DNA from: a virus
Virus record (IMG/VR): IMGVR_UViG_3300043395_002542
Span: 5,162 to 69,161 of that record
Reading direction: 5' to 3' (one strand)
Length of the DNA stretch: 64,000 nt
Below the pieces are notes generated by a model. It was not told the origin of the DNA. It saw only the letters and a program-made list of their open reading frames with translations, and ran no database searches. The position numbers were made by a program, and so were the translations under genes. Positions within the stretch are counted from its first letter, which is position 1. Each line of letters opens with the position of its first letter. Of this stretch, positions 1-64,000 are shown piece by piece.

Positions 1-119
1 AGAAATCTCAGATGAAGCGTTTTTATAAGTGCAAGATAATAGCGATAAACTTTTGCTTCAATCTCTGATCACGCAATGGAGCGAGATCAAAACTCTGCAA
101 CACTTGCTTTCTACAACAG

Positions 120-1631
120 ATGACGACGAACTCTTACTCGCAATTTTCAAGGAATGTGAAAAGCGATTCTGCGACAAAGGAAAATCTGCTTGAACAGCTA
201 ACTACATGGAACTGTGACGTTTTTGAACGCATATTTCTAGGATGGTGCTTGAACAGTTTGCATTCATCGCAGCTCGCATCACTTCTGCTAACTGTTGATA
301 AAAGTTGGTTTGTTGATCGCGCACGCAAACTTGTTTATACGGCAACTGTTAATTGCATTCTTGAAGCGTCTGCACAAAGAGATTCATTCATATCAACAAT
401 CACTGTTGAAAATGCAGCAGAAAATCTTGTAGATACTTTTGATGACAGCTTTGAAAAACAGTGGGCGGAAAATACAGTTCTTGATTGCTCGTCTCTCGCA
501 AACAAATTTGTTATCGGGCGCGAGCTGATCGTCTCAGAAATCCTGCCCAGATGGAAAGTTTCTCTTGGGCGCCCGCGTGTAAAAGAAATTCTCGACTCGA
601 CTTTACAAGAACTGAGTCACGAAAGCTTTGATCCTGGCGCCCCGGAAAAAGTCACTGACTTACTTGCAAAAGCAAATCATGAATGGTTCAAATCAAACTA
701 TGGCGTTGCAGATGATCACGAACTCACAGAAGACGAATTCTTCGATCAGATTCTCGTTCCGCTACCGGATGAAGAGGTTTCTGTTTCGACGGGCCTTGAA
801 GCGTTTGATCAATTCGCAGCTGGTGGAATTGCAAAAGAATCAGTTGGCGAAGGAGAAAAGAAAGCTATTAATACTGAAGCCGGGCGCATTATTACTGTTG
901 CTGCTCGCCCTGGATGTGGCAAAACAGCAATGCTGACTTCACTTGTGCATGGCATTTCACAGGAAGGCGGCAAAGGTGTGATCTACACACTTGAAGTTCC
1001 CATTGCGCAAATTTATGCACGCGCAACGGCCATTCATGACTTCAAGTCTCAAGTCACGCAAAAGAACGCAATTGTTGATGGTTTGCGCACGACTCAATTC
1101 GGTCGCCGCAGTTTTTCTGAGGCTCAACGCAATCGAATGCTCAGCTACAAAGGCAAGACGCTACCTGGGGTTTTGGTCAAGGAAAAGCTTCGTTCCATTG
1201 ATCAAATTGTTGCTAATGCGCGCTTGCTTAAGCGTCGTGATCCTGAATTGCGTTTCATCGCCATTGATCACCTGGGATGTATTTCTCACCCGCAATCGGA
1301 TAAACCCTATCTCGCAATCAGAGATATTATGGAAAAATTGCTGCAGCTTGTAAATGAAATCAAGATCGACGTTATCTTGCTATGTCAGCTGAACAGAAAT
1401 CTCGCTGCACGATCCGATAAGCGCCCAACGCTTACAGATTTGCGCGATAGCGGATCAATCGAGGAATTCAGTCACATTGTTATCGGGCTATACAAGGAAG
1501 AGGACAACGATCAGCAGGAAACGCAAGAGATTGAGATTCATGCGCTGAAGAACAGAAATGGCCCTACGGGAATGAAAAAAGCAATGTTCTACAAGCGCTA
1601 TTCAATCATCGCAAACGCAACCATTCAATGA
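120..1631 (+). CDS. dnaB: DnaB-like replicative helicase
   Basis: Walker A AARPGCGKT, IDHL, LCQLNR and DLRDSGSIE motifs of SF4 helicases; exact start uncertain. Confidence 0.92.
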   Translation: MTTNSYSQFSRNVKSDSATKENLLEQLTTWNCDVFERIFLGWCLNSLHSSQLASLLLTVDKSWFVDRARKLVYTATVNCILEASAQRDSFISTITVENAAENLVDTFDDSFEKQWAENTVLDCSSLANKFVIGRELIVSEILPRWKVSLGRPRVKEILDSTLQELSHESFDPGAPEKVTDLLAKANHEWFKSNYGVADDHELTEDEFFDQILVPLPDEEVSVSTGLEAFDQFAAGGIAKESVGEGEKKAINTEAGRIITVAARPGCGKTAMLTSLVHGISQEGGKGVIYTLEVPIAQIYARATAIHDFKSQVTQKNAIVDGLRTTQFGRRSFSEAQRNRMLSYKGKTLPGVLVKEKLRSIDQIVANARLLKRRDPELRFIAIDHLGCISHPQSDKPYLAIRDIMEKLLQLVNEIKIDVILLCQLNRNLAARSDKRPTLTDLRDSGSIEEFSHIVIGLYKEEDNDQQETQEIEIHALKNRNGPTGMKKAMFYKRYSIIANATIQ

Positions 1632-2212
1632 AACATTCTTCACGCAAAGAACCCTGCCCCATTTGCAGCAGAGACAAAGATGACAAATGCAGGTGGAATG
1701 ATTTCAACATTTTCTGTTACTACGGAAATTCTTTTCACCCGCCCTCTGGTTTGCGCCTGGGCGATTTCATAGAAGCTTTCGGCAGGCGCTGGAAACTTGT
1801 AAAGCTGAACGGTGGCTTTTCGGGCGGATCTTACATTTTTGCGACGGCATCAGAGCATGAGCGAGTGCGTCGTCAAACAAGAGAAGAGCGCGAGCACTAC
1901 AGAAAACAGATTGACTTTGTGAGTCACAAATCAAAAAAGATGTTTTCTGAATTGCGCAAGAAGGTGCATCAGTGCTGCGCGTTACCTGATTTTCACGCGA
2001 TGAATTCAGATGAAATTCGCAAGGCGAGCTTGCTTTTGCAATTAACAGTTGATGATTGCGATGCTGCCTTGAAATTCGTTTATCGCAATCGCCGCTTGAT
2101 TTCTGACTTCGCAAAGCTCAGAACTGCTTACATGATTTGGCAGAAGTCAATGCGGTATCAGAAAAAGAGTTTTGATTTTTTCGTGCTCGACTGTCTTGGG
2201 ATCCCGCAATAA
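1628..2212 (+). CDS. Zn-finger protein resembling the N-terminal Zn-binding domain of cyanobacterial/phage primases (no TOPRIM domain seen)
   Basis: N-terminal SSRKEPCPICSRDKDDKCRW...FCYYG; coupled to helicase stop (ATGA overlap). Confidence 0.55.
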   Translation: MKHSSRKEPCPICSRDKDDKCRWNDFNIFCYYGNSFHPPSGLRLGDFIEAFGRRWKLVKLNGGFSGGSYIFATASEHERVRRQTREEREHYRKQIDFVSHKSKKMFSELRKKVHQCCALPDFHAMNSDEIRKASLLLQLTVDDCDAALKFVYRNRRLISDFAKLRTAYMIWQKSMRYQKKSFDFFVLDCLGIPQ

Positions 2213-2265
2213 AAAAGGAGCGCTGCCCCACGGCTGCGCCCCCACCTCTGCGTCTCCCCACGCAT
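2213..2265 (-). ncRNA. Putative ~50 nt sRNA with three GUGGGG motifs
   Basis: Minus-strand promoter TTGACT-16-TAGGGT (2297-2270), 5' hairpin UGCGU/ACGCA, 3' GC stem plus U-run. Confidence 0.45.
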
Positions 2266-2297
2266 TAAAACCCTAGCGAGCAAACCCGCGCAGTCAA

Positions 2298-2321
2298 TAA
2301 AAAGCCCCGAGACCGGGGCGA
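2298..2321 (-). terminator. Intrinsic terminator
   Basis: GCCCCGGTCTCGGGGC hairpin followed by TTTTT on minus, downstream of ORF 2365-2739. Confidence 0.75.
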
Positions 2322-2364
2322 TTGGTGCAGATTGGTTCTGTACTCGTGACAGTAGTACAGAGTG

Positions 2365-2739
2365 TCACACGGTGGCGGGTTCCTTGGGGTGGGCCTTCAC
2401 GACCTTTTTCTTGCTGGCCTTTTTCTCGTCCTCCTGTCGTTGTGCGTGTTGTGCAAGATGGCGCTGCAGTGCGTTCATATGAGGGCACTTGCTGCCAACT
2501 TCATGCCGCTTGAAGTATTCGCGCAGCTCAGATAACAAATTGAATTCGTACTCGCTTTGTTCAGCCCCCCACCGCCCGAATTCTCGATCAAGAACATGAA
2601 GCTCGTACCATTCTTTGTCATCTAGGTAACGACGCTTCGCAGCCCAAAATAAATCCTTGTGCCGAAGTTTTCTGACCCTTTTGTCAAGTTGTTGTTGAGC
2701 TTTTTCTTCTTTGACCTGTCGCTTGGATTTCCAAGACAT
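2365..2739 (-). CDS. Hypothetical protein
   Basis: 124 aa ORF with ATG start, abuts upstream gene, followed by terminator. Confidence 0.7.
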   Translation of the reverse strand: MSWKSKRQVKEEKAQQQLDKRVRKLRHKDLFWAAKRRYLDDKEWYELHVLDREFGRWGAEQSEYEFNLLSELREYFKRHEVGSKCPHMNALQRHLAQHAQRQEDEKKASKKKVVKAHPKEPATV

Positions 2740-2979
2740 TTACTGAACCCTGAGTGTAAGTTGTTTTCGGTTGTGATCTCCAACTAAAAACGACACTTCC
2801 TTGCGAGAAAGATGAATTTCTGGAATCATCCAGTATTCATCACGCCGACCGCCAAAAGTCTTGCAAATCCAGTGCGGAAAGGATGAGTCGCACATTGCAC
2901 GACCGACCAGCTCAAACTCTGTTCGGCCCTGCCAACGGGCGTAAACCCTGTCACCGGCTGCAAAGGCTGGGCGTGGCAT
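2740..2979 (-). CDS. Hypothetical protein (MPRPAFAAGDRV...)
   Basis: Start moved to ATG ~2979 because the track's TTG start at 3033 is the promoter -35 box. Confidence 0.65.
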   Translation of the reverse strand: MPRPAFAAGDRVYARWQGRTEFELVGRAMCDSSFPHWICKTFGGRRDEYWMIPEIHLSRKEVSFLVGDHNRKQLTLRVQ

Positions 2980-3004
2980 TGCCCTGTCGTTGGAGAACCT
3001 TACA

Positions 3005-3044
3005 AATCTAGTAGCACGCTCGCTACGTGTCAAGTAAATTTCAC
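3005..3044 (-). promoter_or_regulatory. Early sigma70-type promoter (repeat family copy 1)
   Basis: GTGAAATTTAC-TTGACA-17-TAGATT on minus. Confidence 0.75.
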
Positions 3045-3062
3045 GTTCTGATCTGCAAACAA

Positions 3063-3329
3063 TCAGGAGTCTCTAGAAATGATGCGCGTCTGAAAGCTGC
3101 GCATTTTATGCAAGGCAACGTTCAGATCCCAGAGCGCTACATCAATTCCCATCGACGCAACAAATAATTCCTTGCGATGCCATTCGTCAATCGCAAGAAA
3201 ATTATCGTCAAGCATTTCCACAAAGTCTTGTGCAAGCTTTGAGGACTGCATCAGACTTTCTTTAAGCTCGCTCATCGCTGAACGAACCGCCTCAACTTCC
3301 TTTTCCGAAGGAGGAATGTTAAAGGACAA
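3063..3329 (-). CDS. Hypothetical protein
   Basis: 88 aa helical ORF with TTG start directly after upstream stop. Confidence 0.6.
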   Translation of the reverse strand: MSFNIPPSEKEVEAVRSAMSELKESLMQSSKLAQDFVEMLDDNFLAIDEWHRKELFVASMGIDVALWDLNVALHKMRSFQTRIISRDS

Positions 3330-3330
3330 G

Positions 3331-3507
3331 TTAACAAAGCGCGGCAGCTTTGTAACTGTACTTGCGGATTTGAAATTCTAGTGCTGTCGGATACCGTTCT
3401 TCAAGCGTGCGAGTGGCGGCAAGCATGTCGATTTCGTTCAGGCGACCGGAAATGATTTCCGTCTCGCTGCCAAAAGGCAGTGTCACGCAGTAGAAGAAGT
3501 CAGACAC
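3331..3507 (-). CDS. Small hypothetical protein (MSDFFYCVTLPFG..., 58 aa; not in ORF track)
   Basis: GTG start with upstream GGAG; fills gap exactly. Confidence 0.6.
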   Translation of the reverse strand: MSDFFYCVTLPFGSETEIISGRLNEIDMLAATRTLEERYPTALEFQIRKYSYKAAALC

Positions 3508-3576
3508 GACATGAAGCTCCTTTAGCTTTTTTGAACTCTAACGTGTAAGATCCCTGGCGCAAGAGAAGATGTCAGG

Positions 3577-4140
3577 GTGGGAAAACCGAAACCGTTTGCA
3601 CACGGGATTCAACTGGCGCCCGAAGGTTTTCGCCCGGCGCGAAAAGTAACAAGGCCGACAAAAAGGGGTAGCTGGAAACACGACGCATTAAACAAAATGA
3701 GAATGCGTTTTTACTTTCAAGTATTAAAAGCAGAAGTCAAATTCAAAAGACACTGGTGGAATAATTACTGCATTGTTCGTATTGGCGCACCCGGAAAATA
3801 TGAGTTTTTATGCTACGAGACTAATTATGTCGCTACGATAATTGAACAAAAAGAGGCGACAAAGTACAGAACTTATTGGGTGAAGTGCTACAGGAAGTCA
3901 CTTGAAATTTTGCAGTGGCTCTGGCAGATACAACACGAAAACTACTCTTGGGACTTGCATCAGCATTTGAAACAGCTTATTGTTACGCCCCGCCCGATTC
4001 TTTCAGAAGTACAGCGCTATGGCAAGCTCACAGAAAAAGAAGTTACATCTGAAGTATTCAGAAAGTGGGGCGATATTATTCACAGAGCAGCAGACGAAAA
4101 AGAGATTCGCAATTTGCAGAACAGCACTGACAAACAATAA
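3577..4140 (+). CDS. Hypothetical basic, aromatic-rich protein
   Basis: 187 aa ORF. Confidence 0.6.
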   Translation: MGKPKPFAHGIQLAPEGFRPARKVTRPTKRGSWKHDALNKMRMRFYFQVLKAEVKFKRHWWNNYCIVRIGAPGKYEFLCYETNYVATIIEQKEATKYRTYWVKCYRKSLEILQWLWQIQHENYSWDLHQHLKQLIVTPRPILSEVQRYGKLTEKEVTSEVFRKWGDIIHRAADEKEIRNLQNSTDKQ

Positions 4141-4150
4141 GAAGTATTCA

Positions 4151-4567
4151 TTGCGACTGAAAAGAATTTATAGATCGCAGCAGGAGATAGAAGATTTTTC
4201 ATTGCAGAAATTCGTGACAATTACACGATTCACGAATCACTATTTTCAGCTTGCGCAACGTGGCTGGGGTGGTGAATACTTTGCGTATGACAAAACATGT
4301 GCAACGGAAGGTGCATTTTATCCTTTCGTTCGCACAAGATTTAATTCTCACCAACCAGTTGATGAGGGTTGCATTTGGATTGGCGCACTTGATTGTTATC
4401 CGCTGATTTTTGTTGCAAATACGATTGCGCAATGGGTCTGTCCATATTCGCAGGGTGGATTTTTAAGAACAGAACCATTTCTTCCGTATCACGAAGCGAT
4501 GCAAATTCTTCCTCGCCTAATGAACAAAAAGATCTACCCAGATCTCGACGTGCAATTAACTTATTAA
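4151..4567 (+). CDS. Hypothetical protein
   Basis: 3' part of ORF 3980-4567; TTG at 4151 removes the overlap with the upstream gene. Confidence 0.55.
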   Translation: MRLKRIYRSQQEIEDFSLQKFVTITRFTNHYFQLAQRGWGGEYFAYDKTCATEGAFYPFVRTRFNSHQPVDEGCIWIGALDCYPLIFVANTIAQWVCPYSQGGFLRTEPFLPYHEAMQILPRLMNKKIYPDLDVQLTY

Positions 4568-4575
4568 GATTGTTC

Positions 4576-4613
4576 GTGAATTTACTTGACACGTTCCGAC
4601 GCGCTGCTAACCT
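4576..4613 (+). promoter_or_regulatory. Early promoter (copy 2)
   Basis: GTGAATTTAC-TTGACA-16-TAACCT. Confidence 0.65.
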
Positions 4614-4635
4614 GTAACGGCCTCGGTCGCTGACC

Positions 4636-5094
4636 GTGTTCACCATTATTTCACGACAGGAGACTGTAAAGCGTGACCCACGCAAAAAGAATTTACACGA
4701 ATGGATGTGTTTTACGGCAGAAGAAACTGTCCGTCACAACTGGAACGATGTGGCGTGGCATGACAAAAGAATCCTGGAGAAAATGCGTCCGGGCGAAACA
4801 AGGCTCTGGGCAATCTACGAATTAGGCAGTGCATTTCTTCCGATGTACTGCAGAACTTACGAAAACAATCATTCAGGCGCAACGCAGCATGAATTTGCAG
4901 CTGTTGAAGTTTTCATGATGCGCTTTTTCAAAGAACATGAGATCGGACAGGTGGAGGCTAATTTCAGAAAAAACACAAGATTTTATTTCATTACTAAAGG
5001 CAACTCTGAGTATGACTACATTGTTACTCCCTCTACTCTTTCTGATGTCGTGGATCTGGTTTTCTGCGGCAACGCAAATTACCTTCTGAACTAA
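4636..5094 (+). CDS. Hypothetical early protein
   Basis: 152 aa ORF directly after promoter. Confidence 0.7.
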   Translation: MFTIISRQETVKRDPRKKNLHEWMCFTAEETVRHNWNDVAWHDKRILEKMRPGETRLWAIYELGSAFLPMYCRTYENNHSGATQHEFAAVEVFMMRFFKEHEIGQVEANFRKNTRFYFITKGNSEYDYIVTPSTLSDVVDLVFCGNANYLLN

Positions 5095-5095
5095 C

Positions 5096-5404
5096 ATGAA
5101 AATCAAGTCTGAGCTTTATTTGTACGAAACAATGTTCATCCTTGAGGGAATCAATCTCAAGGCAGAGCAACTTTTCAAGCTGCTGAAAGCAGAACGCAGA
5201 AAAGCACAGGTGGCTTCATTTTTTGCGCCCTGGGCTGCTGGTGCTATTTGGTCAACACTTTCAATTAAGTGCGACATTATCATGCAGCAAATGAATATGC
5301 TTTCTGAGTTGCGTGAAAAAATCATGCTTGCTGAAGGGCAAGACGATGACATGCAACCAATCACTCTTGAGCAAATAATCGACAACTATCAGAAAACAAA
5401 TTAA
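5096..5404 (+). CDS. Hypothetical early protein
   Basis: 102 aa ORF coupled to upstream gene. Confidence 0.65.
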   Translation: MKIKSELYLYETMFILEGINLKAEQLFKLLKAERRKAQVASFFAPWAAGAIWSTLSIKCDIIMQQMNMLSELREKIMLAEGQDDDMQPITLEQIIDNYQKTN

Positions 5405-5448
5405 CATTCATTCAACGTTTAGATACTTACCGTTTACTCATAGCCGCA

Positions 5449-5856
5449 ATGAATCCTTTGAACCCGACAGCAGAAGCTTTGCTTGAGACCCTTCTTTGGT
5501 CAACGACTGACGAATTTGGGAACCCGCTCGACAGAGATTTCAGGGCGAGTGATTTTAGCGAGGAAGACGTTCAAAAGCTTTATGGTGAATTTCAAAAGTT
5601 TGTTTCAATCGTAGAAAAACAAATTTCTGAAAAAGTTGGCGATAGCTGGGACTGCATTGATGACTTTTATGATTTAATGCAGCCCACTCAAAATCAAGCA
5701 GAACACGATTACATTTTGACTCGCAACGGTCGTGGTTGCGGTTTTTATGATGGAGATTGGGCGAGAGAAGTAGCTTTCATTCTTGCAGAAGCTGCACAGG
5801 ATCAGGGAGAAATTACGCCATACATTGGAGACGACGGCAAGCTTTATATTTATTGA
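5449..5856 (+). CDS. Conserved phage hypothetical protein (acidic)
   Basis: LLWS...HDYILTRNGRGCGFYD motif resembles a recurring phage early-protein family. Confidence 0.75.
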   Translation: MNPLNPTAEALLETLLWSTTDEFGNPLDRDFRASDFSEEDVQKLYGEFQKFVSIVEKQISEKVGDSWDCIDDFYDLMQPTQNQAEHDYILTRNGRGCGFYDGDWAREVAFILAEAAQDQGEITPYIGDDGKLYIY

Positions 5857-5861
5857 GATTC

Positions 5862-5900
5862 AAAATTTAGTTGACACGCCCTGGAGCGTCGTGCGATACT
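5862..5900 (+). promoter_or_regulatory. Early promoter (copy 3)
   Basis: AAAATTTAG-TTGACA-18-GATACT followed by leader hairpin GCGCTCG/CGAGCGT. Confidence 0.75.
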
Positions 5901-5948
5901 AGCTATGCGCTCGGGGATCGAGCGTTCAACTTCAACTAACAGAAAATT

Positions 5949-6158
5949 ATGACGCGCATTCTTTCTGGTGAGGATTATTACGTTCTCACTGAAACAATGT
6001 CTCGCTATGGCGGGCATTTTTGCAAAAAGCTTGCAGAAGCTATCCGCGCTGCAGATGGCAACAACAAACAGAAAATTATCGACGCTTTTCCTGAGATCGT
6101 AAAAGATTACGGTCCCAGTTCAGTTTTTGCCCGTGCATCGGGTTTTGCTCATGTCTGA
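5949..6158 (+). CDS. Conserved small phage protein
   Basis: YGGHF..KLAEA...AD.NN...IIDAFPE pattern common in phage early genes. Confidence 0.75.
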   Translation: MTRILSGEDYYVLTETMSRYGGHFCKKLAEAIRAADGNNKQKIIDAFPEIVKDYGPSSVFARASGFAHV

Positions 6159-6504
6159 CATTTATGGTCGTCCGTCTGCACCTATTGAAGAACCCGAAAC
6201 TATTTTTGTAGAGGAGGTTCTTCTTTGCAGCGCACACGGTGTTTTCATCCCAAAGTTTTTCACGCAAAGCATTAAGCGACCAGACTACGTTCCTGAATGG
6301 GCGTGGGAAAATTGTCTCAAGGGTCCAGGAGCTTTTGAGGATCAGGCTGATTATTGGGATTCATGGAGTGAAATTCTCGACACATTTCAATACGAAAAAA
6401 CAGGCCCCGGAGGTTCTACCGAGCGTTATTTTCTTGATTACGAAGAAGGCGATTTATGCCTGATGCGTGAAATTGTTGAGCCACCCGATTACAACGACGA
6501 ATGA
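6151..6504 (+). CDS. Hypothetical acidic early protein
   Basis: ATG 6151 overlapping upstream stop; GVFIPKFF...YWDSW..ILD. Confidence 0.7.
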   Translation: MSDIYGRPSAPIEEPETIFVEEVLLCSAHGVFIPKFFTQSIKRPDYVPEWAWENCLKGPGAFEDQADYWDSWSEILDTFQYEKTGPGGSTERYFLDYEEGDLCLMREIVEPPDYNDE

Positions 6505-6797
6505 TGAAACTTATTTTTGAGTCTGACAGTTCCTGCCCTGTCTTTGATTCTTTTCGCCTAGATCTCATGCGAAAAGAAATTCAGCGAATTTACGACGACA
6601 ATGAAAAAGCTGGGCAAATGGATCATGATTATCAGCTCGCCGATTGCTTAAGCGAAGTGCTTGATCTTCTTGATGGTTATCTGGATTACGATCCAACGCC
6701 ACAATTTTTGTACGATGCTACGGGTGGCGAGCCCCCAGTAACTTCTGCAGAAATGCAAGCAAACGCTTTTCAACAAAAAATGGAGCTTCACAAATGA
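6501..6797 (+). CDS. Hypothetical early protein
   Basis: ATGA-coupled ORF; DYDPTPQFLYDATGGEPPVT..EM motif. Confidence 0.7.
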   Translation: MMKLIFESDSSCPVFDSFRLDLMRKEIQRIYDDNEKAGQMDHDYQLADCLSEVLDLLDGYLDYDPTPQFLYDATGGEPPVTSAEMQANAFQQKMELHK

Positions 6798-7138
6798 TGA
6801 TCGAAGACTGCAGCTTTTCTGAATCTCTCGTCGCAACTTACACGTCTTACAAAAATGGTGGGCGAGACAGGGAAAAACTTACGCCCGAACAGATTTCAAC
6901 TGCATTTATTCTTGAGTCTGAATTTCTTCTGACTGCCGTGTATTACTTCACGCAATACATGGAAAGCCTCAAAGGGGGAGAATCTTTTGATTGCATTAGT
7001 TCTCCTGCTCATGTAATTGATGCGGTTGACTTTGCAGACATGGTTGACATTTCAAACGTCTTTCTCAAAAGTCGCTTGCAAGAAACAAACGTTGAAGTCG
7101 ATAAACTTGAAGAACTACTAAGTAATGGCGCTGAGTAA
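6794..7138 (+). CDS. Hypothetical early protein
   Basis: ATGA-coupled 114 aa ORF. Confidence 0.65.
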   Translation: MMIEDCSFSESLVATYTSYKNGGRDREKLTPEQISTAFILESEFLLTAVYYFTQYMESLKGGESFDCISSPAHVIDAVDFADMVDISNVFLKSRLQETNVEVDKLEELLSNGAE

Positions 7139-7304
7139 AAAAGAAAAGCTGACGCTTCTTGCAGCGCTCAGCTTTTTTCATAACATCGGCGAAAACTATG
7201 TCGATGTAGTAAAAAACGGAACAGCAGAAGAAAACAAAGCGGCGTGGAAGGAAGCACGCAAGATCTGCAAAGAATTGCACGCTCGCATTAAGTCACAGCT
7301 CTAA
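7125..7304 (+). CDS. Small hypothetical protein (MALSKKEKLTLL..., 59 aa; not in track)
   Basis: ATG overlapping upstream gene end. Confidence 0.6.
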   Translation: MALSKKEKLTLLAALSFFHNIGENYVDVVKNGTAEENKAAWKEARKICKELHARIKSQL

Positions 7305-7381
7305 CTTAATTTCGATTAAGTAATCGTTGCCGGGGCGTCAAATCCTTTCCGACGCCTCGATTATTTCCCTCTCATCCCCGC

Positions 7382-7463
7382 CAGAATCGCCCGCAGCTGG
7401 CCTTTCCAGCCCCGCCCGAACCTTTCCCCGGCGCAGAAAACAAGCCAGCTACAGAGCCTTCTG
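7382..7463. repeat. 82 bp imperfect inverted-repeat element A
   Basis: Arms CAGAATCGCCCGCAGCTGGC and rc CAGAAGGCTCTGTAGCTGGC; related to element at 11687-11769. Confidence 0.55.
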
Positions 7464-7496
7464 TGCGCTAGGTATTTCTACGCATTTGCAAAGTAA

Positions 7497-7766
7497 TTGA
7501 TGAGTTCAAAATCTTTCTCTCTGCGCATGGCAGACATCATCGCCGTGCAACACAAATCAAAAACTTGTAATTACTGGAAGAATCGTTATCTTTATACAAA
7601 GTCTGGATTTAGAATTTGTGGGGCATGTTGTGTCAAGCATCGCAAAAAGTTTGCACTAGATCGGCATTGGCAGGTGCATGAGGACAAAATCAACACGTCG
7701 CAACTTTTTCTAAAATGCACTTGTTGTCAGGCAAAGATTCCTTGCATTGGCGAGCGTGAAATTTAG
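7497..7766 (+). CDS. Hypothetical Cys-rich (Zn-binding) protein
   Basis: CGACC and CTCC motifs. Confidence 0.55.
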   Translation: MMSSKSFSLRMADIIAVQHKSKTCNYWKNRYLYTKSGFRICGACCVKHRKKFALDRHWQVHEDKINTSQLFLKCTCCQAKIPCIGEREI

Positions 7767-7796
7767 TTGACACGTCCGGGGGCGATGCCTTAAGAT
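7756..7796 (+). promoter_or_regulatory. Early promoter (copy 4)
   Basis: GTGAAATTTAG-TTGACA-18-TAAGAT followed by hairpin GCGCAG/CTGCGT. Confidence 0.8.
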
Positions 7797-7842
7797 GTAG
7801 AAGCGCAGGGGAAACGCTGCGTATTTTTTACCTCTCAGAAAA

Positions 7843-8124
7843 ATGAAGATTCAAGAAATTCAAGAGTTCAAAATCTTTAATCGCAGTCAAAAAGAATTGC
7901 GAATCATTCGTTTTCATCGCATTGATTGGGGCGCTTTTGAGAATTGTTTTCGCATGGTTGCGGAAAATCAAAAGGGCGAAATGGTAAATGCCAAGCCCTG
8001 CACAGAAGAATTTGCACAGCACATTCTTGATGATGCGCTGCAAAATCTTGACCCACAAGATGTGGAGATCACAAAGTTTCAGCCGGTTGACGTTTCTCGC
8101 CCTGAAGTCTCAAATCATTTCTGA
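7843..8124 (+). CDS. Hypothetical early protein
   Basis: 93 aa ORF with CAGAAAAATG start context. Confidence 0.7.
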   Translation: MKIQEIQEFKIFNRSQKELRIIRFHRIDWGAFENCFRMVAENQKGEMVNAKPCTEEFAQHILDDALQNLDPQDVEITKFQPVDVSRPEVSNHF

Positions 8125-8147
8125 TCGTTAATTTTCAACTTAAAATC

Positions 8148-8867
8148 ATGAAACTCACTTACGCTACTTGTCAGGAAATTCTTTCTAAGCGTGACAGCAA
8201 AAAACTCGCAAACAACACTTATCTCTGTCGCAGCGATGATGTATTTCGCGTCAAGCTGCACAATACTGACGTTGTTACTATTAACAGCGACGATACACAA
8301 ACTCTCAACTCAGGCGGTTATCTCACAAAAACGACAAAAGATCGCTTGAACACTTTTTCGTATGCTTCTATTTTTCAGAAGCGCGGATTGTGGTTTATTC
8401 AGCAAGGCGATGCTGAAGTTGCATTTTTTGATGGTGTCAAACTTAATGCGTTTGGCGAGATTGTGCCGGGCGAAACGTCTGCGCCCGATGTGAAAGAATT
8501 GCTTGCTCGCAAAACGATTCTCGATCACAAAGTCAAAAAGTACATTGATGGCTTTGTTAAAGATGCAGTCGAAAATGGTTTGGGTGCCCCTGAACTTGGT
8601 GACTGTTTGTATTGTCAGATGTACGCACAAAATCCTGACAAGATTGCAGAACACGACTTTGAACACATTTTCTCGCACATCGAGGAAGGTTATTACGTGC
8701 GATCTTTTCTGCTGATGGCGATCAAAGCTCGCGGCTACAACAATGTTGGATTTATCTGGGATTATCATCGCAGCAAAATCGAACACGGTGACGGCGAATT
8801 TCTGCGCGAAGAACTTCGTGGGTTCTTCAAGAAATACAAGAGCAAGCTTCTGCAATTTATCGACTGA
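8148..8867 (+). CDS. Conserved phage hypothetical protein
   Basis: LHNTDVV...LNSGGYLTKTTKDRLN motif recurrent in phage early proteins; C-terminal CLYC/H motif. Confidence 0.8.
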   Translation: MKLTYATCQEILSKRDSKKLANNTYLCRSDDVFRVKLHNTDVVTINSDDTQTLNSGGYLTKTTKDRLNTFSYASIFQKRGLWFIQQGDAEVAFFDGVKLNAFGEIVPGETSAPDVKELLARKTILDHKVKKYIDGFVKDAVENGLGAPELGDCLYCQMYAQNPDKIAEHDFEHIFSHIEEGYYVRSFLLMAIKARGYNNVGFIWDYHRSKIEHGDGEFLREELRGFFKKYKSKLLQFID

Positions 8868-8907
8868 TGAAATTTAGTTGACAGGTCGGGTGTCGATCGG
8901 TTACCAT
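8868..8907 (+). promoter_or_regulatory. Early promoter (copy 5)
   Basis: TGAAATTTAG-TTGACA-18-TACCAT followed by long leader hairpin 8914-8951. Confidence 0.8.
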
Positions 8908-8976
8908 TAAAAGGTGAGGCGGGCGAGAGTTGCAACTTTCTCTCGTCTCACAATTTTCAATCTTCACAACAGAATT

Positions 8977-9237
8977 ATGCAGACTCAAATTGATCACGCA
9001 GACGGATCTGTTACGCCCGTCTGGATTATTTACGCAGACGAATCGCAATGTCGCGAGTGGAATACTTCTGAAGGACTTGGAAATTACGCAGACGACGATT
9101 GTTATTCGCCCGGCTTTTATTGGGCGGTCTGCCATCCAGGTTGTATTCCCGACTCAGATTTTTTCGGCCCGCACAAAACTGAAGAGTTGGCGGAAAAAGA
9201 CGCTGAGGAATTTCTTACTGCTCACGATTGCTACTGA
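8977..9237 (+). CDS. Hypothetical early protein
   Basis: ATG 8977; GFYW..C.PGCIPDSDFFGP.KTEE.A motif. Confidence 0.7.
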   Translation: MQTQIDHADGSVTPVWIIYADESQCREWNTSEGLGNYADDDCYSPGFYWAVCHPGCIPDSDFFGPHKTEELAEKDAEEFLTAHDCY

Positions 9238-9242
9238 TAACG

Positions 9243-9617
9243 ATGGAAATCTTTGACGGCTACAAACTTCGTCAGGCGATTGAAGCTTTTGGTTTTGACG
9301 TTAAATGTTCTGATCCTCTGAAGGATTGGTATTTAACTGTTGGTGACAATGCAATTTTTCTGAACTGGGAAGTTTCACGTGACAGTCTGATTGATCTGTA
9401 TCTCGAAAAGAATCGCACACATTCGATTGATTTCTTCGTCGGAGATCTTGATCTTTCTGCGATTGATTCAGAGCTGCAAGTTTATGCGCCCTGGCTTCAT
9501 TTTGAAATGATTGATCTTTGGGAGCTTGCAGAAGTTGCAAAGCGCTGCGAAAAGTGGCACGTTCGCTGCATGTTGTACGTTCAGGATTCTCCTCACGCCC
9601 CGACACTTTTTGAATAA
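9243..9617 (+). CDS. Hypothetical early protein
   Basis: ATG 9243 in ORF 9228-9617. Confidence 0.65.
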   Translation: MEIFDGYKLRQAIEAFGFDVKCSDPLKDWYLTVGDNAIFLNWEVSRDSLIDLYLEKNRTHSIDFFVGDLDLSAIDSELQVYAPWLHFEMIDLWELAEVAKRCEKWHVRCMLYVQDSPHAPTLFE

Positions 9618-9629
9618 CAATCAAATCTC

Positions 9630-9833
9630 ATGAAAAATCTAATCTCTGACAACGAAGAATTTCTCAAGAGCGTTCTTGCAATTTCTGTAGGACTTGTTCT
9701 TGGATTTACTGGCGCACATTTAATTCAGACTGCAGCAAATGATCGCGTGCAAAAAACATGCGATGACAAAATTGTTGCGATCAGAACTTTACTAACAACA
9801 GAGTCGTTTTACTGCGTTAAACAAACAGATTAA
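9630..9833 (+). CDS. Small membrane protein
   Basis: Hydrophobic helix VLAISVGLVLGFTGAHLI. Confidence 0.65.
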   Translation: MKNLISDNEEFLKSVLAISVGLVLGFTGAHLIQTAANDRVQKTCDDKIVAIRTLLTTESFYCVKQTD

Positions 9834-9931
9834 AAATTTGTTTTGCAGCTTGCTTTTCTCTGATGACTTGTTAAGATGCGTCGGCGCTCGGACTTTTATC
9901 GAGCGCTTTCGCAACTTCACTAAACAGGATC

Positions 9932-10120
9932 ATGAAGGTCTCCGTCAAGAAATTTATTCAGTCGGACATGAGTTTCTTCTGGCTCACTCTTTCTGATGGG
10001 CGCAGAACTTATTGCCGTTCGATTTCTGGAGAATTCGACAAGCGAACAGAATCTGCAGCTCGCGGAGTTATTGATGCTATCTACAACATTCGCCCTAACA
10101 ACATTAAATTTGAGATCTGA
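9932..10120 (+). CDS. Hypothetical early protein
   Basis: 62 aa ORF after TAAGAT -10 (9872) and leader hairpin GCGCTCG/CGAGCGC. Confidence 0.65.
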   Translation: MKVSVKKFIQSDMSFFWLTLSDGRRTYCRSISGEFDKRTESAARGVIDAIYNIRPNNIKFEI

Positions 10121-10121
10121 A

Positions 10122-10436
10122 ATGTTTACAAGAAAGGATTACATGTCTGGGAAATGCAATGAAAATGAATACTATTCTCAATTCTTAAACGAGAAAGTTA
10201 TTGACGTTATCAAACGTTCAGTAACTTACAAATATATTGTTCAGGCGAGAGATAAAAAAGACTTTTTTGATGTTTCGGCGCAGCAGTGGGACTTTGCTAC
10301 TGGCGCAATTCTTTGTTTGCTCGGCAAGGAACCTTTTAAGGAGCGGGGCGATTATGTCACGCACAACGGTTTAATTTGTATTGCAAAAGCTGCAGCGCGT
10401 CAAATCCTTGCAGAAAGGGAGGTGAAATTTAGTTGA
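10122..10436 (+). CDS. Hypothetical early protein
   Basis: ATG 10122 (MFTRKDYM...EYYSQF...LICIAKAAARQI). Confidence 0.7.
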   Translation: MFTRKDYMSGKCNENEYYSQFLNEKVIDVIKRSVTYKYIVQARDKKDFFDVSAQQWDFATGAILCLLGKEPFKERGDYVTHNGLICIAKAAARQILAEREVKFS

Positions 10437-10462
10437 CAGATAGCGGGGCGATGTCCTAAGAT
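10422..10462 (+). promoter_or_regulatory. Early promoter (copy 6)
   Basis: GTGAAATTTAG-TTGACA-18-TAAGAT followed by hairpin GTGCGGGA/TCCCGCAC. Confidence 0.8.
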
Positions 10463-10528
10463 ACAAAGGTGCGGGAGAGGGAGTCTTTCTTTTTCCCGCA
10501 CTGCATCAAAAATCTCATCTTCAGAAAA

Positions 10529-10717
10529 ATGACTACTTACAAAACCATTCTGTTTCGTTTTGAGGGCAAGAATAAAGTTCTCGATCGTGGGCTAACTCTT
10601 GAGCAGGCGCAAGAGATTTGCAGCGACCCGAACACTTCTTCTCGCACTTGCGAAAAAGCTGCCAACTTCAAGAAATGGGGCGATGGCCCGTGGTTTGTCG
10701 GCTACGACGAAGAATGA
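10529..10717 (+). CDS. Conserved small phage protein
   Basis: GLTLEQAQEICSDPNTSS...WFVGY motif; CAGAAAAATG start. Confidence 0.75.
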   Translation: MTTYKTILFRFEGKNKVLDRGLTLEQAQEICSDPNTSSRTCEKAANFKKWGDGPWFVGYDEE

Positions 10718-10746
10718 TTCTCTCGCAAACTTCATCTTTTAGAAAA

Positions 10747-11115
10747 ATGACTGATTTCGTTTGGACTGATTATTCACGAGGTTTTCGTGGTGGGGAATTT
10801 ACTTCTGCGCCGATTGTTGTTTTTGACGAAGATGGAGAAAAAACTACTCTGATGTTTACCGTCAAAGAATACACTTCGGAAGATACAGATTATTTTGGTG
10901 TAGAGGTTGCAAAGTGGTATCTCGAAGTAGAAATTGTCGATACTAAAAAAATCGGCGACATGCAGGAATACGACACTGCACGAACTTATGGGCTCGGCGA
11001 CGACTTTTCGCGAGCTGATTATGCTAAAGAGTTTGCAGATTTTGTTCTGCAATCTTACAAAACTCATCAGTCTTTGGCAGTTATGCCCGTGGCTGTTCTT
11101 GACGGTTATCAGTAA
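10747..11115 (+). CDS. Hypothetical early protein
   Basis: TAGAAAAATG start context. Confidence 0.65.
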   Translation: MTDFVWTDYSRGFRGGEFTSAPIVVFDEDGEKTTLMFTVKEYTSEDTDYFGVEVAKWYLEVEIVDTKKIGDMQEYDTARTYGLGDDFSRADYAKEFADFVLQSYKTHQSLAVMPVAVLDGYQ

Positions 11116-11126
11116 TTATTTTCATC

Positions 11127-11453
11127 ATGATTAAATTTCCAAGCAAAAGAGACTGTCAAGTGCTTTGGGTTTTTGCAGCACTTGAAAGATTGCAGAATCT
11201 AGGGATGATTGGCGGGGCAAATTACAGTCTCACGCCCGATGGAATTGATCTGTTCATCGAAATTGATGAGCATCGTGACGTACTTTTTGACAGCGAGCGT
11301 GATTTTGATCTGGCAGTGACACTTGTATGTCGCGACAAAAATCCTGATCACTCAGAAGAAGACATTGCTGGAATAATACAAGTTGTTAGAGATTTTCGCG
11401 ATCGACGCGAAGATCTTGTAAAGTTTGCTCTTAATGAAATTGTCAACAAATGA
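11127..11453 (+). CDS. Hypothetical early protein
   Basis: 108 aa ORF. Confidence 0.65.
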   Translation: MIKFPSKRDCQVLWVFAALERLQNLGMIGGANYSLTPDGIDLFIEIDEHRDVLFDSERDFDLAVTLVCRDKNPDHSEEDIAGIIQVVRDFRDRREDLVKFALNEIVNK

Positions 11454-11488
11454 ATGCTCGCATGAAAAACTTGTATTCCTTCTCAAAA

Positions 11489-11647
11489 ATGAAAACGTTC
11501 AGAATTCTTTTTGAGCGCAACGATCATTCGGGCAAAATAGGATGGACAACAATCGAAGAATGTTATGACATGGATGAAGCTGTTTCTTATTTTCAAAAGC
11601 ATTTCCCCGAGCAGGAAATTATTCAAGTGCGAGAAATTGCTGAGTGA
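11489..11647 (+). CDS. Small hypothetical early protein
   Basis: MKTFRILFE..., A-rich start context. Confidence 0.6.
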   Translation: MKTFRILFERNDHSGKIGWTTIEECYDMDEAVSYFQKHFPEQEIIQVREIAE

Positions 11648-11686
11648 GAGCTGATTGCTCGCCTCAGGGATTCTTTCAGCGCCGCT

Positions 11687-11769
11687 CAGAAGCCTCTGGA
11701 AGCCCGTTGTTTTGCCCGGCAGGTATCTTTCCCGCCCGAGGCAGTTTCGACGGCTCTCAGGGGCTTTTC
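11687..11769. repeat. 83 bp imperfect inverted-repeat element B
   Basis: Arms CAGAAGCCTCTGGAAGCCCGT and rc GAAAAGCCCCTGAGAGCCGT; central CTTTCCC core shared with element A. Confidence 0.55.
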
Positions 11770-11804
11770 CGCGAGGGCTAAAAGGTGACTGCATTTAAGA
11801 AAAA

Positions 11805-12266
11805 ATGAGATTCTTCACTGCTGCAGAAGTTCAAAGAAGATTGCGTGCAACAAAAACTTATTTGATGAAGTATAGAAATCAAAGAATTAAATTTCTGTGC
11901 TCGCACAATCTCCCCAGACTTGAACTTTTGTATTACGACGCAGAAGATGAAATGAATTTTATTTGTGCGAGTGAGTTGAAAGAAGATGCGTTTAAGAAGG
12001 TTGTACGAGAGAATCTAGATTTATTTGCTGATGAAAATAATTACAAGCACATGAGTTTATCTGATTATGTAGATTCTCATTGTGCGCAACTTCAACAGCT
12101 ATTTACTTTTACGTGTTTTTATTTATGTGATACGCAAGGAAAAAATTTGTTCAAGGTGATAATTTGTCTCGGGAGTTTACATCATGCGCCGAGACTTCTT
12201 TATCGCGATGAGCTGTTAAATAGAACGTATTATGAAAAATTAGTTGCTTATGATGATTTGCAGTGA
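11805..12266 (+). CDS. Hypothetical protein
   Basis: 153 aa AT-rich ORF. Confidence 0.6.
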   Translation: MRFFTAAEVQRRLRATKTYLMKYRNQRIKFLCSHNLPRLELLYYDAEDEMNFICASELKEDAFKKVVRENLDLFADENNYKHMSLSDYVDSHCAQLQQLFTFTCFYLCDTQGKNLFKVIICLGSLHHAPRLLYRDELLNRTYYEKLVAYDDLQ

Positions 12267-12294
12267 GTGCTCGTTCCTTGCAAAAACTGGTGTC

Positions 12295-12332
12295 GAAATT
12301 TACTTGACATGCGATCCTTGAGGGCTTACAAT
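12295..12332 (+). promoter_or_regulatory. Early promoter (copy 7)
   Basis: GAAATTTAC-TTGACA-17-TACAAT followed by leader hairpin. Confidence 0.8.
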
Positions 12333-12399
12333 GTAGGAGTCGGAAGGGAAAGAAATTTCTTTTTCGATCACAACTGAATCTTTCGCTTTTCAAAAAATC

Positions 12400-12759
12400 A
12401 TGAGCAATCAGCAGCTTTTTGGTCTTGGCGAAATTGCACTCGTCGCCACCAAGACTTTTCGTTACAAAGATCAATTTTCGTTCAGGTATTATTTCAACAC
12501 TTGGAAAAAGGTTGAGCACTGCGGTGAAAATTGCGTTCTGTTTGAGCGTTTTTATGTTCATGCAGAAGCTGTTGACATTGCGTACAAAATTGCAGTGCAG
12601 CATCTTTATCGTGAGCTGAACGAAAAAGTTGACGGCGCTGAACTTATTTCTGACTCGCTTGTTTTTGTTGGTGACAAACAGTACGAGGTCTCGCTGAATG
12701 TTCAGCACGAAGAAGTAATTTTCGATGACGCAGAGGATTTCGCTTATTGCTGTGATTGA
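12400..12759 (+). CDS. Hypothetical early protein
   Basis: 119 aa ORF after promoter. Confidence 0.7.
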   Translation: MSNQQLFGLGEIALVATKTFRYKDQFSFRYYFNTWKKVEHCGENCVLFERFYVHAEAVDIAYKIAVQHLYRELNEKVDGAELISDSLVFVGDKQYEVSLNVQHEEVIFDDAEDFAYCCD

Positions 12760-12798
12760 TTTCTGATCATTTCTAACTTTTCACATCGCAAACAGAAA

Positions 12799-13059
12799 AT
12801 GAACTATCGCGCCCCTTTGTTTCTCAACGACAAAAAAGAAGTTGACTACGATGTTTGGCAGCTTCTGACAGATGCGCAAAAAGCAAAACTTTGCACTTGG
12901 GCAATGATTCTTGAGGTGCAAGTCAAAGAAATGCTTGCTGATGCAAAGTTTATGGTTGAGCAAATTAACTCTGACAGCCAAGAAGTTTTCTTGTTCGGAA
13001 TGTTGCCGAACTGCAAACTTTATGGGTGTGTTGCGCCCGATGGTTCTTCTCACACTTAA
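12799..13059 (+). CDS. Hypothetical early protein
   Basis: 86 aa ORF, ACAGAAAATG start, ends PDGSSHT. Confidence 0.7.
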   Translation: MNYRAPLFLNDKKEVDYDVWQLLTDAQKAKLCTWAMILEVQVKEMLADAKFMVEQINSDSQEVFLFGMLPNCKLYGCVAPDGSSHT

Positions 13060-13079
13060 TTTTCACTCGCATTAGAAAA

Positions 13080-13214
13080 ATGATTGATCACGAACAACTT
13101 GCGCAAGAGTCACAACTTTTCCCGTGGCTCGATTCTGATTGCATGAGCGATAGTTTCATCGAAGAAGACTTTTTCGATGAAGCAAATCTTTTTGATGAAA
13201 TGGACGAGGATTGA
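13080..13214 (+). CDS. Very acidic 44 aa peptide
   Basis: TAGAAAAATG start; D/E/F-rich. Confidence 0.55.
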   Translation: MIDHEQLAQESQLFPWLDSDCMSDSFIEEDFFDEANLFDEMDED

Positions 13215-13218
13215 TCTT

Positions 13219-13380
13219 ATGTATTTTATCAATCGTCAATCTAATAACTATCACGAAACTGTTGATGAGTATGAAACAAAAGCAGAGGCGTTGAAAGTTT
13301 TGCCCGAGTATCAATTCTCTGAACACGGGCGAGCTTTTTATTATGTTAGTCAAGTTTCTCAAAACAACTGGAAAAATTGA
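13219..13380 (+). CDS. Small hypothetical protein
   Basis: ETVDEYETKAEA...EYQ motif. Confidence 0.65.
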   Translation: MYFINRQSNNYHETVDEYETKAEALKVLPEYQFSEHGRAFYYVSQVSQNNWKN

Positions 13381-13730
13381 TCATGAACAAAGAAATTAAA
13401 GCTCGCTGGGTTGAAGCATTGCGTTCTGGAAATTATGAACAGGGTAGATACAACTTGCGACATCAAAATCAATTTTGTTGCTTAGGAGTTTTGTGCGATG
13501 TAGTAAAAGATGAAGTGGGTTGTAATTGGTTGCCCGCGCAAGATGATTTCAGTGGTTACAGATTTGATGAGGCCGATGAAATTTTGCCCAAGGTCGTAGC
13601 TGAATACGCGGACTTACAACTTTCGCCCAGACTCAAAACTTCTCAAGGCGTAGTTGAAATTGCAAATCTAAATGATTCGGCTGAGTATTCTTTTGAGCAA
13701 CTAGCAGATTTGATTGAGGAGCAATTTTAA
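13377..13730 (+). CDS. Conserved phage hypothetical protein
   Basis: WVEALRSGNYEQG...FCCLGVLCD...LND..SFEQLADLIE family motif. Confidence 0.8.
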   Translation: MIMNKEIKARWVEALRSGNYEQGRYNLRHQNQFCCLGVLCDVVKDEVGCNWLPAQDDFSGYRFDEADEILPKVVAEYADLQLSPRLKTSQGVVEIANLNDSAEYSFEQLADLIEEQF

Positions 13731-13796
13731 TGATGTGATTGTTATTTTGTAAGTAACAGGAAATTAGGGACTTTCACGCCTCGCCCAACGGCGCAG

Positions 13797-13823
13797 AAAC
13801 CTCGCTCAGCGCGAGGTTTTTTT
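13797..13823 (+). terminator. Intrinsic terminator closing the early region
   Basis: AAACCTCGC-TCAGC-GCGAGGTTT plus T-run. Confidence 0.8.
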
Positions 13824-13861
13824 GTGCTTGCAACTTGTTGTTGCTCGCACAAGCTTTTTTA

Positions 13862-13890
13862 TTGCGCCCGAGCTTTTCGTGTGATACTAT
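13862..13890 (+). promoter_or_regulatory. Promoter of TerS-like gene
   Basis: TTGCGC-17-TACTAT. Confidence 0.5.
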
Positions 13891-13913
13891 CTTTTCACGC
13901 ACTAACTCTTTTT

Positions 13914-14555
13914 ATGAGCGATCTTAACTTCTCTGATCAAGAAATCTTCTCTGATGATGATTCTGATTTACAAGATCTAAATGTTGAAGAATCGAATCTA
14001 TTCGCGCAAGACTCTAACGCAATTTTGCATGAACATCTTAATACAAAAAGTTTTTTTATTAGACAGGGTGGTGCAATTAATGAGAGTCAAAAAGAATTTG
14101 AATTGTTCGATTTCTACGCGAAGTGCGGTGGTGGTAGATCTTACAATTATATCAGCGCAATATTTAATTTGCAAGAGTCGAGAGTAGCTCAGATTGCAAA
14201 GAAAAATAATTGGGCACAACGTGTAGCTGATTATGATCGTAATGAGTTTGCAAATAAATTACAGCTTGAGAAAGATGCAAGAGCAATTGAACATAAGCGC
14301 AAACTAGAAGAATATCGCTCTCAACAAGAATTTCTAGGGCGTGCTCTTTCTCATGATGCTGCAAAACTTGCGCAACTAGCTAATCGTACTTTAGATGAGT
14401 ATCTAAATTCTGATCGCGCTTTAGATATGCGTGACATTCCTAGCATTTTGAACAGCGCTGCAAAAGTTGCTGAAGTTGCAAAAAGTTTGCAATCTAATGC
14501 TCTGGGCGTTGATCAACTACTTATTGCACTTGAAGAAGCAGATTTCGATGAGTAA
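13914..14555 (+). CDS. Putative terminase small subunit (HTH + coiled coil)
   Basis: ES..EFELF.FY...GGGRS...W..RV.DYD pattern typical of TerS-like HTH proteins; lies upstream of TerL. Confidence 0.6.
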   Translation: MSDLNFSDQEIFSDDDSDLQDLNVEESNLFAQDSNAILHEHLNTKSFFIRQGGAINESQKEFELFDFYAKCGGGRSYNYISAIFNLQESRVAQIAKKNNWAQRVADYDRNEFANKLQLEKDARAIEHKRKLEEYRSQQEFLGRALSHDAAKLAQLANRTLDEYLNSDRALDMRDIPSILNSAAKVAEVAKSLQSNALGVDQLLIALEEADFDE

Positions 14556-14750
14556 TAGCTTTCGGAGTCGGCAAACATTTAATGTAGACGGCTTTTATCG
14601 TCTCTCATCTTTAGTTACTAAATATCCTAAATAAGTGTTCCCGAAATCGACTGCGCCGCAATAAGTTTCAGCCATGCTGCGATAGTATTTTCTCGCCGTT
14701 GCTCTAGTGAGCGACTGCGTTCTTATGTTGAGTCTAGAGCTTTCTCACTC

Positions 14751-15182
14751 ATGCCGAATTTTGCAGATCAGCGCGGAAAAGAAATGTTCAAAAACTTAAT
14801 TGTTAAACGAAAAATACTAGGACTGACAACTTTTGACCTTGCGCTTTTTGGTTATTTGGCATTCATTTCTCGCAGCAGAGTTATTATTTCTGTCACCACA
14901 GCAGAACTTGCAGAGATAGTAGAAGAGCCCTATCAGAAAGTTTCTGCATCTATTAAAAAATTCATTCATCTAGATTTATTAAAGAAAGTGAAATATAAAA
15001 ACCATTCAGGCCTAATGATTTCACCATTGATAATTAACAATGGCGGGATGAAAACAAAGACATTCAAGGTAAAATTATGGCAGGGCGAACTTAACATTCA
15101 ACAACCAAAAGAAATTAAGTTTGAGCGAATTTATCCCATTCAACGCAAATCTAAAAATGATGAAAATTTGCATTCATCTTAA
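14751..15182 (+). CDS. Winged-HTH DNA-binding protein, RepL-like
   Basis: TTAELAEIV...VSASIKKFIHLDLLKK....LMISP resembles RepL-type wHTH; followed directly by a repeat array. Confidence 0.5.
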   Translation: MPNFADQRGKEMFKNLIVKRKILGLTTFDLALFGYLAFISRSRVIISVTTAELAEIVEEPYQKVSASIKKFIHLDLLKKVKYKNHSGLMISPLIINNGGMKTKTFKVKLWQGELNIQQPKEIKFERIYPIQRKSKNDENLHSS

Positions 15183-15445
15183 AATTTGCATTCATCTATA
15201 AAATTTCATTCATTCATAAATTTTGCATTCATCTATAAATTTGCATTCATCTAAAGTTTCGCATTCGCATAAATTTCACAGACGCGTAAATTTTATAAGT
15301 TGCATAAATTTTGCACTTGCGCAAATTTTGCAAGCGTGCTAAAATTTCACAGATGCTAAAATTTTACAATGTATAAAAATTATTGCAATTACAAAAGTTT
15401 TATAAATGCAAAAATTTTACAACTTACAAAAATTATAAATGCAAA
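15163..15445 (+). repeat. AT-rich degenerate tandem array (~16 units of 17-18 bp, AAAATTTGCATTCATCT)
   Basis: Units visible directly and decay left to right; line 15361-15420 has 9/60 G+C. Confidence 0.85.
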
Positions 15446-15691
15446 CTGAATCTGTAAAGTATAAATAAATTTTGCAATGTGCTAAATGTTAAACAGCAAT
15501 CGTTAAATGTTAAATAGTAATCGTTGTTTTATACTTTACACTTTACTGATTCTATAATTGATGCAAACTAGCTAACAGTGTGACAGCTTGCTAACTTGCA
15601 CAGCGTGGTGTGGATGGGTCCCGATCGGTGCTGTAGGATTGGCGCAAGCCGGAAGGAACCCGGCCCCCAAACAATCCGATAGGACCCACAG

Positions 15692-16210
15692 ATGACCCGC
15701 ACCAACAAAGCCGCCGCCGCTTCCCCCGCTCCCGAGAACGGCAACAACCGCCGTCCCCTGCCCACCGGCAAAGCCGGCCCGGTCCGCACCGTGAAGGCAG
15801 AGTCCGGCGCTGATCTCACTGACGACGCCATCGCCGCGCTACTGGCCAACGCGATGGTGGAGAAGGTCAAGCCGGCCCGCGCCGCCGCCAGCCCCCGCGT
15901 TACCCTGACCGCCGAGGCGGCCGCCACGTTCGCCGCGATGGGGTGGAACGCCCCCCGCGTTGACCACACCCACACGTGGAAGCACAACGCCGAGCAGACC
16001 CGCTTCAACGAGTGCAAGGGATCCCGCCCTTACACCGTCGCCGTGCAGCTCCTGCAGTCCGGCCCGCTCACCCTTGAGACCCTCGGCCGTATCTGGCTCC
16101 GCAACGGCAACGAGCCTGCCAAGCTGAACGCCATTGCCAAGCAGCTTGCCAACCGTGCCGGCTGCCCCGTGCAGCAGATCGGCGACCGTTTGCAGCTGGT
16201 GACCGCCTGA
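15692..16210 (+). CDS. GC-rich hypothetical protein, possible C-terminal HTH
   Basis: 172 aa, strongly GC3-biased codons, upstream GGA and TAGGAT -10. Confidence 0.7.
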   Translation: MTRTNKAAAASPAPENGNNRRPLPTGKAGPVRTVKAESGADLTDDAIAALLANAMVEKVKPARAAASPRVTLTAEAAATFAAMGWNAPRVDHTHTWKHNAEQTRFNECKGSRPYTVAVQLLQSGPLTLETLGRIWLRNGNEPAKLNAIAKQLANRAGCPVQQIGDRLQLVTA

Positions 16211-16275
16211 CGCATCACGACCACGACCACCAGGGGCCGCACCCCGGCCCCTCAACCACACACCGACAGGACCCC

Positions 16276-16464
16276 ATGCCTCGCATCCTCTCAGCCATCG
16301 CAGCCGCCACCCTTACCGTTACCCTCAGTGCCGGCATGATCGAAACCACCCGCACCATTGACCGCGCCCTCGCATGGCACGCCTGCCTGACCGAACAACA
16401 ACGGGCCGGCCTTTATAAAGAGTCGCACGCTATCTGTAGAGGCAAACTACAAAACAACGTCTAA
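16276..16464 (+). CDS. Small secreted/membrane protein
   Basis: AGGA upstream, N-terminal hydrophobic segment. Confidence 0.6.
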   Translation: MPRILSAIAAATLTVTLSAGMIETTRTIDRALAWHACLTEQQRAGLYKESHAICRGKLQNNV

Positions 16465-16479
16465 CCGTTAAAAGTTAGA

Positions 16480-16502
16480 ACCCCCCGAAACTTACGGGGG
16501 GT
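16480..16502 (+). terminator. Hairpin/possible terminator at end of GC island
   Basis: ACCCCCCG-AAACTTA-CGGGGGGT; lacks a clear U-tract. Confidence 0.4.
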
Positions 16503-16700
16503 GACCACCTCGCCAGGAGGGGGGACACTACCCGTCAGCACAAATTTTTTTTGGCTATTCTGTGACCGAATACAAAATGTAACTGCATTTCTTTTTCTAT
16601 ATGAACCCAACACTTCAAGAAATAATAACTGTAATGACGATCTATGTAATTGTATGCTGCATTGCCGTGTATATTATGTCCAAAATACTCGATTGACTCA

Positions 16701-18098
16701 GTGCCCGCAAAATCTCGCAGTTCGCGCTACGCCGATCGCGCTGCACTAAATTCGCTCGGGCTGTTTCAAGACGTTTCTGCCCTACGCAAACTTGCTAAAA
16801 AGAATAATACTGCTTTTGATACAAAAGAATGTGAATTACGCATAATTAACGATCTACTCCCACACCAGTTCAACTTCGTAACAGACTTTACCCATCGCCT
16901 CGTTGCACTATGCGGCGGATTTGGTAGCGGGAAAAGCTTTGCTGCCGTAGCAAAAGCAATATTGCTCTGCTTCAAAAGTCAGGGCTTCACGCACCTATTC
17001 CTAGAACCCACAATCCCTCTCCTCCGAGACGTTGCAATCCCAGCCTGGCAAAACGTGCTTGATAAATACGGCATCCCTTATGAATTTCGTACTTCGCCCC
17101 TTCCTGTCTTTACCTTAAAACTCCCGAACGGCGACACACCTGTACTTCTACGTTCATTTGAAAACTACAATCGCCTCATCGGCGTTAATGCTGCAAGTAT
17201 GACTGTTGACGAAATTGATACAGTTTCGACGCAAACTGCTGAAGCAGCAATTATCAAATTACAAGGGCGCGTTCGTGTGGGCAACTGCCCTCAACTTTGT
17301 TTTGCATCTACGCCCGAGGGACACAAAGCGCTTTATAACATGTTCGTGCGTGAAGCATCAGATGAAAAAGCACTTTATAAAGCACGCACTGCAGATAACC
17401 CCTTCCTTGATCCGGGCTTTATTGAAAACCTGCGTGCTTCATATCCCGCCAACCTGATTGAAGCCTATCTGAACGGCGAATTTGTTAATCTCGCACAAGC
17501 AACTGTATTTTACGAATTCGATCGTCAAAAACATTGCACAAGTGTATTCCATCCAGAGCCCAACGAACTTATTGTCTTCGGCGCAGACTTCAATATTGGC
17601 AAGAGTCAATCTTGTTACGCCGTTGTACGTCCGGGACCAATGGGCCAAATGCTTCATATTTTCGCCGAACACACCTGTCGCACAACTTTTGATCTCGTCG
17701 AGCACATCAAACGTCAATACCCTCGTCAACTCGCCAATGGCATGATCACCTGCTACCCAGATGCCAGCGGCAGTCACGCCAGCACCAGCTCAACGGAAAG
17801 CGATCACGACATTCTGCGCGGCGCGGGCATCAAAGTCGTTGCCGAACGTCGCAACCCACCCGTTGCAGAGACTATTGCTCACGCAAACTTGCATATTCAC
17901 TCGGGCACAGTGCTTGTAAATCCAACAACATGCTACGAAACCATGCAAAGTCTTGAAAACTGGGGGTATGACGAGAGCTACAAGCCAATGAAGGGCGGGA
18001 AAAATGATCTTTCGCACGCCGGAGACTCCCTTCGTTATCTCGTTTGGCAGACGATGCCACGGGCAATTGCGCAAACAAATCGTCCTCGCTGGAGATAG
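16701..18098 (+). CDS. terL: Terminase large subunit
   Basis: Walker A GGFGSGKS, Walker B TVDE, STPEG, nuclease DFN and HAGDSLRY; GTG start at 16701 inferred. Confidence 0.93.
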   Translation: MPAKSRSSRYADRAALNSLGLFQDVSALRKLAKKNNTAFDTKECELRIINDLLPHQFNFVTDFTHRLVALCGGFGSGKSFAAVAKAILLCFKSQGFTHLFLEPTIPLLRDVAIPAWQNVLDKYGIPYEFRTSPLPVFTLKLPNGDTPVLLRSFENYNRLIGVNAASMTVDEIDTVSTQTAEAAIIKLQGRVRVGNCPQLCFASTPEGHKALYNMFVREASDEKALYKARTADNPFLDPGFIENLRASYPANLIEAYLNGEFVNLAQATVFYEFDRQKHCTSVFHPEPNELIVFGADFNIGKSQSCYAVVRPGPMGQMLHIFAEHTCRTTFDLVEHIKRQYPRQLANGMITCYPDASGSHASTSSTESDHDILRGAGIKVVAERRNPPVAETIAHANLHIHSGTVLVNPTTCYETMQSLENWGYDESYKPMKGGKNDLSHAGDSLRYLVWQTMPRAIAQTNRPRWR

Positions 18099-18142
18099 AT
18101 AGATAGTCGTAGGGCTACACTGTCTGAAAAGACCCTAGAGCA

Positions 18143-19867
18143 GTGGCGATCGTTCCTAATTCTCTTGTTCCGTCCGCAGATGATCTCGTTCTGCCTTTTG
18201 AACGGCGTCATCCCGAGTACGAGCAAGCGATTGAGGGCGTTGTAGGGGTCGATTCTTACTCGATCGAGCAGTCTGAACAGATTGCACGTCTCGCCCCCAT
18301 TCGATATTGCACGCTTCCTGAGTTCAGTCTCGTTGAAGCATCATCCGAATACCTGCCGCAAGACTATTTAGAAGAAAATCCGAGCTATGAAGTGCGTAAA
18401 ACACGCGCTCAAAGCAGCTTTCAGAACTACTACGCACATCTACGCGACCTTGTAACGGGCACTGCACTGCGAAAGGGTGTATCTCTGCCCGAAAATATTG
18501 CTTCTCAATGGGGCAACTTCTTTGAAGATGTCGATTTAGAAGGGCATTCTCTGCTTTCCTTCGCCAAAGAAGCCTTCACTGAAGCTCTAGACGGGGGCGT
18601 GGCTGCAATTTGGGTCGAATACCCGAAATTACCAGAGAATTTGAGCGCTGCTGAGGAGAAGAGACTCAATCCTCGCCCTTATTTTGTGTTAATGCGCATG
18701 GATCAAGTGCTTGAATGCCGTTATGACGTATTCAATGCACAAATCAATGATCAAAACGTTTTCGGCGCATTCCCTACTTATCTGCGCGTCAAGTCTGAAA
18801 TTCGTCGTCAGAGCGTTGACAACGAGTTTTTTGAAGAAGTCGTGCCTGCAGTGCGTGTTTATGACATTGTTTCTCTCGCCGACAACAGTGTTTCACTGCT
18901 GAGCGACACGCCTGAGTACATGACAGTGACCGAGCGCGTTCGCTGCCGTCTTTATGCAAAGATGAACACTCCGGGCGATGTAGACAAATACTCGCTTGAA
19001 GAGACAACGTATCTTTCTGTGCCATTTATTCCGTTTGTGCCCGTATTCGGGGGCAAGAAAGAAGCATTCTTCCGAGGGCGTCCCTTACTTTTTGATATTG
19101 CACGCCTCAATCTGCATCATTGGGCAGTGTCTGCTGACCTTGCAGAGTCAATCCACCTGACTTCCTCGCCAATTCTTACTGGTACGGGCGTGCGTCCCGA
19201 CGATGAGATCAAGGCGGGTGCGGGCCGTGCCCTGTTCTCCCAGAACCCGGACGCCAAATTCAACCTGATGAGTGCCTCGATGGAGGGCGCTTCCGTCACC
19301 CTGGAGAACCTGAGGCGCATTGAATCGGCCATGGAGCGGCTTGCTGCCGTCGCCATGACAACCGGCAAGACGCAAGCGGAGAGCGGCTTTGCGAAGCTCC
19401 TGGACCGCTCTCAGAGCGATTCTCAGCTGGCTGTGCTTGTGCAGTCCCTTGAGGATGCCTTGAATCGAGCACTCCTTTACGCCGCCTCTTATCGCCAGTT
19501 CCCCGAGGTGCGCGTAACGATTAGCAAAAACTTCATCCCCGTCAAGTTGCATTCTCAGCAAGTCATGGCGCTCAGCTCGCTGTTCAAAGACAGCAACGCC
19601 ATCACGATTGGCATGTTCCTGCGGATGCTTGAAGCGGGCGAAATGTTTGAAGGGCTGCCCGAGTTTAGTGTCAGCAACATGCTTGACGACATGGGGCTTG
19701 ACGGCACTGAAACGGCCCGTGACCTTGGAATTGGTGCAGTCGGGCGCGAGGTTGCAAATCGCGGGCAAATCCCTGTTGATAACAGCTCGCCGCTCAGCGA
19801 GGGTCTTGACAGCGAAGATGTCGAAGTGACCGTACAAGCAAATGAAGCAACTGGTGCTATCATTTGA
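18143..19867 (+). CDS. Portal protein (DUF4055-like)
   Basis: Follows TerL; YLP....E....Y..R, DVDLEG, RPYF, IPFVP, PLL.DIARLNL.H motifs. Confidence 0.88.
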   Translation: MAIVPNSLVPSADDLVLPFERRHPEYEQAIEGVVGVDSYSIEQSEQIARLAPIRYCTLPEFSLVEASSEYLPQDYLEENPSYEVRKTRAQSSFQNYYAHLRDLVTGTALRKGVSLPENIASQWGNFFEDVDLEGHSLLSFAKEAFTEALDGGVAAIWVEYPKLPENLSAAEEKRLNPRPYFVLMRMDQVLECRYDVFNAQINDQNVFGAFPTYLRVKSEIRRQSVDNEFFEEVVPAVRVYDIVSLADNSVSLLSDTPEYMTVTERVRCRLYAKMNTPGDVDKYSLEETTYLSVPFIPFVPVFGGKKEAFFRGRPLLFDIARLNLHHWAVSADLAESIHLTSSPILTGTGVRPDDEIKAGAGRALFSQNPDAKFNLMSASMEGASVTLENLRRIESAMERLAAVAMTTGKTQAESGFAKLLDRSQSDSQLAVLVQSLEDALNRALLYAASYRQFPEVRVTISKNFIPVKLHSQQVMALSSLFKDSNAITIGMFLRMLEAGEMFEGLPEFSVSNMLDDMGLDGTETARDLGIGAVGREVANRGQIPVDNSSPLSEGLDSEDVEVTVQANEATGAII

Positions 19868-19888
19868 CGAGTCAAGTTCTGACTTTGC

Positions 19889-20719
19889 GTGACGAACACC
19901 CCAGAAACCCTTGAAGAAGCCCTGGCGCAAATCGCCGAGCTGCAGAAGAAAGCCAATTCCGTAGAAAGCGAAAATGCGAAATTAAAGGCTACAAAAGAAG
20001 GTTTGATGTCTGATCTTAAAAAGAAAAAGGCAATCGACTCTTTCTTGAAAGTAGCCGGCATTGAACTGAGCGACGATATTGATGAAGAGGCAATTGCTGA
20101 TCGCATTGCTTCTCTTCGCACCGTTCAGGAGCAACAGGAGCCTCAGTCTCAGTCCGCCGCCCAAGTGCCTCAGGGGCAAACCCCTGCTGACGCCATGAAT
20201 GAGGCGGTCAAAGCGCAGTTTGCTTCCCTGCGCAAAGAGCTTGACGATCTGCGCAAAGCAAAAGAGCAAGTTGAGGAAGAGCGCAATCTTGAGCGTCAAA
20301 AACGCCGCGAGAGCAAGCTTGAACAGCTTGTGACCGATGAGCTTGCAAAGGCTGAGTGCCGCCGTCCGCAGCATCTCTTCAAGTTGATGAAAGAAAATTT
20401 CCGTCTGCTTGAAGATGAAAGCACTGTCGTGTATGGGACTGAGCAAGATCCCGTTGCACTGCGCGATGCTGTTATTCGTCTGCGAGACGATGAAGAGTAT
20501 TCTCCGTACTTCATGGGCAGCGGCGCAACCGGTTCGGGCATGACAACTACCCGTGCCGCCACTCCGTCTTACACAAACAACCCATTCGCCTCGGGCAGTG
20601 TTAATGCAACGAAAGTTGCTGAGCTGATGCAAAAAGATCCCGACAAAGCTCGTCGCCTTATGAACGAAGCGCGTCTTGCGGGCAAGCTCGATCCCGTCAT
20701 GGCACGCGCCTTCAGCTGA
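19889..20719 (+). CDS. Capsid scaffolding protein
   Basis: Coiled coil, GSG-rich linker, NPF motif, between portal and capsid. Confidence 0.75.
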   Translation: MTNTPETLEEALAQIAELQKKANSVESENAKLKATKEGLMSDLKKKKAIDSFLKVAGIELSDDIDEEAIADRIASLRTVQEQQEPQSQSAAQVPQGQTPADAMNEAVKAQFASLRKELDDLRKAKEQVEEERNLERQKRRESKLEQLVTDELAKAECRRPQHLFKLMKENFRLLEDESTVVYGTEQDPVALRDAVIRLRDDEEYSPYFMGSGATGSGMTTTRAATPSYTNNPFASGSVNATKVAELMQKDPDKARRLMNEARLAGKLDPVMARAFS

Positions 20720-20750
20720 TATAGAATCAGCAAGTGGTTGAAGCTCTCTA

Positions 20751-20777
20751 CCTCCCGCAAGGGGGGTATTTTTTTTG
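20751..20777 (+). terminator. Intrinsic terminator
   Basis: CCTCCC-GCAA-GGGGGG plus T-run. Confidence 0.7.
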
Positions 20778-20809
20778 ACCGCTATTCTGCTAGCAGATTC
20801 CCGCGTGAC

Positions 20810-21097
20810 ATGGCGATCCCCGAGCGCGTTAAAGCAGCAATGAAAAAGAACGGGCTTACCCGTGTAAATTCTCCCAAGCGCACGCCAAATCACCCAACCA
20901 AAAAGGGTGTTGTCATGGCGAAAGAGGGCGACAAGTATAAGTTGATTCGTTTTGGCGATGCAAATATGACGACTGCGGGCAATCGAAAAGATTCCGAGTC
21001 GAAGCAGCGTCGCGAAAAATTCCGTTCTCGCCACGCGAAAAACATTGCACGCGGCAAGATGTCGGGCGCCTACTGGGCCGATAAAGTTTTATGGTGA
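20810..21097 (+). CDS. Basic phage protein (KLIRFG...FRSRH...AYWA family)
   Basis: Motif recurrent in aquatic phage head regions. Confidence 0.75.
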   Translation: MAIPERVKAAMKKNGLTRVNSPKRTPNHPTKKGVVMAKEGDKYKLIRFGDANMTTAGNRKDSESKQRREKFRSRHAKNIARGKMSGAYWADKVLW

Positions 21098-21112
21098 CCT
21101 GCCGCTCTCGCC

Positions 21113-21286
21113 ATGAAAAAGAAAACTAAGACTGAAAAGAAAATCAGCAAAGTCATGCGTGAGTATGGCAAGGGCACGTTGAAATCCAGCTCGGGCCAGA
21201 AAGTGAAGAGCCGCAAGCAAGCCATTGCAATTGCAATGTCTGAAGCGGGCATGACTCGCAAACCCAAGAAAGGCGCCAAGAAATGA
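21113..21286 (+). CDS. Lys-rich 57 aa protein (DUF6496-like; not in track)
   Basis: KISKVMREYGKGTLKSSSGQKVKSRKQAIAIAMSEAG. Confidence 0.75.
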   Translation: MKKKTKTEKKISKVMREYGKGTLKSSSGQKVKSRKQAIAIAMSEAGMTRKPKKGAKK

Positions 21287-21453
21287 AAAAGAAAACTGGA
21301 CCCTACGAAAACATCAGGCGAAAGCGCGAGCGTATTGCTGCAGGTAGTGGCGAGAAAATGCGTAAGCCGGGCGATCCTGGTGCGCCAACTGCTACTAATT
21401 TCCGTGCCGCCGCAAAAACCGCCAAGAAGCGCAAGTCCAAAAAGAAACGCTAG
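21283..21453 (+). CDS. Lys/Arg-rich 56 aa protein (not in track)
   Basis: YENIRRKRERIAAGSGEKMRKPGDPGAPT..NFRAAAKTAKK; ATGA coupled. Confidence 0.75.
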   Translation: MKKKTGPYENIRRKRERIAAGSGEKMRKPGDPGAPTATNFRAAAKTAKKRKSKKKR

Positions 21454-21466
21454 TATTTGTGAGTTA

Positions 21467-21576
21467 GGGGCCGTGCCCCGTGTGCGCAGAAAGTGGCCGT
21501 GCCTCATTCTGCCTGTCTTGAGAGTGTGGACATAGGCCGTGCCTGTCCGCTCGCAAACTTTTGCGGTCGAACCGCA
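21467..21576 (+). promoter_or_regulatory. Structured capsid mRNA leader with three GGCCGTGCC-capped hairpins
   Basis: GGCCGTGCC at 21469, 21495 and 21535, each at a stem apex. Confidence 0.6.
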
Positions 21577-21610
21577 GCCAACTCCAATCATTCTCTTTTG
21601 AGGCAAAGCC

Positions 21611-22603
21611 ATGCTTCTCGCAGGTGTTCCGCTGATCCCCGAACTGTTCCTGGGCTATCAGCAAGAAGAAGTGCAAGACCGTAACGCTCTTGTGACTTCT
21701 GGTCTTATGACCACCAATGGTGCCATCCAAGGTGAATTCCAGAAGGGCGGCAAAACCATTGATCTGCCTTTCTTCGGTGATCTCTCGGGTGACTCTGAGA
21801 TCCTGAATGACACCACCGGTCTGACCCCTCAGACCCTGGCTGGTGGCGTGCAGATCGGTGTGCGCAACATGCGCGGCAAGAGCTGGAAGTCTTCTGATCT
21901 GGCCGCCGAACTGGCTGGTTCCGATCCGATGCAGGCCATTGCCCGCAGCACCGGTCGCTACTGGGTGCGTGACATGCAGAAGACCCTGATCAATGTGATC
22001 AAGGGCCTGTTTGCAACTGGCGGCCCCCTGGTCAGCTCCCATGCTGCTGGCGGCACCGGTACTGCCCTGACCCCTGATGCTCTGATCGACGCCATCGCCA
22101 AGCTCGGTGATGCCGGTGAAGAGCTGACCGGTGTGTTCATGCACTCCCGGACCTTCTACGCCCTGATGAAGCAGGATCTGATCGTTCCTGCCTCCACCAC
22201 CTCCCAGCTCGATTCCCGCCTGTCTGCCGAGCGTCTGGAGAAGGGCACCTATCTGGGTCGCCCGGTGTTCGTGGATGACACCCTGCCTGTTGATGCTGGT
22301 GCTGGCACCGGTAGCGGCTCTGGCAAAGATGTGCTCTCCACCTATTTCTTCGGCCCTGGCGCCTTCGCTTATGCGACTGCTCCTGCCAAGACTCCTCTGG
22401 AGACCGACCGCGATTCCCTGAAGGGCATCGACTTCCTGATCAACCGCACCCACTATCTGGTGCATCCGAACGGCATCAGCTGGACCGGTACTGCTGCTGG
22501 CAACTCGCCCAGCAATGCTGAACTGGCCACTGGCACCAACTGGACGAAGGTGTTCACGGACAACCGGAACATCCGCATCACCCAGCTCAAGGCTTACATC
22601 TGA
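21611..22603 (+). CDS. Major capsid protein
   Basis: 330 aa, position after scaffold, highly biased codons, GG.TIDLPFF and LAGSDPM motifs. Confidence 0.88.
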   Translation: MLLAGVPLIPELFLGYQQEEVQDRNALVTSGLMTTNGAIQGEFQKGGKTIDLPFFGDLSGDSEILNDTTGLTPQTLAGGVQIGVRNMRGKSWKSSDLAAELAGSDPMQAIARSTGRYWVRDMQKTLINVIKGLFATGGPLVSSHAAGGTGTALTPDALIDAIAKLGDAGEELTGVFMHSRTFYALMKQDLIVPASTTSQLDSRLSAERLEKGTYLGRPVFVDDTLPVDAGAGTGSGSGKDVLSTYFFGPGAFAYATAPAKTPLETDRDSLKGIDFLINRTHYLVHPNGISWTGTAAGNSPSNAELATGTNWTKVFTDNRNIRITQLKAYI

Positions 22604-22621
22604 TCGGTGTAAGTTGTAAAT

Positions 22622-22646
22622 GCCCCCTTCGGGGGGCTTCTTTTTT
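22622..22646 (+). terminator. Intrinsic terminator after capsid gene
   Basis: GCCCCC-TTCG-GGGGGC plus T-run. Confidence 0.85.
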
Positions 22647-22664
22647 ACCTAGGAGGTATTTGTC

Positions 22665-22823
22665 ATGGGAATGGCTTCATTCCGCCTTGCAGAACAGGAG
22701 CGTCAAGAGCGTGAAGCTCAAGCCGCTGCTCCTGCAGAATGCCCTATGCCCGAACCTGCTGCTGAGGAAGCCCCTAAAGCAGCTACGGTGACTGCAAAGG
22801 CTCGGACCACTTCTAAGGGCTGA
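22665..22823 (+). CDS. Small head-associated protein (52 aa; not in track)
   Basis: AGGAGG RBS, MGMASFRLAEQERQ... Confidence 0.7.
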   Translation: MGMASFRLAEQERQEREAQAAAPAECPMPEPAAEEAPKAATVTAKARTTSKG

Positions 22824-22842
22824 GCTGTAACGGAGCGGGTCG

Positions 22843-23502
22843 ATGGCCTTTGTATCAACACTTGGCGCTTCTAACGCCAACTCATTTTTGAGCGTTGCTC
22901 GGGCCACGACCCTTCTCGGTGAGCTTCCTGTGAGTGCGGGCATTACAGCTTGGCTCGCGCTGACTAGCACCCAAAAAGAGCAGACTCTTGTCGCTGCTTC
23001 GATGGCAATCAATCCTCTGAAGTGGAAAGGGACTGTTGCTACGCAAGAGCAGTCATTGGCATGGCCGCGCCGCATGAAAGTTGACGGGCGCGTTTTGCCA
23101 TATGATGAGCTGCCGATTGATTTTGAGATTGCTGTTGCTTACATGGCGGCATTTCTTGGTGGCGGCGGTGGATATACGGCTGTTGCAGCAAATGATGGCG
23201 GTTCATCGCTGCTTAGCACAAATCAGTATGACGAAGTTGAACTTGGCAACGGCGCACTGCGCGTGAAGTTCAAGGGTGGCGACACTCCTCAAACGGGCAT
23301 GGATTATATTCCGCCCTTCTCGATGGATATTCTGAGCCGTTATGCAATCGACTCAAGTTTTAATCAGCCCTATGTAACACGCGATAGCGTCGCAAAGCTT
23401 GATCCGTACTACGGAAATTCTGCGTTCCGCCCAAATCGTATTCGTGTCGTGGGCAGTCAAATTTATCCTTCCTATGGTGGGTGGGCGAGCAACCCACTCT
23501 GA
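22843..23502 (+). CDS. Head-tail adaptor (DnaT-like family)
   Basis: ANSFLSV...WKG......QSLAWPR motif; position after capsid. Confidence 0.75.
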   Translation: MAFVSTLGASNANSFLSVARATTLLGELPVSAGITAWLALTSTQKEQTLVAASMAINPLKWKGTVATQEQSLAWPRRMKVDGRVLPYDELPIDFEIAVAYMAAFLGGGGGYTAVAANDGGSSLLSTNQYDEVELGNGALRVKFKGGDTPQTGMDYIPPFSMDILSRYAIDSSFNQPYVTRDSVAKLDPYYGNSAFRPNRIRVVGSQIYPSYGGWASNPL

Positions 23503-23508
23503 TGAGCC

Positions 23509-23889
23509 ATGGCGCTGGTCGATGACATTTTCGGTTCAATCCCGGCGCCACTGATCAATCAGTTCGGGATTAACGCCACGTATATCAAGCTTTCGCAAAA
23601 TCAAACCTACAACCCAGAGACTGGCGTAGTTTCGGGCTATTCGCAAGAGATTCCCGTTAAGGTTTTTATTTATACGCCGGGTGGCGATGATCTTGTTGGC
23701 GTTAAATTTGAGCAGACGGGCGTAAAAATTCTTCTTTCGGCGCAGGAACTTGGTGGGTACTACCCGCAACATGGCGATTCAATTCGTTACGCAGAAAATG
23801 GAGTCACTAGAACTGCGATAATTATTGGAACTGAAACAAGCCGTGGCGATAATCCTATACTGCACATGGTTGTTGCGAGGTTGAGCTGA
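23509..23889 (+). CDS. Head closure/stopper protein
   Basis: YNPETG motif; gene order. Confidence 0.6.
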   Translation: MALVDDIFGSIPAPLINQFGINATYIKLSQNQTYNPETGVVSGYSQEIPVKVFIYTPGGDDLVGVKFEQTGVKILLSAQELGGYYPQHGDSIRYAENGVTRTAIIIGTETSRGDNPILHMVVARLS

Positions 23890-23890
23890 T

Positions 23891-24472
23891 ATGGCTCGTT
23901 TTAAGGGTGGCGGTCTTGAAAAAAGTATCGCATCAAAGCTCGCGGCAGATATAAATAACAGGCTTGCCGTGTCTATTCAGGAGTCTGCAGTTGCCATTAC
24001 CAACGGGCTCGCAGAAGCCGGGCCAGCATGGACTGGTGAATTTGCCGCTTCTTGGGATGTTGTACCAGAAGGGCAGGCAGCTCGTCAGCCGCGCTCATCA
24101 GGCGGACAACTTTACCAGTACACAAAAAGGAACTTTCCCGCCTCACGTTTTCAAAAAGCTCTTGAAAGAGGTGTTACTCAATTTCAGGTTATAAATACAT
24201 CTCCTCATGCTGCTCAAGCGATGGATGAAGTCACTGATATTTTTACTCGCCCAGACAGTGATCCTATTAAAACACCAGAACTTGGCGATTATCGACCGAG
24301 GCCAAGCTTCCGCTATGAGATTGGCGGCTCGTTCGCCGGCCTCCTGAAAGACGCTCCTGCGGCCAGAACGGCAGAGCCGGACTGGTTTTACACATATGCT
24401 AAGGGTGGTTCTTTGCAGCTGGATGTAAGGCGAGGCATTGAGCTTGGATTCAAGTCAAATTACTCCTTCTAA
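23891..24472 (+). CDS. Neck/tail completion protein (HK97 gp10-like)
   Basis: GPAWTGEFAASW motif; gene order. Confidence 0.65.
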   Translation: MARFKGGGLEKSIASKLAADINNRLAVSIQESAVAITNGLAEAGPAWTGEFAASWDVVPEGQAARQPRSSGGQLYQYTKRNFPASRFQKALERGVTQFQVINTSPHAAQAMDEVTDIFTRPDSDPIKTPELGDYRPRPSFRYEIGGSFAGLLKDAPAARTAEPDWFYTYAKGGSLQLDVRRGIELGFKSNYSF

Positions 24473-24475
24473 GCA

Positions 24476-24904
24476 ATGAACTATCAATCAATCCGCGCAA
24501 AAATTGAAGCTCCGCTTCTCACGGCATACAATAATCAGGCGCCCGCGATTCCAGTGTATTTTGACAATATAACTTTTGTTCCTCCTGATCCGCCTAAGGA
24601 GTATGTGCGTGTTAATTTAACTTTTGGCATGATGTCGGAATGCGCCCTGACAGATGAGTTTGATTTTGCCAGGGGTGCAATTATCATTCGTTGCTTTGCG
24701 CAAAAAAGCAATGGCCCTGCTCGCTGCCAGCAGCTATTAATGATCGCTAAAAGCGTAATAGATTCAATAAATGCCACTGGCAAGACAGCAAGCTCGACCT
24801 ATGTAAGAATCAAAGATATTAGCGGCCCATCTTTTACTTCCATGGAAGACAATCCACACTTTATGGGCAAAATGGAAGCCGGTTGGCAAGCAACTGTGAA
24901 GTAG
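24476..24904 (+). CDS. Tail terminator protein
   Basis: MNYQSIR...PVYFDN; immediately before tail tube gene. Confidence 0.65.
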   Translation: MNYQSIRAKIEAPLLTAYNNQAPAIPVYFDNITFVPPDPPKEYVRVNLTFGMMSECALTDEFDFARGAIIIRCFAQKSNGPARCQQLLMIAKSVIDSINATGKTASSTYVRIKDISGPSFTSMEDNPHFMGKMEAGWQATVK

Positions 24905-24961
24905 TCGCTACGCTGCTGTTAGCCGGGCAGTGCCCGCACAAGCCACTACCCCCTGTTTGTC

Positions 24962-25729
24962 ATGGCAACCGTTCTGTCCGGTATTTCCGGGGCTTTTTAT
25001 TACAAGCCCGCTGGCACCAAAGCAACCTTTGGTGAAACCGATGTAAATGCAACTAACAACACACTTTTTGTTGGCACTTACATGGGTTTTCGCGTTGGCG
25101 ATCCCGTTAAGTTCAGCATTGTGAATACCACGACCGGTGGAGCTGGTACTGGTACGCTTCCCGGCACGCTGAGTGATTCCACTACCTATTACGTGCTGAC
25201 CTACGTTGCTAGCACGGGCCTGATGACTGTTTCCACCGCTGCTGGTGGCACCGTTGTTGATATTACTGACGACGGCACCGCAACCGGCTCTAACAAGTTC
25301 CAGGTCGCTTATGCCACTTTCGGCGCTGTTGCAGAGGTTCGCGACTGGAGTATTGAGATCTCTCGCGCTGAGATCGACGTTACCACCATTGGCCAGACCC
25401 AAGGCCAGTACGTTCCCTTCCGTTCGTACATCTCTGGCTTCGGCGATGCAAACGGCAGTGCAACGGTCTATATGACCGACGAGGATAATGCTTTTGCCAA
25501 CCGCATTATTCAAGACGTGCTTCAGCGCAAGCAAGTGGGCGCCACGATGAAGCTTTACATCGACCGCGTTGAAGCTGCTGGCGTTGTTGATGACACGAAG
25601 AGCCGCTCGATCGAGACTGAGGTTACCCTGACCTCCGCCTCGTTCACCGTCAACCCGGACGATGCTCAGAGCATCGCCATCAACTTCCGTCCTTCCTCTG
25701 CCGTGTCCTTCGATCTTACTACCACCTGA
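24962..25729 (+). CDS. Major tail tube protein
   Basis: VRDWSIEISRAEIDVTTIG...YISGFGDANGSATV; biased codons; followed by terminator. Confidence 0.82.
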   Translation: MATVLSGISGAFYYKPAGTKATFGETDVNATNNTLFVGTYMGFRVGDPVKFSIVNTTTGGAGTGTLPGTLSDSTTYYVLTYVASTGLMTVSTAAGGTVVDITDDGTATGSNKFQVAYATFGAVAEVRDWSIEISRAEIDVTTIGQTQGQYVPFRSYISGFGDANGSATVYMTDEDNAFANRIIQDVLQRKQVGATMKLYIDRVEAAGVVDDTKSRSIETEVTLTSASFTVNPDDAQSIAINFRPSSAVSFDLTTT

Positions 25730-25746
25730 TCACAGGCCGCTTGATT

Positions 25747-25773
25747 GCCCCGCTTCGGCGGGGCTTTTCTTTT
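25747..25773 (+). terminator. Intrinsic terminator
   Basis: GCCCCGC-TTCG-GCGGGGC plus T-run. Confidence 0.85.
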
Positions 25774-25789
25774 ATTTGGAGCCATTGCA

Positions 25790-27079
25790 ATGCCTACTTC
25801 TGTCACCCACGGAACACTGCCTGATGGCAGCATTCTGGAAATTGGCTCAACTGATGATGGCAGGCTTGAAGTAGATGCTGACTTTTCTGACTCTTCCGTA
25901 GATTCGTTTGGCCGTCTTCGCACGTCAACACCATTTACGTTATTCGATTCCAGTCATCGCTTTTCTGATAACGGTCACTGGGCAACTTCTGTATCCACTG
26001 GTGGATCAGCAACCTTCAATGCAAATCAGGGACTTGTTGATCTTGCTGTTACTGCAGCCTCTGGGTCCGAGGTAATTCGTGAAACAAAGCGCGTATTTGC
26101 CTATCAGCCGGGCAAGTCGTTGCTGATGATGAACACGGTTGTTTTTGCCGCTGCAAAGACGGGCCTTCGTCAGCGCGTTGGCTATTTCGGGATAGAAAAT
26201 GGAATCTACCTTGAGCAAGATGGTGCAACTGTAAATCTTGTACTTCGCTCAAAGGTTTCCGGTTCTATCGTAGACACCAAGGTTGCGCAATCTGACTGGA
26301 ATGGCGACGATAAATTAAATGGAACCGGACTGTCAAAAATCACCCTTGATTTATCCAAGGCGCAAATTTTCTGGGTTGATCTTGAATGGCTTGGCGTTGG
26401 CACTGTTCGTGCTGGCTTCGTGATTAATGGTCAATTTATTCACTGCCATTCCTTCCATCACGCCAACCTGATTTCCTCTACATATACAACTACTGCTTGC
26501 CTGCCGCTTCGTTATGAAATAACAAATACGGCTGCGACTTCGGGCGCAAGCACTATGAAGCAGATTTGCTCCACGGTGCTATCAGAGGGCGGCTACGAAC
26601 TTCGCGGCATCGCCGAAAGCGCTGGCACTGCAATTGGATCCGCTTATTCCTTGGCCGTCGCTGGAACCTACTATCCAGTTATTTCTGTTCGCCTGAAATC
26701 AACTCGATTGGATTCGATCGTTGTTCCCATCGGTGGCGCTTTGATGGGCGTTGGCAACGGCCACAATTATTCGTGGCGCGTTTATGAAGCGTCAACGATT
26801 TCCGGTGGCAGCTGGCTAACTACAAGTGCAGACTCATCAGTTGAATACAATTTGTCGGGAGCGTCGTTTTCCGGCGGCAAAATTATTTCCTCTGGATATT
26901 TTTCCTCTTCAAATCAATCGACTCCGATTGCAAGTATTATCAGGCAAGCTTTATTTAGCCTTCAGCTTCAGCGGAATAGTTTTACTTCTAGTGCTGAAAC
27001 TCTTACAATTGCCGTTGCGTGCGATACGGCCACAAGTACCGCATATGCAAGCCTTGACTGGGGCGAGATTACGCGTTGA
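25790..27079 (+). CDS. Putative virion structural/beta-sandwich protein
   Basis: DSFGRLRTSTPFTLFDSSHRF...YQPGKS...EWLGVGTVR family seen in aquatic phages; start moved past terminator. Confidence 0.65.
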   Translation: MPTSVTHGTLPDGSILEIGSTDDGRLEVDADFSDSSVDSFGRLRTSTPFTLFDSSHRFSDNGHWATSVSTGGSATFNANQGLVDLAVTAASGSEVIRETKRVFAYQPGKSLLMMNTVVFAAAKTGLRQRVGYFGIENGIYLEQDGATVNLVLRSKVSGSIVDTKVAQSDWNGDDKLNGTGLSKITLDLSKAQIFWVDLEWLGVGTVRAGFVINGQFIHCHSFHHANLISSTYTTTACLPLRYEITNTAATSGASTMKQICSTVLSEGGYELRGIAESAGTAIGSAYSLAVAGTYYPVISVRLKSTRLDSIVVPIGGALMGVGNGHNYSWRVYEASTISGGSWLTTSADSSVEYNLSGASFSGGKIISSGYFSSSNQSTPIASIIRQALFSLQLQRNSFTSSAETLTIAVACDTATSTAYASLDWGEITR

Positions 27080-27146
27080 TTGACAGTCGGCCCATTGTGC
27101 TTTTGCTTATTGTGCATTACGCTTTGGGCTGACCATTTTTCCTTTT

Positions 27147-27515
27147 ATGGCCAACGCACCCGCCGTTTCTGGTCCGATGAGGGCTATCGACATCCTGCGC
27201 AAAGCAGCGAATTTTGAGCCTATCAAGCAGGAGATCACGCTCAGCGATGGCACTGAGTTTGTTTTTTATGTTTCTCCGCTGAATGCCGCCGAGCGCGAAA
27301 AAGCGCAGAAGGATGGCGGCGCAGATAGCAATGGCTTTGCTATGCAGCTTCTCATTCAGAAGGCCCTCGATGAAAATGGCGAGCGGATGTTCAAGTCTGG
27401 TGACATCCCCGTTCTGAAGCGTGATGTTGAAGACGAGGATCTCCAGAAAATGATCCTTTGTGTTCTTCGCCCGCGTGGTGGAAAGGACGAAGATACTGAT
27501 CTGAAAAGCGCTTGA
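27147..27515 (+). CDS. Tail assembly chaperone (gpG-like)
   Basis: Position before tape measure; KALDENGERMF motif. Confidence 0.75.
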   Translation: MANAPAVSGPMRAIDILRKAANFEPIKQEITLSDGTEFVFYVSPLNAAEREKAQKDGGADSNGFAMQLLIQKALDENGERMFKSGDIPVLKRDVEDEDLQKMILCVLRPRGGKDEDTDLKSA

Positions 27516-27705
27516 GAAAGAGCTTGAGTTTGATAGTAGACTCATGTTTCAGCTCTCTCTTGCAGAGGAGCTAAAGATGACATTGGCTCAACTCAAAGAG
27601 TCAATGACAGACGAAGAAATGCTCCTCTGGGCTGCATATTTCCGCATCAAGAAACGTCAACACGACAAAATGATGCAAGATGCAAAAAGAGGGGCAAAAC
27701 GCTAA
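27505..27705 (+). CDS. Tail assembly chaperone C-terminal extension (gpT-like), +1 frame
   Basis: LAEELKMTLAQL..SMT.EE..LWAAYF motif; frame opens right after TGA at 27502. Confidence 0.7.
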   Translation, partial: KALEKELEFDSRLMFQLSLAEELKMTLAQLKESMTDEEMLLWAAYFRIKKRQHDKMMQDAKRGAKR

Positions 27706-27714
27706 CGGTCATCA

Positions 27715-27740
27715 GCCGCCCACTTGGGCGGCTTTTTCTT
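27715..27740 (+). terminator. Intrinsic terminator
   Basis: GCCGCCC-ACTT-GGGCGGC plus T-run. Confidence 0.75.
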
Positions 27741-27776
27741 GCCTAGCTAGACTGCCACTAAGTTCAGGTCGAACAA

Positions 27777-30700
27777 GTGGCTAGTTACGACGCGCAAATT
27801 AATTTAATTATTGGCGGCGTCAGGCAGCTTCGTGAACTTGAGGACCGGTTAAATGGAATACAAAATACGATCGAAGAAATAAATGATCTCGGCGCTAACG
27901 CCGTGATGGGCAGAAATATTGACATGTCTGGCTATGCCAGAGTCCTCAGAAACCTTGAAGCAATAAGAGCTTCGACGAATGCGCAGGCAGGGGAGCAGCA
28001 GAGAGCAAATGCATTGGTCAGGGATCAGCTACTTCTTTATTCTCAGTTAAACAGAGAGCAAAACCTTTATCGCCGTAGAAGCTCCGCTTTCACGGAAGAG
28101 TCTCGTGGCGTTCGAGAGACGAACCAACAAGTAATTGAACTTACTACTCAGCTCCGCACGGCCCAAAGAGCTTTTAGTCAGCTTTTTGCCGAGGGTGACA
28201 TTCAGGGTGTTCGGACGATTAATGCTGAAATTGGGTCTTTGCTTGAAGAGCTGCGCGAAATAAATCGTGTTGCTACGGGCACCAAGAATGTTGGCGCAAA
28301 TACTGCACAGCTTCAGTCTCAGGCCGACGCCTGGCAAATTCAGATAAATGCACTGCGTCAACGCGCAGGACTTCTCTCTGAAAACGAAGAAATTCTTGCG
28401 CGTTTATTGACCGCAGAAAGGAATCTGATTCAGCTTCGGAATGTTGACATGACATTTCGTGATGACGCAAATGTGCGCCTTGGCAGACAAGAGCTTGAAA
28501 ACGCCAAGCTTTTATTAAAGGCGGAAGAAGATATAGCCACAAGAAGAGATAGGGATGCAAGAGCTTATCAGGCGCAAATAGAGCAACAAACACGTCAAAT
28601 TCAACAGCAAGCGAAGGAGCTTCGCTCCGTGTTGTTTAGCGCTGGCAAATTAGCTGGCAAGGCTGGCTCTGCAGCCCTTGATGCGCTGACATTTGGAAGG
28701 GGGTCACAAATTGCCAAAGGAGCAAAAAATGCTGCAATTAGAGGGGGAATTGGACTTGGGGCACTTGGGCTTGGTGGGGCCTATACCGCCGTTGAAGGTG
28801 CGTTGGGAAATGTCGATCTTGGAATACTTCAGGGGCCAGCGACGCAAGCAGCAAACGCAGTCGGCGGCGCCATAAATAATGCCCTCGGGGGAATTCCTGA
28901 GATCGTAGGAAATCTTCTTTCTGCGCTTGGCGATATTCCCGGCGCTCTCGGTCTTGCGTCTGTTGCTGCATTAGCATTTGCGCCTGCAATGAAAACGGCC
29001 GGTGAGGCTGTTTTTGAAGCTGGGAAGAAATTCGGCTCAACTAAGTTTGGTGAAAACGTAAAACTAACACTTGAAAGGCAGACAAATTTATTTGAGTCTG
29101 TAATAAATGCAGCGTCAGAAATGAACATGACGCTTGACGCATCTAAATCTGGGCTTAATGCAGTTGGCGCCGCGATTAAATCCCTGCCGGCCCTTCCAGC
29201 TGCTGGACAGACTTCTTTCCGTGGGGAGGTTCGTCGCGGTAGAAGTGGCGCATTCATTGGCGGCGGGGCAAGGGATTTACTTTCCAACCCTGACTACTTA
29301 GTTGGCGCAGCCGGAATTATTGCTGAGCGAACTCAAGATGCTGCGGATACCTCGCTTCGTTTTGCCGAGGGTCTTGGCCAGGCTGCAGTAGAGGCAAAAA
29401 CTGTTGCAGATTATTTAAGCGAGGCCGTAAAACTTCAGAAAACGTCAGAGACATCCGCTCAAAGGTTTGTTCGTCAAACGATAGAGAAAGGGCGCGCAAT
29501 ACTAGAAAATCAAAGAAGCGCCGATATAGCTAGAGAACGCTCCGCGCAGTTCCTCGGTGGTCAGTATTCACTCGCGCAGGTTCCTCCGCGAGGGGAGCTT
29601 CTTCCTGGGGGTCGAACCGAGACTCGTCAGCCCGATTACAGGGAAATGCTCAACCAGGCTGCTCAAGCGCGAGCAGTCATCGAGGATTCCCTTAATTCCC
29701 TGAGAAGTAGGGCAATTCAGAGTCTTGGCCTCTCCAAGGCTGTTATTGACGCGATGACAGAGGAGCAGCGCATTGCATTGGCAAACGAACAAATACAAAA
29801 AAGGTCCCTTGGCAGTGTGTCTGAGGCAGTCGCCGCCAGAAGGACATCCCTTGGTGTTATGCGGCAGGAGCAAGTTACGCTTGCTAGTATCAACGCTGAA
29901 AATGAGCGTTCTGTTGAAATAATTAGACAGCGAAATCGTGAATTGCGCGCAACTCCAGTTGCCGCAATGACGCCGCAGGAGCGAGTTGGGCAAGGCATTT
30001 TTGATCCTGCGACCCTCCGCGCAGATCGTCGTCGTCGTGTTGCCGCTGGTCGTGCGCGTCAGGAAGCAATAGGTCGTGCAACAAGCGAAGGCTTAATCGG
30101 CGGCGCCTTCCCTCTTCTGTTTGGTCAGGGTGTTGGCGCGTCGCTTGGCGGCCTTGCTGGCGGCATTGGCGGTGGCCTTGCTGGTGGCGGCCTTGGCTTT
30201 GGCTTGTCGCTAATTGGTACAGCTCTCGGCACTGCTATAGACACGCTTGGCGCAAAGGCCACGGAAGTTGGCAAGTCACTTCGCTATCCAGCCGAAGCAT
30301 TTGAAAAACTGAAAGAGGCCGGACTGCTTGCAAGTCGTCAACAAGAATACTATATTGCAAAATTAATCGAATCTGGCAGAATCGTAGAGGCGAATGGCGA
30401 GATCCAGAAAGAAATAATCAAAAAAGTTGGCGTTTCTGGTGTGAAAGACCTAGCGGCTCTTGGTGACTCTTCAACGAAACTGAGCAAAGTTTGGGCCGAG
30501 TTTAATCTTCAGTTGCAGGCTGCTATTGCTGGGCCTCTTGCTGGCCTGCTTGATTGGGTGTCAAATATATTGGCGGTTGGAAATGAGGTCACAAGAGAAG
30601 CCGCCAGGCAACAGCAAATATTAGATAGCCTTTCGCCAGAAAACAAAAAAGCCTTGCTTGGTGAGCAGTCTCAAATTCAGCAAGGCATGACACTGTTTAA

Positions 30701-32588
30701 TGAGGCGCAGAAAAATAAGCAAATTTCTGAACTCTACACTAGGTATCAGCCACTTGGCGCGGCGCCAGCTATTCAGCCTGGCGCCCTGACCCCGGAGCAA
30801 AGAGATGCTGTTGCTCAAGCGCAAGCGCAAACACGTCAGCTTCAGGCCCAAGTGGAGCTTGCGGCTAAGCGACTTTCCCTCACTGGCTTAACCTTAGAAA
30901 GGGATGGCGCTCGGTATATTCAGGCATCAAAATCAATCGCGCTACAAGAATACGAAAACAAGCTTCTTGAAATCAAGGATGGCTGGATAGGAAAAGTCTT
31001 TGACAAAGAAAAAAATATAGCAATGATTCGCGCAGCAAATCTTGAGTATGCTGCAAAACTCAAGCAAATTGAAGCAGAAGTTGCCGAAGCCGCTCGCGCA
31101 AGAGCTTCGGCCTTGTATCAAGCGGAAATACAGTATTACCAAGAGGTGGAGAAAAGACTTGATCTTGCCGCGAGAGAAGAGGAGGTTGCAAATGGTCAAC
31201 AGGCTGGCATCAAAAGACAGATTGAACTATCGGAGACTCTGCGCGCCACTCGCGAACAAATACTTTTAAGAGAGGAAACATTGGCGCTTGTAGAGGCAAG
31301 AAAGAATGGAACAGAGCAACAAGTTCGCGCAACTTTCGAGCTTAGGTTTGCGAGCCTCCGAAGAGAGTTTGCGTTAAATGAAAAAATTCTTAAGCAACGA
31401 GAGGCTGAATACAGGTTTGATAGGATGATGTCAATAGAGCAGGCAAAGAATCAGGCTGCTCAACCATTTATTCAGTTCCGCCAAGATCAAGAACTAAGCA
31501 TTCAATACGCGAAAACATATCACAGGCTTCTCACGGAGGGTGTCGCGCCTACCGAAGCAAAAAGAATTGCCGATTTTGAGAGAATGGTGGCTCAGCAAAA
31601 GAATTCTCTTGATCTTCAAATCTTAATTGCGACTGCAGCAGTTACGCAGGCGGAATCATACGGCGTTAGTGTTGATAAAATTGCTGAATTACGGCTTGAG
31701 CTTGAGCGCCTGAACAAGGCTAGAGAGGAGACCGATAAATACGCTCAGCAAGGCCCCGGAGAAAAACCAAAAGATATTCCTGGGGCTAAAATTCAAGAAT
31801 TTATTTCCGAAGCAACGGCCCAGCTCAATGATCTTGAGTCAGTCGCCATTCGCGTATCACAAAGCATTGGCGACGCCATAGGCAACTCTCTTGCCAATGG
31901 CATTTCTGGCCTGATTGAAGGCACAACTACTGCCAAGCAAATCTTTGCCGACTTCTTAAAGAGCGTTGGCCAGATCCTTGTGCAAGAGGGCACGAAGATG
32001 ATTGCAACTTACATTGCAATTGGTATTGCGAAGATGTTTGCCGGTCTTTTTACTGCTGGATCGTCAAGTGCAAGCGCGATTCCATCAAGCGGTATTCCTT
32101 CTGCTCCCACGATTAACGGATTTGACACGGGCGCTTTTGCAAACATTGCTGCGAATGGTGCTTATTTTTCTGGCGGAGCTTCATATTTCGCCAATGGTGG
32201 TGTGTTCACAAACAAGATCGTTTCCTCGCCAACTCTCTTCAAATTCGCTGATGGCGGCTCCATGAACACTGGCGTCATGGGCGAGGCCGGACCTGAGGCA
32301 ATCATGCCCCTGCGTCGCGGTGCTAGCGGTCGCCTAGGTGTTGATGCCTCCGGCCTCCGCGAGGCCATGGGTAGCGCTCCTGGCGCCTCTTCTGGCAGTT
32401 CCGTCTTGAATATGACCTTTGAGACGACTTCGATCAATGGCGTGGAATACGTCAGCAGGGAGCAGCTTGAGTCTGCAATGGCTGCCACTCGACGCCAAGC
32501 AGCTTCGGACGGCGCAAAGCGTGGAATGTCGATGGCCTTAGATAAACTTCAACAGTCACCCCAAGCTCGTCGTCGGATCGGGATCTAA
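27777..32588 (+). CDS. Tail tape measure protein
   Basis: 1603 aa helical; GGAFPLLFGQG and FANGG...GEAGPEAIMPL motifs. Confidence 0.92.
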   Translation: MASYDAQINLIIGGVRQLRELEDRLNGIQNTIEEINDLGANAVMGRNIDMSGYARVLRNLEAIRASTNAQAGEQQRANALVRDQLLLYSQLNREQNLYRRRSSAFTEESRGVRETNQQVIELTTQLRTAQRAFSQLFAEGDIQGVRTINAEIGSLLEELREINRVATGTKNVGANTAQLQSQADAWQIQINALRQRAGLLSENEEILARLLTAERNLIQLRNVDMTFRDDANVRLGRQELENAKLLLKAEEDIATRRDRDARAYQAQIEQQTRQIQQQAKELRSVLFSAGKLAGKAGSAALDALTFGRGSQIAKGAKNAAIRGGIGLGALGLGGAYTAVEGALGNVDLGILQGPATQAANAVGGAINNALGGIPEIVGNLLSALGDIPGALGLASVAALAFAPAMKTAGEAVFEAGKKFGSTKFGENVKLTLERQTNLFESVINAASEMNMTLDASKSGLNAVGAAIKSLPALPAAGQTSFRGEVRRGRSGAFIGGGARDLLSNPDYLVGAAGIIAERTQDAADTSLRFAEGLGQAAVEAKTVADYLSEAVKLQKTSETSAQRFVRQTIEKGRAILENQRSADIARERSAQFLGGQYSLAQVPPRGELLPGGRTETRQPDYREMLNQAAQARAVIEDSLNSLRSRAIQSLGLSKAVIDAMTEEQRIALANEQIQKRSLGSVSEAVAARRTSLGVMRQEQVTLASINAENERSVEIIRQRNRELRATPVAAMTPQERVGQGIFDPATLRADRRRRVAAGRARQEAIGRATSEGLIGGAFPLLFGQGVGASLGGLAGGIGGGLAGGGLGFGLSLIGTALGTAIDTLGAKATEVGKSLRYPAEAFEKLKEAGLLASRQQEYYIAKLIESGRIVEANGEIQKEIIKKVGVSGVKDLAALGDSSTKLSKVWAEFNLQLQAAIAGPLAGLLDWVSNILAVGNEVTREAARQQQILDSLSPENKKALLGEQSQIQQGMTLFNEAQKNKQISELYTRYQPLGAAPAIQPGALTPEQRDAVAQAQAQTRQLQAQVELAAKRLSLTGLTLERDGARYIQASKSIALQEYENKLLEIKDGWIGKVFDKEKNIAMIRAANLEYAAKLKQIEAEVAEAARARASALYQAEIQYYQEVEKRLDLAAREEEVANGQQAGIKRQIELSETLRATREQILLREETLALVEARKNGTEQQVRATFELRFASLRREFALNEKILKQREAEYRFDRMMSIEQAKNQAAQPFIQFRQDQELSIQYAKTYHRLLTEGVAPTEAKRIADFERMVAQQKNSLDLQILIATAAVTQAESYGVSVDKIAELRLELERLNKAREETDKYAQQGPGEKPKDIPGAKIQEFISEATAQLNDLESVAIRVSQSIGDAIGNSLANGISGLIEGTTTAKQIFADFLKSVGQILVQEGTKMIATYIAIGIAKMFAGLFTAGSSSASAIPSSGIPSAPTINGFDTGAFANIAANGAYFSGGASYFANGGVFTNKIVSSPTLFKFADGGSMNTGVMGEAGPEAIMPLRRGASGRLGVDASGLREAMGSAPGASSGSSVLNMTFETTSINGVEYVSREQLESAMAATRRQAASDGAKRGMSMALDKLQQSPQARRRIGI

Positions 32589-32591
32589 GTC

Positions 32592-32981
32592 ATGTCGATA
32601 CCATTCCCCGCACTTGTTCCGACCGGACGCAGAGTAAAGCTCGGCGAATACCCGACGAGGGTTTATAGGTCAATGTCGGGCGCAACTGCAAAACGCAGCT
32701 TTGGTAACAGAGCGTTCAGGTATCAGTTAACACTTGAGTTCAAAAACATACTTGATGCAACCGCCGCTTCAATTGTTACACACTACACAAGCGTTAATGC
32801 TGGTTTTACGCGCTTTACGCTTTCAACGCAACTTTTTGATGGCATGGATTCAACTTTGAGTTCACAGCTTCGCGCTCCGACTGGAATTTTATGGGAATAT
32901 GCATCGCCCCCCGATGTTGAATCAGTGACGAAGGGCATTAGTACTGTTAGGGTTGAGCTTGTAGGAGAAATTGATCCATGA
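32592..32981 (+). CDS. Distal tail protein
   Basis: Directly after tape measure; gene order. Confidence 0.6.
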   Translation: MSIPFPALVPTGRRVKLGEYPTRVYRSMSGATAKRSFGNRAFRYQLTLEFKNILDATAASIVTHYTSVNAGFTRFTLSTQLFDGMDSTLSSQLRAPTGILWEYASPPDVESVTKGISTVRVELVGEIDP

Positions 32982-33445
32982 CACTCGAAATTAGAGTTGC
33001 GCAGTTTTTCAAGCTTCTCGATAAAGCTGGAAATACTTATCGCTATCAAAATTATTTTATTAACTCAACGTCATCTATTCCGGGCGAAAGTTATAGCTTC
33101 GCGCCATTTCAAGTGCAAGGAACGATGTCAACCCTCGGGGGCGACAATGAACTGCTACAGATTTTATTTCCTAATGTTGAATTTGCGATTCGTCTCTTAG
33201 AGGCTGCCGATGGCAATAGGCTATCCAAGTTGACACTTGGAACCTACTGGCTTAGCGCATCTGGCTCTGTACTTAAGTCATACACAGAAAAATATATTGG
33301 CATTGGCTCAAGTTTTAGCGATACTACAATCGAGCTTCGCTATAGGGCCGCAACCGACGCAGCAGGCAATCAGTTTCCCGCCTTGACACTTACAAGAAAT
33401 CTTGTTGGCATCCTTCCTCTTGATTCAGAAATTTCGACAAGATGA
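32978..33445 (+). CDS. Minor tail protein (gpL-like position)
   Basis: YQNYF..YSFAPF; gene order. Confidence 0.55.
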   Translation: MTLEIRVAQFFKLLDKAGNTYRYQNYFINSTSSIPGESYSFAPFQVQGTMSTLGGDNELLQILFPNVEFAIRLLEAADGNRLSKLTLGTYWLSASGSVLKSYTEKYIGIGSSFSDTTIELRYRAATDAAGNQFPALTLTRNLVGILPLDSEISTR

Positions 33446-33822
33446 ACGACCTAATTGGACTCAAAAGAGCCTGGAGTGCATTGCCGGGCGATGGCTCTGG
33501 CACGGTTGATTGCTGCGCTCTTGCAGCAGAAGTGCACAAAAGACTTGGGTATCACGATTACACGAATGAATTAATTGAGATATTCAGTAAGTACACAGAC
33601 GATTCACTGCCTAAAAGCTTTATAGCAAAATGGCTGCTGAAGAATGCTGAGCGAATTGACGGCCCAGAGCCACACGCTGTAGTTTTGCTACCCGGCAATC
33701 GAGCTGGAGCACTTGGCACAGTTCTCGACGATGGAAGTGTTCTTTTTATCGCGCCGAACAGCTATGTTGTACGTGCGCCAATTCCAGAAGGGATGGGCTG
33801 GTACTTTCGGATGAGAAAATGA
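33442..33822 (+). CDS. NlpC/P60-like tail assembly protein
   Basis: DLIG...G..DC..LA.EV..RLG motif. Confidence 0.65.
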   Translation: MNDLIGLKRAWSALPGDGSGTVDCCALAAEVHKRLGYHDYTNELIEIFSKYTDDSLPKSFIAKWLLKNAERIDGPEPHAVVLLPGNRAGALGTVLDDGSVLFIAPNSYVVRAPIPEGMGWYFRMRK

Positions 33823-36809
33823 CTCGCAAGCTTCTCCCCTACGAACACCAGCTCATTGAAGCCCTCGGTGTGTCAGAAGAAGAATATATTCAGTTCTTGT
33901 ACCATCAGAAAGAGTACAAGGACATAAAAACAGGCACACAACTAGACATACGGAACGACGCTGGAGTAGTTGCTTTAGTTCTAACAATTGTAGGCACTCT
34001 ACTTCAGGTCGCAGCAGCGCTGCTAGCTCCCAAACCCCAAATCCCAGACCAAAAAGGGCAAGGGCAGACCAAGGAGCAGCGCATAAATCCCCGCTACGGT
34101 TTTAACGGCGCGCAAGAACTTGCGGTCTACGGGGACGCTGTTCCCCTCGTATACACCAACACTATTCAAAACGCACAAGGAGGCGTCCGTCTAAGCACAG
34201 CTCTGTTGTGGTCGGCTGTGCTTTCATTTGGCTCCTCACAATTTATGCGTCTGATGATGCTCGTGGGCGCGGGCGCCATCGCTCAGATCGACCCGAAGCG
34301 CACTGCGATAGGGAATGTCCTCGTCACGTCGATACCTGGAAGCGTGATGTGGCAGTATTTCAATAGCAACCGCTACACCACATATGGTGATCTGATCGAG
34401 GGCGGGAATGACGATCCCACCTTAATTAACGCTGGAGCATACACAGCTAATTTCACCTGGAAGAACACCAGTGGGTTCAGCCAGGCTTACGCCCCTAGTT
34501 CAGTGAATGAAGCGACTATTACAGCTGTCATTCCTATTGGAACGGATATGTTAGCGATTGATCCCAGTGGTGATCGGCGCAGCGCAAAGACATTCACTGA
34601 ATTCAAACCTCTGTCCGGTAGCGTTAATACTTACTGGCCGAGTTCATCTCAGCTCGGGCCTAGAGAAACAGTCCAGGTAGGTCAAGAGTGGGCACTTGTG
34701 ATCCCAGCAGCAAACGAGAGCGCAGGGACTGATAACTATGCTGCAGACTTTGCCCAAGAGACGAGGGTTGCGCTCTCCGAGATCGTAGAAGAGGGGTCTG
34801 TGTTCAAAATAGGCAGTGCGCTTTTTAAGCTCGTTTCGTACTCATATGCAGGCAGCGAAGCAGATATTTCTATAAATCGGATGACGGCCATCTTGAAATG
34901 TACACAAGCGGGCAAGCTTCCTTATTTTCCTTACGAAATAGGCCACCACATAGGACAAGCGGACTCCACGGGCGCCTCTTCCGAGAACTTCTACACGAAA
35001 TGCTTATCACGGGTTTCAATTGCAAACTACTCCTCGATCACGCGTAGCCATGCCATTGAGCTTGCTCTCCGCCTAAGTGCATACCGCCGTATTAGTGGTA
35101 GAGCCTCCGAGTACGGAACAGAAACCAACGATTTTGGGTACTCAGACAGAGACAATGGCAAGAAGATGCGTACTTCTTTGTTTGTCATTAAGTATAGATT
35201 TGCGCCTACAGCGGCCTGGGTAACGTTTCCTGTTGTGTTCGCGTTTAACGGTAGCAGCGAGCAGGTTTACTTCAGCGCACTTAGGCTCATATCTCCTACC
35301 ACGCAGAACTGGGAAATACAGGTCGAACCTGTGGTTGAACTCAAAACAGAATATGATATTTGTGCCCACCAGGGTGTTTTTCTAATAACTCAAACAGAGA
35401 CACACACGACATTAAGTCCTAGTGGCTCGCCGATCACGATGCACGCGTATGGGGTGTACAAGCCTGGTGTATTTGCCTATCCACCAACGGGGCGCACAGA
35501 TAAGCCCACGGATACTCATTCATTTGGTTTGTTTAGCCAAGAGACATACACAGATACTCAATTCTCGTTTGAGCAAACCGCAGAAGTGACAGTAACTGCA
35601 GTTAACGAGATTCAGGATATAGCCTGGGAATCTATCAGTACTAGTCTTTACGACGGGCTTTCTACCTTTGCGCTACACGCTTTCTCGGGAAGAAACATAC
35701 AACAATTACGCGATACCTCTGTATTTGTTACCCAGGGAAAGAAGTGTTGGACCGTGAGCGGGACAGGCGCTTTAAGCAAGTCCACAGTCTCCAGTAGCTA
35801 TGCACCGGATATTTTCATTGACACCGTTCTTGACGCGGTTAACGGTATAGGGGCATACGCCGATAGTGACTCCATTCAGCTGACCAAGCTCGGTGAGGCT
35901 AAAACCTTTTGTGTGGCCAACAATCTCTTTATGGATGGGGTTATCGCAGATCTCGCCAATTGGCGAGAGTTCTGGTCGCAGTACGCACCGTTTAGCCTAC
36001 TAGAGTTCGCACGTCTTAACGGACAGGATACCCTCATTCCTGCTGTTCCGTTTAACTCCGCAAATGGGCTTATTACAAATCAGATCACAGTATCTGCGCT
36101 GTTCAACCAAGGCAACATTATAGATGGTACTTACAAGGAAGAATTTACTGACTACATAAATAACACGCGCTACGTCAATGTCAGTGTTGTCTATCGTGAT
36201 GGCTCAACATCTAGCGCTTTTCCCAAGAACTCGACAGTCAATGTGCGCCTAAGCGGGGCTCCGGCAAACGCTCCCCGAGAACGGATTGACATGTCTCAGT
36301 TTGTAACTAGAAAAGAGCAGGCAATACTTGTTGCAAAGTATTTATGCAATGTCAGATTTTACAATCAACGCTCTGTTGAATTTAGTACGTTTCCGGGTGA
36401 TTCTCCTGTTTCTCCCGGCGACTACTGTTTTGTCGATGTTGGCGTTAATCGCTGGGAAGGCATTTACACGGGCAGGGTTGAGGCGGGCGGCTTCCTTAAT
36501 GCGCCGATTGCTTCGATTCCGAACGGCACCTACTCCGCCATGGTGAGTCTTCCTGGCTCAACTCCAGCAACAGTTGGATCCGTTTCGGTCAGCGATAACA
36601 TTGCCTCCGCGCTTTCTGCTTATACTGGCGCTTTATTTGTTCTTGGAACAACTGTTAGCACTAAAAGAGTTTTTCGTGTTGTCGAGGTCTCCATGGATGA
36701 AGAAGGGCAGGTGACAATTAAAGCCGTTGAACACCCGTGTGCTGGGTCTGGCGCAAATCTTACAAGTAAGATAGCTCAGTTCTCTTCTGGCTTTGTTGTC
36801 GAGGAATAA
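33819..36809 (+). CDS. Central tail/tail-tip protein (gpJ-like)
   Basis: 996 aa; LLPYEHQLI, QELA.YG..VPLVY, LFNQGNI, RVVEVSMDEEG. Confidence 0.75.
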   Translation: MTRKLLPYEHQLIEALGVSEEEYIQFLYHQKEYKDIKTGTQLDIRNDAGVVALVLTIVGTLLQVAAALLAPKPQIPDQKGQGQTKEQRINPRYGFNGAQELAVYGDAVPLVYTNTIQNAQGGVRLSTALLWSAVLSFGSSQFMRLMMLVGAGAIAQIDPKRTAIGNVLVTSIPGSVMWQYFNSNRYTTYGDLIEGGNDDPTLINAGAYTANFTWKNTSGFSQAYAPSSVNEATITAVIPIGTDMLAIDPSGDRRSAKTFTEFKPLSGSVNTYWPSSSQLGPRETVQVGQEWALVIPAANESAGTDNYAADFAQETRVALSEIVEEGSVFKIGSALFKLVSYSYAGSEADISINRMTAILKCTQAGKLPYFPYEIGHHIGQADSTGASSENFYTKCLSRVSIANYSSITRSHAIELALRLSAYRRISGRASEYGTETNDFGYSDRDNGKKMRTSLFVIKYRFAPTAAWVTFPVVFAFNGSSEQVYFSALRLISPTTQNWEIQVEPVVELKTEYDICAHQGVFLITQTETHTTLSPSGSPITMHAYGVYKPGVFAYPPTGRTDKPTDTHSFGLFSQETYTDTQFSFEQTAEVTVTAVNEIQDIAWESISTSLYDGLSTFALHAFSGRNIQQLRDTSVFVTQGKKCWTVSGTGALSKSTVSSSYAPDIFIDTVLDAVNGIGAYADSDSIQLTKLGEAKTFCVANNLFMDGVIADLANWREFWSQYAPFSLLEFARLNGQDTLIPAVPFNSANGLITNQITVSALFNQGNIIDGTYKEEFTDYINNTRYVNVSVVYRDGSTSSAFPKNSTVNVRLSGAPANAPRERIDMSQFVTRKEQAILVAKYLCNVRFYNQRSVEFSTFPGDSPVSPGDYCFVDVGVNRWEGIYTGRVEAGGFLNAPIASIPNGTYSAMVSLPGSTPATVGSVSVSDNIASALSAYTGALFVLGTTVSTKRVFRVVEVSMDEEGQVTIKAVEHPCAGSGANLTSKIAQFSSGFVVEE

Positions 36810-36861
36810 ATCGCCAGCCCCGCTAACCTGAGGCCATTGAGCCCCCCAGTCCTGCTTTCAG

Positions 36862-37299
36862 ATGGCTTTCTACACGGGTTGCAACGGCTCTGTCGTCTAT
36901 AACTTGAAGCCGGTTGCCAAGGTTCGTGACTGGTCGCTTGAGACGACAGTTACCCTGCTTGAAACTACAACTATGGGCAGCTGTATTAATACCTACATCA
37001 CCGGCAACAAGAGTGCGACCGGAAGCGCAACTCTTATGTACTATCGTCTGGAGACTGGTGAATCGACAAATTTCACTGAATTCACTGCACTGCTTTCCAA
37101 TATTCACAAAATTGGTGATGTTTCAAAAACCCCAGTTCAGTTAACTCTAAAAGTTGGCACTGGAACCAATGATGACATTATCGCAAATGTCTTCATTACT
37201 TCCGCGTCAATTTCTGTTGGTACTGGCGAACTTGTAACTGTTCCCATTCAGTTCACGGTTGATGGTGATTTTCTTGCTGGTGGTGTTATTACTGCATGA
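36862..37299 (+). CDS. Tail-tube-like protein
   Basis: VAKVRDWSLE...ETTTMG...GSATLMY resembles major tail protein. Confidence 0.6.
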   Translation: MAFYTGCNGSVVYNLKPVAKVRDWSLETTVTLLETTTMGSCINTYITGNKSATGSATLMYYRLETGESTNFTEFTALLSNIHKIGDVSKTPVQLTLKVGTGTNDDIIANVFITSASISVGTGELVTVPIQFTVDGDFLAGGVITA

Positions 37300-38162
37300 C
37301 ATATTTTGTTGGCTATCAAGGCGGGATAAAGCTTAAGCGCTCATCCACCGGATTTTTTTCGTCTTCAATTTTACCAGATGACGTAAATACGATCCTAAAT
37401 CGTATTGGCATCGAGGACGCCATAAATAATTTACTAACAGGAGACAGAATTGTTTTAACTACGGAAGATCCAAGGGGTTTGGAGTGCTTTCCAGTTGGGA
37501 CATGGGACAGCTTGACGATTGAATCTGAAATTGATGCTTACATTAATATAAACGCTGCTGGCGGAGTTCGCTTATTTACGAGTTTCGAGGATGCAGTCAA
37601 TAACAATAGATCTGCTGAGCTGATAGTCGCTGAATTTTCTGGCGATCCCATTCCTGTCTTGGTTCAAATCAAAGACAGCACATACAAGCTTCTTGGTGAC
37701 GTTACCGGCTATACGATTAATACAGACAGGGAGGCTATAGATGTCACCAGTCTTTCCGACAAGTTTAGAAAGCAGTATAGCGCCGGTTTAATTAGTGGAA
37801 ATGGTAGCATTGATTGTATTTTCAATCCTTTTTCATCTGGACTTGAAGAAGCTTCAATGCTGATGCTTCAGTTAGTGCAGCGCATTGATGTGGGAAGTGG
37901 ATTCCAGTGTGCCCTATATTTGGTTAATTCAGAAAATCAAAGTGATCAGCGAAGCATTTTTTATGAATTTTCGGGCATAGTAACCAGGGCTGGCGTTACC
38001 GTTGATAACGATGTTGCGATTACATGCAGTATTGATTTTGTTTCTACTGGCGATATCAGGCTTCTTGTTGGAGAAATTCAAGGCTATGTTCTGCAAGAGA
38101 ACGAAGACAAGCTGATTGTCGAGCCAACGCTTGGCTACCTGTTGAAGGAAACCATAGACTGA
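37296..38162 (+). CDS. Tail protein with C-terminal tube-like domain
   Basis: DREAIDVTSL...GLISGNGSIDC resembles tube protein. Confidence 0.55.
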   Translation: MTYFVGYQGGIKLKRSSTGFFSSSILPDDVNTILNRIGIEDAINNLLTGDRIVLTTEDPRGLECFPVGTWDSLTIESEIDAYININAAGGVRLFTSFEDAVNNNRSAELIVAEFSGDPIPVLVQIKDSTYKLLGDVTGYTINTDREAIDVTSLSDKFRKQYSAGLISGNGSIDCIFNPFSSGLEEASMLMLQLVQRIDVGSGFQCALYLVNSENQSDQRSIFYEFSGIVTRAGVTVDNDVAITCSIDFVSTGDIRLLVGEIQGYVLQENEDKLIVEPTLGYLLKETID

Positions 38163-38186
38163 GGCATCGTCTTCTACTGCAGCGAC

Positions 38187-41100
38187 GTGGCCGACTCGCG
38201 CATAACACAGCTAACCGCTCTTTCCGGTGCTGCTTTAGCTGCAAATGATGTTCTGCCTATAGCAGACATAAGTGCGAGCGAAACTAAAAAGATTACGTCG
38301 AAAGATCTCATCCAGTTTGGTCTTGGGCTAACCGATGCTGGGTCAATTGATCTCGAAAAGCTCAACCAGTCAAGTGTTACAAAAATTGGCTCTACTGCAA
38401 TTGGTACTGGAGCTATTACAGCAAGCAAGTTTGCCAGCAGTTCCAGTATTGCGGTTCAAACTGGTGCACCCATTTCTGACAATTTCGAAGGACGCGGATG
38501 GTTTGATAGCGCAAACAATAAACTTAGTATCTATGAATCTGGCGCATTTTCACCACTAACGATTTCTGGCGCCAACATTGATGTTGGCAGTATTGGCGCT
38601 GATCAGATAGCCAGTGGTGTCATTACCACTGCAAAAATTTCGGCAACCGGACTGAGCACTGCTGCTTTTGCTGATCTTAGCATTACAACTGAAAAAATTG
38701 CAGTTGGTGCCGTAACCGACACAAAGCTTGCCACTGGTGCCGCAATTGCAAATATCTTAGACGGCTCAATTGACATCGCAAAGATCAATCAGTCAAGTAT
38801 AACGAAGCTCGGCGCCTCTGCTATTGCGGATAGCTCAATTATTGCCTCCAAGTTTGCGGGTAATTCAAGTATTGCTGTTCAGGCTGGCCAGCCAGCAGTA
38901 GATAATTTTGAGGGTCGTGGCTGGTACAACACAACCACTTCAGTTCTCAGCATTTACAGCAGTGGCGCCTATGAGACACTCGCTCTTGGGGGCGAAAGCA
39001 TCGCAGATGGTTCCATCACCAATGCAAAGATTGCTGACGACACAATTACAACTGCGAAAATAGTATCAACAGGGCTGACGACGAGTGCCTACGCAGATGG
39101 AAGCGTAAGCACCTCAAAGATAGCTTCGCAGGCCATAACCTCTGGCTTGTTGTCGGACTCGGCAGTCACTGAAGCCAAACTTGGTGCTGGCGCAGTGACG
39201 ACTACAAAAATTGCAGACGCAAGTGTAACATTCTCCAAGCTTCAAAGCATTTCGCCCAATGTTCTGCTCGGGCGGGGAACAGGTGGCGCCGGCAACGTCG
39301 AAGAAGTCGCTTGTACTGCGTTTGGTCGTTCAATCCTTGACGATGTTGACGCAGCAACCGTGCGCAGCACACTCGGGCTCGGCACGCTCGCGACGCAGAA
39401 CGGCACAGTCTCCGGCACGAATACCGGAGACCAGACTATTCAGCTCACAGGCGACGTTACAGGAAGCGGCACGGGCAGCTTTGCGACCACAATTAGCTCA
39501 CTTGCCGTTACCTCGGGCAAGCTTGCCGATAGCGCTGTTATCACTACAAAGCTAAGTGATAACGCTGTTACTAACGACAAAATCGCCAGTGGCACAATAA
39601 CAGGGTCACGCCTCGCAAATCACTCCGCCTGCAAAGTAGAGGCAAACGCTCCCGTAGGTAGTGGTGATTTCGTAGGTCAGAGCTGGTTCAACTTAAACAC
39701 AGGCATCGAATACACCTGGAGCGGAACTAACTGGATCAGGCAGGCCGCAATAGGGTCTCTAAGTTTCTCTGATGCGTCCCCTCTCAGCTTTGCTGTTTCT
39801 TACCCTGATACCTATAGCGCAACGATCACTACAAGCCTAGACGTACAAGGCGCGAATACTGTCTGGGCCGGACCTACAACCGGCGCGGACGCATCCCCAT
39901 CATTCAGGGCACTAACGCCTGCTGATTTACCTGAAGCCAGCGCCACAACAAAAGGTATTATCGTGCCTGGTACAGGGCTTTCTGTTGCTTCGGGCACGTT
40001 AAACCACAGCAACTCAGTAACGGCAGGCACTTATACCAAAGTTGGTGTTGACGCACAGGGGCACGTCACAGTTGGTAGCGCACTTGCTAGTAGCGACATC
40101 CCCGAGCTTGACGCTTCCAAAATTACCTCAGGCGCTTTCTCCACAGCGAGGCTAGACGACGACGCCGTAACAGCCGCCAAGCTCGCTAACTATTCGATTG
40201 CAAAAATCACAGACACCCTCCCGAGTTCGGTAGTCGCAGACTTTACCTCTCAGCTCTTGCTCAACACGCTTGAGCGTACATTCTATATGTACGACGGGAA
40301 CGTATGGCAGCCAATTGGTATTTCTGCGGGTGCAATTACATTTGCGGGGACTTACGACGCTAGCACCAACACCGTCGCTTCAGTAACAGCCGAGGGCTCA
40401 GCTATCGGGCTGACCGTCGGCAACGCGCTTCCAAACTCCTCGACTGCCAACAAGAGCTACTACGTTGTTGTCTCTGAGCTGGGCACGGGCACAGCCCCTG
40501 CGCCGACCGTTGCGCTTGCCCCTCCTGACATCCTGCTGAGCACGGGCACCGCTTGGGTTGAAATTGATGTTTCGAGTACGTACACAGCGCAAAGTGCATC
40601 TAACGTTGCCTTTAGCCCCGCTGGTCAAATATCTTCCACAACAGTGCAGGCGGCGGTCGAAGAAGTTAGTAGTGAATGCCGAAACGCCGCCAACATTACA
40701 AGTGGGACACTTTCAGTTGCCCGTGGCGGCACAGGCTTAACAAGCTACACAAAAGGCGATCTACTCGCTGCCACAGCCTCAACACTGACGGCGCTCACCG
40801 TTGGCACCAATGGACAGGTTCTCGTAGCCGACAGTACTACTGCCACAGGTCTCAAGTGGTCTTCAGCCGCGACAGGCACAGTTACTAGCGTCACAGCATC
40901 AGCACCTCTTTCTGTAAGCAATGGCACTTCGACACCTGCGATCTCAATTAGCGCAGCAAGTACATCAGCCGCAGGTGTAGTACAACTAAGTGACTCTACT
41001 AACACAACAAGCAGCACTACTGCTGCTACATCGACCGCAGTTAAGGCGGCCTACGACCTAGCAGCGCTCGCGCTACCGAGTGCGGGGGGCAGTATCACAG

Positions 41101-41270
41101 GAGAGCTTCGAATTGCACCGCTGGGCTCTATTGTTTTTGAAGGCAGCACTGACGATGCCTTTGAAACGTCGTTCGCGTTTTCAAACCCTACAGCAGACCG
41201 CACCGTAACTTTTAGAGATCAGAGTGGCACAGTCGCCTACACATCCGAGCTTGACGACGGGACATTCTGA
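38187..41270 (+). CDS. Tail fibre protein with internal repeats
   Basis: AVTTAKIAD-type repeats, GTYTKVGVDAQGHVT fibre motif, repeated DNFEGRGW modules. Confidence 0.8.
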   Translation: MADSRITQLTALSGAALAANDVLPIADISASETKKITSKDLIQFGLGLTDAGSIDLEKLNQSSVTKIGSTAIGTGAITASKFASSSSIAVQTGAPISDNFEGRGWFDSANNKLSIYESGAFSPLTISGANIDVGSIGADQIASGVITTAKISATGLSTAAFADLSITTEKIAVGAVTDTKLATGAAIANILDGSIDIAKINQSSITKLGASAIADSSIIASKFAGNSSIAVQAGQPAVDNFEGRGWYNTTTSVLSIYSSGAYETLALGGESIADGSITNAKIADDTITTAKIVSTGLTTSAYADGSVSTSKIASQAITSGLLSDSAVTEAKLGAGAVTTTKIADASVTFSKLQSISPNVLLGRGTGGAGNVEEVACTAFGRSILDDVDAATVRSTLGLGTLATQNGTVSGTNTGDQTIQLTGDVTGSGTGSFATTISSLAVTSGKLADSAVITTKLSDNAVTNDKIASGTITGSRLANHSACKVEANAPVGSGDFVGQSWFNLNTGIEYTWSGTNWIRQAAIGSLSFSDASPLSFAVSYPDTYSATITTSLDVQGANTVWAGPTTGADASPSFRALTPADLPEASATTKGIIVPGTGLSVASGTLNHSNSVTAGTYTKVGVDAQGHVTVGSALASSDIPELDASKITSGAFSTARLDDDAVTAAKLANYSIAKITDTLPSSVVADFTSQLLLNTLERTFYMYDGNVWQPIGISAGAITFAGTYDASTNTVASVTAEGSAIGLTVGNALPNSSTANKSYYVVVSELGTGTAPAPTVALAPPDILLSTGTAWVEIDVSSTYTAQSASNVAFSPAGQISSTTVQAAVEEVSSECRNAANITSGTLSVARGGTGLTSYTKGDLLAATASTLTALTVGTNGQVLVADSTTATGLKWSSAATGTVTSVTASAPLSVSNGTSTPAISISAASTSAAGVVQLSDSTNTTSSTTAATSTAVKAAYDLAALALPSAGGSITGELRIAPLGSIVFEGSTDDAFETSFAFSNPTADRTVTFRDQSGTVAYTSELDDGTF

Positions 41271-41313
41271 CTATGCTCTAGGCATAATCTCCGGCCCTTT
41301 TGGGTGTTAAGGA

Positions 41314-43452
41314 ATGGCTCTGCAGCACTACCGCAGCTCTACTGCTAACAAGCGCCCTGTCCCCTCAAACATGGCAGACGGGCAGCTAGCTATCAACACT
41401 GCTAGCGCGTCTCCTGGTGTGTTTGTTAAGGATAGCGGCGGCAATTTAGTAAAAATAGGCCCCGTCCACGTAGGTAGTACGGCCCCAAACGCCTCCCCTG
41501 CGCCTGGAGGAGCAACCGGCAACTCGATCGGCGAGATCTGGCTCGACAACTCCGGTGGGAACTATGTCTTAAAAGTATGGGACGGCGCAGCGTGGCGCAC
41601 CGAGGACAATAGCTACGTCAACGTGACCGGCGATTCGATGACCGGCAACTTGACGCTAGACGCGTCGAGCCTGGTGTTCGACACCGGCACTTTCAACACG
41701 ACGGTCACAGCGGCCACGGCGACTGCGGCTCGAACTATTACCGTGCCTGACACCACCGGCACGATGGTGACCACCGGTGACACCGGAAGCGTTACCAGCA
41801 CAATGCTGGCCAACGGCACGATTGTGGATGAGGACATCAGCGCCTCAGCCGAGATCGCGGTGAGCAAGCTAGCTGACGGTGCAGCGCGACAAGTGCTTCA
41901 AACCGACGCTGCGGGCACTGGTGTTGAGTGGACGGACAACCTCGACCTACCTGGAACCTTAAGCGTTACTAGTACAACCACGCTTAAGGGCGACGTTACG
42001 CTGAACGCCCAGTCGGATCTTCGCTTCGCCGACGCCGATAGCAGCAACTGGGTTGCTTTTCAGGCCCCGACTACCGTGGCGGCCAATGTCACCTGGACGC
42101 TCCCGAGCGCGGATGGCTCCGCCGATCAGGTGCTCAAGACCAACGGCTCTGGGACCCTTTCTTGGACGACGGTTACAAGCGGTGGTGGCGATGTCACCCT
42201 TGCAGGTGCAAACGCTTTCACTGGCGCCAATACCTTTACCAATACAACGGGGCAAACGTTCCGCCAAGCCGCAACACAGGATGGCATTCTCCTCCGAGGA
42301 CGGGCAGGCGGCACAACTTCCAGAACAGTTGAGATTGTTCCAGCGGCATTAACGGCTTCTAGGACGTTAACAGCGCCGGACACAAGTGGCACAATCATAA
42401 CAAGCAATGACAGTGGAACCGTAACTTCTGCCATGATTGCAAGTGGCACGATTGTTGACGCCGATATTTCTGGTACAGCGGCTATTGCTGACTCAAAATT
42501 AGCAACAATTACGACGGCAGGAAAAGTAAGCGGAAGCGCTATTACTTCTGGTACGATTGGCGGGACCACTATAATTAATACCAGTGGCTCAATAATCAGT
42601 GGCGCAATAAGCGTTGGCAATATAAGCAGCAGTGGCAATGTAAGTATTACCGGCTTTTTAGAAGTAACGGCAGGCACGCGCACATCACCTAATCTTAAAA
42701 TTGGCGGGACAGGTGGAAGTTGGATTTATGGTGCTTCAAGCACTATAGGATTCGGTAGTTCCACCGGCCTCCTCGGTGCGTTACTTGGCTTCAGCGTAAC
42801 TAACGGCTTCAAAGTTGGCTCAAATACAAATGGATCTTTCGATATAACCGCCGATGATTTTGCTGACATCGGCGAAACGAATAGCTTTTACAAGTCAGGC
42901 GCGACCGTGGCCACATTTCGTCGTAACACAAGCGACGGCACAGTTATTTCTATCAACCAAGCTGGCACAGAAGAAGGCACTATCTCCGTCTCCGGCACCA
43001 CCGTCTCCTACAACGGTGCCCACCTCAGCCGCTGGTCACAGCTTCCAGGCGGCGCGGAGCGCACCGAAATCCTGCGTGGCACCGTGTTGAGCAACATTGA
43101 CGAAATGTGCTCATGGGGAGAAGAAGCCAACGAGCAACTGAACCGCATGAAGGTCAGCGATGTTGTTGGCGATCCCAACGTGGCTGGCGTTTTCCAGGCG
43201 TGGGATGACGACGATGACACTTACGTTGACGACTTCTATTGCGCCATGACGGGTGACTTCATCATCCGCATCGCCGAGGGCGTCACCGTACAACGCGGCG
43301 ATTTACTCATGTCTGCAGGTGACGGCACCGCTACACCCCAGGCCGACGATATTATCCGCAGCAAAACCATCGCAAAGGTGACTTCAACAAACATCACCTG
43401 CACTTACGATGATGGCAGCTACTGTGTGCCCTGCGTCCTCATGGCTTGCTGA
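41314..43452 (+). CDS. Tail fibre/spike with C-terminal chaperone-like domain
   Basis: Thr/Gly-rich body; C-terminal VQRGDLLMSAGDG...CVPCVLMAC resembles peptidase G2-type autocleaving domains. Confidence 0.7.
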   Translation: MALQHYRSSTANKRPVPSNMADGQLAINTASASPGVFVKDSGGNLVKIGPVHVGSTAPNASPAPGGATGNSIGEIWLDNSGGNYVLKVWDGAAWRTEDNSYVNVTGDSMTGNLTLDASSLVFDTGTFNTTVTAATATAARTITVPDTTGTMVTTGDTGSVTSTMLANGTIVDEDISASAEIAVSKLADGAARQVLQTDAAGTGVEWTDNLDLPGTLSVTSTTTLKGDVTLNAQSDLRFADADSSNWVAFQAPTTVAANVTWTLPSADGSADQVLKTNGSGTLSWTTVTSGGGDVTLAGANAFTGANTFTNTTGQTFRQAATQDGILLRGRAGGTTSRTVEIVPAALTASRTLTAPDTSGTIITSNDSGTVTSAMIASGTIVDADISGTAAIADSKLATITTAGKVSGSAITSGTIGGTTIINTSGSIISGAISVGNISSSGNVSITGFLEVTAGTRTSPNLKIGGTGGSWIYGASSTIGFGSSTGLLGALLGFSVTNGFKVGSNTNGSFDITADDFADIGETNSFYKSGATVATFRRNTSDGTVISINQAGTEEGTISVSGTTVSYNGAHLSRWSQLPGGAERTEILRGTVLSNIDEMCSWGEEANEQLNRMKVSDVVGDPNVAGVFQAWDDDDDTYVDDFYCAMTGDFIIRIAEGVTVQRGDLLMSAGDGTATPQADDIIRSKTIAKVTSTNITCTYDDGSYCVPCVLMAC

Positions 43453-43485
43453 CCTTTGTCGGCAATGTTAATCTAATCCAGTGGT

Positions 43486-43683
43486 GTGATCACTTCAATT
43501 CCAATGCCCTGCAAAAAAAGCGAATTGGTCTCTATGGTCAATTCCTATGTTGCTGCCAAGATGTCTGGCGATAGCAATCTGATTGCTTTTTCAGCAAATG
43601 CACTTCAGGCTGTGATCGACACCCTTGAGTATTCTCCAGAAGAGACTCAGGAGGATGCAGACAAAGAGGAGGCCGCTGAGTAA
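43486..43683 (+). CDS. Small hypothetical protein
   Basis: MPCKKSELVS..NSY..A..SGD.NLIAF. Confidence 0.6.
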   Translation: MITSIPMPCKKSELVSMVNSYVAAKMSGDSNLIAFSANALQAVIDTLEYSPEETQEDADKEEAAE

Positions 43684-43820
43684 TGGTCGTCAAAAGCAAG
43701 GTTGGTACTGCCAGGCTTGAACACCAGCCCGGCCGCCCTAAGACCACAGCTCAGGGCCAGGGGCAGCATTCTCGGCCTCATCGCAGAGGTAAGAAGAAAA
43801 TGCGTGGCCAAGGCAGCTGA
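43683..43820 (+). CDS. Small basic protein (45 aa; not in track)
   Basis: PGRPKTTAQGQGQHSRP...KKMRGQG; TAATG coupling. Confidence 0.6.
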   Translation: MVVKSKVGTARLEHQPGRPKTTAQGQGQHSRPHRRGKKKMRGQGS

Positions 43821-43982
43821 ATGAATGATTCCGCCCGAGAAAAATGGCTCAAGGTAAAACAAGCGCTTGAGGCATCAGGGAAAACGGATTCGCTGTATTA
43901 CAAATTTGCCATTGACGCTCTTGCGAAAGGTGGCAAACGTATTAACGAATCTGAACTCGGGCGGGATCAATACAATGTGTGA
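43821..43982 (+). CDS. Small hypothetical protein (53 aa; not in track)
   Basis: REKWLKVKQALEASGKTDSLYY. Confidence 0.6.
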   Translation: MNDSAREKWLKVKQALEASGKTDSLYYKFAIDALAKGGKRINESELGRDQYNV

Positions 43983-43999
43983 AACCCGCGTCGGGCGAC

Positions 44000-44338
44000 A
44001 TGGCGGTTTCACCCGGAACCTACAACATTAATCTTCAGCGTCGCGCCGACTACTCTTTGGCGCTGCAATTCAAAGATAGTACGGGCGCTCCGATTAATTT
44101 GACATCCTGGACTGTGTATGCACAGGTCTGGGATCGAGCGCGAACTGTAAAATATGCAGACTTCACAGTGACTTACACGAGTCGCCCGAACGGTCAGGTC
44201 TCTATTGCTTTGACTGATACGCAAACGACCTCGCTACCAAATGAATGTTTTTACGACGTTTTACTAGAAAATCCCAGCAGCTTGCGTGAGTATTATCTTG
44301 AGGGAAATATTTACGTTTCTGAGGGATACACGGCATGA
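44000..44338 (+). CDS. BppU-like baseplate/fibre adaptor
   Basis: PGTYNI...PINLTSW...YDVLL...YLEG motif. Confidence 0.65.
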   Translation: MAVSPGTYNINLQRRADYSLALQFKDSTGAPINLTSWTVYAQVWDRARTVKYADFTVTYTSRPNGQVSIALTDTQTTSLPNECFYDVLLENPSSLREYYLEGNIYVSEGYTA

Positions 44339-45975
44339 CTTCAGTAAGTATTACAGAAAGCTATAAGACAGTCGTTGTCAGCGAAGGCGCTGGCGAGACA
44401 GTCATCGTTACAGCGCCCAGTCAGGCTGTCACTGTTTCAACTGTTGGGCTTGGCCCTCAGGGGCCGGGCGGAGATCTCGGTCTCTACGCCAATTTCATTG
44501 ACACAACGGATCAGCCGCTTGTTAGCACGGCCGCGAATCAAGTCATCACGTTCAATACGACACTTGGAAGTCGTGGTATCTCCCTAGTCGATAACAGCAA
44601 AATCACTTTTGCGCTTAATGGAACCTACAAAATTCTTGCTTCGTTGCAATTGACGAATAGCGGAAATAATATTTCCGAGATCAATGTATTCTTCAAGAAA
44701 AATGGAAGTACTATTGCGGATAGCAATACACGAATTGATCTTGAGCCAAGAAAATCTGTAAGCACTCCGTATCACGGTTGCTTTACGGTTGAATTTCAGC
44801 TTGATCTTGTCGCTAATGATTATGTTCAAATCTTTTGGGCGGCAGATCACGACGGAATTTCAGTTGATACAATTCCAGCTGACACGCTTCACCCTCAAGC
44901 GCCTAGTGCAATTATCAATGTTGCACAGGTTCTATTTGCTCAGGCTGGTGTACCGACTGGCGGAAATCCTGGCGACATACTTACGAAAAGCTCGTCAACA
45001 AATTACGATACAGCCTGGACTGACTCGCCAACTGTTGACAAGATCTCGCTTGATCTGACTGCAGCTGAATCCGTTGCGCCCGGTCAAATTGCATGGAATG
45101 CCACAGAGGGAACCCTTGATCTTGGCACGCCTGGTGTTACCTATCAGCTAGGCCAAGAAATTGCTTTTCGATGCAAAAACGTTAGCGCTGACGTGATAAC
45201 AGATGGCGAAGCCGTCATGTTTATGGGCGCAGATGCAACTACTGGCTACATAGAAGTTGCTCATATGATTGCAAATGGCACACTGCCTGGATATGTATTT
45301 TTTGGCGTCGCCACTGAAGTAATTCCTGTTGGTGGTCTTGGATATGTGACGACGCTCGGCAAGGTTCGCGGAATTGATACAAGCGCTTTTCCTGATGATT
45401 CTGTTCTCTGGCTTGATCCAGTCAATCCTGGCGGATTTCAACTTACGGAGCCAGTAGCACCGCATCTAAAAATTGCCGCTGCGGCAGTTGTCAAATCGCA
45501 CCCTACGGACGGAGTTCTTTTCGTTCGCGCAGAAACGGGTCGAAATATTTCCGAGTGCCACGACGTTGAAGTTGGTACTGGCGCACAGGATCGCGAGTAT
45601 CTGGGCTGGAGTGAGGCGATGCAGCACTGGATGCCGCTGCCAATTCCTAATGCCGCCCCAAGATCTGCAACAATTGCGGGACCAAAAACCGGTGATAATT
45701 TTACTTTATTTCGCACTGATGTTTCAACAACAATTTCATCGGTCAACGCTTTAGTAAGTGGCTTTTCTCCAAGTGTTACTTACGAAATCAGATACGCAAC
45801 GAACCGTACATCGACTGGCACGCTTGCTATCACGCCAGCGACTACAGTTAACACGACAACAGGTAGCCCTGCTGTCGTTCAAAACCAACCCATTCCCGCC
45901 AACTCCTATGTTTGGCTGGTCATCACAGCGGTGTCCGGTACAGTAGGGGAACTGAACGTCACCATCGCTTTCTGA
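44335..45975 (+). CDS. Multi-domain tail fibre protein
   Basis: GPQGPGG linker, GGNPGDILTK.S..NYDTAW fibre motif. Confidence 0.65.
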   Translation: MTSVSITESYKTVVVSEGAGETVIVTAPSQAVTVSTVGLGPQGPGGDLGLYANFIDTTDQPLVSTAANQVITFNTTLGSRGISLVDNSKITFALNGTYKILASLQLTNSGNNISEINVFFKKNGSTIADSNTRIDLEPRKSVSTPYHGCFTVEFQLDLVANDYVQIFWAADHDGISVDTIPADTLHPQAPSAIINVAQVLFAQAGVPTGGNPGDILTKSSSTNYDTAWTDSPTVDKISLDLTAAESVAPGQIAWNATEGTLDLGTPGVTYQLGQEIAFRCKNVSADVITDGEAVMFMGADATTGYIEVAHMIANGTLPGYVFFGVATEVIPVGGLGYVTTLGKVRGIDTSAFPDDSVLWLDPVNPGGFQLTEPVAPHLKIAAAAVVKSHPTDGVLFVRAETGRNISECHDVEVGTGAQDREYLGWSEAMQHWMPLPIPNAAPRSATIAGPKTGDNFTLFRTDVSTTISSVNALVSGFSPSVTYEIRYATNRTSTGTLAITPATTVNTTTGSPAVVQNQPIPANSYVWLVITAVSGTVGELNVTIAF

Positions 45976-45978
45976 CAA

Positions 45979-46398
45979 ATGGCAACTTTTACTAAATTCA
46001 ACAGCTTCGTCGAAGCGCTGGCCGAAAAAGCTCACAATCTTGGCAGCGATACTTTGACGGTTGCCCTTACTAACACGTTGCCCGTCAACACAAATACTGT
46101 TATTGCAAACATCACGCAAATTGCTTATACCAATATTCAGAACGGTACTACAACCGGTCGCAACCTGACTGGTGTTACTTCCGCGCAGGCAAGTGGTAGC
46201 TACAAGCTCGACGCCAACGATCTTGTTCTTACCGCAACTGGCACAGTGCCGGAATTTCAATGGGTTGTCCTTTATAACCAAACGGCAGCCAGTGGTGAAT
46301 TGATTGGTTTTTACGATTACGGCAGCAAGGTGAATTTGCTGAACGGTGAAACCTTCACGATCACCTGGGACGCTGCTGGCATCCTCACCCTGGCCTGA
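45979..46398 (+). CDS. Virion structural protein
   Basis: MATFTKFNSFVEALAEKAHNLGSD...LIGFYDYG family. Confidence 0.7.
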   Translation: MATFTKFNSFVEALAEKAHNLGSDTLTVALTNTLPVNTNTVIANITQIAYTNIQNGTTTGRNLTGVTSAQASGSYKLDANDLVLTATGTVPEFQWVVLYNQTAASGELIGFYDYGSKVNLLNGETFTITWDAAGILTLA

Positions 46399-46420
46399 TA
46401 ACTGAAGCGGAGGCGGGACG

Positions 46421-48589
46421 GTGGCTGTTGCCCATAGTGCTGCCTCCGAGTCCCACACAGGGACGACAGGCTCAGCAAACCAGGCGGCGTTCAGCTGGAC
46501 GCACACGCAGACGGGCACGCCGCAAGGCGTGGTGGTTTTTGTATCAACGTATAACAGTACCGCAGATCTAATCACTAGCGTTACCTATGGCGGCGTTGCA
46601 TTAACACGCCTTACAGGTGGCTTGGCGATTGATAGCGCCACCGAGCCCGGCAGGCTCGACACGTTCTTCCTCGGCAGTGGCTTAGGCACCGGCAACCAGA
46701 CCATCACGGTCAACCGCACGAACAATGCGACGGTGATGTACGCGGCGGCGGCCACTGTCACCGCTGGTGCCAATACTGCTGTCCCCACCGCGACCATTGT
46801 CCTACTGGAGGGCGATGGCACGCTGACGGTTCAAAGCGTTAATGACACGTCGCCCGGCGTCAACAGCCTTCGCTACGCCGGTTGCTACTCGGGTCTGAAC
46901 GCACCGCCGGCTGCTGGCACGGGCAGCACGCTGCTCAACAGCATCGACATCGGCAACTACGGTTCTGCGCTGGTGCGCGAAACCACTGCCGGCCAAGGCG
47001 CCCGCAACGTTGGCTTCAGTGGCACCTCCGATGACCGTGCAGCGGTGCATCTGGCCATCCGCGAGCTGGTGCCGCGTACGGAGACGCCGATCGTTGGCGC
47101 CTTCGCGCTGACGGGTAACGACGCCACGCTGACGGTCGCCAGTCCGAAGGTCATTGAGCCTGTCGTCGGCACTTTTGCGCTGGCCGGCAATGCTGCGGAT
47201 CTACGCCACAACCCGGCTATCGAGGCTGGGGTTGGCGCCTTCACGCTGACGGGCAACCCGGCCGACGCTCGTCACAACGTACGGCTTGAGGGCAGTACTG
47301 GTGCCTTCAGCCTCATCGGCAACGACGCCACGCTCAGCAAGGCCGCTGCGCCGAAGATCCTCACCACCGAGGTCGGCACGTTTGCGCTGAACGGTGGATC
47401 ACCGGCGCTGAGCGTTGGCCATCACCTTGATGCCGCCCCCGGGCTGTTCACCCTGACCGGCAACCCAGCCGGCCTGGCTGACACCGACAATCTGGCGGCC
47501 GAAACCGGCACGTTCACGCTGGCCAGCAACGGCGCCACCCTGCGCCGGAACTATGCGCTCACGGCTGAAGCGGGTGCGTTCACCGCCGCTGGCCAGCCAG
47601 CAACCCTGCGGCACAACACCCGGATCGAAGCCGCCACCGGCTCGTTCGCACTGACGGGTGGCAGCCCTGCCCTGCTGCGCGGTTACTACCTGAGCGGTGG
47701 TGCCGGGACGTTCATTGAGACCGGCCAGCCTGCCACGTTCCGCCGCACCTGGGCGATCCAGGGCGGCACCGGCAGCTTTGCACTGACCGGCAACCCGGCC
47801 GGACTGACTGAGCTGGGCGCCTATGAGATCGACGCGATTGTTGGATCGTTCTCGCTCACGGGCAATGCAGCAACTCTGGCCCGAAGCCGGAGCTTTGCTG
47901 TTGACGCGGGTTCGTTCAGCCTGGCGGGCAATCCTGTCGGACTCGCGGAAAACGATCGCCTCGAAGTTGCAACGGGAGTCTTTGCGCTTGACGGCAAGCA
48001 AGCAGCACTGCGACGGAATTATGTAATTACTGCAGATCGAGGAGAGTTTTCTCTTTCTGGTGGCTCCGCGACGCTTTCGCATAAGCAAAGTCTTTCGGTA
48101 GGATCGGGCTCTTTCAATTTAGACGGTAATAATGCAACTCTAGCAAAGCAATATCGAATTGAATGCGGTGCAGGCAGTTTTTCTCTCATTGGAAATTCTG
48201 CAACACTTCAGAAGGTTTCAGCGAGTCAACTGCTTGCGCAGACTGGATCTTTTTCGCTAACAGGGAATAACACTTCTCTGCGGATAGTTCATGTCCTAAG
48301 CGCAGAGCGTGGCTTATTTGCATTTGCCGGTCAAGCAGCGTCTTTATTACAAAACAAAAAAGTTGCCGCAGAAACTGGCAGTTTTGCCCTCACTGGAAAT
48401 CCTGCAACTTTAGGGCAGTCAGCTGGAGCAACACTTAATGCAGAGGTCGGTTCTTTCACGCTTACCGGAAATCCCATCTTCTTTGAAGGCATCATAAATT
48501 TATCGCCACAAGTTGGTACTTATGTGCTGAGCGGGAAAACCGTTCAGTTTGATCATCAGCAACGCAGAAGAGTTGTCATCATTTTTTAA
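46421..48589 (+). CDS. Repeat-containing virion protein
   Basis: About 20 repeats of ~25 aa with core GxFxLTGNxATL. Confidence 0.75.
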   Translation: MAVAHSAASESHTGTTGSANQAAFSWTHTQTGTPQGVVVFVSTYNSTADLITSVTYGGVALTRLTGGLAIDSATEPGRLDTFFLGSGLGTGNQTITVNRTNNATVMYAAAATVTAGANTAVPTATIVLLEGDGTLTVQSVNDTSPGVNSLRYAGCYSGLNAPPAAGTGSTLLNSIDIGNYGSALVRETTAGQGARNVGFSGTSDDRAAVHLAIRELVPRTETPIVGAFALTGNDATLTVASPKVIEPVVGTFALAGNAADLRHNPAIEAGVGAFTLTGNPADARHNVRLEGSTGAFSLIGNDATLSKAAAPKILTTEVGTFALNGGSPALSVGHHLDAAPGLFTLTGNPAGLADTDNLAAETGTFTLASNGATLRRNYALTAEAGAFTAAGQPATLRHNTRIEAATGSFALTGGSPALLRGYYLSGGAGTFIETGQPATFRRTWAIQGGTGSFALTGNPAGLTELGAYEIDAIVGSFSLTGNAATLARSRSFAVDAGSFSLAGNPVGLAENDRLEVATGVFALDGKQAALRRNYVITADRGEFSLSGGSATLSHKQSLSVGSGSFNLDGNNATLAKQYRIECGAGSFSLIGNSATLQKVSASQLLAQTGSFSLTGNNTSLRIVHVLSAERGLFAFAGQAASLLQNKKVAAETGSFALTGNPATLGQSAGATLNAEVGSFTLTGNPIFFEGIINLSPQVGTYVLSGKTVQFDHQQRRRVVIIF

Positions 48590-48632
48590 TCCGCCCACGG
48601 CTACTCTGTTTCAGTAGCTCGATCACCGGTCC

Positions 48633-48899
48633 ATGCCTGGCAGCGATGATGTCTCGCATGGAGACATTTACCACAAGCTCGGAAGCCTTGAGGGCAAGCT
48701 TGAAACCGTACTAATTCAACTTGGCGAAAAGCGCAGCGATCTCTCTATTCTCTTTTCTCGTATCAGAGAAATAGAAGGGCGCGTTGGTATAGGAATCGGT
48801 ATCGCAATTGCTTTTAGTTTTGCAATGCCATTTTTAATTCAAGCCATGAATCCAAAAGTTCACTTTGAGCATTCGCAGCCCGCTCAAGTAAAACAATAA
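48633..48899 (+). CDS. Coiled-coil + single TM protein (holin/antiholin-like)
   Basis: C-terminal GIGIGIAIAFSFAMPFLI. Confidence 0.55.
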   Translation: MPGSDDVSHGDIYHKLGSLEGKLETVLIQLGEKRSDLSILFSRIREIEGRVGIGIGIAIAFSFAMPFLIQAMNPKVHFEHSQPAQVKQ

Positions 48900-48951
48900 A
48901 ACTTTGCTTGGCTTTTGTGGCTAGCATCCAAGTACAGCAGTACGCAGTCCC

Positions 48952-49281
48952 ATGCCTGGCTCCTTTCTGATCGGGCGCACCTCGACGGGAACGACGATTC
49001 CCGTAAAGGTCAACGCCAGTGGTGAGCTTGTAACTGATATTGGAACTGCAACTCTTAATGTCACAGCCGATGGCGTTGAAATCAAGAATGACGCCGGCAA
49101 CCCGATTCCCACGATCGAGGGCCTGAGCATCCCCACGCACGACTACATCAGTTGCACTTATACGGGCAGCAACTTGACTGGTGTTGTGTACAAAACAGGC
49201 GGATCCAGTGGTACAACTGTTGCAACGTTGACCCTGACCTACGACGGCAGCAACAACCTGACCTCCGTCACCAAGAGCTGA
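48952..49281 (+). CDS. Virion-associated hypothetical protein
   Basis: VYKTGGSSGTTVATLTLTYD motif. Confidence 0.65.
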   Translation: MPGSFLIGRTSTGTTIPVKVNASGELVTDIGTATLNVTADGVEIKNDAGNPIPTIEGLSIPTHDYISCTYTGSNLTGVVYKTGGSSGTTVATLTLTYDGSNNLTSVTKS

Positions 49282-49284
49282 GCC

Positions 49285-49995
49285 ATGGGATACAAGTTCA
49301 ACCCACTGACTGGCAACCTTGACGAGGTTGGCTCGGGCGGCGCCCCTGGCGGCTCCACCACGCAGATCCAGTTCAATGATGGAGGCAGCTTCGGCGGTGA
49401 TGCCGACCTGACCTACAACAAGACCACCAACAAGCTGACCACCGGCGGCGATGTTGAGCTGAACGACGGCGGCACTTACACCACCACGCTGCAGACCGTC
49501 ACCCCAACGGCCAACCGCACCATCAGCTTCCCCGATGCAACGGGAACGGTTGGTTTAGTTGCTGGGTCTAGTGGGCAGTTCATCTACAACAATGCTGGCG
49601 CTCTCGGTGGCACAACGGGGCTGACTTGGGATTCCACGAACGGCACACGCTTTACCAATCCCTTTGGCTACGGCACTGGCGCTGGTGGCACCGTCACTCA
49701 AGCCACCAACAAGTCCACAGGCGTGACGCTGAACACTCGCTGCGGGCAGATTACGCTGAACAATGCAGTTCTGGCAGCCGACACCACTGTCTCCTTTGTT
49801 CTCACCAACAGCGCCATTGCCGCAGGTGATGTGCTGATCCTTAACCACATCAGCGGAGGCACGGCAGGCTCGTACCTGCTCAACGCTCGATCCGCAGCAG
49901 GGTCCGCAACGATTGATGTCCGCAACATCACAGCGGGCAGCCTTAGTGAAGCGATCGTAATCGCCTTCGCTGTCATCAAAGCCACTACTGCCTGA
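49285..49995 (+). CDS. Tail fibre-like protein
   Basis: YKFNPLTG, IQFNDGG.FGG, VTQATNKSTGVTLN motifs. Confidence 0.7.
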   Translation: MGYKFNPLTGNLDEVGSGGAPGGSTTQIQFNDGGSFGGDADLTYNKTTNKLTTGGDVELNDGGTYTTTLQTVTPTANRTISFPDATGTVGLVAGSSGQFIYNNAGALGGTTGLTWDSTNGTRFTNPFGYGTGAGGTVTQATNKSTGVTLNTRCGQITLNNAVLAADTTVSFVLTNSAIAAGDVLILNHISGGTAGSYLLNARSAAGSATIDVRNITAGSLSEAIVIAFAVIKATTA

Positions 49996-50006
49996 GGAGG
50001 TTAATC

Positions 50007-50252
50007 ATGGCTCAATTCACTCTTGAGATTCCCGACGAGCTGCTGCCTGCTCTGGCAGCTGAGTTCAGCATCGTTTCTGCGGCTGGTGGCACTGATGCCA
50101 CAACGGCTGAGGAATATTTCGCTGCCAGCGTGGTCGAGACCGTGCGCCAACGTGCTGAGATCTACAAGGTCGGCCCGTACTACACCGGCCCCATCCCGCC
50201 ACAGTTCAACGCTGATGGCACACCGTATGTAACATTGGACGTAACAGAATGA
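50007..50252 (+). CDS. Hypothetical protein
   Basis: GAGGAGG RBS, 81 aa. Confidence 0.65.
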   Translation: MAQFTLEIPDELLPALAAEFSIVSAAGGTDATTAEEYFAASVVETVRQRAEIYKVGPYYTGPIPPQFNADGTPYVTLDVTE

Positions 50253-50323
50253 TTAACACCGACTACAACATCTGTTTTAACCGTTTTGTTTTTACTTTTG
50301 TACTTGAAGGAGGCAGTTGATTC

Positions 50324-50458
50324 GTGACACTTGTAATTAAACCAGGAATAAAACTTGTTTTGATTCCTGACGTTGGACCTGTTGCTTATTGGGCTGATAT
50401 GGGAGTGCAGATGTTTGACTGGGAATCGCTAGCCTATATTGGATGGTGGGGTAATTAA
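50324..50458 (+). CDS. Small Trp-rich protein (44 aa; not in track)
   Basis: GGAGG RBS, GTG start. Confidence 0.45.
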   Translation: MTLVIKPGIKLVLIPDVGPVAYWADMGVQMFDWESLAYIGWWGN

Positions 50459-50464
50459 CTGATC

Positions 50465-50824
50465 ATGGCAGCACCTAATCTCAAGTCACCAATAACAATC
50501 ACTGGCATCACCGTTGGCTATGCCGTGACTACCAGCCTGGCAGCCGCTCTCAGCAACAGTGCTGCCAGTGGCAAAGTGCTTAAGATCAACAGCGTCTACT
50601 GCGCCAACGTGGATGGCGCTGCTGCCGCTGACATCAGCCTGACCTACTACAACGGCACCACAGACTTCTACCTCGCCAAAACCATCGCGGTGCCGGCCGA
50701 TGCAACGCAGGTATTGGTAACCCGCGAGGCGTATATCTACCTCGAAGAGGGCGACAGCCTACGCGCTCAGGCAAGCGCCACCAGCGACCTGGAACTGGTC
50801 ATCAGCTATGAGGAGATCAGCTGA
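50465..50824 (+). CDS. Virion structural protein
   Basis: MAAPN...KINSVYCANVDG...IYLEEGDSL...SYEEIS family. Confidence 0.7.
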   Translation: MAAPNLKSPITITGITVGYAVTTSLAAALSNSAASGKVLKINSVYCANVDGAAAADISLTYYNGTTDFYLAKTIAVPADATQVLVTREAYIYLEEGDSLRAQASATSDLELVISYEEIS

Positions 50825-51585
50825 TGGCCGGGTTGATCGGCGCAGTACGCACATCTCAGCGTGGCGCAGCAGTAGGAATGTGGACGCTAAGCGAGCAGCT
50901 TGAGTATCAACGCTTAGGCACTTGGATTGGTGACGCTGATTACGACAGCGTTAGCCTGCTGCTCCACATGGACGGCAGCAATGGCGGCACAACGTTTACC
51001 GACAGTAGCAAGAACGCAATTTCCGTCACCGCCAACGGCAACGCGCAGATCTCAACTGCCCAGAGCAAGTTTGGCGGCGCCAGTGCGCTGTTTGATGGCA
51101 CAACAGATTATTTAACTGTTGCTTCTTCTGCGTCTTTTGCGCTGTTTGCTGGTAATTTTACGGTTGAATTCTGGGTACGGTTAAACGGAACAACAAATAA
51201 CCAAGCAGTTGTACAGTTGTCATCTAGCGGCACAGAGAGAGCAAATATCTCTATCGTTTCAAATTTGATCGTCCTCTATACCGAAACCGGAGGTAATAAC
51301 GCAACGCGAATTTCAGGCACTGCACCCAGCACAGGCACTTGGCATCACGTAGCTTGGACAAGAGATGGAACGACAAGTCGCCTGTTTCTGAATGGCACAT
51401 CAGTGGGCACGGCAAGCTCCGCGCCATATCCATCTGGCAATATGGCCGTTTCAATAGGCGCAAATGACCGCACCAGCGGCGGCACCTGCGTAGACGGCTA
51501 TATCGACGAACTCCGCATCACCAAAGGCGTCGCCCGCTACACCGCCAATTTTACGGCGCCAAGCAACCCATTCCCTAACTCCTAG
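50824..51585 (+). CDS. LamG/concanavalin-like domain protein (receptor binding)
   Basis: LLLHMDG...FTVEFW...WHHVA...GYIDELRITKGVARY. Confidence 0.85.
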   Translation: MAGLIGAVRTSQRGAAVGMWTLSEQLEYQRLGTWIGDADYDSVSLLLHMDGSNGGTTFTDSSKNAISVTANGNAQISTAQSKFGGASALFDGTTDYLTVASSASFALFAGNFTVEFWVRLNGTTNNQAVVQLSSSGTERANISIVSNLIVLYTETGGNNATRISGTAPSTGTWHHVAWTRDGTTSRLFLNGTSVGTASSAPYPSGNMAVSIGANDRTSGGTCVDGYIDELRITKGVARYTANFTAPSNPFPNS

Positions 51586-51706
51586 ACTTCAACTAATGTT
51601 CCCCTCCTACTAAAAATAAGTTGAACTATCCTAGTCAACGCGTTTGGAGCGGCTATCCCATGACGCACCCACTATCCACTGCCACTACTCGCCTGGAGGT
51701 GCGGTC

Positions 51707-52465
51707 ATGAGCTGGGTTATTACACCGTCCAACCTGCTCGTCGATGACCAAGACGCCTTGACTTACCTGACAGCCGTTGAGGCTGCTGATGGTCAGGCAT
51801 TGGAGTCTGGTGTGCGGTTGGCCGTCAACGCCTTCGTGAAGGGCTGCAAGGCTGATGGTATCTGGCCTGCGATTAAGGCGAGCTGCATCCTTGCGGGCGC
51901 CCGGACGCTGAATGGAGCACTTGTGCCGCTAGTAGGTACTGCACCAACAAACTTCAACTTTGTGAGCGGTGACTACAACCGGGAGACGGGGCTAGCTGGT
52001 AACGCCAGCACAAAATACCTTGGCAGCAACCGGAACAGCGATTCCGACCCGCAAGACAACTGCCACTTAGCTGTGTATGCCAGCACCGGCGGAACAGCTG
52101 CCACGGTTTACATCGGTGGTTCGGTGAACTTCGGCAAAAGAATCGCGGCAGACAGCGCCCGACTTAACTCCGGGACTAATAACTACGCCATCTCACCCAC
52201 AGCCCCTACGCTGGTAGCCGCTAGCCGAAGCACAAGCGTCTCATACTCTGTACGCTATAACGCCCAAAACTTCACGGCAACCAATGCCTCCGTTTCGTCG
52301 GGCACGGCAGCGATGGCTGTATTTGCCACAAACAACAACGGGTCTATTACGGGGCTCACAGACGCCCGCCTTGCCCTCTACTCCATCGGTGAATCCCTAG
52401 ATCTAGCCAAGCTGGACACCCGCGTGACCACGCTGATCAACGCCATCGCGGCGGCTATACCCTGA
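51707..52465 (+). CDS. Tail-associated protein
   Basis: GGAGG RBS; YLTAVEAADGQALE...GCKADGIW..IKASCILAGARTL. Confidence 0.7.
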   Translation: MSWVITPSNLLVDDQDALTYLTAVEAADGQALESGVRLAVNAFVKGCKADGIWPAIKASCILAGARTLNGALVPLVGTAPTNFNFVSGDYNRETGLAGNASTKYLGSNRNSDSDPQDNCHLAVYASTGGTAATVYIGGSVNFGKRIAADSARLNSGTNNYAISPTAPTLVAASRSTSVSYSVRYNAQNFTATNASVSSGTAAMAVFATNNNGSITGLTDARLALYSIGESLDLAKLDTRVTTLINAIAAAIP

Positions 52466-52569
52466 GCCCCACTAGTGTCCCCGTCTAGCGCCGCTGCGGC
52501 TTAGATCAACGCACTACGCGGCCGGCAAGCAAAATATCGTCAGAATGATAGGTAGCCAACAGGATTCAC

Positions 52570-52824
52570 ATGCCCACCTGGCTTTGGCGATCAATCGTAG
52601 GAATATCTGCATCAATAGCACTGGTTTCCGTGATGCAATGGGCATCGTGCAGATTTTTTGTATTGCCCAGAATTTGGCCATGGTATGCGCAATACATAGG
52701 AACAAAAGAGGGCACAAAAATAGATTTGACACCAATTGGCTGCAATGATGTTGATGCAAGAACAATGGCGGCGATGATGGCAGTGCTCACAACCTTGATT
52801 AGCCTGAGCAGGAAAGCGGACTGA
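52570..52824 (+). CDS. Putative holin/membrane protein
   Basis: Two hydrophobic segments; two genes upstream of endolysin. Confidence 0.5.
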   Translation: MPTWLWRSIVGISASIALVSVMQWASCRFFVLPRIWPWYAQYIGTKEGTKIDLTPIGCNDVDARTMAAMMAVLTTLISLSRKAD

Positions 52825-52826
52825 TC

Positions 52827-53087
52827 ATGCGCCCGATTTTTCTTTACCTCGCCAAATTCTTTCTTCGCCTCGCAGTAGACAAAGCCCTAGAAAAAACACT
52901 GCCGAAGATCTACGACCAACTTGACAAGGATCTGCCCCAGCTCCTCTACAACAACGCGCCAAAAGAAATTGTGGCCTTTGAAATCTCAAAGGTCATTGCG
53001 CAAAATGTAAAAACTGCTAAGTACAAGCCGATTGTCGATATTGTTACGATGCTGTATGACCCCGCTCAAGCGAGTCGGAGCAAGTAA
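52827..53087 (+). CDS. Hypothetical lysis-cassette protein
   Basis: 86 aa ORF abutting endolysin. Confidence 0.6.
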   Translation: MRPIFLYLAKFFLRLAVDKALEKTLPKIYDQLDKDLPQLLYNNAPKEIVAFEISKVIAQNVKTAKYKPIVDIVTMLYDPAQASRSK

Positions 53088-53089
53088 AA

Positions 53090-54169
53090 ATGAGTGACTT
53101 CCTGACTGCTGCTCGCTGGACCGACAAAAAGCATCCAGAGCCTCATCAGATCGCCGCCTGGAACTTTGCCTGGGGCATCCTGAATAAAGAGCAGCAGCAG
53201 GAATTCCTTGAAATTTTCCGTTCCGCCCCTGCCGTTTCTCAGCCTCTCAATTTCGAGAACTCTTGGGATGGCGTAGTTGCTGCAGCAAAGAATTCAGGCG
53301 CAAAGTTTCCCGAATGCGTTGCTGCGCAATGGGCGCTAGAGAGCGGCTGGGGCAAACATACAAGCGGCAAAAACAACTATTTTGGTATCAAGGGGCCGGG
53401 CTCTAGTGTTAAAACGCAAGAAGTCGTCAATGGGAAAACAATCACAATTACAGACGAGTTTCTTGATTTCAGAAGCTTAGGCGAATGTGTCGAATACCTA
53501 GTTGATCGTTGGTATCGCGACTGGAAAGAATACAAGGGCGTCAATAACACAAATTCGCGAGAGGAGTGCGCTCGCTCACTTGTAAAGCAAGGCTATGCAA
53601 CTGATCCTGCATACGCAGAAAAGCTGATCAAGATCATGAGCGAAAAAGCTCCAGCAGTTAAGCCGGCAATGGCGCAAGCAAAAAATCCATTTCTTTATCT
53701 CACTCGCACGCACAAAACAAATGCCAATGGCCTTGAGCTGTTGAAGCTGCAGTATTTCAAAGAGGGGCGCTCGATCGACTCGATCAACGTCGTCTCCGGG
53801 GCGCCGGGCGCACAGCAGTTCAGGGTTGGCTCCCGCAGTCGCTCGGGCAGCCTTGAGCCCCTCCCAGAGGGCCGGTGGGGCGTTGAGGATGTGCAGTGGC
53901 AAGCCGGGAAGGACAACTACTCCGGCAACTGGGGGCCGGGCCTGGGGCCTGTCAGCACGCCTCTGCGGTATCTGGGGCCTGGGACCACGGAGCGCAGCGC
54001 GATCGAGATTCACATTGATTCCAACGCCCGCACGTCTCCTGGCACGGCTGGCTGCATTGGAATTGCGAATGAAGCGGACTATCGCAAGTTCGTTGGGTGG
54101 TTGCGTGATACAGATCCACGCGATCTTTTTGTTGATTACTCTCTCGGTACTTGTCCTACGCCGAAGTAG
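53090..54169 (+). CDS. Endolysin: GH73 glucosaminidase + L,D-transpeptidase-fold domain
   Basis: AQWALESGWG..NNYFGIK..GYATDPAY; C-terminal IH.......GTAGCI. Confidence 0.85.
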   Translation: MSDFLTAARWTDKKHPEPHQIAAWNFAWGILNKEQQQEFLEIFRSAPAVSQPLNFENSWDGVVAAAKNSGAKFPECVAAQWALESGWGKHTSGKNNYFGIKGPGSSVKTQEVVNGKTITITDEFLDFRSLGECVEYLVDRWYRDWKEYKGVNNTNSREECARSLVKQGYATDPAYAEKLIKIMSEKAPAVKPAMAQAKNPFLYLTRTHKTNANGLELLKLQYFKEGRSIDSINVVSGAPGAQQFRVGSRSRSGSLEPLPEGRWGVEDVQWQAGKDNYSGNWGPGLGPVSTPLRYLGPGTTERSAIEIHIDSNARTSPGTAGCIGIANEADYRKFVGWLRDTDPRDLFVDYSLGTCPTPK

Positions 54170-55057
54170 TCAGAGGTTGAGTTTGTTTTTAACTGAAAGA
54201 AGCAGGGCGCACTTTTGTATGCCCTTTCTTTCCAGTGCCTGCAATTTCCCCTTTGATAGTCCAGTCGTCTGCGACAGTTCAAGCCATGATGTTGGCTTTT
54301 CTCTGTGTCGCTCAAGAATGATATATCTTGTTTGCTCGTCAACAAATTCATCAAGTGCGTGATAAAGCGCTTCAATGTTAATCCTTTCCTCTGCATCATC
54401 AATTGTATTCGAGTTGCGCGGATCTGCGACTACATCAATGATTGCGCTTGAATCATCATTGTCAGTGCATTTTCTATCAAGACTGAAGGCGTTTCTGGGC
54501 GCATCAAGAAGTTTTCTGATGTCTTCTAAATCAATGCCAATTTCGTCTGATATTTCTTGAAGCGACGGTTCGCGCCCGAGTGATTGAGCAAGCCTTTCCC
54601 CCGCCCTCCTGATTTGATGCAGGGCGTCGTAGGTGCCGATCGGGAGCCTGATCGTTGAGTCTGTCGCCTGCATCGCCCTCTGGATTGCCTGTCTGATCCA
54701 CCAGTAGGCGTAGGTGCTCATGGCATAGCCACGAGTTGGATCGAACTTCTCGACAGCTCGCGCCAAACCGATATTCCCCTCTTGAATCAAATCCATGAAA
54801 TCAAGAGTTTTTGCAAGTCTTGTGTATTTACGTGCGATCGTAACCACAAGGCGAAGATTGCAGTTAATAAATTTTGCTCTCGCCCTGATTCCTATTTTTT
54901 CTATTCGCAGTTCTTCTTCAGAGTATTCAGAGCGATCTTTTTCCTGTATTGCAATCCACGCCTGTATCTGCGTCCCAAGCATGACCTCCTGCGTTTTCGT
55001 CAGCAGGGGGTAGCGCCCGATCTCATTGAGGTAAGCCTGGATCGTGTCGCTCGCCAT
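54170..55057 (-). CDS. RpoD/SigA-family RNA polymerase sigma factor
   Basis: YLNEIGRYPLL, NLRLVV.IARKY, DLIQEGNIGL.RAVEKFDP.RGY..STYAYWWIRQAI; start at MASDTIQ. Confidence 0.93.
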   Translation of the reverse strand: MASDTIQAYLNEIGRYPLLTKTQEVMLGTQIQAWIAIQEKDRSEYSEEELRIEKIGIRARAKFINCNLRLVVTIARKYTRLAKTLDFMDLIQEGNIGLARAVEKFDPTRGYAMSTYAYWWIRQAIQRAMQATDSTIRLPIGTYDALHQIRRAGERLAQSLGREPSLQEISDEIGIDLEDIRKLLDAPRNAFSLDRKCTDNDDSSAIIDVVADPRNSNTIDDAEERINIEALYHALDEFVDEQTRYIILERHREKPTSWLELSQTTGLSKGKLQALERKGIQKCALLLSVKNKLNL

Positions 55058-55217
55058 TTTGCGCTTGGGAACCTGTAGCAGCTTGCATGTAGTGCAGTTT
55101 CCAGAGAGCCTGCCACTCTTGCGCATGATCCCACACCATGCCCAATCCGTAAACGCGCCATTTCCACTGATTTTCTTCGCATGGCGCTTGAAGCCATGGC
55201 TCGTTACGCTCAGTCAT
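55023..55217 (-). CDS. Small hypothetical protein
   Basis: WRVYGLGM...HAQEWQA. Confidence 0.55.
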   Translation of the reverse strand: MTERNEPWLQAPCEENQWKWRVYGLGMVWDHAQEWQALWKLHYMQAATGSQAQNGERHDPGLPQ

Positions 55218-55232
55218 AACTACTGTGTTTCG

Positions 55233-55499
55233 ATGTCTCATTTAACGTATCGCCCGGAGGATCAGTTTCAGGAGAGACTCAATGCAGAACGCCTTAAGGA
55301 ACTGTTCACGAAGCATGATCATCAGGGTTTACTTGACTTTGCGTTACTGTTAAACCATCAAGCGTCTTTCAATAACAGCAGGGCGTACTGGGCAATTTGC
55401 GAAGCAGCAAAGAATATGAGCGAAGAATTCAGCCTTGACAAGTACATGTCAATGGCGTCTGATGTACTAAAAGATGAAAATACCCGAGGCGGGATTTGA
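55233..55499 (+). CDS. Hypothetical protein
   Basis: MSHLTYRPEDQF...WAICEAAKN; isolated plus-strand gene. Confidence 0.6.
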   Translation: MSHLTYRPEDQFQERLNAERLKELFTKHDHQGLLDFALLLNHQASFNNSRAYWAICEAAKNMSEEFSLDKYMSMASDVLKDENTRGGI

Positions 55500-55554
55500 A
55501 CCCGCGCTTGAGCGATTTTAAGTCGCTTGCCTCGTTCCGCTGGGCTACTCGGGC
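55481..55554 (-). tRNA. trnL: tRNA-Leu(UAA), short variable loop, no encoded CCA
   Basis: GCCCGAG/CTCGGGT acceptor, AGCGA-CTTAAAA-TCGCT anticodon arm, GCGGG-TTCAAAT-CCCGC T arm. Confidence 0.85.
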
Positions 55555-55560
55555 TTGTGA

Positions 55561-55632
55561 TAGGTCCGCCGAGAATTGAACTCGGTTCTGCCGCTTATAA
55601 GGCGACGGCCTTAACCAATAGGCGACGGACCC
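55561..55632 (-). tRNA. trnI: tRNA-Ile(UAU)
   Basis: GGGTCCG/CGGACCT acceptor, GTCGC-CTTATAA-GCGGC anticodon arm, CCGAG-TTCAATT-CTCGG T arm. Confidence 0.88.
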
Positions 55633-55636
55633 ATCT

Positions 55637-56197
55637 TCACGCAGCGATCATATCAGATTCTTCTGCTAATTTCGCTATTTGCCAAATACTTGGCATCACC
55701 GTGTCGTTCATGTTGTAATGTCCCTTCATCGCATAGCTTGTGCGCGGAGTGGCCTCCATGCGATGGAAAACAATCTGCCCGATCAACATGCCTGGGTACA
55801 AAGGAATTGCATGTACCTGACGAATGTTATGCAGTTCAAGCGTCAGGCGGCTGCCGTAGAAGCCGGGATCAATAAATGCACTCAGAGCGTGAGAATATCC
55901 TTCTCGCCCACGGCTTGATTTAAGTGCAAATTGCCCGGCAACATCCTCGGGCATATTCAGAATTTCTTGCGTGCAAGCAAGACAGAATTGACCGGGGCCA
56001 AGCAGCCATGGATTTTCTTCTGTGTAGCCTTGCAGTGGCGCACGAACAAATTGCTCGCTAACAACTGATTCGATCATTATTTCGTCGCCCAGTCGAACGT
56101 CGTAACTCGCTGGGTTGACTTGATCGGGCGAAAAAGGAAGAACCATCGCCTGATCTTTGCACAGGCGCTCTATTTCGTAATCCTGAAGAATGGGCAT
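55637..56197 (-). CDS. dcd: dCTP deaminase
   Basis: NPASYDVRLG, KSSRGR.G, IDPGF.G..LTLEL, IGQIVF. Confidence 0.9.
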   Translation of the reverse strand: MPILQDYEIERLCKDQAMVLPFSPDQVNPASYDVRLGDEIMIESVVSEQFVRAPLQGYTEENPWLLGPGQFCLACTQEILNMPEDVAGQFALKSSRGREGYSHALSAFIDPGFYGSRLTLELHNIRQVHAIPLYPGMLIGQIVFHRMEATPRTSYAMKGHYNMNDTVMPSIWQIAKLAEESDMIAA

Positions 56198-56214
56198 AGC
56201 AATTCAAGTGCCAA

Positions 56215-56514
56215 TTAATACCTGGAGGATTCGCTTAACTTTTTGATCCCCTTGCGCAAATAAGCATAGTGCCGAGTGTCCTTAAGTAAAGCGGGCTGCC
56301 CGCAAATGCAACAAACGCCATGTGCTGATGTGCTCGCTCCTTCCCTCGGCTCTCCATAGAGAATTCCGCAACGCGAGCAGCAAGTGTTTGCGGTTACCAG
56401 CGTGCGCAGCAGATCAATGTTCTTCAAACGCCGCCTCCGCGATGGCCGGAAAACAGCGACCAAATATTTGCTGGCATTCCTCAGCAATTTCTCGATGCTC
56501 AAGTTAGGCTTCAT
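56215..56514 (-). CDS. Hypothetical Zn-finger protein
   Basis: CSRCG..YG...ST...G.C.ICG...RHYAYL. Confidence 0.6.
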   Translation of the reverse strand: MKPNLSIEKLLRNASKYLVAVFRPSRRRRLKNIDLLRTLVTANTCCSRCGILYGEPREGASTSAHGVCCICGQPALLKDTRHYAYLRKGIKKLSESSRY

Positions 56515-57104
56515 GTCTTAAATGGGAAAATTGCTTGATGGCGCGAGATCCTCGATATATGCTCAAGAAATTTGTCGTGTGACATTTTATGTTTCATCCA
56601 ATTGCACGTAGAACAGCATGGGACACAATTGCCATTAATGTAGCCAATTTCATTGTATATCCTGTCAATGCCTGTATATGCAAAATTTCCACTTGTTTTG
56701 CCAAGTCCCTTTGATATGGTTTGTAGACCAGATCCACAATAAACACAATTTTTTGTGCATATAGCTTTGAACTCTTCCTTTGAGAGCATAAAGTCAAGCC
56801 CGCGCCTATCTGCTCGATTTGCGTAAGAATAATAAAGCTGATTAAAAGCCGCTTCTCCAGGCGGAAGCTGCCATGATTTGTTTTTAGGACCAACGCTGCG
56901 CCATATACTTGATTCGTGCTTCATGCATCCACGGGAAATCATTTTGTGCAAATGCCCGGATGCTATTACTTTTTCTTTATCGCAATAAGAGCAATGGATT
57001 TTAACTTTTGCTCTTTTGCTGGCGCCTTGTGATATAACTTCAAGCACTGTTATTTTGCCATTGCTAAATTGTTGGCCAGGGGAGTATTTCAGAGGTCTTG
57101 GCAT
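56511..57104 (-). CDS. HNH-type (homing) endonuclease
   Basis: CVYCG...GIDRIYNEIGY..GNCVPCCSTCNWMK. Confidence 0.8.
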   Translation of the reverse strand: MPRPLKYSPGQQFSNGKITVLEVISQGASKRAKVKIHCSYCDKEKVIASGHLHKMISRGCMKHESSIWRSVGPKNKSWQLPPGEAAFNQLYYSYANRADRRGLDFMLSKEEFKAICTKNCVYCGSGLQTISKGLGKTSGNFAYTGIDRIYNEIGYINGNCVPCCSTCNWMKHKMSHDKFLEHISRISRHQAIFPFKT

Positions 57105-57736
57105 TTGTTCCAGTTAAGAGCTTCGCCTATGATAGGAAATTGCTCGACAAATATTTTCCTGCACTCAATAGCAATTTCCCTGTGCTCCAATTGAGTTTCT
57201 TTAGAGCTTCGCAATTCTATATAGTGAATCCACGACCTTAGTGTTGAATGCATATATAAAGTCGTTGGCGTACAGAGAGGAAGAATTCGACGAGCAGTTT
57301 CTTTTGCTACGCCCTGGGCCAACATTGCTTCGTACACGCCATAGGCTTTACCAATGACGTTTCCTGCTGCAGAGCGAAAACGAATCTCGTCGTCTTCAGG
57401 CAAATCATCAAAGCTGTTTTGACGATTCTTGTCATCCTGTCGCCGAAATTTGGGAATCTCAGCGATTGAAGTCTGCGCGTAGCGCGTAGAAAATTCCTGG
57501 AAGGAAAAGCTTCTGTGCCTAAGGATTTGAGCTGCAATATCGCGCTCAGTATCAATCTTTAGGCACAAGGAAGCCATTTCAAATGGACTCCAGTGAGAGT
57601 GCTTGATCAAATAGCGCAACAACCTGGGTGCAGTTGCATCGTTGTCTTGATTGGCGGGATTTGATACCCGCGCCATCCTGACAATTAATTTTTCAGCATC
57701 AGGTGTGCAATGAATGAACTCAACTTTATTATTCAT
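57089..57736 (-). CDS. thyX: Flavin-dependent thymidylate synthase
   Basis: HWSPFEM and RHRSFSFQEFSTRY signature; start MNNKVEF. Confidence 0.95.
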   Translation of the reverse strand: MNNKVEFIHCTPDAEKLIVRMARVSNPANQDNDATAPRLLRYLIKHSHWSPFEMASLCLKIDTERDIAAQILRHRSFSFQEFSTRYAQTSIAEIPKFRRQDDKNRQNSFDDLPEDDEIRFRSAAGNVIGKAYGVYEAMLAQGVAKETARRILPLCTPTTLYMHSTLRSWIHYIELRSSKETQLEHREIAIECRKIFVEQFPIIGEALNWNKCQDL

Positions 57737-57908
57737 CTTCGCCTTCATCTTCGTCTTCAAAGTTAGCTTCCACTTGCGCCAAAACATAACTCGCAAAAGC
57801 AACATGCGATGCCGCACTTTGCTTGTTTGCTGGAGCGTTGGGAAAAGACTCTTTCCAGTAGTCCTGGAATAGATCACTGAGAGCCTGATTTAATACTTCG
57901 TTAGTCAT
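57729..57908 (-). CDS. Small protein with acidic tail (59 aa; not in track)
   Basis: LFQDYWKESFPNAPANKQ...HVAFA. Confidence 0.6.
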   Translation of the reverse strand: MTNEVLNQALSDLFQDYWKESFPNAPANKQSAASHVAFASYVLAQVEANFEDEDEGEDE

Positions 57909-58054
57909 TGCTTTAGCTCTTGTTTCATGTATTTGTGGGCCAATCCAGTATAGAGCATGTAGAACTCATGCCCTTTTTTATCTCGCCCATCTTGCAAGAA
58001 CCAGCCATCAAGCCGTTCCTGCTTTTTGTTTTCTTCGATTGGATCAATGAGCAT
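57905..58054 (-). CDS. Small hypothetical protein
   Basis: QERLD.WF..DGRD...H....LYTGL motif. Confidence 0.6.
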   Translation of the reverse strand: MLIDPIEENKKQERLDGWFLQDGRDKKGHEFYMLYTGLAHKYMKQELKQ

Positions 58055-58055
58055 G

Positions 58056-58211
58056 TCAATGAGTGCTGTGTTTCTCGATCCAGCGTGCGGCCTGGGCGCA
58101 CCGCCACCCATAACAGGCAGCGGCACGCACCAGAGCCCTCAGATTGACCGTCAGGGGCGCCTCTGAGTTCCAGACCGACTCGATAATGGCATCGGTTTCG
58201 GCGTCAGTCAT
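58056..58211 (-). CDS. Small hypothetical protein (51 aa; not in track)
   Basis: MTDAETDAIIESVW...LRALVRAAACYGW; fills gap. Confidence 0.55.
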   Translation of the reverse strand: MTDAETDAIIESVWNSEAPLTVNLRALVRAAACYGWRCAQAARWIEKHSTH

Positions 58212-58356
58212 CGGGCGTCAGGAGCACTGCCTGACCGTAATAAGGGGCAAGGTCACTGTTCATGAGAAGGTGCCTGGCCTCGATGGCCGACGCCGCCTGA
58301 AATGGACGGAAAATGTTCAGGCGAGGGATGTGAAAGACGTAGCGCTTGTCGTTCAT
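58204..58356 (-). CDS. Small hypothetical protein
   Basis: MNDKRYVFHIP...; coupled to neighbours. Confidence 0.5.
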   Translation of the reverse strand: MNDKRYVFHIPRLNIFRPFQAASAIEARHLLMNSDLAPYYGQAVLLTPDD

Positions 58357-58473
58357 TCTCTGTGTGGGTTTGGTTGTGATGCGCAACATACAAGATGTGC
58401 GAATGAAAAATAGCAGTAAAAGTAGCAGTCGCAATCAAAAGGCAAAAAGCATTTGCAAGCTTGTCGCGAAAGT

Positions 58474-58857
58474 TCATTTAACTAAATCCGTGAGGATGGG
58501 CGGTTTGTAGTTTGGCCCCTTCAGAACCTTCCCGTCGTGCCTGCGCATAACTTTTCCGTTTTCGTCAAGCTTGCTCATGTTGCTCTCGAAAACGCGATGC
58601 AGCGCTTCGTCAAGATCCCAGCCGAGATATTCGGCCATTTGATAGCAGACAAAAACAAGATCAGCTAATTCTTTGAGAAAATCTTCTCTTGCTGCTGTGG
58701 CGCCACGGCTGCCTTCATATGAAAAGCTTGCAACCATTGTTTCGTTATATTCTTCGCGAATCAATAATCGCTGCAATTCAAACTGATCTCGATTCCAGTC
58801 TTTTGGGAGCCCAAAAACTTCCCTGAATTTCCGTGCCTGTTCTTGAAGGGTTTGCAT
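58474..58857 (-). CDS. MazG-like/PRA-PH nucleotide pyrophosphohydrolase
   Basis: LIREEY.E...KELADLVFV...VFESNMSKL...DGKVLKGPNY. Confidence 0.88.
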   Translation of the reverse strand: MQTLQEQARKFREVFGLPKDWNRDQFELQRLLIREEYNETMVASFSYEGSRGATAAREDFLKELADLVFVCYQMAEYLGWDLDEALHRVFESNMSKLDENGKVMRRHDGKVLKGPNYKPPILTDLVK

Positions 58858-58869
58858 GGTTGAAATGGC

Positions 58870-58897
58870 AAAACAAAGGCCCCGCCGAAACGGGGCC
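58870..58897 (-). terminator. Intrinsic terminator after AbrB-like gene
   Basis: GGCCCCG-TTTCGG-CGGGGCC plus TTTGTTTT on minus. Confidence 0.7.
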
Positions 58898-58919
58898 GAT
58901 TTGTCCGGCTGTGATCAGA

Positions 58920-59456
58920 TCACAGATCGAGATCGTCGCCCTCGTCAGCGGCGTCTGCATCGCCCTCAAAGGCGGTCAGAACGATCTTGCCTTCCTCGGC
59001 GGTCACTTGCACCTTGGAGCCGGGACCAAAGCCAGCAATGCTGCTGTGACGGTTGCCGACGACGCAGTTGCCGGTCTTGCCAACGGTGATCACGGGCTGA
59101 CGACCACGGCGAACGGTGTAAGAGCGACGGTTGGAGGGCGGCACATAACCAGTGCTGGCCTCGGTCATCGCCTTGAAGAAGGCGGGCTTGTGATAACGGG
59201 TCTCGCTCTCGCCAGTTTCGTTATCGGTTACAAGGGTGTAGTAACCAGTTGCAAAAAGAACTTCCTCGATGGGATCTTCTTTGTGCGCAGCAACGTAGTC
59301 AAGCAGAGCCTGACCCGTCATTTTGTCGCCCTTGACTTTGGTTTTACCCACTTCAGGAGCTTCGGTTTCTTCGATTTCAGGAGCGAGAGTTGCAGGTGCC
59401 ATTTCGGAATCAACGGGATCTAGGACGTTTTCTGCGCCCTGTTTTTTGCGAGCCAT
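58920..59456 (-). CDS. Cyanobacterial AbrB-like (cyAbrB) transcription regulator
   Basis: TGQALL...TGYY...FFKAM.EA...V...GN.VVG......GFGPG...V....GKIVL; own promoter TTGCAA-17-TATTTT and terminator. Confidence 0.72.
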   Translation of the reverse strand: MARKKQGAENVLDPVDSEMAPATLAPEIEETEAPEVGKTKVKGDKMTGQALLDYVAAHKEDPIEEVLFATGYYTLVTDNETGESETRYHKPAFFKAMTEASTGYVPPSNRRSYTVRRGRQPVITVGKTGNCVVGNRHSSIAGFGPGSKVQVTAEEGKIVLTAFEGDADAADEGDDLDL

Positions 59457-59520
59457 AACGGCTGGTGTGGTTGACCGATGCAAAATAACATGGCAACCGG
59501 GCTTTTGCAAGTATCGCTCG

Positions 59521-60060
59521 TCAGGGAGCAAATACAAAAGCCGCCCCACCAGCTGCTGCTTCATTTAGGCGCGTCACTGTTACGTGAACGCCAGGAACGC
59601 CATCCGGCTTGCAATAAAGCTTGATGGACGAAGCGGCGACAATTAAGGCGTCGTCATCGTAACATACTTTTGTAAGAGCGTCGCCACATGCGCGTAACAG
59701 TTTGTCGGCGTCGCCCAACTTGCTGTGAAAAACGGGCGCGTTCGATTTCAGTTCGCCCTTGGCATTGAAGTGGGCCTTCGGGCGCGGCATGTAAAAAACG
59801 GCGTGCAGGGCGTACAGGCCATTCGTCTGCCACATGTTTGGGCGCATGATCAGGGCCATGCGACCGATACTGCTGCGCCACTGGTGAAGCCCTTTGGACT
59901 GCTCGACCATCGCTACGGCCACACGTTGTTTCCCGTTCGCATCGGTCCAGGTTCGGCCGAAAGCGCTTTTGGAGCCCTGGGTTTCAGGTTTTCCGGCGAC
60001 GAAGAAAGAGAAGCTTTGCTCAGCGCACTCTTCAAAGTTGGTCAGCAGGTTCAGCGTCAC
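59521..60060 (-). CDS. rusA: RusA-like Holliday junction resolvase
   Basis: GKP.TQGSK, PRPK, DADKLLRA..DAL....Y.DD..IV. Confidence 0.88.
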   Translation of the reverse strand: MTLNLLTNFEECAEQSFSFFVAGKPETQGSKSAFGRTWTDANGKQRVAVAMVEQSKGLHQWRSSIGRMALIMRPNMWQTNGLYALHAVFYMPRPKAHFNAKGELKSNAPVFHSKLGDADKLLRACGDALTKVCYDDDALIVAASSIKLYCKPDGVPGVHVTVTRLNEAAAGGAAFVFAP

Positions 60061-60769
60061 TTTTTTGCTGATCCTCTTTGTAAAGCTCGATCAACCTAGC
60101 AACGATGACACGAATGTGATATTTATCAAATCTCTCGTAAAGTTTTTCTGCTATTTTTTTGCAGCCATCTGCTGATACAAACCGTAAGTGCTTGATTGGC
60201 TTGAGCTTTTCTTCTCTGTTTCTTAGCAGATAGTGATCGCAGCAAACGAATACATCTTTGAATTTTCTTCCTGCGCCTATGTCTTGAAGTAAATGCGGGT
60301 AATCGAAATAGAGCATACACAGAAGCCTGTATGCCTCATACTTTTTAAGCTTTTGCGATCGAGGCATGTATCGAATACATGTCTTCAGCCGCTTAAATTC
60401 AAAATACTCACCAGGAAAATTAAATCGCTCGTCTTCATTTTTCAGCCAATTGATCAGCTTTGACGCATATTGAGTTTGCGTTTTGTCTTGTATCGCAACT
60501 TTTGCGCAATTGGCGAGAAACTGATTGATACTTTTCGACGTGATGCCCAGCCCGTATGTGTAGTTGTAGAAAAAATCAATAATGCCACTGAGCTTTGCGT
60601 CTTTACCGTTAAAGGTTTTATATCCTAGGTACGTTTTTCTGCTCATTATTTTGCACATTGTCACGAAGAACGGCTCTGAATACTGACCGTTCATCACTGT
60701 TGACAAGTGCAGTCGCGCTTCTGCTACAAGCCGTGCGTCGTAAAAAATATCGTCCTTAGCCGTGGGCAT
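60032..60769 (-). CDS. Hypothetical protein
   Basis: 245 aa ORF overlapping both neighbours. Confidence 0.65.
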   Translation of the reverse strand: MPTAKDDIFYDARLVAEARLHLSTVMNGQYSEPFFVTMCKIMSRKTYLGYKTFNGKDAKLSGIIDFFYNYTYGLGITSKSINQFLANCAKVAIQDKTQTQYASKLINWLKNEDERFNFPGEYFEFKRLKTCIRYMPRSQKLKKYEAYRLLCMLYFDYPHLLQDIGAGRKFKDVFVCCDHYLLRNREEKLKPIKHLRFVSADGCKKIAEKLYERFDKYHIRVIVARLIELYKEDQQKSDAEPADQL

Positions 60770-61307
60770 TAGCGAGTGCTAGATCAATTTTCGCCCGAAA
60801 CTCTTCAAGAGTTCCGTCGTTTTCGATGATCCTATCAAATCCATTCCACTCGTCTAGCGCACCTTCTGATACGTGAGACCAATCGTGCCCTGCGGATGGC
60901 CGAACAATTTTCCACATTTCGCCGCCCATTTCTTTTATCGCCTCGGCTTCATTCGGGAAGCGAACGTCATCAGCGATTACAGCATCAAATTTTGAAGCCC
61001 TTGCTTTCCACGCACGAATCCAAACATCGTCGCAAACATAATCCCTGCCCCATTGCGTGCCAAGAGTTTGCAGGAGATAACGGCAGCTTGCATTGAGTTC
61101 TTTTATGACAACAGCTTTGTCAACCCACGCAAGTTTTATTGCCTGTTCTTTTTCGTATCCAAAGCTTACCAGAAATTCAGTGATCATTCTTTTCAGCGGC
61201 TCGGCGAAGCTGACTGGCTGATAACCCTTGTGAACCAATACCGTTGCCGCCAATGTCTTGCCAGACTGAGGGGCGGGGCTATAAATACCGATTAGCTTTT
61301 TGGGCAT
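60756..61307 (-). CDS. Deoxynucleoside monophosphate kinase
   Basis: SGKT, SFAEPLK, R.LLQTLGTQWGR, DDVRFPNEAEAI, HVSE. Confidence 0.88.
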   Translation of the reverse strand: MPKKLIGIYSPAPQSGKTLAATVLVHKGYQPVSFAEPLKRMITEFLVSFGYEKEQAIKLAWVDKAVVIKELNASCRYLLQTLGTQWGRDYVCDDVWIRAWKARASKFDAVIADDVRFPNEAEAIKEMGGEMWKIVRPSAGHDWSHVSEGALDEWNGFDRIIENDGTLEEFRAKIDLALANAHG

Positions 61308-61336
61308 TGAAGTTCTGCGTGCATTTCAGGATACAA

Positions 61337-61561
61337 GAAAACCCCCTTTCGGGGGCTTTCCAGCTTGGACTTACGAGCATTTTGTCTTAGTGAGGCCCAG
61401 AAGCCTATGGGTTGGCTGGAACCGCCTCACTCCGCGATCAGACCCCGAGACGTTGCGGACGCCGTGACCTTGCAAGCTACCGCCTGGCCCGAGCAGTAGA
61501 GGTGTTGGCGAGGGGGAGACAAAACAGCAGCGACAGGGATCAATACCTGCTGTGCCCTGCC
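61337..61561 (-). ncRNA. Putative structured ncRNA/attenuator ending in an intrinsic terminator
   Basis: At least seven complementary segment pairs including two pseudoknot candidates; terminator 61337-61360. Confidence 0.55.
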
Positions 61562-61567
61562 AAGAGA

Positions 61568-61939
61568 TCAGAACGCTACATCTTCATCAGATACGGAAGA
61601 GCCGCGCTTGCTTGCATAACGCTCTTCACCGGGGCCACTGTTTTCAGGAATGGTGAAATGAAAACCATCCATGTAAATGGCGTAGTAAGGAGTGTTATCC
61701 TTCTTGGATTCTTTTTGAAGCACGTTTTTGATGAGGCCAGTAATGGTAACCTGGCGACCATCTTGATTGATATAGCGCTGAGCTAGCTCAATCTTTTTGC
61801 CGTAAAAAACAGCGTTAACAAAGTACGACTGCTTGCCGTTGCCAGACTTGCAACGAATAGAAACGGTTGCAGTTTTGCCGTAGTCAGTGTCTTTGACTTG
61901 AATCTCGCCAGTTGTATAACCGGTTGCGGTGAGAATCAT
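61568..61939 (-). CDS. ssb: Single-stranded DNA-binding protein
   Basis: OB-fold-like sequence with acidic C-terminus DEDVAF. Confidence 0.75.
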   Translation of the reverse strand: MILTATGYTTGEIQVKDTDYGKTATVSIRCKSGNGKQSYFVNAVFYGKKIELAQRYINQDGRQVTITGLIKNVLQKESKKDNTPYYAIYMDGFHFTIPENSGPGEERYASKRGSSVSDEDVAF

Positions 61940-62691
61940 GATTCAGTGAGCCGAGGAAAAGTGGTGTTTTCAAGGGAGCAATAAGCTTTGTAGCGCTCGA
62001 TGAACTCTTGCGCTGCAGCCTTTAACTCCTGTTTGTTAAGGACGTGAATGTGTGGCTCACGCCAGTCGTAACAAATGCAGATTACACCCTGAGTTATTTC
62101 CGTGTCAAGTTCTCCGCGCTTAACGGCAAGATTATGAGCAAGTGCGTAAGCGGCAATTTGAATTTCTGCCTCTTTGTAATGAGATATTGACTTTGGTTTC
62201 TTTTTGACGCCCTCCTCTTTGTATGAGCGTACGGTTTTCCAGTCCCAGATGCTGTATTCGCCCTCCCAGAAGAGCCTTGCGTCAGCAGTTCCTGCATAGC
62301 CAAGATGACAATGAAGAACTTCTTCGATTAAAAATGATGGATGACTAACACCGTGCTTAAAATTATTTTCTTTGATAATCTCAAGTACAGGTTGTAAATA
62401 CGTCATATACTCTGGAACGTTATATGAGATCATTTCATCCATACTCGCATGATCCATTCTGTGCTTTTGTGCATCACCAAAGAACGAGAGTTCAGTTTCT
62501 GAGTGAATAATTGTTCCTCTGCGCTGCGCTCGCTCCATGATGTCTTGCCAGTTCGGCTCCATTTGGCGCCAAATTTCAAGACCCTTTAACTTGTTTGGAT
62601 TGAACAGTTCTGCTGTTCTACCAAGAACAGAACTAACCGAGATGTATTCGGTATCTTCTTTTGTATAAATACCAGATTTAGGATGGGCCAT
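61936..62691 (-). CDS. PD-(D/E)XK exonuclease
   Basis: SVSSVL, RGTIIH, YAGTAD...DWKT, QIAAYA. Confidence 0.85.
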   Translation of the reverse strand: MAHPKSGIYTKEDTEYISVSSVLGRTAELFNPNKLKGLEIWRQMEPNWQDIMERAQRRGTIIHSETELSFFGDAQKHRMDHASMDEMISYNVPEYMTYLQPVLEIIKENNFKHGVSHPSFLIEEVLHCHLGYAGTADARLFWEGEYSIWDWKTVRSYKEEGVKKKPKSISHYKEAEIQIAAYALAHNLAVKRGELDTEITQGVICICYDWREPHIHVLNKQELKAAAQEFIERYKAYCSLENTTFPRLTES

Positions 62692-62995
62692 TTCTCTGCT
62701 GTGGGATGAATGGCAATTGTACTTTGTTTTTTTGCTGAGCGCAACTACCTGTGTTTTCCTGCAGTCTTGCGTTAATAAGCCTCCAATTGATCTCGACCTG
62801 TCTGCCTGTCGGCCATGTAACTTCGCTCTGTAGAACCGTTACCTCTGCTGGCTGAACAGTTGCAAAACGTATCTTGCAAGAATTGCATATTCTGATTCGA
62901 TGCCAATCGCCCTGCTTTGATCGAGTTGTTCTAAAAACATTCGTATTATCTGATTGACAGGCGGGGCATTTAGGATTTGCGATTGTTCTATTCAT
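62678..62995 (-). CDS. NrdR-like Zn-ribbon protein
   Basis: CPAC.S.NT.V..T......R.R.C..C..RF.T. Confidence 0.65.
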   Translation of the reverse strand: MNRTIANPKCPACQSDNTNVFRTTRSKQGDWHRIRICNSCKIRFATVQPAEVTVLQSEVTWPTGRQVEINWRLINARLQENTGSCAQQKNKVQLPFIPQQRNGPS

Positions 62996-63188
62996 TTAAG
63001 CTTTCTAGTTTCTCAGCAAGATCCTCAAGTGTAGACACTGGAACTCCAATCAGGCTTGCGTCATCACAATCGCAATACTCCTCAAAAACATTAGCTAAAT
63101 GCTTTAACACATTTGCAATTCCTTGAGCGACAGTTTCGCCTTCTTCAAATTCATCAATAAGACGTTCGGCGCAGCTTGAAGAGATCAT
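62988..63188 (-). CDS. Small acidic hypothetical protein
   Basis: 66 aa coupled ORF. Confidence 0.6.
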   Translation of the reverse strand: MISSSCAERLIDEFEEGETVAQGIANVLKHLANVFEEYCDCDDASLIGVPVSTLEDLAEKLESLNE

Positions 63189-63352
63189 TGTGATTCCAGC
63201 TCGTCGGCGATAGCGAGAAGTTGTAATTTGTCGCGTTTGCAGTACAACGCAGCAGCTTGCAGGGCGGCGGCAATAACCAAGGGATACGGCTCACCATCCT
63301 GACCCATGACTGCATCCATTACGGCCTGCGCTTGTGGCGATAGTTTAGTCAT
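63185..63352 (-). CDS. Small protein MTKLSPQAQAVMDA... (55 aa; not in track)
   Basis: Paralogue of 63413-63715. Confidence 0.65.
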   Translation of the reverse strand: MTKLSPQAQAVMDAVMGQDGEPYPLVIAAALQAAALYCKRDKLQLLAIADELESQ

Positions 63353-63420
63353 TTGAAGTACCAAGCAACGATGAAAAGAATCAAAACAGCAGAAAGTAGC
63401 GTGGACTGGTAATCAGTCAT
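63349..63420 (-). CDS. 23 aa hydrophobic peptide
   Basis: MTDYQSTLLSAVLILFIVAWYFK; overlaps both neighbours' stop/start. Confidence 0.45.
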   Translation of the reverse strand: MTDYQSTLLSAVLILFIVAWYFK

Positions 63421-63715
63421 TCGTACTCTCCAGCTCGGCGGCGATGGCGAGAAGTTGAGCGTGGATGTGCTGGCGCTGCTCCCATTTGGAATCAGACATC
63501 AACTGGTAGTCCCGAGGCCATGGCTCACCCTCTCCGGCTGGTGGTTCAAACTGCTCCGGCACCACCTGCTCAGCAGCAGCTCGCAGGGCGGCGGCGAGGG
63601 CATATACGTTCTTGTAAATGTGTGGGTTGCGGTAAGCATCCAGCACCGCCTGCGCGTGGGGGGACAGCGAACTTCTAATTTGGCGATCATTAGGAGTTGG
63701 CTTGGGTTCAGTCAT
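63413..63715 (-). CDS. Hypothetical protein (LSP.AQAVLDA family)
   Basis: LSPHAQAVLDA...ALAAALRAAAEQVVPE...LLAIAAELE. Confidence 0.7.
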   Translation of the reverse strand: MTEPKPTPNDRQIRSSLSPHAQAVLDAYRNPHIYKNVYALAAALRAAAEQVVPEQFEPPAGEGEPWPRDYQLMSDSKWEQRQHIHAQLLAIAAELESTND

Positions 63716-63987
63716 TGGTTCCCCCAGCGGGAAAGGACGGCGCGGGCATACTCCAGTGCTGAGTGGTTCAGGCAGACGCGAAAGATGCCGGGTTTGACCT
63801 GGCCGCCAGTCGCGTCGCTGCAGACATTGGCTGCATAACTGAACTCATCCCGCATGGTCTCGGGCATGAGATCCAGCAGCTCTTTATCGGTAGGCTGGTC
63901 AGCGACAGAGGCCGGTTCCCTGCCATCAGGCACAGCCGGTTCATCTGGCTCGATGACGGGGCGGTCCCAGCAAGCGACCGCTCGCAA
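63712..63987 (-). CDS. Hypothetical protein (probably truncated by window edge)
   Basis: PTDKELL...YARAVLSRWG motif. Confidence 0.6.
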   Translation of the reverse strand: MRAVACWDRPVIEPDEPAVPDGREPASVADQPTDKELLDLMPETMRDEFSYAANVCSDATGGQVKPGIFRVCLNHSALEYARAVLSRWGNQ

Positions 63988-64000
63988 CCCTGCAAGCCAG

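Follow-up and report, generated by a model that had tools for sequence, protein, structure and literature searches.

The window analysed here, 64,000 nt of a 69-kb IMG/VR virus record, carries on its minus strand a gene module in which a PD-(D/E)XK exonuclease gene is followed by an ssb-like gene, a gap of 260 nt (61308-61567, between the ORF ending at 61568 and the ORF starting at 61307), a dNMP kinase gene, a conserved gene labelled gene X in this report, and a RusA gene (Table 1). The gap had been described in an earlier note on this DNA as unusually long, which holds, and its G+C content of 0.57-0.59 exceeds that of the flanking genes (0.44-0.50). The product of the ssb-like gene had no Pfam or PHROG match of its own but was 50% identical (E 7e-33) to a protein of a related locus, L058, that matches the Pfam SSB family PF00436 with 30.2 bits (cut-off 26); given this SSB-matching relative and the SSB-like acidic tail, the name ssb is acceptable for 61568-61939. 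Gene X, present in 45 of 54 RNA-bearing loci, had no Pfam or PHROG match either, and its predicted structure was confidently all-helical (pLDDT 86), with no convincing PDB match and no fold assigned (best Foldseek match E 1.3; best VIA match Z 6.1, a value common for helical proteins). Within the module (59521-62691), the exonuclease and ssb genes overlap by 4 nt, the kinase gene and gene X by 14 nt, and gene X and RusA by 29 nt; these overlaps of neighbouring genes suggest translational coupling at every junction but the one occupied by the RNA described below.

Table 1. Genes, RNA helices and transcription signals at the ssb-kinase locus (window coordinates; two-strand elements are given 5' strand first).
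Feature	Positions	Strand	Details
PD-(D/E)XK exonuclease gene	61936-62691	minus	phrog_298, E 3e-21
ssb-like gene	61568-61939	minus	123 aa; acidic ...DEDVAF tail; stop codon 3 nt before P1
Structured RNA, P1 5' strand to P1 3' strand	61364-61564	minus	201 nt
P1, CUUGG/CCAAG	61560-61564 with 61364-61368	minus	closes the whole RNA
P2, GGGC/GCUC	61554-61557 with 61375-61378	minus	95-100% paired; 4/4 pairs compensatory
Unpaired GUAAGN between P2 and P1 3' strands	61369-61374	minus	conserved
P3 hairpin, CAGCAG/CUGCUG	61525-61552	minus	length varies; some clades without P3
P4, UUUUGUCU/AGACAAAA	61517-61524 with 61380-61387	minus	86-94% paired; 6-7/8 pairs compensatory
P5, CCCC/GGGG	61513-61516 with 61443-61446	minus	90-97% paired; C-G to U-A in several sequences
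P6-P6b-P7 arm	61460-61510	minus	
P7 hairpin	61477-61499	minus	invariant U.G pair; 9-nt loop UCGGGCCAG at 61484-61492
P8 hairpin, UCUG AUCG CGGA	61431-61442	minus	86-98% paired
P9-P10 arm, GUGAGGC/GCCUCAC, CC/GG, AGCC/GGCU	61390-61430	minus	GGUU bulge at 61420-61423 (family GGNN)
Candidate loop-bulge pseudoknot	bulge 61421-61423 with P7 loop 61486-61488	minus	
Intrinsic terminator hairpin, AAAGCCCCC GAAA GGGGGUUUU	61338-61359	minus	U tract UUUUCUU
Conserved terminator tail, UUUUCUUGUAU	61331-61341	minus	
dNMP kinase gene	60756-61307	minus	PF21448, E 2.5e-14; phrog_139, E 5e-43; first gene past the terminator
Gene X	60032-60769	minus	245 aa; conserved
RusA gene	59521-60060	minus	

Single-sequence folding of the window gave a z of -0.92 relative to dinucleotide shuffles, and 33 of 200 shuffles folded as well; the window's own fold is not significant, and the case for structure rests on the comparison of homologues. 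The SSB protein led to 10 viral contigs, every one with the gap conserved, and the kinase to six, of which four have it; the two 37%-identity kinase relatives are those without the RNA. Nucleotide identity of the gap was 71-99% where that of the SSB proteins was 51-100%. A pattern of 19 nt taken from the best-conserved hairpin matched 106 viral stretches, from which 104 new loci were fetched, and a covariance model (R1; 207 positions, 59 pairs) was built from 54 distinct sequences. Of the 104 viral pattern loci, 81 matched R1 along its whole length with 45-200 bits; the window matched with 186.6 bits (E 4e-52), the hit spanning 61362-61566 with 2-nt margins. As negative controls, 79 pattern-matched bacterial and archaeal loci scored 24.6 bits or less, locally and over the hairpin only; they were drawn from at least 120 such matches, all short and local by nhmmer and coding-like in the five inspected, a sample that does not by itself establish absence from bacteria. 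Among metagenome contigs, 17 of the 100 loci searched (of 120 fetched) were true members, all on short contigs that supplied no additional gene context.

Pairing and covariation were measured in three alignments of related sequences in which the cells counted are sequences, so that cell counts exceed independent events. In the MAFFT alignment of 54 sequences, made independently of any structure, paired cells amounted to 85.5% against 72.7% after shuffling, 42 of 59 pairs were compensatory, and the covariation score of 0.411 was reached by none of 500 shuffles (0.200 when shuffled; 0.09-0.17 with slid partners). The MAFFT alignment of the terminator-bearing members (n = 36) had 94.0% of cells paired against 85.2% when shuffled, compensatory changes at 36 of 68 pairs, and a covariation score of 0.365 against 0.205 (slid, 0.07-0.11). 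For 90 distinct model-aligned sequences, whose counts are biased towards the model, pairing was 90.0% against 67.6%, compensatory pairs numbered 52 of 59, and the score was 0.598 against 0.203 (slid, 0.08-0.16). The proposal in the earlier note of a structured non-coding RNA on the minus strand is supported by this covariation, a compensatory fold being conserved in related viral loci, and judged by the comparative evidence the gap almost certainly holds a conserved, genuine structured RNA.

Several observations bear on the nature of the molecule. In the 90 model-aligned sequences, one U.G pair (in P7) is invariant, and G.U cells outnumber A.C cells (525 vs 185), so that pairing is better on the gene strand than on its complement (90.0% vs 83.4%). 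A 163-nt contig from a freshwater metatranscriptome library (X20) is identical to the window and lies wholly within the RNA at 61367-61529, a weak hint of an RNA species that could also originate from contaminating DNA; the same library had no contig on the flanking genes, which is uninformative on their expression. A conserved ORF was rejected as an explanation of the region, with stops in all six frames in 46 of 71 sequences and lengths in all three classes modulo 3. The neighbouring SSB, Erf and PD-(D/E)XK nuclease genes invite the reading that the conserved structure is instead a folded DNA single strand, for example an SSB-resistant priming or initiation signal in recombination-dependent or rolling-circle replication, and structured single-strand initiation signals do occur beside ssb on conjugative plasmids. 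A fold used as DNA would be expected to have few G.T pairs; the plentiful G.U pairs, one of them invariant, favour RNA, and with RNA-type tetraloops and a U-tract terminator on the same strand, and a contig from an RNA library on the element, a DNA-level signal appears highly improbable.

As modelled, P1 was paired in 100% of cells across the 54 sequences, with changes on both sides in three of its five pairs, and its strands are exchanged between clades as whole complementary words. In the adjoining GUAAGN, the U, second A and G are invariant in the same sequences, and conservation reaches 90% or more at the first G and first A. P4 opens a junction with three elements: P5 with the P6-P6b-P7 arm, the P8 hairpin, and the P9-P10 arm. 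Three stems of the earlier note recur in this fold at the coordinates that it gives, all with compensatory changes, namely UUUUGUCU/AGACAAAA, which is P4 (86% paired, n = 54; 94%, n = 36), CUACUGC/GCGGUAG of P7 (99.5% and 99%, respectively), and GUGAGG/CCUCAC of P9 (96% and 99.6%). P7 as a whole had 99% of cells paired, and its family loop consensus is UCGGRCCAN; ACUGCUCGG, CC, G and GGU are invariant in the P6-P7 arm of the 54 sequences. The weakest helices were P6 and P6b (59-78% paired), where the alignment is poor and some clades have an inserted hairpin. P9 was 96-99% paired with five to six of seven pairs compensatory, and P10 was 80-92% paired. Members of the family range from 145 to 225 nt. 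P1, P2, P5 (CCCC/GGGG), P6, the P8 hairpin and the loop-bulge pseudoknot were absent from the earlier note.

Other parts of the anatomy first drawn for this gap did not survive the comparison. An H-type pseudoknot had been proposed in which GGCAGGG/CCCUGUC forms stem 1 and ACAGCAG/CUGCUGU pairs across its loop; the second pairing is real (65% of cells in the wider MAFFT alignment of 54 sequences; 86% in 36, with 6/6 pairs compensatory), yet it forms the plain hairpin P3 rather than a pseudoknot stem, and stem 1 had only 44.9% of cells paired, at shuffle level, so that the H-type and multi-pseudoknot arrangement as drawn is not supported. A UCCGC/GCGGA stem likewise gave 42.3%, P5 and P8 being kept in its place; taken jointly, these two failing stems were paired in 43.7% of cells against 42.4% in shuffles and 38-44% in slid controls. 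For the window sequence alone, the UCCGC/GCGGA stem can compete thermodynamically: the free minimum-energy fold (-88.6 kcal/mol) and the fold with consensus pairs enforced (-85.2 kcal/mol) differ only there. The P3 loop word AUCCCUGU (within 61525-61561, minus strand) is conserved in the window's nearest relatives only; it is able to pair with the P1-P2 5' strands, as in the stem 1 just described, at chance level across the family, and this pairing might represent an alternative conformer, or an intermediate of folding particular to that clade.

A different pseudoknot, between the P7 loop and the bulge of the P9-P10 arm, is supported by the alignment as a candidate contact. Its cells were paired in 92.6% of the 90 sequences, and one of its pairs was C-G in 83 sequences, U-A in five and U.G in one, giving five double changes against 0.4 expected, a value as high as which was found in none of 500 shuffles; the five U-A sequences may represent a single lineage. 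Mutual-information and pair scans for further tertiary contacts yielded nothing convincing beyond the contact numbered 79-81/144-146.

Downstream of P1, the GAAA-loop terminator recognised in the earlier note proved robust, all nine pairs holding in 36 of 36 closer homologues (100% of cells paired) with loops of GAAA, GCAA, GGAA or UUCG, and, being rich in G+C and trailed by a U tract on the strand that is transcribed, the hairpin matches the definition of an intrinsic terminator. The hairpin at 61338-61359 was not listed by a simple terminator consensus scan, probably because A-U pairs that extend the stem consume the U tract. The terminator and its UUUUCUUGUA tail follow P1 in 37 of 54 distinct members. 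Of the 17 members without this unit, at least eight have the next start codon no more than a few nucleotides away from P1; it is 4-5 nt past P1 in the clade with GGGGC after the P1 5' strand, gene X having its start codon 4-5 nt after P1 in one clade, and 16-30 nt past P1 elsewhere. In the UUUUCUUGUA tail (61328-61341, minus strand), T227-A235 are invariant in 36 sequences, beyond what a U tract needs, and the tail leads into a TGTAT-N-N-T word resembling a -10 element with an upstream TG; a kinase-operon promoter may stand back to back with the terminator, at a place where the simple sigma-70 scan made no call.

This variation downstream of P1 resembles an expression platform, and a riboswitch or attenuator was weighed, in which a metabolite or ion aptamer would tune the kinase, gene X and RusA through a ligand-dependent P1 that sets terminator formation in the window clade, where the terminator looks constitutive, or start-codon access in the terminator-less clades. 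The RNA resembles large riboswitch aptamers in its size, its P1-clamped multi-helix fold, its pseudoknot and the terminator or start codon that follows, and, as expected of riboswitches as a class, its fold is conserved and covaries, and bases in its junction and loops are invariant. It differs from them, however, in the lack of conserved mutually exclusive pairing, of apparent coherence among the downstream genes and of a match to a known class. The switch proposed in the earlier note depended on two anti-terminator contacts, the two candidates compared, and neither covaries or shows compensatory change: UUCCAGC/GCUGGAA was paired in 70.9% of cells (71.9% shuffled) with no compensatory changes, and CCCCCU was paired with the terminator 3' arm in 78.9% (77.9% shuffled). 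Instead, P5 covaries internally and the terminator does not follow; in four of 36 sequences, a C of the run is changed to U together with G to A in its P5 partner, the terminator G being unchanged. The downstream genes appear functionally incoherent, whereas the type of upstream gene is constant, and no Rfam riboswitch matched at E up to 10. A classical attenuator is disfavoured in that the upstream neighbour is constant, the downstream one varies and no conserved alternative pairing was found, and on balance the riboswitch reading is unlikely. The terminal CUUG repeats were also considered as a switch and were rejected, as they are not conserved outside the main clade.

The position of the RNA relative to its upstream neighbour is far more regular. 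The stop codon lies 3-10 nt before P1 in 52 of 54 distinct loci, and the upstream gene is of one of four types: the window-type SSB, a canonical PF00436 SSB, a phrog_1607-type SSB, or an Erf-family annealase. No similarity was detectable between the window-type and canonical SSBs (E 0.15), and the Erf annealase occurs upstream in a high-G+C clade, in which the gap to the RNA is 53 nt (L027) or 43 nt (L112). Loci fetched with the window-type SSB protein alone, at identities down to 40%, were followed by the RNA on the same strand in 63 of 63, one copy being truncated where its contig ends. On the downstream side, with the kinase, gene X and the nuclease considered, the first recognisable gene in the 54 loci was the kinase (37 loci), gene X (10), the nuclease (five) or another gene (two); a PD-(D/E)XK nuclease gene lies upstream or downstream in 46 of the loci. 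The tight link to ssb could also reflect an inherited gene order in one broad phage lineage. In the GGGGC clade (L078:5450-6298 and related loci), tandem SSB-cluster genes, encoding 132 aa and then a canonical 140-aa SSB, precede the RNA.

The explanation we prefer, at somewhat less than an even chance of being correct, is that the element may be a stable RNA module that is co-transcribed with ssb and works by binding a conserved partner. It would be produced as the 3' portion of the ssb transcript; co-transcription is suggested by the lack of room for a promoter between the gene and P1 and of a promoter-like site just upstream, a sigma-70 scan having found none inside the RNA or just before it. 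The RNA would persist as a compact, nuclease-resistant module, that is, a 3'-UTR-derived non-coding RNA, and would bind a protein or ligand linked to ssDNA metabolism rather than act as a read-through switch. Recognition by a specific, conserved partner is suggested by the invariant loops and pseudoknot that are maintained across G+C contents of 0.46-0.72 and four upstream gene types. As P1 joins the ends of the RNA, the element would fit into a translationally coupled operon without spatial separation of the neighbouring genes.

Since the element is intergenic within an operon, with a terminator immediately after it in 37 of 54 members, it might alternatively act in cis, as a processive-antitermination RNA for that terminator or as a 3' stabiliser or insulator of the ssb mRNA that sets the ratio of SSB to the downstream enzymes. 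SSB is required in stoichiometric amounts, and, the other module genes overlapping, the RNA junction is the sole uncoupled one. Simple hairpins suffice for mRNA stabilisation, however, whereas invariant loops, a pseudoknot and a 200-nt fold suggest specific recognition; terminator-less members exist, no Rfam family of any kind matched, and known processive-antitermination RNAs have one trait in common with the present RNA but fail on anatomy or match, such that action in cis seems rather improbable. A ribozyme, self-cleaving or with another processing activity, that severs the polycistronic transcript after ssb and before the following gene is very unlikely; phages are rich in small ribozymes, and the position between cistrons of a phage mRNA, together with the complex, conserved fold and its invariant unpaired bases, would suit one, but the RNA is larger than most self-cleaving classes and no Rfam ribozyme family was matched.

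A bolder version of the partner-binding module is rather improbable. The RNA might be a working partner of the phage ssDNA machinery, made together with SSB or Erf and recognised by the ssDNA-binding protein or a host enzyme, for instance as a decoy or regulator that doses free SSB, or as a shield that protects recombination intermediates or SSB from host nucleases and SSB-sensing defences. If so, it would be an RNA counterpart of the protein inhibitors that adjoin exonuclease and annealase genes in other phages.

The element represents an uncatalogued structured-RNA family, new at the level of the RNA family; the earlier note had likewise not recognised a known family in it. A search of Rfam 15 over 60500-62500 at E up to 10 returned five chance-level rows (14.6-18.6 bits, against gathering thresholds of 37-90), and the only one that touches the RNA locus covers the terminator alone, which cmscan weakly aligned to the terminator part of an unrelated leader; nothing matched at the RNA in 12 divergent members at E up to 1. 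Neither blastn of the window and the L078 and L107 versions of the RNA nor tblastn of the window SSB had a match among GenBank phages, and a tRNA/tmRNA scan of the window found two tRNAs only, both away from the RNA. Full-text literature searches retrieved no description of an RNA downstream of a phage ssb. The STAXI RNA motif (RF01728), reportedly described by Weinberg and colleagues in 2010, is said to be a series of tandem small pseudoknots found in conjugative elements, upstream of genes of the ssb type; by that definition, the present RNA is alike in being structured, pseudoknotted, without assigned function and near ssb genes on mobile DNA, but is a single multi-branched fold of ~200 nt, 3' of ssb and in phages, and STAXI had no match in the Rfam scans of the window or of the 12 divergent members.

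GOLLD and ROOL are associated with phages or prophages and are several times larger than the present RNA. According to 10.1101/2024.12.08.627333, both are ornate, covariation-supported RNAs without known function; they are in Rfam, which gave no match here, and the present RNA differs further in its fixed position after ssDNA-binding genes. The main text of PMC10690425 reports candidate structured RNAs predicted from IMG/VR, over 10,000 of them unnamed, from the same data source and with the same covariation-type evidence as used here; that main text has no element after ssb ("ssb" and "kinase" each occurring 0 times), and an unnamed listing in its supplements is possible. It also recounts that T4 gene 32 autoregulates SSB through its own mRNA and gives 12 unnamed "GP32" candidate RNAs (PMC10690425). 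The gene 32 operator pseudoknot and, going by that main text, the "GP32" candidates are likewise structured RNAs tied to a phage SSB gene, but they are located 5' of the gene and influence the initiation of translation, whereas the present RNA is far larger and has little single-stranded sequence. An autoregulatory operator of the gene 32 type, which has a pseudoknot and an unstructured tract 5' of the SSB start codon, was rejected, as the element is 3' of the ssb stop codon.

The family is carried by uncultured aquatic tailed phages, in which the RNA lies directly 3' of the ssDNA-binding gene of a recombination and replication module, and the window's own locus is covered by contigs 86-98% identical to it from three metagenome runs in three studies, with freshwater, wetland and marine labels. 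If upheld, it would constitute a new class of ornate RNA with ~90 distinct sequences, a well-determined secondary structure and a pseudoknot. It follows a strict genomic rule, placement after ssDNA-binding genes of four unrelated types, that is rare among orphan RNAs and offers an experimental handle, and it would indicate that the replication and recombination modules of uncultured freshwater and marine phages hold conserved RNAs that are missed by gene callers and Rfam-based annotation. Elsewhere in the window, adjacent tRNA genes for Leu(UAA) and Ile(UAU) lie at 55481-55633 on the minus strand. The large terminase (16650-18098) is ~40% identical to those of Salmonella Jersey-like, Synechococcus and Prochlorococcus siphophages, and leaders in related loci are C/U-rich and devoid of Shine-Dalgarno words, which together give a weak hint of picocyanobacterial hosts.
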